NCBI GenBank assembly: GCA_043754515.1
Contig: JAYUUO010000174.1
Location: 1 to 34,243, forward strand
DNA from: Armatimonadota bacterium
GTDB lineage: Bacteria; Armatimonadota; Armatimonadia; Armatimonadales; Armatimonadaceae
Length of the DNA: 34,243 bases
Direction of reading: 5' to 3'
Part shown: positions 1-34,243 of the stretch, piece by piece
Position numbering within the stretch: position 1 is the stretch's first letter
How the letters are laid out: each line of letters starts with the position of its first letter
Notes under the pieces: generated by a model
Databases searched by the model: none
Told to the model about the DNA's origin: nothing
The model's input: only the letters and a program-made list of their open reading frames with translations
Position numbers and translations under genes: made by a program

Positions 1-273
1 GCCCGCCCCCGCCCCGCCCTTCACCGCCGTCACGATGCCGAAGATCGCGAGGCCCACCACCCCGGCGGTGGCCACGTCCCGGTTCGAGAACCCCTTGATC
101 CCCAGGAAGCTGCCCGAGTCGTCCGTGGTGCCGTCGGTGTAGGTGGACGCGCCCTGCCCCCGCGCCGGGGACAGCAGCAGTGCCCCGAGTGGCAACTGCG
201 AGAGCACCAGCCCCGTCAGCAGCAGCGAACCCGCGAGGCGCCCGCCCCGACCGCCCAAAAAGTTTTGTTTCAT
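1..273 (-). CDS. Partial hypothetical exported/membrane protein (N-terminus; runs off the window)
   Basis: Manual translation MKQNFLGGRGGRLAGSLLLTGLVLSQLPLGALLLSPARGQGASTYTDG...VVGLAIFGIVTAVKGG is open to the window edge. It has a signal-peptide-like N-terminus and an AAGGA SD-like site upstream. Not in the ORF track. Confidence 0.7.
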   Translation of the reverse strand, partial: MKQNFLGGRGGRLAGSLLLTGLVLSQLPLGALLLSPARGQGASTYTDGTTDDSGSFLGIKGFSNRDVATAGVVGLAIFGIVTAVKGGAGAG

Positions 274-442
274 TTTCGTATTATCCTTCGACATGGACTC
301 AGCCACGACGGGTTCCTGATCGTCCAAACAGTTTGTTCCGACGCGCTAGATCGCGCGGTGTCTTCCTCTGCGCACAGTCGTTAGATGGCAGTATACCCAG
401 ATTACAGAAACCGACACAGTTTTTTTAGCCGTCACGCAAAAC

Positions 443-471
443 TTGACGCTTGTCCTAACGGGGGTTACACT
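443..471 (+). promoter_or_regulatory. sigma70-type promoter of the pfkB-like gene
   Basis: TTGACG(443-448)-17 nt-TACACT(466-471), 10 nt before ATG 482. Confidence 0.7.
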
Positions 472-481
472 CATAATCAGA

Positions 482-1423
482 ATGATACTCGTTTTCGCCC
501 CGTTCCCCGCCCTGGAGCGCGTCGCCATGACCGAGCGGTTCGTGTCCGGCGCGCCGCAAAAGCCCCTGCGCGTTTCCACATTCGCGGGTGGGCCGGGGCT
601 GCGGGCAGCGTCCGTGATCCGGCTACTCGGCGGTGAGACCCTGGCGGTGGGATTCGCGGGTGGGCGCATCGGCGAACTACTCGCGGACGCCCTCGACCGC
701 CAGGACGTGCCACACGTCCTGACGCGCACCGCGAGCGAGACGCGCGGCGGCTTTCTGCTTCTGGACCGCGAGGGCGGCGTAATCACCCTGATACCGGAGA
801 ACCCGCCCGAAGTCGCCGAGGCGGAGAACGAAAGGCTGTTCGCATCCCTGATGCGGCACCTGCCCGCTACCTCGCACCTTCTGATCACGGGCGATGATCA
901 CGGCGAGGCCGCTCTGCTCGCGCGGATCATCGGGCAGGCGAAGGGCGCGAGCGTCCCCGTGGTTGCCGACCTGAAAGGGGCGTCGCTCGCGGCCTGTCTG
1001 GAGGCGGGTGATTTGTTCCTACTCCGCGTTTCGCACAAGTCGTTGCAACGGCACCTGGAAAGTAGCCTCAGCCACGACTCCGCCATCGTGCGCGAGGTCA
1101 ACGCGCTACGCGAAAGGCACCGCGTCGCCCATGTCGTCGTCACGCTCGGCGAGGACGGGGCGATGCTGATCAACGACGCGGGCGCGACACGTGTGCTCGC
1201 CCCGGTCGTCTCCCACTTCAACCCGACCGGCGGCGGCCAGACTCTGGTGGGCGCGATGACGTTGCGATTGACCCAGAACGGCGGCGACATGGTGGAGGCG
1301 CTTCGCTTCGGGTGCGCCGCCGCTTCGGTGAACGTTACGCACGACGAGCCGGGATACGCGACGCCCGCCGAAACCCGCATCCTCCTCCCCAACACCACCG
1401 CGATCCCGGTACGGACGCGATGA
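482..1423 (+). CDS. PfkB / 1-phosphofructokinase-family carbohydrate kinase homolog with an atypical active site
   Basis: FAGGPGLRAASVIRLLG, GFAGGRIG, ETR, VVVTLGEDGA and AAASVNV match the FruK/LacC-like subfamily. The GAGD motif reads GGGQ. ATG 482 is preferred over TTG 443. Confidence 0.8.
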   Translation: MILVFAPFPALERVAMTERFVSGAPQKPLRVSTFAGGPGLRAASVIRLLGGETLAVGFAGGRIGELLADALDRQDVPHVLTRTASETRGGFLLLDREGGVITLIPENPPEVAEAENERLFASLMRHLPATSHLLITGDDHGEAALLARIIGQAKGASVPVVADLKGASLAACLEAGDLFLLRVSHKSLQRHLESSLSHDSAIVREVNALRERHRVAHVVVTLGEDGAMLINDAGATRVLAPVVSHFNPTGGGQTLVGAMTLRLTQNGGDMVEALRFGCAAASVNVTHDEPGYATPAETRILLPNTTAIPVRTR

Positions 1424-2325
1424 AGCAAGTAGTCTCCGTCTCCCTCGGCTCCTCGACCCGCGACTTCGAGGAGCAGACAACGTTCCTCGGCGAGCCATTC
1501 ACCCTGCGACGCGTCGGCACCGATGGCGACTACGCGAAGTACAACGCCCTGCTCCGGCAGTGGGACGGCGTCGCGGACGCGCTGTGCCTCGGCGGGATAG
1601 ACCGCTACGTCTGGTCGAACGGCAAGCGGTACGAGTTCCGCGACGCCCGCTCTCTGATCGCGGGCGTGACGAAGTCGCCCATCGTGGACGGGAGCGGTCT
1701 GAAAAACACGCTGGAGCGCGAAACGGTTCGCCTACTCGCCGCCGAAGGGGTCGTCAATTTTCGGGATGCCAAATCGCTCATGGTCTGCGGCGTGGACCGG
1801 TTCGGGATGAGCGAGGCGTTGGTGGAGCAGGGCGGTGCGGTGGTGTTCGGCGACTTCATGTTCAGCCTGGAAGTGCCCATCGCGATCAAGACGTGGGGCG
1901 CGCACCGGCTCGCGGCGCGTACCCTGCTCCCGATCCTGACCCAGTTGCCGTTCAAGCTCCTGTACCCGACCGGCGACTCGCAGACGAAAACCACGCCGAA
2001 GTGGGGCGAGTGGTACCGGTGGGCGGACGTGATCGCGGGCGACTTCCTTCTGATCCGCCGCTTCCTACCGGACGCCGACGGGGAGCCGCTCGCGGGCAAG
2101 GTGGTCATTACAAACACGACCACGCAGGCCGACCGCGACGAACTGAAGAGGCGCGGCGTGCGCCTGCTGATCACCTCGACCCCGCGCTTCAGCGGGCGTA
2201 CTCCCGGCACGAACGTGATGGAGGGCGTTTTCGTCGCGCTCAACGACGGCAAACCTCTAGACGAGTCCGGCTACCGCGAGATGCTCACGCGCCTCGCGTG
2301 GACGCCGACCGTGGACACGTTGTAG
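1420..2325 (+). CDS. Conserved hypothetical protein (family often auto-annotated as quinate 5-dehydrogenase)
   Basis: MKQVVSVSLGSSTRD, RVGTDGD, PIVDGSGLKNTLER, VDRFGM, KVVITNTTT, GRTPGTNVMEG; ATGA overlap with the upstream stop. Confidence 0.75.
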   Translation: MKQVVSVSLGSSTRDFEEQTTFLGEPFTLRRVGTDGDYAKYNALLRQWDGVADALCLGGIDRYVWSNGKRYEFRDARSLIAGVTKSPIVDGSGLKNTLERETVRLLAAEGVVNFRDAKSLMVCGVDRFGMSEALVEQGGAVVFGDFMFSLEVPIAIKTWGAHRLAARTLLPILTQLPFKLLYPTGDSQTKTTPKWGEWYRWADVIAGDFLLIRRFLPDADGEPLAGKVVITNTTTQADRDELKRRGVRLLITSTPRFSGRTPGTNVMEGVFVALNDGKPLDESGYREMLTRLAWTPTVDTL

Positions 2326-2357
2326 CGCGCCCTTAAACGGCACGACACGGAGCCGCC

Positions 2358-2991
2358 TCACGGGGCGACATGCTTTGCGCGCTCGGCGCAGATGGTGTCC
2401 ACGACGCCCAGGAGTTCGGGGAGCAGACCGATGGCGAAGAGGCGCGACTTGCCGATCCGGTTATCCGTCCGCAACGCGTAGAACTGCCAGCCGTCGCCGT
2501 TCGACACCATGCCGTAGACGTCGGTGATAATCCCGGCGCGGGTGTTTTTCCACCGGTACGCGGCCATTTCCGCGACGCACTGTATCTCGCCGCTCTCGAA
2601 ATCGTCCTTCTTCGCTTCTACTATACATTAAGAGGGAGTATTCGAGGTAGGCGCGTTTCGGGGCGATCAGATAGTCTACGAAACCGGTGAGTGTGTCGGT
2701 CTCCAGCGGCTCGCCTTTCCACACTTTGAGCCGTTCGTGACGCGGCAGAACTTCTAAGAGAACGGCGTCAATCAGCAAAAGTTTCGCAACCTCCGACCCG
2801 ACAAGATCGAAGTAATCGAAGCGGGCGATAGCCTCGCGCAGGTAGACCCCCGGCTCGACCGGCTCGCTTCGCACCTCTCACGGCGTAAACTCCCGCGCGG
2901 GAACGAGTAGCATGGCGTCTCGGATCGTTAGGTCGGCGAACTCGCGCTTCACCGCAGTCAGCGCGGGTGTGTCGGGTGTCACTCGTGGCAT
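2358..2991 (-). pseudogene. Decayed PD-(D/E)XK-like (HsdR-N-like) hypothetical nuclease
   Basis: Starts at ATG 2991, has an in-frame TGA at 2878-2880 and a frameshift near 2625-2641. The joined frames give GFVDYLIAP...VEAKKDDFESGEIQCVAEM...VYGMVSNGDGWQF, the same motifs as 5756-6344. Confidence 0.75.
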
Positions 2992-3164
2992 CGGTGGTTT
3001 CCTTCCGTTAGTAGTCTACCGCTTAGCAATAACACGGTAGGAAGGTCGCTGGCAAACACCGGGTCGAATACTCGCGTCGTACCCGGTTCCTACATCTGGA
3101 TTGACTGCCGGATCGGGCGTGCCGGACAGACGAACCGTGGTTACTACTCGCTCTGCCAAAATCG

Positions 3165-3508
3165 TCACGGGTAGATGCTGTTAGCTCGCCAGTAGCGGCG
3201 AGCGACGATTTGCCGGTCGTGGTTCATTTTCAATTGAGCAACCGTTGCTCGCTCCACACATCCTGGCGCGGGTGGAACAAGCGTACTTCGGCGTTGCTTT
3301 CCGGGTCAGCACCGGTGATGAAGCTGCTTTTGTAGGCGTTACAAGCAACACATGCCAGCGCGAGGTTGTCGTAACCGCTTGTTCCGCCGCGCACTTCGGG
3401 GTGAATATGCTCCACTTCAAAGACGCTGTTGAAAACCTGTTCCGGCGCGTGGCAGTATTCGCATCGCCCCCGCCCCCTCCCGGCGACAACAGGATAAAAC
3501 CGACTCAC
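3165..3508 (-). pseudogene. HNH endonuclease with internal deletion/frameshift
   Basis: RCEYCH, FEVEHIHP..RGG, NLALACVACNAYK, LFHPRQDVWSE. The typical C-terminus TVAQLKMNHDRQIVARRYWRANSIYP* continues in another frame to 3165. Confidence 0.75.
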
Positions 3509-3512
3509 CTGA

Positions 3513-3702
3513 TTACTTCAACTCGTCCGATAGTTTTTGCGCCCTCTTGCCGGATGCCTCTATTAGTTGTTGTATATGCGTATAGTGCTGGGCCGAGTTG
3601 TACTCGACGACCCAAAGACCCGCGATTTCTTCCGGAGTTAACGTGGCACTCATGACGTGTTTTGTTTCTGGTTGGTGAACCGGGGGGCGACTCGATTGCC
3701 AT
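3513..3702 (-). pseudogene. Small upstream partner of the HNH gene (antitoxin-like), probably frameshifted
   Basis: Open frame MSATLTPEEIAGLW...SDELK* (3653-3513) ends 4 nt before the HNH start. A possible original ATG at 3702 would need a shift in a C6 run. Confidence 0.45.
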
Positions 3703-3813
3703 CCGCTCACCGTATCACAGGTGCTTGCAGGAACGACGGTATGTTTTCCAGGTCGCATGCGATTAAGCCGTTCGCGCAAGTTTTTCGCGGGCGGCGACGC
3801 GACATAATCGGGC

Positions 3814-4200
3814 ATGAATTTCGAGATCGGCGGCGCGATAATGAACATTGAGAACATTGCCGTCACCACCTCGATTCGGGAACGCGGCCGATTTATCGCA
3901 GCTTACGGCGCGGGCAGGTGGCGCAAGGTTAAGGGCGATGCGCGGACGAATAAAATGCAAACCACACGAACCGCATTCGCACTGTGCCTTGATGACCACG
4001 GGTATCCGGCGTCGCTCGAAGCCCGCAAGATTTACCCGACACTTCCGACCACGGATGCCGAAGCGGGATGCCTACGTGTCGTAGACGAGTCAGGCGAGGA
4101 TTATCTGTACCCGTCACGCCTGTTTCTGGCACTGGAGTTGCCGGAGGAAGCAGAGCGGGTGCTGATCGGCGCGTCAGGCGTCAATGCCTCGGCGAGATGA
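3814..4200 (+). pseudogene. Deletion-fused remnant of a two-gene hypothetical module
   Basis: The N-part MNFEIGG..IAV..SIRE..YGAGRWRKVKG lacks the usual C-terminal half. It runs in frame into a second ORF from ATG 3955 (C..YPASLEARKIY..LRVVDESGEDYLYP). Confidence 0.6.
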
Positions 4201-4487
4201 TGGCATCGGTAGCGCGAGGTCGCGGTTTGGAAGCCTTTGGGGGTGACGAATACGACGTGGAGCGGAGGGTAGGACTCGGACATGACGGTGCGTACGCGGT
4301 TGTCAGTGTGAAAAAGGTTAGGGTTGCGGCATGAGTAGCAAATCGTGTGGAACAGGAGCGCATGAGGGTGTTCTTTTCTGTCGCGCCGCTGAGTCCAGCA
4401 ATATTACCGTGAGGGGCAGAAACGACTCCGTCAAGATCTGTGACACCTCTGAGCATTTCTGCTTCCAGGCGTGACTTACCTCTCGCC

Positions 4488-5720
4488 CTATTCTACAAAT
4501 CGCCAACGGGCACGAATCGTGGTAACGCGGTCCCAGAGTTCGCGGGCGACGTCGGACTTCGGGAGCAGGGGAAGCGGTTCGGGGGCGGTACCGGGGCGCA
4601 GGAACGTCACTCGGTTAGTGTCGGTGCCGAAGCCGGAACCGGGTTCGGACACATCGTTCGCGACAAGCAGATCGAGGTTTTTCGCGGATAGTTTCGCCCC
4701 GGCGTTCGCTAAAACGTCGCTGGTCTCGGCGGCGAACCCGACTAAGATTTGGCCGGGGCGTTTGTGCTTGCCGACGACGGCGGCGATGTCGAGCGTTTCT
4801 TTGAGTTCGATCACGGAAACGCCGTCGCGCTTTTTGAGCTTGTCGGGGGCGACCACTTTAGGCCGGAAGTCAGCGACGGCGGCGGCTTGCACCACTATAT
4901 CGGAGGACGCGGCGCGGGGGATCACGGCGTCCGCCATCTCTTCGGCGGTTGTAACGGACACGAGTTCGACGCTCGCGGGCGCGGTCAGCGACACGGGCGC
5001 GGAAACGAGCGTGACGGTCGCGCCGCGCCGCGCGGCTTCGCCCGCGATTGCGTAGCCCATTTTGCCCGACGAGCGGTTGCCGAGATAGCGCACGGGGTCA
5101 ATCGGCTCTTGTGTTCCGCCCGCCGTGACCAGCACTGTCAATCCCGCAAGGTCACCAGGGGGGAACAGAATCGCGCGTATCGCGTCCACGATTTCGGTGG
5201 GTTCCGGCAAACGCCCCGCGCCGACGACGCCCTCGGCGAGCCGCCCGACCCCCGGCTCGATAAATGTGTAGCCGTAGCCCTCCAGAATTGCGCGGTTGCG
5301 CCGGGTGGCGGGGTGCGCCCACATGTCGGTGTTCATGGCGGGGCAAACCAGAACCGGCTCGGTGGTGCGGGCAAGAAGCGCGGCACTCAGCATGTCATCC
5401 GCCGCGCCCGCCGCGAGCCGCGACAGTACATCGGCGGACGCGGGGGCGATCACGAAAATGTCGGCGAGTTCGGCGTAGCGCAGGTGCGCGATCTCGCGCG
5501 GTCCGAACGGTTCGTCAAAGGTATCGGTGGACACCGGGTTGCTGGCGAGCCCCCAGAATGTCGGCGCGCCCACGAACTTCAAGGCGGCTCGGGTTAGAAT
5601 CGGGTACACGCCCGCGCCCGCCTGCGCGAGTTTGGAGCACAAGTCGGCGGCTTTGTACGCGGAGATCGAGCCGCCGACACCGAGTACGATGGTTTTGCCG
5701 GACAGGTCAACGGTTGTCAT
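4488..5720 (-). CDS. coaBC: Bifunctional phosphopantothenoylcysteine decarboxylase / phosphopantothenate-cysteine ligase
   Basis: LGVGGSISAYK, APASAD, PAMNTDMW, LVTAGGTQEPIDPVRYLGNRSSGKMG, AAAVADF, VGFAAET, VANDV. Confidence 0.97.
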   Translation of the reverse strand: MTTVDLSGKTIVLGVGGSISAYKAADLCSKLAQAGAGVYPILTRAALKFVGAPTFWGLASNPVSTDTFDEPFGPREIAHLRYAELADIFVIAPASADVLSRLAAGAADDMLSAALLARTTEPVLVCPAMNTDMWAHPATRRNRAILEGYGYTFIEPGVGRLAEGVVGAGRLPEPTEIVDAIRAILFPPGDLAGLTVLVTAGGTQEPIDPVRYLGNRSSGKMGYAIAGEAARRGATVTLVSAPVSLTAPASVELVSVTTAEEMADAVIPRAASSDIVVQAAAVADFRPKVVAPDKLKKRDGVSVIELKETLDIAAVVGKHKRPGQILVGFAAETSDVLANAGAKLSAKNLDLLVANDVSEPGSGFGTDTNRVTFLRPGTAPEPLPLLPKSDVARELWDRVTTIRARWRFVE

Positions 5721-5755
5721 ACGGCCATGCTACCGCGCCAGAGTACAATAATGCC
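5721..5755. promoter_or_regulatory. 35-bp back-to-back leaderless promoters
   Basis: Minus strand TAGCAT (5727-5732) is 6 nt before the coaBC ATG. Plus strand TACAAT (5744-5749) is 6 nt before ATG 5756. No SD on either side. Confidence 0.6.
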
Positions 5756-6344
5756 ATGACGTACTCCGACTTCACTTTGCCAACCGCCATTACCCGGTTC
5801 GCTTTATCGCTCGACTATGAGCCGCGACCTGTTCGCGCCGGTTGATGCCAGCGACCTTTTGCGTGAAACGCTCGCCTGTAACGCTCCCCTTGCTCTCTCA
5901 ATAGCTACGGGAAAAGCGCGCTCCGAAATGCTGGTTTCTCCAATACTCACCGAAGCGCGGCGGATGCGTGGCGAGAGTGTGAACCTGTTTTCCGGCAACG
6001 TGTTTAACGTGGACGCGTCGGTCGGGCTTGCCGGGTACTTTGACTTTCTCCTCACCCACTCCCCGTATCTAAGCGTCGTGTAAGCACCCGTTTTCGCGGT
6101 TGTCGAGGTAAAGAAAGAGGATGTCGCAACGGGCTACGGGCAGTGTGTCGCTACAATGGTCGGTGCCCAGCGGTTCAACGAAGCGAACCACGAGCCTATC
6201 GAAACGGTGTACGGCGCGGTGACGAGCGGGGATATCTGGAAGTTCTTCTCGCTCCACGGAAGCGACGTGCGGGTTGACCGCGAAACGTACTACTTAGTCC
6301 AGATCGAGCGGCTTCTCGGCGTCCTGTGGCGCGTCGCGGCGTAG
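5756..6344 (+). pseudogene. Decayed PD-(D/E)XK-like hypothetical nuclease (MxYSDFTL family)
   Basis: MTYSDFTL start, frameshift near 5820, in-frame TAA at 6081-6083. Motifs KARSEMLVSPIL, GYFDFLL, VVEVKKED, GQCVATM, VYGAVTSGDIWKF. Confidence 0.8.
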
Positions 6345-6410
6345 CCACCCGAAGAATCATGCGTGAGTGGCCTGGCGTTCGCTCTCCTCCCGCCCTGCGT
6401 TCCGACCGGG

Positions 6411-6891
6411 CTACACTTCGTCCAGGAAACCAGCCCATTTTCGACGAACTGTGCGACAAGCTCCTGCCCACTCAATAGCGCGGTTCCAAGGAGAGGGCGG
6501 CGGCCCGTCGCCAGAATGCGCACGTCACGTTCCGCGCCGTTCCAAAGTATGACGGCTCTGTGAACCGCAATCTCAATCTCGCTATCGTCGGCGAGGCTCG
6601 CGGGGATGTTTTCCGCGAACGGCAAACCGAGCGCGGCGACGGCTCGCGGGGGCAGAGTCAAGAAGCCGGTGAAGCGTGACTATATGTGCGTCGGGGTTTT
6701 TCGCCCGCAGGGAATTCGGCGTGGCGAAACTGTTATCGTCGCCAATCGCATAGTCGCCGGTGTTTGTGTCGAACGAAACGAGTTTGCCGATGTTACCCGC
6801 CGTCTCGATCTCAACGCACAACCGGTCATACAACGCCCGCGCCCGTGCCTAAAGGCAAGGCGGTGTTGACATCGGTTTGGTTGTTGCTCAT
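6411..6891 (-). pseudogene. Deleted two-gene module: small hypothetical protein plus clan AA aspartic protease (AF_0612-like)
   Basis: The first part (GKLVSFDTNTGDYAIGDD...NPDA) is joined directly to (G)FTGFLTLP...LADDSE...PLLGTALL. The protease N-terminus and catalytic DTG are missing, and there are extra frameshifts. Confidence 0.65.
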
Positions 6892-6939
6892 AACTCTAAT
6901 TATACCGCGCCGGTTCTGCTACTGATGTCGCGAGAGAGC

Positions 6940-7587
6940 TCACACGCCCCCCCAAGAAACGCTAGGCCGCTCGCCGTGCCACTCGGGGTGCGTGCGGCAA
7001 CGCTCGGCGAGGAAGATGGCGCGGATGCGGTCGGACGCCTCGGTGATGTCGTCGTTCGTGACCGCGTAGTCGTAGTTCGGGATCTGTTGCAGTTCGGAGC
7101 GGGCGTCCAGAAGCCGCGTCGTTATTTCGTCCTCGGACTCCGTGGAGCGGGAGCGGAGTCGGCGTTCGAGTTCGGCGACGGACGGGGGCATGAGGAAAAT
7201 GAGCACAGCGGCGCGGACTTTGGTGCGCACCGCGAGGCCGCCCTGGACGTCAATCTTCAGGATCACGTCGGACCCGGCGCGGCATTGATCGTCCACCCAC
7301 GCCTTCGGCGTGCCGTACAGGTTGCCGTTAACTTTCGCGTACTCTAGAAACTCGTCCCGCTCCACCATGTCGCGGAACTCGGGCACGGTGCGGAAGAAGT
7401 AGGGCTTACCCTCCGCCTCGCCGGGGCGCGGGGGGCGGGTGGTCGCCGACACGTTCAAAAGTACATCGGCGATGGTCGGCAGGAAGTGCTCCAGAACGGT
7501 GTCCTTGCCGACACCCGAGGGACCGGAAACGACGAAAAGTCTCCCCGGTCGCTTCGGTTCTTCAGTTTTCTGATCGCCTAACGTCAA
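6940..7587 (-). CDS. gmk: Guanylate kinase
   Basis: SGPSGVGKDT P-loop, SATTRPPRPGE, FLEYAKV.GNLYGTP, IDVQG, IFLMPPS. Confidence 0.96.
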   Translation of the reverse strand: MTLGDQKTEEPKRPGRLFVVSGPSGVGKDTVLEHFLPTIADVLLNVSATTRPPRPGEAEGKPYFFRTVPEFRDMVERDEFLEYAKVNGNLYGTPKAWVDDQCRAGSDVILKIDVQGGLAVRTKVRAAVLIFLMPPSVAELERRLRSRSTESEDEITTRLLDARSELQQIPNYDYAVTNDDITEASDRIRAIFLAERCRTHPEWHGERPSVSWGGV

Positions 7588-7590
7588 ACT

Positions 7591-7944
7591 TTATTCTCCG
7601 GTGTTGGGCAGTTCCGAATCGGCTTCGACCTGTTCCCGTTTCACAATGGCATCCTCTTCCGGCGTACCGGCGAGCGGCTGCTGTTCTTTGCCGCCCAAGC
7701 GGCGGGCGAGTGTTTCCTGCGAGAGCGCGGATGCGACCGCGAACCCGCCATCCAGAAAGACTACGCTTTTGGTCTTGCGCCCCTGTGTCGCGTCGATCAG
7801 GGTACCGCCTTTGCGGGCTTCCTGCACGACTCGGCGCATGGGCGCGGAGTCGGATCGGATCAGAGCGAGTATCTTGGTCGAAGAGACGAAGTTATAGAAA
7901 CCTACATTCAGAACAATCGGCGTCACGGCTTTTTCAATCCTCAC
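7591..7944 (-). CDS. remA: DUF370 / RemA-family regulator
   Basis: LNVGFYNFVS, SAPMRR, LIDATQGRKTKSV, SALSQETLARR; conserved position upstream of gmk. The start could also be GTG 7926. Confidence 0.85.
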   Translation of the reverse strand: MRIEKAVTPIVLNVGFYNFVSSTKILALIRSDSAPMRRVVQEARKGGTLIDATQGRKTKSVVFLDGGFAVASALSQETLARRLGGKEQQPLAGTPEEDAIVKREQVEADSELPNTGE

Positions 7945-8037
7945 CCGGCTTGATACAGGGCGTCAATGTGTATTTCTTGGAGCAAAGATCGAGCGATTGC
8001 GTTGCCTCCTCGCTTTATATCTATTTGCCTCGTGCTG

Positions 8038-8066
8038 ATTATACGCGTCAAATGAAGGTTCGTCAA
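8038..8066 (-). promoter_or_regulatory. Near-consensus sigma70 promoter for remA-gmk
   Basis: TTGACG(8066-8061)-17 nt-TATAAT(8043-8038). Confidence 0.8.
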
Positions 8067-8867
8067 CTACTGTTCGGTTTCGACGTCTTTCGCCAATATT
8101 TCACGCGCGATGGTTATCTCTTCCGGGCGGTCAATATCCGCGCCGATCTCAGGGAATGGCGTGATCACCGCCCTCGGATTCGCCGAGCGGAGGAGGCGTC
8201 CCGCCGCCTGCTCGACGTGCCTGATGGTTAGTAGTGACGGAACCAGGCGCGATAGGAGAAGCCTCGCGAGCGTCCCCGCCCCCAGCATCCCCGCCAGACG
8301 ACCCGTGTCCTTGCGCCTAGCGTATGCGTCTCGAATGACGGACCCGTTTTCGCGCAGGAACGCCGGGTCCAGTAGCGCGAGATTGCCACCGGTGAACTCC
8401 CCCTCCGCGAGACGCAACGTAGTTCTCTTCATCCGGGGGAACGCCGCCCGGCATATGTCCGCCGCGATAATGGAGTAAGCGAACGCCGTCGGTCGAACCG
8501 CCTCCGCGCGGCGGAGGAAATCGTCTACCGCGTCGCCAGTCAGGAACGGGATGTCGGCGGTCACGATCAGCAAGTTCGTTTCGTCCGGGCGTAGCGCGCT
8601 GACCCCGTTCATTAAAGTTTCCACGAGCGACGCGCCACCGGCCACCGCCTCGCAACCGGTGGGGAGCGGCACATCGCCCGCGACCAAAATCCTGCCCCCG
8701 GCGAAGGTATTGGCGGCGAACCCGTCTTGAACCGCGTGCGCGACCAGATCGAGCATCGTTTCGCCGTTCGGCCCGACGCGGATCAGGGCGCGGTTGGTCA
8801 CGCCGCCCGCGACCGGGATGAACGCTTCCGGTAGATCCCCCCCGGCTAATATGAGCGCGGTGGTCAC
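8067..8867 (-). CDS. MobA-like NTP transferase / nucleotidyltransferase family protein
   Basis: ALILAGG, NRALI, LIVTADIPFL, KRTTLRLAEGEFTGGN, IGADIDRP; TAGTG overlap with the upstream gene. Confidence 0.85.
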   Translation of the reverse strand: MTTALILAGGDLPEAFIPVAGGVTNRALIRVGPNGETMLDLVAHAVQDGFAANTFAGGRILVAGDVPLPTGCEAVAGGASLVETLMNGVSALRPDETNLLIVTADIPFLTGDAVDDFLRRAEAVRPTAFAYSIIAADICRAAFPRMKRTTLRLAEGEFTGGNLALLDPAFLRENGSVIRDAYARRKDTGRLAGMLGAGTLARLLLSRLVPSLLTIRHVEQAAGRLLRSANPRAVITPFPEIGADIDRPEEITIAREILAKDVETEQ

Positions 8868-9871
8868 TACAACCGTTGAGTTCCGCTGACTTCAGCCGCG
8901 GACGCGGGCGCGGCGAGTGTCGCGGTCAACTCGATGATCTCGCCGGGGAAGGATCTGCCGACCCGGTCCGACAGGTTGAGCAGGGCGCGGAACACGCGCG
9001 TCTGCCAGGAACCATCGCGCTCCATGCGCACGATGTCCTGCACATGCTGGCCGGGCATGACGCCGTTTACCGTTCCCACGGCACGCAGGAGGCTCTGCGG
9101 CGCGAACAGAAACGGTGTGTACTGTACGCGCTTTACGAAGAACCCGCAGGTTTCCACGAGGCGGACCAGGGAACCCGGCGAGAACGCCCACAGATGGCGC
9201 GGCAGATCCAGGTGATACCATGACGCCCCGAAAAGGTATGCTTCGATGCTCCCGGCGTTCGGCAACACCAGCAGAATCTCGCCGCCTGGTTTCAGAAGCG
9301 AATGCACCGACTCCAGCATCTCGCGCGGCGAGGCAACATGCTCCAGAACGTGGAGCAGGGAGATGAAGTCGAACCGTTCGTCGTCCTCGGGTCGCGACGT
9401 TTCGCGGATGATTGCGCCGGTGCGGTTTCGGGCGAGTGTCGCGGCGGCGGGGTCCGTTTCGGTTCCGGTCACACGCCACCCCTTCTTCTGGAGTGCCGCC
9501 ATGAATCGGCCGTCTCCGCACCCGATGTCCAGGGCACTGCGCGTTCCGGGAGGTAGATCCCGGTCCGAGACGGTTGCCGCCATCCGCCCCGCGTAGGCGT
9601 CGAGCCGCTTGCCGACTTCGCTCAGCGGGTCCTCGGCGCGGACATAGGTTCGGGGACTGTAATATTGCGCCATCGTGTCGGCATTGGGTCGTGGGTCGAG
9701 GCGACGCGTTCCGCAACGCACGCAGCGCACGGCGCGGTAGCGCAGGGTGCCACCGAGCAGATGGTCTACGCCCAGTCGCCACAGGGTCGCGTCGGTCTCG
9801 CCGCAGACGGTGCAGGCGATTGTTGTGTCGGCAAGGATGGTGTGATTCGATTTCAACGGGGGCATTTTCAC
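8867..9871 (-). CDS. Class I SAM-dependent methyltransferase with N-terminal CxxC pairs
   Basis: CTVC...CVRC, LDIGCGDG, HVLEHV, LLKPGG, PRHLWAF. Confidence 0.9.
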   Translation of the reverse strand: MKMPPLKSNHTILADTTIACTVCGETDATLWRLGVDHLLGGTLRYRAVRCVRCGTRRLDPRPNADTMAQYYSPRTYVRAEDPLSEVGKRLDAYAGRMAATVSDRDLPPGTRSALDIGCGDGRFMAALQKKGWRVTGTETDPAAATLARNRTGAIIRETSRPEDDERFDFISLLHVLEHVASPREMLESVHSLLKPGGEILLVLPNAGSIEAYLFGASWYHLDLPRHLWAFSPGSLVRLVETCGFFVKRVQYTPFLFAPQSLLRAVGTVNGVMPGQHVQDIVRMERDGSWQTRVFRALLNLSDRVGRSFPGEIIELTATLAAPASAAEVSGTQRL

Positions 9872-9872
9872 T

Positions 9873-10823
9873 TCAAAGGGATTCCGCGACCTCGACCCAG
9901 GCGAACCGTTGCGACTCGCGCAATGCCCGCGTCATCTCGCCCGCGTGCTCCGCCGATAGCGCGAGGCCGAAAACGGCCGAGCCGGAGCCGCACAGCAAAG
10001 CGCGGAGCGAGCCCGCGCCCTGTACGGCGCGGTGCGCTTCGGCGACCTCGGGGAACGCGGGCAGGATGGCCTGCTCGAAGTCGTTCCCGAGCGCGGACGC
10101 GATGGCGGAAAGATCGTTCGGATTCGATTGTAGCACGGAAAGCAGGGTTTGGGTCGCGGTGCCGGGAACGCGGTTCGGCACCGCGTCTAGGAGCGCGAAA
10201 GCGGCGGGTGTCGGGACACCGACATGCGGCTTGACGAGCACGCCATGCAGGGCTGGGATATTAGTAGCGAGAGGCTCGACCAGATCGCCACGCCCGCGCA
10301 TTCGTACCGCGCCGGGGATGAGAAACAGCGGCACGTCGGAGCCAACTTTCGCCCCAATTTCTCGGCAGATTCGGGAGCAAAGCACAGCGACATCCATATC
10401 AGCGTGCTCCGGTTTCGTGGATAACTCTTCAAGACCCGAGCGCACTATGAAGTCGAAGAATCCTTGAATTACCGTCGCCGCGTTGCTACTACCGCCCCCT
10501 AACCCGGCTTGATATGGCAACCGCTTTCGCATCTCGATTCCGAAGTTCCACGAATGACGAGGATCAAACTCGTCGCGGAAAACTTGCGCCGCTTTGCACG
10601 CCAGGTTGCGCTCATCGGTCGGCAACACAGGATCATCGCATTTGAGATAAATAACGCCTCCGTGTTTGTTCAAGCCGGTGAAGAGCAATAGTTCGTCATG
10701 CGGCGACCACTTCGCGACAATGCTGTCCAGTTCGTGAAACCCGTCCGGGCGGGGCGCGAATACGTCGAGCGTGAGATTCACTTTGCAATGGGACGCGAAG
10801 GGTCCGAGGGTGCTAAGAATCAT
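9873..10823 (-). CDS. ispE: 4-diphosphocytidyl-2-C-methyl-D-erythritol kinase
   Basis: KVNLTLDV..RPDGFHEL, AGLGGGSSNAA, GSDVPLF, NDFE, GSGSAVFG. Confidence 0.95.
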   Translation of the reverse strand: MILSTLGPFASHCKVNLTLDVFAPRPDGFHELDSIVAKWSPHDELLLFTGLNKHGGVIYLKCDDPVLPTDERNLACKAAQVFRDEFDPRHSWNFGIEMRKRLPYQAGLGGGSSNAATVIQGFFDFIVRSGLEELSTKPEHADMDVAVLCSRICREIGAKVGSDVPLFLIPGAVRMRGRGDLVEPLATNIPALHGVLVKPHVGVPTPAAFALLDAVPNRVPGTATQTLLSVLQSNPNDLSAIASALGNDFEQAILPAFPEVAEAHRAVQGAGSLRALLCGSGSAVFGLALSAEHAGEMTRALRESQRFAWVEVAESL

Positions 10824-10826
10824 GGG

Positions 10827-11453
10827 CTATCCGAACAACTCATCTACAGGCATCGTGAAGCCGGGGACGGCGGGTTCCGCGTCCGCCGTCTCACTGCGCT
10901 CGTAGACGGCGATTGGCGTTCGCGCACCGCCCGCTCTGGTGAACTTGCGAACCACGGCGTCGGATGCGAGCAGGTCAACATCCCAGACGACCTCGTTGCC
11001 GGCGGCGAAGTAATCGCCCCGCTTCGCGGTCATATCCCGCTTCGCGGCAACGCCGTAGTCGTTCTCGGAGCGCACTTCGGCGGCGAAGCGCGGCGCGGAC
11101 GGGAAGAACTTCATCCCGCTGTCGGTGCCTTCGTAGTACGCGGCGTCAGGCGCGAAAGACTGGCGGCGCGGCAGGTCACACAGGAACGCCTTGCCGTCTC
11201 CCACCGCGATCGTGGCAAGTTTTGCCGCTTTCACATGAGGGCGCAGGGCGAAAAATATCTCGTCTCCCGCAAAGCCCGGCTCTCGTTCCGTCATATCGAG
11301 TTGTACAATCTTTCCGCCCACTATCTCCGCTTCACCTTCCTCACGGCATAAGGCTTCGACAAGCTCGTCGGGGGTCATCGGTCTGGTCGCGTGACCGTTC
11401 ACGCCTACCCGCGCGGCGGGAATGTCGAGGGGATGGTCTGCAAGTGTCGGCAT
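10827..11453 (-). CDS. Uma2-family endonuclease-like protein (intact)
   Basis: EIVGGKIV, FAPDAAY, PRFAAEVRS, KRGDYFAAG, VVWDVD, EPAVPGF; GAGGAG SD. Confidence 0.85.
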   Translation of the reverse strand: MPTLADHPLDIPAARVGVNGHATRPMTPDELVEALCREEGEAEIVGGKIVQLDMTEREPGFAGDEIFFALRPHVKAAKLATIAVGDGKAFLCDLPRRQSFAPDAAYYEGTDSGMKFFPSAPRFAAEVRSENDYGVAAKRDMTAKRGDYFAAGNEVVWDVDLLASDAVVRKFTRAGGARTPIAVYERSETADAEPAVPGFTMPVDELFG

Positions 11454-11490
11454 GGTTTAAGCTCCTCTTCGCGTGCCATATTCTACCGTG

Positions 11491-12723
11491 CTATGGCGTC
11501 GCTTTCGCCAGGATATACTTCAGGCCAACGGCCGTGGCATCGCCCGCCCCGGAGGTAGTTGACTTTTTCGCGCTCACTTTATACCAACCCGGCCTGGTGA
11601 CGCGGAACCGCACCGCGTCCGTGCCCCCACCGGTCCCGACGGAGAGAGGCTTCGCTCCACTCATGAGTAACGTCAGCCCCCCATTCGCCGCCTCGCAGGT
11701 TCCTGTCTTTAGCGGAACCCACGCCGGGAGTGCTAGTTTCAGCCCCGCCCTCATCCGATCGGCGACCGCCCCCGAGAGCGCGACGAGGAAGTCTTTCGGC
11801 GCGGTGTCGGCGATGGTGAAAAGCGCGTCACCGACTAGACGGGAGCCGAACGCCCGGTCGGAGTCCAGAACCGCCCCGATGTAATAGTCCATCGAGATGG
11901 CGCGGTCGCCGTCGAGCGCGTTGCTCGTTGGCCCCCCACTCTGCCACCGCGCCATTAGCGGCGCGACCTGCCGCGCATTGTATAAGACTATCGCATTAGT
12001 AATCTCTTGCATGTCTTTCGGGTACGCCGTCCGTCTGTCGCCCAAAAGCCATTTCATATACAACCGCTCGCCCAGGTATCCAGCGGCGTCGTATTCCGGT
12101 TCGGCGTAGCCCCGAGCGGCGGGGAGCGTCAGGTGCCCCCACTCGTGCGCGACGGTGCGGACCAGTTCCAAGGGCGATTTGATGGCACTGGCGGCGAAGA
12201 TGTACACGTTCGCGTCGCGCGTCTCCCCACCCTCACCAGCGGTCACGAACGTGGTCGGCGCGAACCAGACATCGGCCACTTCCGCGCCGCGCGGGAAGTG
12301 CGTCTCGCGCCCGAAATGGTCGCGGTGCAGGCGCAGAAAGCGGGCGATCCATCGGGCGGATGACACGGCGGCGGCGCGGTCATCCGGCTCGAAATGTAAC
12401 ACGGCACGACGTGACATTCTGCCGGTGTCCCTCTCCTTCTCGTAAATATATATGGCGCGAGACGTCTTGCTCTTGTACACCGGGTCAACCGCTACCGTGA
12501 CCGGCGCGAACGGTTCGGGGGTCACGATCACGTATTCACCGGGCAGGGTTTCGCTACGAGTGTCGGGTGACAGCGCGGCGGTGAGCGCATCCCGGCTAGC
12601 GGCGACCGGGGGCGGGAGGTCGGCGTGGGCGTCACGGCTTATGAGCAACAGTATGGCTACCACGAGGCGGAGAAGACTCCGCGTGGGCCCATGTCGTGGC
12701 CAGGAAATCGAGACTAGCGCCAC
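11491..12723 (-). CDS. Secreted hypothetical protein with HEXXH zinc-metallopeptidase-like motif
   Basis: Probable GTG start at 12723 overlapping the ndh stop, hydrophobic signal ending AHA-D, and TVAHEWGHLTL followed by acidic residues. Confidence 0.6.
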   Translation of the reverse strand: MALVSISWPRHGPTRSLLRLVVAILLLISRDAHADLPPPVAASRDALTAALSPDTRSETLPGEYVIVTPEPFAPVTVAVDPVYKSKTSRAIYIYEKERDTGRMSRRAVLHFEPDDRAAAVSSARWIARFLRLHRDHFGRETHFPRGAEVADVWFAPTTFVTAGEGGETRDANVYIFAASAIKSPLELVRTVAHEWGHLTLPAARGYAEPEYDAAGYLGERLYMKWLLGDRRTAYPKDMQEITNAIVLYNARQVAPLMARWQSGGPTSNALDGDRAISMDYYIGAVLDSDRAFGSRLVGDALFTIADTAPKDFLVALSGAVADRMRAGLKLALPAWVPLKTGTCEAANGGLTLLMSGAKPLSVGTGGGTDAVRFRVTRPGWYKVSAKKSTTSGAGDATAVGLKYILAKATP

Positions 12724-14165
12724 ACCGCGCTGGTCTCTTTCGCCCCCGGATTGAACGGCTTTGGCTCCTCGGGTTTGGCAGAGAAAACCCGTTCCTGCGC
12801 CCCCACGGGATGGATCAGGCGTGCACCGCGCTGGAAGAAGAGATACGCATACGACCACTGGATGAGCACGGAGAGCCGGTTCCGAAACCCGACCAGATAG
12901 AGGATGTGTATAAATAGCCAGATGCACCACGCGATGAAGCCGCTGACTTTGGTGAAATGCAGATCGGCGATTGCCTTGCCGCGCCCGATGACCGCGAGGT
13001 TCCCCTTGTCCCAGTAGGAGAACGGGACGGTCCCTTCCCCATATAGGCGGTGCAGGATGTTGCCGCCCGCTACCGCGCCGCTCTGGATGGCTCCCTGCGC
13101 GACGCCGGGGACGAGTTGCTCGTTCGGCATCGTGAACGTCATCAGATCACCCGCGACGAAGATGTTCGGGTGACCTGGCACCGACAAATCTTTCCCGACC
13201 TTGACGCGCCCGGCTTTATCCAGCTGATCCGTCAGGTTTTTGGCGAGCGGCGATGCGACATTGCCCGCCGCCCAGATCACCGTCTTCGCGGGGATACTCT
13301 CGCCGGACTTGAGGTACACGGTGTCGTTCTCCAGCCGCACTACCGGGTCGCCCACGCGGAACTCGACCCCCAATTTCTCCAGGTCACGTCGGGCATGACT
13401 GGCGAGATCCTCCGGGAACTGCGCCAGAATACGCTGTCCCGCCTCAATCAGGATCACGCGGACAGCACGGGTGTCAATGCGCCGGAAATCATCACGCATC
13501 GCTTTTCGGGCGATCTCCTGGATCGTGCCCGACAGTTCACACCCCGTCGGCCCACCGCCGACGATCACGAACGTCAAAAACGCGTCCCGCTCGACGGCGG
13601 CGCGTTCCCGCTCCGCCTCCGCCCGACGGATCTCGTACGAAAGGCGCGGTTCATCGTCCGCCGTGCTTGCCATGCGGTCCGCCGCGTCGCGCTCGATTTC
13701 GTGCTTTTCCGCCTCCTCGAACGCCATCAAAAACCGCTGGCGGATCTCCATGGCGTCGTTGATGGACTTAAGGCCCGGCGCGATCCGCTCCCATTCCGGG
13801 TGCGCGAAATAGCCGTGTCGCGTTCCGGTGGCCAGTAGCAGATAGTCAAACGGCAACTCGTCCCGCTCGTCGTCGAAGATCACGACGCGCCGTTCCGGGT
13901 CAATCTCCTTGACCTCGGCGAGCAGAACGCTGATGTTGCGGAACTTGCGCAGGATATGCCGGATCGGAGACGTGATGTCGGTCGGTGCGAGCGCGGCGGT
14001 CGCCACCTGATATAGAAGCGGCTGAAATACGTGGTGGTTCGTCCGGTCGAGAACGATCACCTCGCAAGGCTTATTGCCTAAAACCTTAGCCGCCTCTAAC
14101 CCGGCGAATCCGCCGCCGATGATCACCACGCGCGGTAATCGAATACCCGCCGATCCTGTCGCCAT
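12714..14165 (-). CDS. ndh: Type II NADH dehydrogenase (NAD(P)/FAD-dependent oxidoreductase)
   Basis: VIIGGGFAG, HVFQPLLYQVAT, VGGGPTGCE, IWAAG, FVAGD, YWDKGNLAVIGR, WLFIHILYLVGFRNR; ATG 14165. Confidence 0.92.
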   Translation of the reverse strand: MATGSAGIRLPRVVIIGGGFAGLEAAKVLGNKPCEVIVLDRTNHHVFQPLLYQVATAALAPTDITSPIRHILRKFRNISVLLAEVKEIDPERRVVIFDDERDELPFDYLLLATGTRHGYFAHPEWERIAPGLKSINDAMEIRQRFLMAFEEAEKHEIERDAADRMASTADDEPRLSYEIRRAEAERERAAVERDAFLTFVIVGGGPTGCELSGTIQEIARKAMRDDFRRIDTRAVRVILIEAGQRILAQFPEDLASHARRDLEKLGVEFRVGDPVVRLENDTVYLKSGESIPAKTVIWAAGNVASPLAKNLTDQLDKAGRVKVGKDLSVPGHPNIFVAGDLMTFTMPNEQLVPGVAQGAIQSGAVAGGNILHRLYGEGTVPFSYWDKGNLAVIGRGKAIADLHFTKVSGFIAWCIWLFIHILYLVGFRNRLSVLIQWSYAYLFFQRGARLIHPVGAQERVFSAKPEEPKPFNPGAKETSAVWR

Positions 14166-14264
14166 AATGTTGTTCCGTTCCACGGGATTAGTGTACCTAT
14201 TTAGGCGTCGTTTCCACCGCCCCCGGTGACACCCGCGCGAACACCCCCCGCATTGAAAGGAGGC

Positions 14265-14280
14265 TGTGATATTTCTCACA
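14265..14280. promoter_or_regulatory. TGTGA-N6-TCACA palindrome (CRP/FNR- or Rex-type site)
   Basis: TGTGATATTTCTCACA between the divergent ndh and first PEP-CTERM gene. Confidence 0.6.
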
Positions 14281-14371
14281 AAGGCGTGCAATCGCGGGCA
14301 TACTGGGGAAACTGGTTGCGGTCGCCCTGTTCCCTACTAATAACCGTGTGGTGGCTAGAAGGATTCTCGCT

Positions 14372-15271
14372 ATGAAACATCTCGTACTAACTCTAGCGGC
14401 GACGCTCGCCGCCGCGCCCGTATTCGCCGCGCCGATCGTACCCAACACGTCCGGCTCGTCGTACACGTTCGACAATGCCAACAAGACGTACTTCGTTACG
14501 GCAGACACATCCCTGAGCGCCGACATATCCGGCACCGATCTGTATGTGGGCAAGACCAGCGCGTCGAACCTGACAACTCTCTCCGGTACCGCGACTTTCA
14601 CCGTTGGTGCCGGGGCGAACACGACCCGCCGCGTTCCAAACGTCAACGGTCTGGCAGGGTACGGCGTCCGAACCTTCGGAGCGTTCCGCGCCAATATCAA
14701 CGGCGGCAATATAAACAATCTGTTCGGCGAGGACAACAGCATAACGGCGATCACAGCTGGCAACATCACTGAAGCGACCTTTTCCAACAACGCGAACGTC
14801 ACGATGAATAACGATGGTGCCGCGATTAATAGTCTGTTCCTCGGCACGGCAGGCACTACACAAGCACCGACAGCGAATATCAGTGGCGGAGTGTTCACCT
14901 TGATGACACTGACAGCTAACTCCGTCGCGACAATAACAGGCGGTATCGTTCCGACCGTCCCACTCAGTGGCGTCTTCCTCTATGATACAGGCGCGCGGGC
15001 GAATATCTTCGGTACCGGTCTGGTCGCGACCTATGTCGGTCTCGCCGACAATCGCGACACGTTTAATGTCACAGGCGCGCTTCAGAATGGCACAGTATAC
15101 ACGTCATCCGCGCCGCTCCCTGTGAGCATACGCAACGAGACCGGCAAGTCGAACAACGTCCAGCGGCAGTTCACGCTGAATAACCCCGCCGTCGTGCCGG
15201 AGGCGGGTACGCTCGGCTTGATTCTGCCAGTGATCGGCATGATCGGCACTCTGATACGCCGCAAGAAATAG
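14372..15271 (+). CDS. PEP-CTERM-type surface protein
   Basis: Signal peptide, Asn/Thr/Gly-rich body, C-terminal VPEAGT-TM-RRKK. Confidence 0.88.
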   Translation: MKHLVLTLAATLAAAPVFAAPIVPNTSGSSYTFDNANKTYFVTADTSLSADISGTDLYVGKTSASNLTTLSGTATFTVGAGANTTRRVPNVNGLAGYGVRTFGAFRANINGGNINNLFGEDNSITAITAGNITEATFSNNANVTMNNDGAAINSLFLGTAGTTQAPTANISGGVFTLMTLTANSVATITGGIVPTVPLSGVFLYDTGARANIFGTGLVATYVGLADNRDTFNVTGALQNGTVYTSSAPLPVSIRNETGKSNNVQRQFTLNNPAVVPEAGTLGLILPVIGMIGTLIRRKK

Positions 15272-15295
15272 GCCGATACCCAGTGGCCCGGCCGC

Positions 15296-15328
15296 GACAG
15301 CCGCCCCACGCGAAGCAGGGCGGCTGTC
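15296..15328 (+). terminator. Stem-loop after PEP-CTERM gene 1
   Basis: GACAGCCGCCC...GGGCGGCTGTC 11-bp stem; no U tract. Confidence 0.45.
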
Positions 15329-15475
15329 AGGTGCGCGAGATGATGCAGGCACATCCCGCGGCGAGTGATTTATCCTGAAATAAGCGATGCGGTTGCGCAT
15401 TTGTTGGGTATTATGTCTGGCTCCCATTCGTGCTGGCGGTGGGCCGGAGGCCCGCCGAGAAATGATCCTTTTGCC

Positions 15476-16141
15476 ATGAATAACATCACCCGCATCCTAC
15501 GCGCCGCTTTCGCGATAGCCATCGTCCTTGCCCCAGTCGCGAGCGCACGGGCAATTACTTTGTCGGGAGTGACGCTACAGAACGTCGCTTTAGACCGGTA
15601 CTGGAACACACAGGGTCCCGACGCCGGATTCAACCTGTACCTGTCGCAGAACAGCGGCGCGTCGTTCCTCAACTCCGGTGACGCGGCTTCGACGTCTGTC
15701 AACCTCACGCTCGCGCCAGGCGCGAACACGTTCCAGTTTTATGGCGACACCACCGGGGACGCCTCGCTCGAACTCGCGCTCTTTTTCGACGGGGTAAACG
15801 GCACGCCGCGCATCACGGCGAGTAACGCGGCGAACGGGGCGGGCAACGCCTTCACGCCGTACAGTGCGAACGTACGCGACGTCTCGCTCAACAGCGTCCC
15901 CGGCTCCGGCACCGTTCTATACTCGTCCGGCGCGACCACGGTCACGCTCACGTCGTTCTTTTACGCGGCGGGGCCGGATTTTGTCAGCCCGTTTAACAAT
16001 GTGACGAACACAGTTAGGGATGAAGTAGGCGCGTTCACGCTCAATGTCACGACGGTTCCCGAGACCGGCACGTTCGCACTGCTCGTCCCCGCGATGGGAC
16101 TGATGAGCGCGTTAGTCATTCGGCGCAAACGGGCGGCGTGA
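15476..16141 (+). CDS. PEP-CTERM-type surface protein
   Basis: Signal peptide ending ARA, C-terminal VPETGT-TM-RRKR. Confidence 0.88.
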   Translation: MNNITRILRAAFAIAIVLAPVASARAITLSGVTLQNVALDRYWNTQGPDAGFNLYLSQNSGASFLNSGDAASTSVNLTLAPGANTFQFYGDTTGDASLELALFFDGVNGTPRITASNAANGAGNAFTPYSANVRDVSLNSVPGSGTVLYSSGATTVTLTSFFYAAGPDFVSPFNNVTNTVRDEVGAFTLNVTTVPETGTFALLVPAMGLMSALVIRRKRAA

Positions 16142-16267
16142 GGTTTCTCACTTCGAGAGTGACCGATGGAACATGATGGCGGCGATTGGTGACTAACTCC
16201 CGTCGCCGCTGAAATAACCTACCCGCAATCATGCTCGCTTCTCGGCGTGGCGGAAGGAAACGTCCCG

Positions 16268-17234
16268 ATGCGTTCTCGCAATACTCGCGCTCTGGTACCC
16301 GTGTTGTCGAAATTCCGTTTCGTCGGCGTAGTTGTCGCCCTCGTCGCCCTTGCCTCCGTGACCAGGCACGCCGTTGCCCAAGACTTGTTCGTCGCCGATA
16401 ACAATGTCGGCAACACAAAGCGGATAACGCCGGGTGGCACGGTCTCAACCTTCGCCACCGGGTTTGGTAACCCGCGCAACCTCGTTTTCGGTAGCACGGG
16501 CGATCTTTTTGTCACCGATAATGGCACCGGACTTGTCAGCCGCATCGCGCCCGGTGGCGGCGTCAGCACCTATGGTAGCGGTTTTAGTAACCCTCAGGGC
16601 TTGGCTTTCGGCAGTGGCGGTGGTCTCTACATCGCTGACCCGAGTAACAGCCGAATCGCGCGCATTCTGTCCGGGGGTGGCGCGCCTCTTACTTTTTGCA
16701 AACATCAGTAGTATTCTGGGCGTCGCGCTCGACAGCGCGAACGCGGTGTATGCCAGTGGCAGTGCCAATGGTGTCATCATAAAGATCGCGGGAGGGAACG
16801 CTACCACATTCGCCACCGGTTTTACCACCCCATTCGCGCTCGCCTTCAACAGCGCGGGAGACCTGTTTGTCGGAAACTACGGAGGAACGACTATCAGCCG
16901 GGTGACGCCCTCGGGGGGCGCCAGCACTTATGCGAGCGGTATCAATAGCCTCATCTTGATGGCGTTCAGCAATAGTGGCGACCTGTTTGTCGGAGTTAAC
17001 GACGGCACGAATCGGGTTTTGAAAGTTACTACGACAGGTACCGTCAGCAATTTTGCCACGGTCAGTAGCGTGCCGACAGGCTTGGCCTTCAACAATGTCG
17101 CCGTGCCAGAAAGCGGAAGCCTCGCGCTCGCCCTGACGGGCATTACAGCAGGTGTCGTTGCCGTCGCGCGCCGTAAAAAAGCCGTAAGCTACCCCGAAGC
17201 GGCGCAGGAGAAAGGGACGTTGGCGTGTAAATAA
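16268..17234 (+). pseudogene. PEP-CTERM protein with NHL/beta-propeller repeats, split by a +1 frameshift
   Basis: Repeats (P..LAF...GDLFV) occur in both ORFs 16247-16711 and 16434-17234. Removing one T from the T5 run at 16693-16697 fuses them. C-terminal VPESGS-TM-RRKK. Confidence 0.82.
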
Positions 17235-17289
17235 GACGCGTCACCGCCCACTTCGTGATCCCCAGACGGCGATAGAAAGATACGTTCCG

Positions 17290-17937
17290 ATGCATTTTCC
17301 TTTGATTTTCACAACCGCCACGCTCGTCACTCTCGCCGCCGCGATGTGCTTCCCGACCACCGTTTCCGCTCAAAATCTCGTTCAGAACCCCGGTTTTGAG
17401 AGCGGTAATGCGAGTTGGACGCTCATCGGCAACGCCAGCGCAAGCCCTTACGCCAGCTATGTCATGACCCCTACCGCCGCGTTTGGTACGGGGATGTTTG
17501 CGTTCAACGCAGCCGATCTCGCGCCGAACGCCGTGCTATCGCAGAACCTCGCCACGATCCCGGGACAAGTCTACTCGGTAGCGTTCGTGTACGGTAACTA
17601 TGCCACCAATACCGGCGGTGGTAAGCAACAGGTTGTCGCTGCCGCGATAAATACCACAAACGCCGCCCTCCTTGGCTCCGTCACCGCCACCGACAGCGTG
17701 CCGGGAAGCCAAACAGCGTTCTCCAGCGTCATGAAGACGACGTACACCTTCGCCTTCACCGCGACCGGGGCGCAGACAACGCTCCGCTTTACCGACTCCA
17801 CCGCGTCCACCACTATAAGTTCCGACGGGATCCTCGACAACGTCAGCGCGGTCGCCGTGCCGGAAGTCGGCACACTCGCTCTCTTCGCCGTTCCGCTTGC
17901 CGGAGTGGTCGTCATACGCCGCCGACGCGCCTCTTAG
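17290..17937 (+). CDS. PEP-CTERM protein with DUF642/CBM-like jelly-roll domain
   Basis: QNLVQNPGFE, LSQNLATIPGQVYSVAF, FTATGAQTTLRFTD, LDNVS, VPEVGT-TM-RRRR. Confidence 0.88.
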   Translation: MHFPLIFTTATLVTLAAAMCFPTTVSAQNLVQNPGFESGNASWTLIGNASASPYASYVMTPTAAFGTGMFAFNAADLAPNAVLSQNLATIPGQVYSVAFVYGNYATNTGGGKQQVVAAAINTTNAALLGSVTATDSVPGSQTAFSSVMKTTYTFAFTATGAQTTLRFTDSTASTTISSDGILDNVSAVAVPEVGTLALFAVPLAGVVVIRRRRAS

Positions 17938-17955
17938 TGAACAGTGCGTCTTGTC

Positions 17956-17978
17956 TCGCCCTCCCGCCGGGAGGGCGA
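17956..17978 (+). terminator. Stem-loop ending the PEP-CTERM array
   Basis: TCGCCCTCCC-GCC-GGGAGGGCGA perfect 10-bp stem. Confidence 0.5.
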
Positions 17979-18012
17979 AATGGGGCGATATGCACTCTGG
18001 TACACTGAGGCC

Positions 18013-18612
18013 ATGAGTACCGCTATTCTCGAAGCCCCCACACGTGAAAAGGTCGTTTTCACCCCCCTGCCGCGCCGCCTTTCCGCCACCGACTACCTCG
18101 CGATGGACAGCGCGGCGGAGCGTAAGAGCGAGTTCGTCTTAGGAGATATTGTCCCCCTGGCAGACGCAACCCGAACACACGGGACGATCGCGGGCAACAT
18201 CGTCAGCGAACTGATTTACCAAGCCTGTGAACGCGACTGTGACGTGTTCTTCAGCGATACGCGGATTTGCGCGGGCAACTGTTACTACCCCGACGCTGGC
18301 ATCGTGTGCGGTAATTACCTCGTGGATACTCTGCACATTGACACGCTGACCAACCCCACGGTGCTTATTGAAGTCCTCTCTCCTTCCACTGAACATATAG
18401 ATCGCGGCATCAAACTGCGCGACTATATGCGCCTCGCCTCGCTCCGTGCTTATCTACTCGTGTCTCAGGACGCGCCCTGCGTCGAGCAGTATGAGCGCGA
18501 CGCTGACGGCGATTAGCGGTTCGCCGTCAGCGAGGGTATGGACGGAGCGGTCGAGATTCCTTCCGTGTCATGTCGCCTGCCTATGTCGGCGATTTACCGG
18601 CGCGTGACACGC
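18013..18612 (+). pseudogene. Uma2-family endonuclease with a premature TAG
   Basis: YYPDAGIVCG, NPTVLIEVLSPSTE..DRG.K..Y. The TAG at 18514-18516 falls where Trp is expected, and homology continues (IPSVSCRLPMSAIYRRV). The end coordinate is approximate. Confidence 0.8.
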
Positions 18613-18723
18613 GGCGTAGCGAAAGGCGCGGCGTGGGCGGGGGAGGAATCTGCCCCCTGGTTGCGGTATGTAGGGAGTGCGCGCGGCGCGGCGACGGCAA
18701 AACTACCGGATGGAGCAACGTAT

Positions 18724-19749
18724 ATGAAAGTTGGCATTTTAACGGGCGGCGGCGACTGTCCCGGCTTGAACCCCGCGATCCGCGGCATCGTTTATCGCGG
18801 ACTTGACTTCGGCTTCGAGTTCGTCGGCATCCAAGAGGGCTGGCGCGGTCTCGTGAAGGGCATTTACGAGCCGCTGGGACTCAAGGACGTGGAAGAGATC
18901 ATCTATCAGGGCGGTACCATGCTCGGCTCCTCGCGCACGAACCCGTTCAAAAGCGAATCTGACTTGGAGGCGGTGCTCGCCAACATCAAGTCGGCGGGCT
19001 TCGACGCGATCGTCGCATGCGGCGGCGAGGATACGCTCGGTGTCGCCGCGAAACTGTTCAGCCAGCATGGTGTGCCCACGGTCGGCGTCCCGAAAACGAT
19101 GGACAACGATTTGAACAAGACCGACTTCACGTTCGGCTTCGACACGGCGGCGAGCGTCGGTATGGAAGCACTGGACCGACTGCGCGATACCGCCCGCTCC
19201 CACCGACGCGTAATGGTGCTCGAAGTGATGGGGCGGCACGCGGGCTGGGTCGCGGCGTACGTCGGGCTTGCGGGCGGCGCGGACTGGGTGACCCTGCCGG
19301 AGGAGCCGCTCGATGTCGAAGCGATGTGCGAGCATCTGCTGGCAGTCAAGGCGCGGGGTAAGAAGTACGGACTCGTCGTCGCCTCCGAAGGTACGGAACT
19401 GCCGGATGCGGGCGAGGCGAAAGCGGTGGACGCGTTCGGCCACGTCCAGCTAGGCGACCGCAACGTCGGCGAGTTTTTAGCGGACACCATCCAGAAACAA
19501 ACGGGCTGGGAGACGCGCTCGGCGGTGGTCGGGCATGTCCATCGGGGCGGTTCCCCCACCCTCTTCGACCGCGTACTCGGAATGCGCGTTGGCATGAAGG
19601 CGGCGGAGCTTGTCAAAGCGGGTGACTTCGGCAAGATGGCGGCACTGGTCGGCACCGAAGTACAGGGCGTTGACATCGTGGAGGCGACCGCGACGCTCAA
19701 GGTCGTGCCCCCGGCGTTCCTCGACCTGCTGAAAGCCACCTACAAGTAA
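18724..19749 (+). CDS. pfkA: 6-phosphofructokinase, probably PPi-dependent type
   Basis: GILTGGGDCPGLN, GGTMLGSSRTNP, GGEDT, PKTMDND, EVMGRHAGW, GHVHRGG. Confidence 0.93.
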   Translation: MKVGILTGGGDCPGLNPAIRGIVYRGLDFGFEFVGIQEGWRGLVKGIYEPLGLKDVEEIIYQGGTMLGSSRTNPFKSESDLEAVLANIKSAGFDAIVACGGEDTLGVAAKLFSQHGVPTVGVPKTMDNDLNKTDFTFGFDTAASVGMEALDRLRDTARSHRRVMVLEVMGRHAGWVAAYVGLAGGADWVTLPEEPLDVEAMCEHLLAVKARGKKYGLVVASEGTELPDAGEAKAVDAFGHVQLGDRNVGEFLADTIQKQTGWETRSAVVGHVHRGGSPTLFDRVLGMRVGMKAAELVKAGDFGKMAALVGTEVQGVDIVEATATLKVVPPAFLDLLKATYK

Positions 19750-19757
19750 CGGAACGG

Positions 19758-19793
19758 CGCGCGGGCGGCGCGGTGTTCCGCGTCGCCCGCGCG
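19758..19793. terminator. Hairpin between the convergent pfk and DUF1559 genes
   Basis: CGCGCGGGCGGCGCGG-TGTT-CCGCGTCGCCCGCGCG 16-bp stem with one G-U pair. Confidence 0.6.
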
Positions 19794-19795
19794 GG

Positions 19796-20824
19796 TTACT
19801 TGCGCGAGGCGTCCCACATGTTGCGCTCCGGCTGTTTGACCGGGTCCGGGTTCGTCTGCCCCGGCTCGATGGCCTTTACATGGCCGTCCACGAAGCAGAT
19901 GTTCGACAGGCCGTTGTGCCGCGCGGTGACGGTGCCTTCTTTGCCCGCTGGCCACGCGGCCGTCGCCGTCCCGTCGGGGGATTCGCCAAGCCCGAAGAAC
20001 GCGTCCAGCTCGTCCGTGCCGACGAAGGGCGGGTAGCCGAGCACGCCCTGCCCGTCTTTGCCGCGCGCCTTGAGATCCGAGTTGTGCCGCTCCGCTAGCA
20101 GGATAGTCTCGGTCTGTCGGGGGATGTCGGAAAGACCTATGAGGCGAAACGGGGGCTTAATGCCGCCCCCCGCGTCGAACATCCAATCGCCGCCGAGTGG
20201 TACCGCGCCGTAGTGTCCGGTCTGGCGGTCGCGGATGTACGCGTTTGGGGCGTAGGACATGGAGGCGACTGGCGCGGGCCACCCGGCGTAAACCACGGAG
20301 TCCTCGCCGTCGGAGGGACAGACATAGATTTTGTACGTCTTCGCGTAAGGTTGGATCGCGTACGCCCACCCCTCGCCCCACCAGCCGCCGCCTTTTCCGC
20401 CCTTCCCTTTCGCAGGACATGCGAACGGGTGCGTCTCGTCGTTATCCTGTGCATACTGCGAGAAAGCTATACCCAGTTGCCGCATGTTGGATAGGCACGT
20501 CGTCTGTCGCGCCTTCTCCCGCGCCTGAGCGAACACGGGGAAAAGAATCGCAACGAGTAGGGCGATGATGGCTATCACGACGAGCAGTTCGATCAGCGTA
20601 AACGCGGCGGCCGCATTCGTAAACGCGGAGCGTTTGACGCGGGTGAACGCAACTCGCGCGGTACCACGGTATAGGGGGACGGCTCGGGCTGGCGACGGCA
20701 CGGGCGCGAGCCATGCCAGAGTGCGAAGTCCGGGGCTTCTAGAGGGGATAGGGCGAGTGCGTCCCAACACCGAAACCCAACATGTGGCAGGTTTCAACGA
20801 GAGGACACGCTTTCTTCGATGCAT
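19796..20824 (-). CDS. Prepilin-type N-terminal cleavage/methylation protein, DUF1559 / H-X9-DG family
   Basis: [59 protein letters not shown]. The true start is uncertain and probably downstream of 20824. Confidence 0.9.
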
Positions 20825-20941
20825 AAACGATTCATTATACGCCGGATTAGTCGCTTGTCACCGGCGAAAGTGTGGACACGCGCGGGGCGGGAAAGTTTTG
20901 AACCGGCGCGGAACATCCGCGCCGGTCCGGTTCAGCAGGTC

Positions 20942-21034
20942 TTACACCTGCTCATCGAGTGCGAGCCACGTGCCTATGCTTGTCATGCCAAGCGACACGA
21001 GCACGACGCAGGCTAGAGCCAATATTACAGTCAT
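20942..21034 (-). CDS. 30-aa single-pass small membrane protein (unannotated)
   Basis: AGGAGG (21048-21043) 8 nt before ATG; MTVILALACVVLVSLGMTSIGTWLALDEQV*; downstream hairpin at 20902-20926. Confidence 0.65.
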   Translation of the reverse strand: MTVILALACVVLVSLGMTSIGTWLALDEQV

Positions 21035-21255
21035 CGCCAATTCCTCCTGTTTCGGAAGGCACGGCTACGTACCAAAAATGCTCCCTCGTTTTTTGTATCT
21101 TTGCCTCGCGTGAGCGAAGCCACGGTTCATTGCGCCGCCTGAACGGCGCGGGGCGATGGATACCCACTTATTAGAACAGGTAGTTCATTGCCACCGTTCC
21201 GGGTTCTTTATCGCCGCGAGCGGGTGGTCTGCTAAAGAATATTTCGTAGCGAGAA

Positions 21256-22185
21256 CTAGGCGGACTCGGGCAGGAAGGTGGGCATGACGACGCCGGTCGG
21301 GACGAACCACTCGCCACGGCATTGCGCGACGTACAGCTCGCAGTTTCTCGCGCCCCATGTGTAGACGAGTTGTACGAGCGTGGTCGCCGTGACCGGAAGT
21401 AGGAAGACGGGGGCCATGCCACGTTGCGCGTCGAGTTGCGCCCACAGGAGCGGGGCCATCACCTCCGGGGTGACGGCGATTCCGGGTCCGATGAAGCGGC
21501 TCGCCGGGTGCGAGACGGATGCCAACGCGCCAACTATTTCGCCGCTGTCGGGAGATACATATACGACGGTGCGCCAGATGCCGCGCTGGTTTTCGATGAA
21601 GTATTGCCAGTCGCTCTGTCGGCTGATGCCCTGGATTCGATGTTCGAGCGCGGCGATGAGCGGCACGTCTTCGAGCGTTGCCAGACGGACATCCGCGCCG
21701 CCGTCGGGCGGCGGGTGCGGTAGCCCGGACTCGGGAACGGCGACCGTCATACCCTGGAACAGGAGGCGCGGCACGAAACCGGCGCGGTTGTAGAGCGAGA
21801 ACGAGTCGAGGTTGAGCGCGGATGATACCAGACGGAGCGGCTTCCCTTCCTTCTCGGCGACGGCGATAACGGCGGCGAGCATTTGTCGCGCCGCGCCGCT
21901 CCCGAAGTAGGCCGGGTGCGCGTTCAGGATGCCGAGCGAGACGTGCGTCGGGCGGACGCGGTAAAAGCAGGAGCCGACGAGCCGCCCGGTCGCGGCGTCT
22001 TCGGCGAGGAGACAGCAACCGGGGTCGAGATCCTCATATACCTCGGGAAACAGCCGCGTCGCGGAGACCGCCCCGCCGAAGATGCGCCCCATTCCGTGCG
22101 TCTGGTACCAGTAGTTGGTGCCGACATAGATCAGTTCGGCGACAGCGTCGAAGTCGGCGGATGTCGCAGGATGTATCGTCAACAT
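21256..22185 (-). CDS. GNAT-family N-acetyltransferase (tandem GNAT-like)
   Basis: IHPATSADF, LNAHPAYFGSGAARQML, SLYNRAGF, second VRLATLEDV repeat; the start may be GTG 22194. Confidence 0.8.
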   Translation of the reverse strand: MLTIHPATSADFDAVAELIYVGTNYWYQTHGMGRIFGGAVSATRLFPEVYEDLDPGCCLLAEDAATGRLVGSCFYRVRPTHVSLGILNAHPAYFGSGAARQMLAAVIAVAEKEGKPLRLVSSALNLDSFSLYNRAGFVPRLLFQGMTVAVPESGLPHPPPDGGADVRLATLEDVPLIAALEHRIQGISRQSDWQYFIENQRGIWRTVVYVSPDSGEIVGALASVSHPASRFIGPGIAVTPEVMAPLLWAQLDAQRGMAPVFLLPVTATTLVQLVYTWGARNCELYVAQCRGEWFVPTGVVMPTFLPESA

Positions 22186-22253
22186 ATTTATCACCGGAAG
22201 TATTTCATAACGGCGACATTGGCGTATAGCAACTACCGCTCGAACATCCCTGA

Positions 22254-22526
22254 TCAGTGTGCCGCGGGAGCGACAGGCTTTTGGCCCGCTGCCGAAGGGC
22301 CGAAGCGTTGCTTGGCGGCCTCTATCCGCACTCTCTTCAGTTGATCCGGCATGTTTGGATCATCCTGTATTTGCTTAACAGTATCCTGATAATTCGAGGG
22401 AGCAGACGTAGCTGTCCCGGAACTCGCTGTGGTAGGTAATGGGTCGTCTTTTTTAGTGCATCCGGTCAGTACGAATACTGACAAAACAGCACATAAAGGG
22501 AGCAGCCGTGTATGTACAGATCTCAT
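22254..22526 (-). CDS. Small lipoprotein downstream of the DUF1559 gene
   Basis: MRSVHTRLLPLCAVLSVFVLTG-C lipobox, Ser/Thr-rich tether, short helical C-terminus. Confidence 0.75.
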   Translation of the reverse strand: MRSVHTRLLPLCAVLSVFVLTGCTKKDDPLPTTASSGTATSAPSNYQDTVKQIQDDPNMPDQLKRVRIEAAKQRFGPSAAGQKPVAPAAH

Positions 22527-22561
22527 AATATACTTTATCCTGGAAGCCTTGACAACGCACA

Positions 22562-22591
22562 CCGAGCACCGGGGTTATGACCGGTGCTCGG
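22562..22591 (-). terminator. Intercistronic stem-loop between the pilin-like gene and the lipoprotein
   Basis: CCGAGCACCGG-N8-CCGGTGCTCGG perfect 11-bp stem, no U tract. Confidence 0.6.
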
Positions 22592-22605
22592 CAGGCATCA
22601 TCAGG

Positions 22606-23454
22606 TCACTTACAGCCGTTCAAGCCATTAGTGAAGGTACCGTCGTTTGGCTCACGTCCGCCATACTTCTGCGCACCCCACCAGAAGCCCCAGTAGTTCC
22701 ACTCGTCACTACGACCTAGATCCGACCCACCGGGGAACAATTGGCTAAACGGGAACCACTTAGCGTGGCCATCGGCGAACATGATGACCGAGCCGTCCGT
22801 ATGACGCCCTTTTGCTTTCTGCCCTTTGCCACCCCACCAGGTAGGCCCAGGCCAGGTGGAGGTGATCGGGGGCCAATCAATCGCGAGTGCGGTTTGCGAG
22901 GCGGAACACATATCGGCCGAGTCGAGATCACGAGGAGGCATCTGACCATAAAACGATGGGTTGAACTTGTAATCCATCGGCGGGTAAACGTCGTTATAAT
23001 ACTTGAGGTCGCCCTGGGTGGACGCCCGAAGACCCTGGGTAGCGGGGTCGCTCAGATAGTCACCGTTGCCGTTATCATGTTGCTGGGCTTGTGTCGTTCC
23101 CATGTCGAACGCCGAGTCGGGACACTTGAATACGCCAAAGTTACTGACGTACGGCTGAAGTCGCGCGGCACCGATGTACGGTTCGTAACTGTTCCCATAA
23201 ATGTCGAGTAACACGACAGTGTTGTCATAGTCCTGGCAGTACTGCACGGTGGCTAAACCGATCTGCTTCATGTTAGACAAACACGCCGTCTGCCGCGCCT
23301 TAGAGCGGGCTTGGGCAAACACGGGGAACAGGATCGCGGCGAGGATCGCGATGATGGCGATCACAACGAGCAGTTCGATCAGGGTAAACCCACTTTGGGC
23401 AGCTCGGCCCGAGGTCATAGGTTGGCTACTACGCCGGTTCATAAACGATTTCAC
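22606..23454 (-). CDS. Prepilin-type N-terminal cleavage/methylation protein, DUF1559 / H-X9-DG family
   Basis: [72 protein letters not shown] before GTG 23454. Confidence 0.92.
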
Positions 23455-23535
23455 GGTTCAATTATCCTTCCAGAATATACGCGGTCTCTACAAACGTCGC
23501 CGGGCGCGTCACACACGGCGTCTCTGCCCGCATTA

Positions 23536-23551
23536 CCCCAACCGATTGGGG
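23536..23551. promoter_or_regulatory. Putative LacI-family operator 1
   Basis: CCCCAACCGATTGGGG, a CG-centred palindrome with one mismatch, just downstream of the pilin promoter. Confidence 0.7.
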
Positions 23552-23564
23552 ATTAGGTGATCAC

Positions 23565-23593
23565 AATATACACCCGATTCCTAATCTCGTCAA
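23565..23593 (-). promoter_or_regulatory. sigma70 promoter of the pilin-lipoprotein unit
   Basis: TTGACG(23593-23588)-17 nt-TATATT(23570-23565). Confidence 0.7.
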
Positions 23594-23662
23594 GATCTCC
23601 CCCAACTTTTTTTCTGGACAGGTCCATCAGCACTTTCGTCACGGTCATTTCCCGCGTATCTA

Positions 23663-23691
23663 TTGACAGCGCACTCGCACAGGGCTACAAT
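23663..23691 (+). promoter_or_regulatory. sigma70 promoter of the LacI gene
   Basis: TTGACA(23663-23668)-17 nt-TACAAT(23686-23691). Confidence 0.8.
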
Positions 23692-23707
23692 GCGTTACCG
23701 ACAAGAC

Positions 23708-23727
23708 TTACCCAACCGTGTGGGTAA
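23708..23727. promoter_or_regulatory. Putative LacI-family operator 2 (autoregulation)
   Basis: TTACCCAACCGTGTGGGTAA shares the CCCAACCG..TGGG core with operator 1. Confidence 0.7.
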
Positions 23728-23811
23728 CCTGACCGTTCCAGCCGGTCATTGGAGACATTTTACGTGAGCAACGAGCGATCCATATTACCAAACCCTAAGG
23801 AGACCATCGTC

Positions 23812-24852
23812 GTGGCGAGTGGCGACCTCGGGCGCGTCGCGCGCCTTGAAGACATCGCGAACCGCGTCGGAGTCGCCCGCTCCGAAGTGTCGCGCGTCCT
23901 GAACGGGCGGATGCGCGAAGGGCGTAGCGTCGGGCGGGCGAAGCAAGATTTAATCCGCGAAGTCGCCCGCGAAATGAACTACCAGCCGAACCGCGCCGCG
24001 CAGAGCCTTGCAAAAGGCAAGACGGATGCCGTAGCACTCTCCGTGCGGCTTGACTCTACCTGCGACCTGCCCCCGCACTACCACGAGATCGTCGGAGCAC
24101 TCACTTATACGTTGAACGACTGGGGGCTGCATCTACTCCTCGTCCAGACCAACGAAGACCCCACCCCGACTCTCGAATCGCTCGCCCGTGCCCACACCTG
24201 CGACGCCGTAATCATCACGGACATGATGGTCAGCGACGCCCGTCCCGCCCTGCTCCAGGACTTGGGAATGCCGTTCCTGGTGCGCGGCTCCGCGCCCGTC
24301 ACTGGAGTCACCGCGATCGGTATGAACAACTACGCGGTCGGATATAAGGCGGTCGAGTTCCTGCGGCGCCTCGGACACCGCCGCATCCTGTTCCACAACA
24401 TCGGGCGCGCCTTCATGTCCGGCTCGAAGCGGCATGAGGGGTTCTGTGCCGCCACCACCGAGTTCGGATTGCAGGACACGGTCCGCTACGAGGACGTCGT
24501 TTACAAAGAAGACGATGTTTACAACCTGACGCGCCGCATCATGCGCGAACCGGATCCGCCCACCGCTATCTTCGCCGCCGACGAAATGGCCGCGCTCGGT
24601 GTGCTCCGCGCCCTCGCCGAACTCGACATCGCGGTGCCCGAACAGGTATCAGTGCTGTCCTGTCTGAACGCCCGTTTCATGCGGCGCGTGTTGCCCCGGC
24701 TGTCGTTCATCAACACCCGGCAACACGAAGTGGCGACGGAGGCGGGACGTATGCTCGGACGAATGCTTCGCGGCGAGGCCATTGAGGCGCGGCAGACGTT
24801 TCTCACGCCGATCTTGGAAGAGAACGGGTCCTGCGCCCCGCCCCCGCGCTGA
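23812..24852 (+). CDS. LacI-family transcriptional regulator
   Basis: RLEDIANRVGVARSEVSRVLNG HTH, YQPNRAAQSL hinge, LGHRRI, PTAIFAADEMAALG, VPEQVSV; AAGGAG SD before GTG 23812. Confidence 0.93.
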   Translation: MASGDLGRVARLEDIANRVGVARSEVSRVLNGRMREGRSVGRAKQDLIREVAREMNYQPNRAAQSLAKGKTDAVALSVRLDSTCDLPPHYHEIVGALTYTLNDWGLHLLLVQTNEDPTPTLESLARAHTCDAVIITDMMVSDARPALLQDLGMPFLVRGSAPVTGVTAIGMNNYAVGYKAVEFLRRLGHRRILFHNIGRAFMSGSKRHEGFCAATTEFGLQDTVRYEDVVYKEDDVYNLTRRIMREPDPPTAIFAADEMAALGVLRALAELDIAVPEQVSVLSCLNARFMRRVLPRLSFINTRQHEVATEAGRMLGRMLRGEAIEARQTFLTPILEENGSCAPPPR

Positions 24853-24901
24853 CGGACGGAGCAGGCAAGTCAGTAGGCTATACCGGGCGAACGGGTCTCT
24901 C

Positions 24902-26557
24902 TTAATGCCCCGGTTCTACGGTTCTCGCTTCGGGTTCCGGCACACCGGGTGCCTTCTGTTCGTCAGGCAGTTTCGTCTCGCCCTCCAGTGCCGCCTCATC
25001 CGCGTCTTCCAATTTACGCTCATTTTTGAGCAAAGTCATTGGGGTGGGGGCGGCAAATTTTGGATACAGGCGGAAGAGCACCCCTTGTAAGCTAGCGGCT
25101 ATCGGTACCGCGACCAACATTCCCCATAGCCCGATCAGGTGGCCGCCCAGGAACAGCGAGAACATCGCGAGAATGGGGTGTATTCCCGCCCGCTCCCCGA
25201 CCACCTTCGGCATGACCACGTAGTCGAATATCTGGTTGATCGCGACTAGCCCCCCCGCCGCGAAAGCGGCCCCTGTCGGCCCGCACCCCGTCGCGAGTGC
25301 CGCTATAACGGCCAGCAAGAGGGTGGAGATCGCCCCGAGATAGGGCACTGAATAAAGGACGCCGGCGAGCACGCCGATCAGTAACCCGTAGACACGCAGA
25401 CCGGGGAAAAATAGACTCAAAGCAAGGAGATACACCATGCACGCGCCGCCGTACATGGAGCAGATGATGAGTAGTCCGCGCAAGTATTTGCCGAACACCT
25501 CACCGACGTCGAGCACCAGTACCTGGACAAACCTCCGGGCGTTACTCGGCAGAAAGAGATACAGCCGCGCCCGCAACCGGTCGAGATCTAGCAGTATGAA
25601 GATCGAGATGACAGGCACTAGCACGACGTCAATCAGTCGGCCAACGGAGGTTGCGATGATTCCAGTGAGGCCCGAAGCGGAAACCTTGAGGGCGTGTGAT
25701 ACCTGATCGCTATACTGCGCGGTGATTGTGTTCAGATTCTGGGGGAGTTTGATGGGGCCTATTTTGGGGTGTCCCGCGAGCCACTTGTCGACCTGTTTGC
25801 GCATCAGATCGAACCCTGATAGACCGTCGGCGGGCGGTTGCCAGGAGAGGCGAACCGAGCCGTCACCGGGGTGCGCCGAAACGTCACGGGGCGACTGCGG
25901 CGGTAGCGTCGCCGCGCCGCTACTGGCGGCGGGCGCGTCCGCGTTCGTCACGACGGCTTTGGCGGCGGTGCCCTCTTTCGTTGTGCCAGCAATATCCGCG
26001 CCGCGATGGGGTGTCGTAGCGGTCTCAGGTGAGGCGAACTGCGTGCCGTCCGCATTCGTGGCGTAGACGACGAACCGGTAGGGCGTGTCGTTGTCCAGAT
26101 TTTTGACCGTGAGGGTCGTATCGCCGACACCCTCGGCGACCGTAACGAACCTATCCGTGTCCCCTACGCTCCGGGTGATGACATAAGTCACGGGCGTGAA
26201 GAACTGGACCAGCCGTTGCGTCTGACCGATCAGCGCGGGACCCGCGTACGACATGACAGCGCCGAAGAGCGACAGGAACACGAAGAATACTAGGATAACA
26301 GCCCGCATCCGCTGGCCACTCGTGACACGCGCCTGCACCCAGCGCACGAGCGGTTCCAGCAATAGCGAAAGGATGATCGCACCGATGAACGGCGTCGCGA
26401 CCGCCAGCGTCGCGTCGAGTAGCTTCCAGCCGACGAAGAGCAAAAGCGCGAGCGTAGCGGTGCCGCAGGCGAAGAAAAATCCGTTACGGTACGCGTCGTC
26501 GGGACGCACTTGAGGCGTCCCAGCGTTGGGCGGGTCGGGAGCAGATGAAAGACTCAT
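24902..26557 (-). CDS. AI-2E (PerM/TqsA) family transporter with an inserted FN3-like segment
   Basis: PFIGAIILSLLLEPLV, IFILLD, YLRGLLI, VPYLGA, VVMPKVVGERAGIHP, GLWGMLVAVPIAA; about 125 extra residues after TM3. Confidence 0.9.
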   Translation of the reverse strand: MSLSSAPDPPNAGTPQVRPDDAYRNGFFFACGTATLALLLFVGWKLLDATLAVATPFIGAIILSLLLEPLVRWVQARVTSGQRMRAVILVFFVFLSLFGAVMSYAGPALIGQTQRLVQFFTPVTYVITRSVGDTDRFVTVAEGVGDTTLTVKNLDNDTPYRFVVYATNADGTQFASPETATTPHRGADIAGTTKEGTAAKAVVTNADAPAASSGAATLPPQSPRDVSAHPGDGSVRLSWQPPADGLSGFDLMRKQVDKWLAGHPKIGPIKLPQNLNTITAQYSDQVSHALKVSASGLTGIIATSVGRLIDVVLVPVISIFILLDLDRLRARLYLFLPSNARRFVQVLVLDVGEVFGKYLRGLLIICSMYGGACMVYLLALSLFFPGLRVYGLLIGVLAGVLYSVPYLGAISTLLLAVIAALATGCGPTGAAFAAGGLVAINQIFDYVVMPKVVGERAGIHPILAMFSLFLGGHLIGLWGMLVAVPIAASLQGVLFRLYPKFAAPTPMTLLKNERKLEDADEAALEGETKLPDEQKAPGVPEPEARTVEPGH

Positions 26558-26697
26558 TGCGCCTGTTATACCCCATCCGCATGTCCACTATCCGCCTGGC
26601 GTCTCGGACGGGAGGGCGGATCGCACCACGGCAGTGCGCCTGCAACGGTGGAAACGTCGGCTTCCGCACGTTACAATAAACGGTAGAAGCAAACCCT

Positions 26698-26946
26698 ATG
26701 TCAGTGGAAACGATCACCCACGACGAGTTCGACCGATGCCTTGATGACGCCAATGACCGCGCCGAATCCGAATTGCGGATTTTGGAGCAGGAGAACCAGA
26801 TGCCGCAACATCTCATCGAGCGGTACAAGTCCGTACAAGCGTCGCAAGCCGGTCTTGTCGAGTCCAACAAGCCGCGCTCGACTGAGTTGCGCCGACTGCT
26901 GTTGCAGTTCGCCGATAGTTCCCTCGAAGCCGCGCAAGCCCTGTGA
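26698..26946 (+). CDS. Small helical protein, upstream partner of HNH (antitoxin-like)
   Basis: 82-aa acidic helical ORF whose stop overlaps the HNH GTG start. Confidence 0.55.
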   Translation: MSVETITHDEFDRCLDDANDRAESELRILEQENQMPQHLIERYKSVQASQAGLVESNKPRSTELRRLLLQFADSSLEAAQAL

Positions 26947-27437
26947 TTCGTGCCGACGTTAAGCGGGTGGTACGCGCGACATATGCATTTGCGTGTGGAA
27001 CAAGACAAAACTTGTTTTGTCTGAACAATGGCGTTTCGGAAGCCGAGGTCGGGGCGGAACTCACCTACGATCATTTCGTCCCGCAGTCCAAAGGTGCCAC
27101 CGATGACGCGGACAATCTCGTCTACGCCTGTCATGCCTGCAACGAATTCAAGGGCGACTATTCCAACGGCGCGGCGCGGCTTTTGCACCCTCTGCGCGAC
27201 GATCTAATATGGCATTTACATAAGACGGCGACTGGCGAATGCGAAGCAGTAACTGCGTCCGGCACAATCGTCATCGCTTGCCTTCAACTCAACCGCGCGC
27301 CGACGCCGCAACAACGCTCTGGTCGCAACGGGGATACGGTTGCAGGAACAGCGCAAAGCGATTGTCGCCCGAGCTATCGCGTCGCTCGACCGACGCAAAC
27401 GGCGTGGAGACCGCCAGTGATAAAACTCTCTGTGTGA
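26943..27437 (+). pseudogene. HNH endonuclease, degenerate
   Basis: LTYDHFVPQSKG.TDD.DNLVYACHACNEFKGD, RLLHPLRDD. The first CxxC is disrupted by an insertion, and the C-terminus after LQLNR looks out of frame. Confidence 0.7.
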
Positions 27438-27557
27438 GATAGTCAAGACTCAAGCAGTACACGCTGGTAACGCGAGTAGCGGCAAGCGGCGTGGGTGCGG
27501 TGACGCGCCCGCGCCCGACCTTATGAGTCGTCTATAAACGCGCCATACTACGGTCGT

Positions 27558-27620
27558 ATGTCTAAACCCTACGATGCCGTCACCAAACGCCTGATCGAGA
27601 TGCGCCCCGCAGACACGTCC
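27558..27620 (+). pseudogene. Truncated gene start ([19 protein letters not shown], Rpn-like hypothetical)
   Basis: CATACT 8 nt upstream of the ATG; recognisable N-terminus lost just before the transposase remnants. Confidence 0.4.
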
Positions 27621-27659
27621 GCACACTTAACGAACTCATCGCGAAGTGGGGGCAATAAA

Positions 27660-27799
27660 CCATGTAACGCTACCGCGAGTCCGTTCTGGCGCAGGTAGCT
27701 GCTGAGTTTTCGGAGCATGAGCGATGCTGTCACTGTGCCCTGTTTTATCGACGCCGCCAGACGCAGGATTCCATCCCAATAGCTACGGATCGTTTTCAC
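27660..27799 (-). mobile_element. Tn3-family transposase internal fragment
   Basis: [41 protein letters not shown] matches the Tn21/Tn3 TnpA segment. Confidence 0.85.
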
Positions 27800-27859
27800 A
27801 TTTATGCTGCCGCCTATGAGAGTGGCTAACGCAGTTGCCAGGGTGATTGGGTGCGTGCA

Positions 27860-28120
27860 AGCCTGCTTGTGCAGGCTTGCCCATGTGGTGGAAACAGATC
27901 AGCAAATTGTTGATTGTCAAAAATAGTCCCGAGTTCATCCCGCATTCGCATGTAGGGGTGACTTTGGGAAAATCAGTGAGAGCGATGCGAGCTGTTTCTT
28001 CAGGAACAGAACTGGTGGTTTCGATATTGAGGCACATGGCAACCTCCCAGGGAAGTGATTTGACAAAAATTCGGGACTCTACTGAAATCTTCCGGCTTAA
28101 ATTAATTCGCCAGCAGTATC
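27860..28120 (-). mobile_element. IS1182-like element left-end remnant
   Basis: ATG 28037 gives VPEETARIA..FPK, and after a frameshift HPYMRMRDELGTIF....FADLFP.HGQ. Candidate terminal IR GATACTGCTGGCGAATT at 28120-28104. Confidence 0.7.
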
Positions 28121-28198
28121 GAAATTGCGGGAGGTCCTATTTTCTGTTTCATGTCCGGACCCCGCCAAGTATCTACGCATTGCCCGTTTGACTCTTTA

Positions 28199-29353
28199 TC
28201 ACTGATACGAGTTACTGTAGTTCGAAACGTTGCTCGGAATAGAGACCACAGTTGAACTGTTCCGGATAAACGTACTGTCGTGTATCTTCGTATTGCTATG
28301 TCCGGCGCTCTCTATGAGCACCACGGCATCACTACAGTTCTCAAAGCGGTTGCCGTAGATGTCCATATTTTTCATGCCGCCGCCGACGAGACCGTTCCAG
28401 TAGTAAAGTCCGCGCCACACGTCTTTCACGATGTTGTTTTTGACCACGTTGTTGTCCAGCAGGTTGAAACTCGCCTCGTTCGAGATTTGAATGCCGACGC
28501 TCGCGTGACCGTTGCGATAATAGACCGTTTGGAACTCCCCATCCACCGTGTTGCCGTCCAATGTACAACCGACCGCATTGTTGAGATATATGTCCACGCT
28601 GAAATTGTCATGGACGCGGTTGCGACCGACCCAGTTGTAGCGACCGTAGCAACCGATGCCTTCACCCCAGTTGCCGTTGACATTGCAGTCTACCACCGTG
28701 TTGTTTCGCGTGTTCAGCGTGATCGCGGAATCCCATCCTTCGTTCCGAGTCGTTCCCTTGTTCACACGAACGTTGTTCCACACGTTGCATTTTTCGATGC
28801 GGTTGTTGTAGTTTTTCTGACTGTCGGACTCGTAGTCGTCCGCTCCCAGGTAGATCGCCTGCCTGTTGTTGTTATCGATGTTGCAGCCATAGATAGTTAC
28901 ATCGTGACCGTTCCATATCATGACCCCGGCAGCCTTAGAGTTCTTCACCTCCAACCACTTGACATCCACGAAAGAGCCGCCGATGCCGAGCAACTGGTTG
29001 GTGCCGGACACGCCCGAACCGTCCAGGACGGCCCACTCGTTGTCATACGAGCGGATCGTGATCCGGGCGTCACTACGCCCATTCTTGCCCACCCAGATGC
29101 CGCTTGTATACTTGTAGGTTCCGCCACGCAGTTTTATGGTATCACCGGCATTTGCCCAGTCGACCGCCTTCTGAAGCGAATAAAACGGGGTGCTTGTGTT
29201 ATAGGGGTTTGAACTGTTATCATCCCCGGTCGTTGCGACATACAACGTCGCCGCGTTCGCCGTGCCCACGAGCGAAGCAAGTAAAGCGATTGCTCCGGTG
29301 GCAACGGCGACACGCCGCGATATCGCGTTCCAGAAACTTTGACTGACATTCAT
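28199..29353 (-). CDS. Secreted right-handed parallel beta-helix protein (pectin-lyase-like fold), paralog B
   Basis: Signal peptide ending ANA, LYVATTGDD, TPF.SLQKA, AGDTIKLRGGTY, AVLDGS, Asn-ladder repeats, NWGEGIG; AGGAGG SD. Confidence 0.88.
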   Translation of the reverse strand: MNVSQSFWNAISRRVAVATGAIALLASLVGTANAATLYVATTGDDNSSNPYNTSTPFYSLQKAVDWANAGDTIKLRGGTYKYTSGIWVGKNGRSDARITIRSYDNEWAVLDGSGVSGTNQLLGIGGSFVDVKWLEVKNSKAAGVMIWNGHDVTIYGCNIDNNNRQAIYLGADDYESDSQKNYNNRIEKCNVWNNVRVNKGTTRNEGWDSAITLNTRNNTVVDCNVNGNWGEGIGCYGRYNWVGRNRVHDNFSVDIYLNNAVGCTLDGNTVDGEFQTVYYRNGHASVGIQISNEASFNLLDNNVVKNNIVKDVWRGLYYWNGLVGGGMKNMDIYGNRFENCSDAVVLIESAGHSNTKIHDSTFIRNSSTVVSIPSNVSNYSNSYQ

Positions 29354-29383
29354 TGGATAAGCCTCCTATCGGCAAGGTTGATT

Positions 29384-29402
29384 GCGACGTCCTACGCCGC
29401 CC
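29384..29402 (-). promoter_or_regulatory. GGA-loop hairpin in the leader of paralog B
   Basis: GGGCGGCG-TAGGA-CGTCGC on the minus strand. Confidence 0.55.
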
Positions 29403-29442
29403 AACAAGAAAATAAGAACGGTCAGGGAAGCACCTTTATCTT

Positions 29443-30618
29443 TCATTGATAATAGTCGCTATACACGCTCAGTCCAGACCCCGAAAATGATGTGGAGTTA
29501 GTGCCTCCGTTCGCTTTGAAAGTATTATCGTGGATTTTACTTCCGCTATGGTCGGCGGCATCCGTCTCGAAGGCTTTCGTCAATGACTTTTCGATGTAGT
29601 TACCGAATATGTCAGTGTTCTTGAAGCCACCACCGTTGTCGTAGTTGCCGTAGTAAATCCCTCGGGAACATTTGTAGATTTTGTTGTTCTTTATTGTGTT
29701 GTAGTTCAGGGGGTTATATAGGCTGTACTCGCTCTCGTTGCCCATCTGGATTCCCGACGCCGGCGCATTGTACCGGTAGTATTCACCCCAATACTGGGTA
29801 TCGATGATGTTGTTGTCCACTGTCACATAGGTCGCATTGTCCAGATAGATATTCACGCTGTAGTTGTCGTGGACCCGGTTGTACCCGACATATCCGCCGC
29901 TTGTGACAGCGATGGCTATGCCTTCGCCCCAGTTCGCGTTGATGTCGCAGTTTTTAACATTGGTGTTGCGGGCATACAGACTGACCACGGCGGCGGGCCA
30001 GCCCCCGGTTAAAATCCTAGCCTGGTTGTTGCGGCAGTTGTTGTAGACTGTACAACCGTCGATAGTATTGTTGATGCAGGGCGTCGATGACAAGCTGTAG
30101 TTGTTAAACCCCACGTAAATCCCGGATGCCTGGCAGCTGCTGACGTTCACTCCTTGGATGATATTATTGCCACCTCCCCAAATGGTTATGCCGACTCCCT
30201 GGGAGTTTTTCACTTCCATTGAGCGCAAGCACACGTATGAGCCACCTATACCGATAACGTTACCGGTAGAATTGCGACTCGACCCGTCCAGAACCGCCCA
30301 TTCGTTATCATAAGATTGAATATAGATCGGTTGGCTGCTTGTTCCGCTTTTACTAATCCATTGCTCATCCGTATATTTGTATGTCCCCCCGCGCAACTTG
30401 ATCACATCGCCAGCGTTCGCCCATTGCGAAGCCTTCGAAAGTGATCGGAAAGGCGTGTTGGTGTTATAGGGGTTAGAACTATTGTCATCACCGTTTGTAG
30501 CAACATACAATGTTGCTGCACTTGCCGCCCCTGATAACGCCGCGCACAGAATAACCATGCCAGCGACCACGGCGACGCGCCGCGTCATCATCTCGAACAA
30601 ACCTTGACTGACTTTCAT
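29443..30618 (-). CDS. Secreted right-handed parallel beta-helix protein, paralog A
   Basis: Same N-terminal motifs as 28199-29353, NWGEGIA, NRVHDNYSVNIYLDNA; both end in YQ. Confidence 0.88.
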   Translation of the reverse strand: MKVSQGLFEMMTRRVAVVAGMVILCAALSGAASAATLYVATNGDDNSSNPYNTNTPFRSLSKASQWANAGDVIKLRGGTYKYTDEQWISKSGTSSQPIYIQSYDNEWAVLDGSSRNSTGNVIGIGGSYVCLRSMEVKNSQGVGITIWGGGNNIIQGVNVSSCQASGIYVGFNNYSLSSTPCINNTIDGCTVYNNCRNNQARILTGGWPAAVVSLYARNTNVKNCDINANWGEGIAIAVTSGGYVGYNRVHDNYSVNIYLDNATYVTVDNNIIDTQYWGEYYRYNAPASGIQMGNESEYSLYNPLNYNTIKNNKIYKCSRGIYYGNYDNGGGFKNTDIFGNYIEKSLTKAFETDAADHSGSKIHDNTFKANGGTNSTSFSGSGLSVYSDYYQ

Positions 30619-30647
30619 TTGTTGAATCCCTCCATTGGGTAATTAAT

Positions 30648-30667
30648 GGCGGCGTCCTTCGCCGCCC
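30648..30667 (-). promoter_or_regulatory. GGA-loop hairpin in the leader of paralog A
   Basis: GGGCGGCG-AAGGA-CGCCGCC on the minus strand. Confidence 0.55.
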
Positions 30668-30679
30668 GATATGGATATG

Positions 30680-31354
30680 CTAAGGGATAGATTCTAGCGT
30701 TGCGTCATCCACCCATAGCGTTGTGCCTTCTTCAGCCGTCGTAAACATGACAAGCACATGTTGCTTGGTCGGGACACTCGCGTCTACCTCGAAGTGTTGC
30801 CATTGCGAGTTTAGCACCACTGATTTCTCGCCATAGGACGTGAACGGCTCTTCGGTCCTTCTGATCTTGATCACGGCGTACAGGGCACGTGATGCTCGTG
30901 CCCATATAGCGAAGCGATACTTTCCCTTGTTTGATATGTTAATCCCTTGTATAAACTGAACCGTGCTTTCGATTCCGGCTTCTTTGAACGGCACAACTCG
31001 TTTCACTTCGATCCTCTGAGATGTTTCGCCACTATGGGCATTAGCGGAGTCGATCCCATAATTCACGTTAACCGCGCCCCATTCCGAGTTATCACTCCAG
31101 CCAGAGGCGACCTCGCCGCGAATCACCGCATTTCTGGGTGCCGGTAATTTCGCAACCGCATCAAACGTGTCTTCCATTGCCCCGTTTCGTAAAAGTGAAA
31201 CGACCTCGTGAGAAGTGACTGAAGTGCTCGCCGATGCAACTTTTTCTGCCGCTTCAGGTTGTTTGATCGTGATGTTGCGGACGGCGAGTGCCGCCAGGGT
31301 CGCGATGCAAACCGCGACTACGGCGACGCCGCCCGACTTGAGAATGATCTTCAT
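30680..31354 (-). CDS. Membrane-anchored/exported carbohydrate-binding-module-like protein (CBM4/9-like)
   Basis: N-terminal hydrophobic segment, [43 protein letters not shown]. Confidence 0.75.
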
Positions 31355-31560
31355 TTAGAATAGTCTCGCTGTGTAGAACATATTGGGTTCGACAGACACG
31401 CCGCCTGCCTCGCTTTTTCTCGTGCCTGTGCAAATACAGGAAATAGTGTCGCAGCTAAAATAGCAATTATTGCGATAACAACTAAAATCTCAATTAGGGT
31501 GAAGCCATGGTGCTTCGTTGATACAACCGGGCGTCGGACGCCTTTGAAATCCGTGTACAT
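31351..31560 (-). pseudogene. Internally deleted DUF1559 prepilin-like gene (N-terminal pilin helix only)
   Basis: [40 protein letters not shown] then a stop after 11 aa. Another frame retains NMFYTARLF*, resembling the NMWDASRK* end of 19796-20824. Confidence 0.75.
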
Positions 31561-31583
31561 ATTCTTACTTTCGTGGCGGCAAC

Positions 31584-32585
31584 CTATGCCGTATCTCCCG
31601 TCAGCAATGATACAGACAGGACCGTTTCTGTCGGTGCTTCCCCGCCATTTATCTGGTGTATAAGTTGTTCGATGGCTGTTCTCCCAGCATCGCGCCAGGG
31701 AACGCGCACCGAAGTCACGCGGTATTTCGGCGGGTCATAGGGTTCAATGCCGTCGAACCCGACGATTGCCAGATCCTCGGGGACCCGCCAGCCGACCGCG
31801 AGACAACCGGCTAGGGCCGATTTTGCCCAATCGTCGCTCCAGCAAACTACCGCCGTCGGACGTTCAGGGTTGTCGGGCGAGAGAATCGACATCTCCTCAT
31901 CCGTCAACTCATCCGTCGGCGAAACACTCACCGTAATCGTCATTCCGAGTCGGAGTGCCGATTCTTGTAAACTGCTAAGCCGACGCTCGGCGGCGGCATG
32001 ATAGCGGGCGAGGCGCCGGTAAAGGATGCGGCGATGGTTTTTCGCGTACAGATACTCCGCTACCAGTTTCGACCCTTCGTTGTCGTCCGCAATAATGGAT
32101 GGCAGACTAGCGGCACCATCGGCGAGCAAAACGACGGGTAGATGGGAACGCGATAATCGCTCAATGAGCGGGTGGTTCTCCGGCGCGAAAAGGGCAAGTC
32201 CGTCAATCTTGCCGGAGGCTAACTCAGCATAAATATCTTCCACGGATGCGCCCCGGAAAGCACCGTGCAGTAACAAATCTTTCCCGTGCTTCTCGCATCC
32301 CTCCTGAAGCCCGGAGATAATCTCGGTGGTGAACTGATTCCGTAGCGAGATGAAGCCGTACCCACTGTAGTAGCCGATAATGTTCGTTCGCTTCGCTCGT
32401 AGCGACCGCGCTATAGCGGAGGGGTGATAGCCTAATTCGGCGACCACCGACAGTATTCTTTCCCGTGTGATGGCAGAGACACGAGTATTAGAGCGCGATC
32501 CGTTCACCACGGATGATACCGTCACCTTACTCACCCCGGCATGGCGAGCAACGTCTTCGAGAGTAGGTGCGGTCTTCGCTTCCAT
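31584..32585 (-). CDS. LacI-family transcriptional regulator
   Basis: [58 protein letters not shown]. Confidence 0.94.
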
Positions 32586-32627
32586 AGTTCTAAATTCTTG
32601 CGCCGGGCGAGGTGACTACAATGTCAA

Positions 32628-32707
32628 TTGACTGAATTGGTCAAGTCATGTGACTTAACGATTCAGTTAACTGACAGGATTGTAACATAGGTCCGTTTTT
32701 AGCGCAA
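32628..32707 (-). promoter_or_regulatory. Promoter and inverted-repeat operator region of the LacI island operon
   Basis: TTGCGC(32707-32702)-17 nt-TACAAT(32684-32679) with an extended TG, followed by a 43-bp imperfect inverted repeat at 32628-32670. Confidence 0.6.
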
Positions 32708-32714
32708 GGGTCAA

Positions 32715-33115
32715 ATCAAAAAAACTTATCGCCCTTGTAGCATCTGTACTGGTCGGGGGGACGCTCGGAGCGGCGTATCTCACCCGTTCGCGGCCAACGG
32801 CATCCGCGAAGGCAGCGGAGGTTGCGAAGGCGACTTCCCCCGCCCACGCCGCCCGCACTCGCGCTCCGGGTGAGCGTCGCCGTGCCGCAACCGGCGGGCA
32901 CGTCTGTCCAGGTCGAGAAGCAAGCGGGTGACGGGACGTGGGCAGTGGTTGGCACGCAAGCCGTACCCGCTAAGGCGCGGATCGCGACCAATCCGGTGGA
33001 GTTTTACGTGTCGCTCCCCGGCTACAACAGCGGCTCGTATCGCGTCCGGGTCACGGGGAGCGGGCGCACCTCCAACTATTCAACTGACTACGTCGTGCCA
33101 TCGCCCGAACCGTAG
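32715..33115 (+). pseudogene. Start-less, frameshifted exported protein (Ig/FN3-like C-terminal part)
   Basis: IKKLIALVASVLVGGTLGAAYL is signal-like but lacks an ATG; shift near 32840 into ...VQVEKQAGDGTW...GSYRVRVTG...*. Confidence 0.5.
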
Positions 33116-33301
33116 CGTGAAGCCCGACGTCCGCCCGGTAGTCAAAACGAATCGGTGGCAGGGCGGGGCTAGAGCGGACAATTCACGTGGAAGCCAGTAT
33201 AAATGCTTGGGCAGCGACCTTGACAGGGAGCCGCTCATAAGGCGAGCGGGGCAATCGTGCCCCCCGTGTGTTTCGACAACGAAGGAAAGGTTCTCATTAT
33301 T

Positions 33302-34010
33302 ATGGTTTTCTCAAGCAAATGGCGCGCCCGCGCCATCCCATCATTGGCACTCGCCGTCGCCCTCGCCGCAACGAGCGGCGCGTCGGTGTTCGCCGACTAC
33401 TGGCTGGGTTACCGCGCGAACGGCAATCTGTGCAATCGGTACATGGTTCCTCTAAATCTCCCGCAGGAGTACAGCCAATCTCTCAGGAGGTCAGTAGGAC
33501 GTTGGCGATTCCAGGCTCCCTCAATCAGTGCGGGATTGCAAGTTTTCGTCCCCACTGTGCCGAATGGTGTAATCCCACCGGACATGGACAAGTGTATGGT
33601 GGAGACAACGCGAACGCGACACATCGAAGGTATAAGTCGGCCCTATGTGCTTTAAGGCGGGCGTGTTGATACCAGTCGGGGGTTCCCCAGGGGATCCCAA
33701 CCTCAACGCGACATGGGCGCGATGTGTGATCATTCTCTACAGTAACCGTATCACAGAACGAAAGAACAGATACGAAACTCTGACTAATACACAAGACTTC
33801 ACATTAGATGAGTGGATAGACAGTGCCACGATGCACGAGTTGGGACACTCTTTGAAACTTGCGCATCCCAGAAAGGGAACAGTGAAGCGAGCGATTCCTA
33901 TTGGCGAAGGCTCGGTCATGCGCAGTGGCGGTATAACAAATCCCCCTCTGTTAGGCCTTTAAGGTTATGATGAATCGGAGATCGCCAGGAAGTTGGGGAA
34001 CTCAAGATGA
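33302..34010 (+). pseudogene. Secreted matrixin-like (metzincin) metallopeptidase, disrupted
   Basis: Signal peptide, frameshift near 33650, HELGHSLKLAH plus SVM Met-turn, in-frame TAA at 33960-33962. The original stop at 34008-34010 overlaps the next ATG. Confidence 0.75.
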
Positions 34011-34243
34011 CTAACCGTATGCTAAAAGCAGTCGTGCTGATCGTCGCAGTGACGGGGGGCGGCTGTCGACCGAACATGGCGGCGCGAACCCAGGTGATGC
34101 CGACGGCGTCACCGAAGAGCGTGGTGGCCATTCGGAAGCGGCACAAGGGGATCGAGAGGGTGGTCGTCCCGCTGGGTCTGGCCGCAGGCAAGATCACTGT
34201 GTCGAGAGTTCACGGGGACGCGTATTACGACACGAATCTGAGT
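34007..34243 (+). CDS. Partial putative lipoprotein coupled to the metallopeptidase gene
   Basis: MTNRMLKAVVLIVAVTGGG-C..., open to the window edge; ATGA overlap. Confidence 0.6.
   Translation, partial: MTNRMLKAVVLIVAVTGGGCRPNMAARTQVMPTASPKSVVAIRKRHKGIERVVVPLGLAAGKITVSRVHGDAYYDTNLS

Follow-up and report, generated by a model that had tools for sequence, protein, structure and literature searches.

Escherichia coli TqsA (7NB6) is a close counterpart of the protein analyzed here and belongs to the same AI-2E (UPF0118/PerM) family. Both of its termini are cytoplasmic, and helices H3 (residues 61-109) and H4 (118-164) each have a hydrophilic periplasmic half. The loop connecting H3 and H4 is a subunit contact on the rim of a periplasmic basin (PMC9475539). 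Another described group of the family comprises UPF0118 Na+(Li+)/H+ antiporters, for which the signature E179-R182-K215-Q217-D251-R292-R293-E296-K298-S307 has been reported (PMC7221264).

The fibronectin type III (FN3) domain has the canonical strand order A-B-C-C'-E-F-G. Anastellin is a C-terminal FN3 fragment without strands A-B. The title of PDB entry 5j6z describes anastellin with FN3 strands A and B, i.e., a fragment completed by A and B strands from elsewhere; this is a two-chain fragment complex of animal fibronectin, whereas the case described below is a permuted gene. The "central domain" of tandem tenascin FN3 repeats is a permuted misfold of these repeats, and its K=28 permutant, cut in the B-C loop, matches the swapped dimer 2RBL. 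Among six simulated permutants, K=28 is the most stable (2.8 kcal/mol, versus 8.1 for the native domain) and is kinetically rare (0.9%) (PMC4862688). Engineered circularly permuted FN3 (cpFN3) monobodies fold and bind, with an 18-aa linker joining the old ends across about 36 A (10.1101/2022.08.26.505460). A literature search outside subscription journals and the CIRPIN dataset found neither a natural permuted FN3 nor an FN3-bearing AI-2E protein. The only permuted FN3 forms in the literature searched were engineered proteins and misfolds of tandem repeats, the latter from simulations or single-molecule work. The main text of the CIRPIN paper (PMC13552848) contains no fibronectin, FN3 or immunoglobulin, and its supplements or database could hold the family described here.

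The window, i.e., the whole 34,243-nucleotide stretch of DNA analyzed from an Armatimonadota bacterium, carries on its minus strand an ORF (24902-26557) for an AI-2E-family membrane protein of 551 aa. PF01594 (AI-2E_transport) matches this protein in two stretches (E 1.2e-48; 166.4 bits against a cut-off of 34.3), and fn3 (PF00041) matches residues 125-181 (profile positions 32-83 of 84; E 1.1e-7; 32.4 bits against a cut-off of 25). Comparison with insert-free orthologs set the insert at residues 123-246 (124 aa; window 25820-26191). The initial annotation had recognized an FN3 insertion at 25823-26194, one codon off; it had also read the quoted segments as the C-terminal half of an FN3 domain, an Ala/Thr linker of about 35 aa and the N-terminal half, and both this order and the linker are borne out. 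The features are as follows.

24902-26557, minus strand: AI-2E (UPF0118/PerM) family membrane protein with an internal permuted FN3 (PF01594; Foldseek match to TqsA, 7nb6)
26192-26557, minus strand: host N-terminal part, residues 1-122, with H1, H2 and the membrane part of H3, ending F-F-T-P
26009-26191, minus strand: residues 123-183, FN3 strands C, C', E, F and G, which in a canonical FN3 make up the C-terminal two thirds
25904-26008, minus strand: Ala/Thr/Gly-rich linker, residues 184-218 (35 aa), predicted to be disordered (pLDDT <50 over most of it)
25820-25903, minus strand: residues 219-246, FN3 strands A and B, which in a canonical FN3 make up the N-terminal third
24902-25819, minus strand: host C-terminal part, residues 247-551, with the predicted periplasmic rest of H3, H4, TMH5, HP1, TMH6, HP2 and the tail
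26565-26572, minus strand: -10-like promoter element (putative), 7 nt before the ATG, a genome-wide pattern

The host C-terminal part covers PF01594 positions 89-320, and F120 and P122 of the N-terminal part are kept in all 29 insert-bearing proteins compared. The -10-like pattern occurs at 339 sites in the window's genome, with ATG enriched 6-10 nt downstream; it supports the AI-2E start at 26557, its promoter function being putative. No SigB-type -35 element was evident upstream of the window's AI-2E gene.

On its own, the second half of the insert is a weak FN3 match: residues 222-244 correspond to fn3 positions 2-24, with a Pfam E value of 0.053 when 28 residues ending at 245 were scanned. 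We built a 92-position FN3 profile from 300 natural repeats of 148 multi-repeat proteins; these had been retrieved with the insert as query, which favors this FN3 subtype, not the permuted order. The halves of the window's insert matched this profile at positions 36-88 (30.9 bits) and then at 2-27 (26.4 bits), and the only part uncovered was about positions 28-35, the B-C loop. In place of the canonical order, which the insert does not show, both halves were present as C-C'-E-F-G, linker, A-B in 20 of 20 inserts scored, some of them near-duplicates. None of 2000 shuffled sequences reached the real score for either segment (maxima of 12.0 and 6.9 bits against 33.7 and 28.5), which speaks against chance resemblance. 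A single-domain PDB chain, 2ed7, also aligned to the insert in swapped order, although weakly (E 0.056). The FN3 signature residues W239 (strand B), Y125 (strand C) and L154 (Leu-x-Asn/Pro motif) are present in 29 of 29 proteins, and Y160 (strand F) in 28. At the sequence level, the insert thus has the arrangement of a natural circular permutant: its two segments complement each other without overlap, stand in swapped order and have become fixed in a lineage.

The cut point and topology are those of the tenascin K=28 misfold and of 2RBL (PMC4862688). In tenascin they belong to a simulated misfold or to an altered-loop crystal dimer, whereas here they are a gene-encoded, conserved architecture. 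The cpFN3 monobodies differ in being artificial and soluble and in their cut, which lies in the C-D loop at position 42 (10.1101/2022.08.26.505460); the present cut is in the B-C loop, within a membrane protein.

The same architecture was found in relatives. At E <=8e-19, an insert profile detected it in 13 of 41 related genomes: that of the window, and 12 of 24 further genomes of its family (f1). These 13 genomes span 7 genera and have the insert at the same site; the orthologs share 39-61% overall identity. Matches in 16 sister-family genomes reached at most 46 bits and were mostly in long repeat ORFs. When 401 genomes sampled from the phylum were searched with a single query, the insert was matched in 10 of 23 other f1 genomes and in 0 of 377 others; since this query missed one genome that has the insert (G012), the latter figure means "not found with this query". 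The source names of the homologs are mostly Armatimonadota, and some labels conflict. A search for the permuted unit in other hosts, resting on weak evidence, gave 58 longer proteins: 3 AI-2E orthologs and 55 others, nearly all of which have FN3-type Pfam matches. The ESM Atlas returned FN3-type matches only, with scores <=0.81, and these are leads only.

The window's genome is a 313-contig assembly, and no single contig compared with the gene spans it whole, which would fit a chimeric assembly, named as a concern in the initial annotation. A chimera is contradicted by the 12 other genomes and further database proteins with the same architecture, and by contigs of another study (run X5) that bridge both host-insert junctions; X6 and X19 contigs bridge the C-terminal one, and no joints or loose ends are listed in the bridging contigs. 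The GC and GC3 values of the insert (0.66/0.76) match those of the host parts (0.63/0.76 and 0.59/0.71). A chimera or a chance resemblance is therefore of negligible probability, and artefact is already refuted by the orthologs: the permuted FN3 insertion is real, conserved and well supported. The sole RNA-labelled run contained one 256-nt contig, which is not proof of transcription.

Within the family, the two halves of the domain go together. Among 61 homologs (a set that holds near-duplicates of sampled loci), 24 have both halves, 37 have neither and none has one. All 29 proteins of a non-redundant set have Y125, L154, F162 and P183 in the first half and L237, W239 and P242 in the second, and core residues of both halves are kept even when more than 200 residues separate them. 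The junctions are equally constant. From the host Pro to the strand-C Tyr there are 3 residues, and from the strand-B Trp to the host Ser 8, in all 28 proteins measured by sequence pattern; the twenty-ninth (P0170), which the pattern did not catch, agrees when inspected by eye. Insert length nevertheless ranges from 98 to 320 aa, and all of this variation lies in the Pro/Ser/Thr/Ala/Glu-rich linker, which in some orthologs is Pro/Ser/Thr-rich and exceeds 200 residues. By mean pairwise identity, A-B (0.51) is on a par with the host parts (0.49-0.57), whereas C-G is at 0.43 and the linker at only 0.18.

Together, the junction distances give 3 + 8 = 11 residues, a B-C spacing that ranks second among natural repeats (51 of 236), behind 14 (126 of 236). 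Insert-free orthologs have 25 residues where the window protein has 150, so the two junctions would be neighbors in the ancestral helix. Rigid junctions combined with a free inner linker would be expected of a single folded domain with the host chain running through its B-C loop.

The insert also suggests how it came about. Bacterial tandem FN3 repeats (PF00041) carry the same motifs as its two halves, and the insert is collinear with a slice across two repeats; it differs from them in being one domain's worth of sequence, permuted, with the B-C loop replaced by the host and an inner linker that is usually much longer. In natural tandem repeats the strand-C-to-strand-B distance has a median of 82 residues (5-95% range, 75-91), compared with 88-310 in the inserts. 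The shortest orthologs, at 88-92, are only 6-10 above the natural median; by eye, about 14 residues separate their strands G and A, compared with the 18-aa linker of the engineered cpFN3 (10.1101/2022.08.26.505460). On a profile of 300 natural repeat pairs, the two shortest inserts (L008 and L013) gave one unbroken match at positions 39-124, which begins in strand C of the first repeat and ends in strand B of the second; they scored 46 and 45 bits there, compared with 36 and 34 on a single-repeat profile. This test stands in for a search with reordered halves, and the gain of about 10 bits, together with the complementary and non-overlapping halves, agrees with the FN3 assignment of the initial annotation, as does the unbroken match with its suggestion that a segment across two tandem repeats was captured in frame.

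Among the 150 best library matches listed for the insert, 148 are long multi-repeat proteins and the other 2 are AI-2E orthologs; some multi-repeat proteins match the insert across a repeat junction. Tandem FN3 ORFs are common in the sister family. A donor in the window's own genome was considered and rejected: its two other fn3 matches are weak single domains with the usual order of the profile. The multi-repeat proteins retrieved did not point to a specific donor. Overall, the insert very likely arose from a tandem-FN3 surface protein, as an in-frame slice that starts at strand C of a repeat and stops at strand B of the following one.

To follow gain and loss, we used a tree of the host parts only (46 rows, 349 columns, LG+G4), which left out the insert and its flanking motifs, as well as near-duplicates and part of the outgroup rows. 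The insert occurs in three starred groups on a backbone without resolution; the groups were named once a first tree had been seen, and P0179 was added later, after the host-only tree. Four insert-free proteins (L012, L014, P0176 and P0177) are unplaced, and one insert group joins insert-free proteins with support of 100/99. Two of the latter look like deletion scars, since they keep both flanking motifs without FN3, L038 around a Pro-rich stretch and P0174 around 4 residues. A clade of insert-bearing proteins only was rejected (p-AU 0.005), and a clade of insert-bearing and scar forms was not (p 0.22). The simplest account would be one gain, probably with later losses in some genera, and the domain was apparently lost in at least two. 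The scar forms could instead represent the pre-insertion state if the insert spread by recombination.

The membrane location of the insert can be judged from TqsA. Residues 52-121 align weakly with TqsA 32-99 (N-terminal part, 6.9 bits), and residues 284-488 with TqsA 122-319, so that the insert site maps to about TqsA 99-100. The loop before H3 has 4 Lys/Arg and 0 acidic residues, the loop after H4 has 7 and 4, and the insert is net acidic (9 Lys/Arg versus 14 acidic). By analogy with TqsA, the insert is placed with high confidence in the periplasm, in the periplasmic half of H3. An extracytoplasmic module, as initially annotated, is in line with this placement; its position "after TM3" was roughly right, the site being helix H3 (TqsA nomenclature) at its exit from the membrane.

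AlphaFold2 predicted the same seven strands for the insert in two settings. With the full protein (18 rows), block pLDDT in the insert was 74-86, residues 190-216 were disordered and overall pTM was 0.40; this model gives no predicted position of the domain on the transporter. With the insert alone (13 rows), mean pLDDT was 79 and pTM 0.71, with values of 85-96 for C-G and 89-96 for A-B, and four of five models had a mean pLDDT of 78-79. The C-G half accounts for half of the 131 residues modeled and 27 residues have pLDDT <50, so a pTM of 0.71 implies that A-B is placed on C-G. From pLDDT and pTM, the A-B hairpin is likely to pack against C-G of its own chain, with the proviso that modeling one chain would give a closed domain whether or not the natural form is swapped. 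The initial annotation had made its reading depend on a beta-sandwich being predicted, and a seven-strand beta domain appears both in the full protein and in the insert alone.

The top Foldseek match of the full model was TqsA (7nb6; E 3.5e-4), though with an rmsd of 16.7 over the whole model. Strands C-G of the insert model superpose on FN3 C-G with an rmsd of about 1.6-2 A over 57-70 residues. In Foldseek and VIA searches with the insert model, the aligned part was C-G only (residues 1-72; best Z 6.2, rmsd 1.8 over 65), and neither returned a chain matching the whole permuted order; since all alignments returned were sequential, these searches have no say on the existence of a solved permutant.

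These data bear on the view that the insert is a tolerated relic, in which C-G forms a partial sandwich, A-B is a mere connector, and there is neither a stable seven-strand domain nor a selected role. The apparent losses, the bare Pro-rich stretch tolerated at the site in L038 and the weak Pfam score of A-B would fit such a relic. It is at odds with the invariance of L237, W239 and P242 in strand B, with the absence of single halves from all 61 proteins and with the pLDDT of the A-B strands, and we regard it as very improbable.

The initial annotation left open whether the permuted domain closes within one chain or by exchange between subunits. In the swapped arrangement, the A-B hairpin would complete the C-G strands of a neighboring subunit, five FN3 domains would staple the oligomer rim, and the exchange could regulate the scaffold. 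Precedents exist: the H3-H4 loop of TqsA is a subunit contact on the rim (PMC9475539), a tenascin FN3 dimer swapped at the B-C loop is known (2RBL; PMC4862688), and the PDB holds, judging from the title of 5j6z, a complex of a C-G fragment with A and B strands supplied separately. Short linkers could also disfavor self-closure, and long ones allow reach. However, with 3 and 8 residues in 28 of 28 proteins, the junctions to the host are short and constant, and they join residues that are adjacent in insert-free orthologs, and a swap would have to bridge a side of the TqsA rim pentagon, about 39 A, which by our own estimate is near the limit of 11 fully extended residues. A complex prediction with two insert copies scored 0.01 (mark 0.42), which is no answer and counts neither for nor against swapping. 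The fixed, short junctions favor folding within the chain without proving it, and we keep swapping as an unlikely alternative.

What the host protein transports is probably neither AI-2 nor, by the known signature, Na+/H+, as judged from sequence. LuxS, the AI-2 synthase, was found in none of the 41 genomes, including the 31 that are at least 90% complete (a control was matched in 5 of 14), so the substrate is probably not AI-2. The polar pocket proposed for AI-2 in TqsA consists of Y196, K200, N234, P237, N238 and E280, of which only the Tyr and the Pro are kept; the counterparts of K200, N234, N238 and E280 are L/M, Y/F, Y/F and M/V/T/Y, respectively. AI-2 export was therefore set aside, with no LuxS in 41 genomes and four of six proposed contacts replaced. 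The protein thus shares with TqsA its family, its predicted helix layout and the HP1 Pro (P405, equivalent to TqsA P237), R83 and D324, which are kept in 29 of 29 proteins, and differs in its replaced AI-2 contacts, in the lack of LuxS among these genomes and in an FN3 insert of 98-320 aa in the predicted periplasmic part of H3. Compared with the antiporters of the same family (PMC7221264), E179, R182, K215 and K298 have counterparts in D324, R327, R360 and K451, whereas Q217, D251, R292, R293 and E296 are replaced by L362, Y402, D445, Y446 and M449 (all mapped by eye, S307 unmapped). On the basis of these five replacements, UPF0118-type Na+/H+ antiport was also set aside. The clade has an invariant polar set of its own, Y358, R360, N441 and D445.

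We also surveyed gene neighborhoods at 18 loci, calling 124 neighboring ORFs and scanning 69. At 12 of 15 same-family loci, the AI-2E gene lies just downstream of YtxH and/or a cassette of STAS, HATPase_c_2 (kinase-like anti-sigma) and sigma-70 genes. The cassette usually follows mnmA; one of the 12 loci has an intervening gene, and YtxH in two rests on BLAST. Of the remaining same-family loci, two belong to the window's genus and have other neighbors, and one runs into a contig edge; the 3 loci of the sister family also have a different context. In the window's genome the cassette is on another contig (C213), followed by other genes, and the context is absent at the AI-2E gene in the window's genus. 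We take this neighborhood to be a general-stress cluster of the SigB/SigF type, and we infer that the host gene ancestrally belonged to such a cluster. Since 4 of these 12 loci lack the insert, the gene context belongs to the host gene.

Alternatively, the permuted domain could be a module for specific binding or sensing which, by responding to a cell-wall glycan, a partner protein or envelope strain, controls the transporter as part of a general-stress system. Its retention in 7 genera at the identities given above, an A-B half as conserved as the host, and the YtxH and/or cassette context at 12 of 15 loci are compatible with such a module. Yet the conserved insert positions, read by eye, are mostly the ordinary FN3 repeat consensus, and no conserved surface patch was seen beyond it. 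Moreover, the B-C pole, home of the usual monobody binding loops, is occupied by the host; the context is common to 4 insert-free orthologs and absent in the window's genus; and the domain is missing in close relatives. A sensing module is accordingly rated as rather improbable. Three observations of this study went unmentioned in the initial annotation: the linker variation beyond 200 residues, the apparent loss in some genera and AI-2 as an unlikely substrate.

The explanation we prefer, and consider probable, is that a two-repeat slice with its cut in the B-C loop folds within one chain as a permuted FN3 on the periplasmic rim and serves as a structural clasp that closes off the linker loop and is itself dispensable. 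Two neighboring repeats of a tandem FN3 array would have contributed the slice, which would have been captured once, in frame, into H3. A cut in the B-C loop would leave the new ends side by side, so that the domain could be spliced between neighboring residues of H3 while the helix stays in register. Each subunit would thereby gain a periplasmic beta-sandwich, whose far pole displays the disordered linker as a loop; if the protein is a pentamer, as assumed from TqsA and YdiK, five FN3 knobs would ring the periplasmic basin. The role would be accessory, i.e., stiffening scaffold helices and carrying the Pro/Ser/Thr-rich loop toward the cell wall, and not substrate recognition. Because the conserved positions are mostly FN3 consensus and relatives do without the domain, a structural or tethering role is likelier than ligand recognition, and we give the accessory role an even chance of being correct.

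A more speculative version, which we think has a small chance of being right, makes the domain a working latch. H3 would pass through the B-C loop, so that the scaffold changes shape when the A-B hairpin detaches or is exchanged between subunits, and a general-stress transporter would be gated in this way. The pull on the hairpin would come through the Pro/Ser/Thr tether, which would face the cell wall and is up to about 240 residues long. If this were true, a known misfolded state of tandem FN3 repeats would have been turned into a mechanical switch.

Circular permutation and domain insertion are both known processes, FN3 is among the most studied folds, and the Armatimonadota insert would be a natural case of FN3 permutation. 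In a single step, a tandem array can yield a domain ready for insertion, because a slice cut across two repeats has its ends close to each other; the ends of a canonical FN3 lie about 36 A apart and do not allow this. The insert family provides a natural test set with one cut point, that ranked most stable by simulations, with linkers from about 14 to more than 200 residues, insert-free relatives and apparent deletion scars. For AI-2E proteins, it marks a permissive and predicted periplasmic site, which may serve as a handle for fusions or for cryo-EM in a region unresolved in YdiK.

Some AI-2E orthologs lack the FN3 insert and retain the host residues that border it. Both flanking motifs are kept in the ortholog of genome G018 (L038:930-2267), where they enclose roughly 30 residues rich in Pro and Ser, and in the protein P0174, where they enclose 4 residues; these two forms are likely deletion scars of the FN3 insert. 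Another ortholog without the insert, P0175 (L012:466-2352, genome G014), appears to carry in its place an N-terminal extension of about 230 residues with an Ala/Thr/Pro-rich stretch. Tandem FN3 arrays, the proposed source of the insert, occur in the sister family: genome G038 has 87 matches, spread over many contigs, and an open frame of 7707 aa lies near position 1676000 of G035:C1. Such FN3-rich genomes are a possible donor pool.

The divergent upstream neighbours of the AI-2E gene in the window are an 82-aa ORF and an HNH-domain ORF, the latter looking degenerate at both ends when read by eye. In relatives this position is taken by a uracil-DNA glycosylase gene or by a stress cassette. This cassette (YtxH, STAS, anti-sigma kinase-like and sigma-70 genes) is conserved in the window's family, where it mostly follows mnmA. 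The window's own genome has it too, but apart from mnmA and apart from the AI-2E gene. At window position 26656, a contig from sequencing run X5 has 23 additional letters copying neighbouring sequence: a related strain carries a short tandem duplication at this point.

Neighbourhood features
26698-27437, plus strand: 82-aa ORF and overlapping HNH-domain ORF (PF01844, E 8e-8)
L090, L094, L095, L102: stress cassette upstream of the AI-2E ortholog
G000:C213:15821-17988: stress cassette, window's genome
L103:737-1141: PemK/MazF-type toxin-antitoxin gene directly downstream of the G011 AI-2E ortholog

Elsewhere in the window, the GC content of 28199-32585 is 0.50-0.54 versus about 0.61. The Pfam scan gave the following.

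28199-32585, minus strand: two similar beta-helix proteins, weak CBM-like ORF, LacI regulator
19796-20824, 22606-23454: two prepilin-type DUF1559 genes
14348-15271: PEP-CTERM, weak match
10827-11453, 17944-18516: two Uma2 nuclease-like genes

The start of the AI-2E gene is preceded by a motif also found genome-wide.

26565-26572, minus strand: -10-like element before the AI-2E ATG

Several AI-2E orthologs have a comparable element. The window's genome contains 339 sites with this motif and, because an ATG stands 6-10 nt downstream at many of them, near-leaderless transcripts are suggested for this organism.
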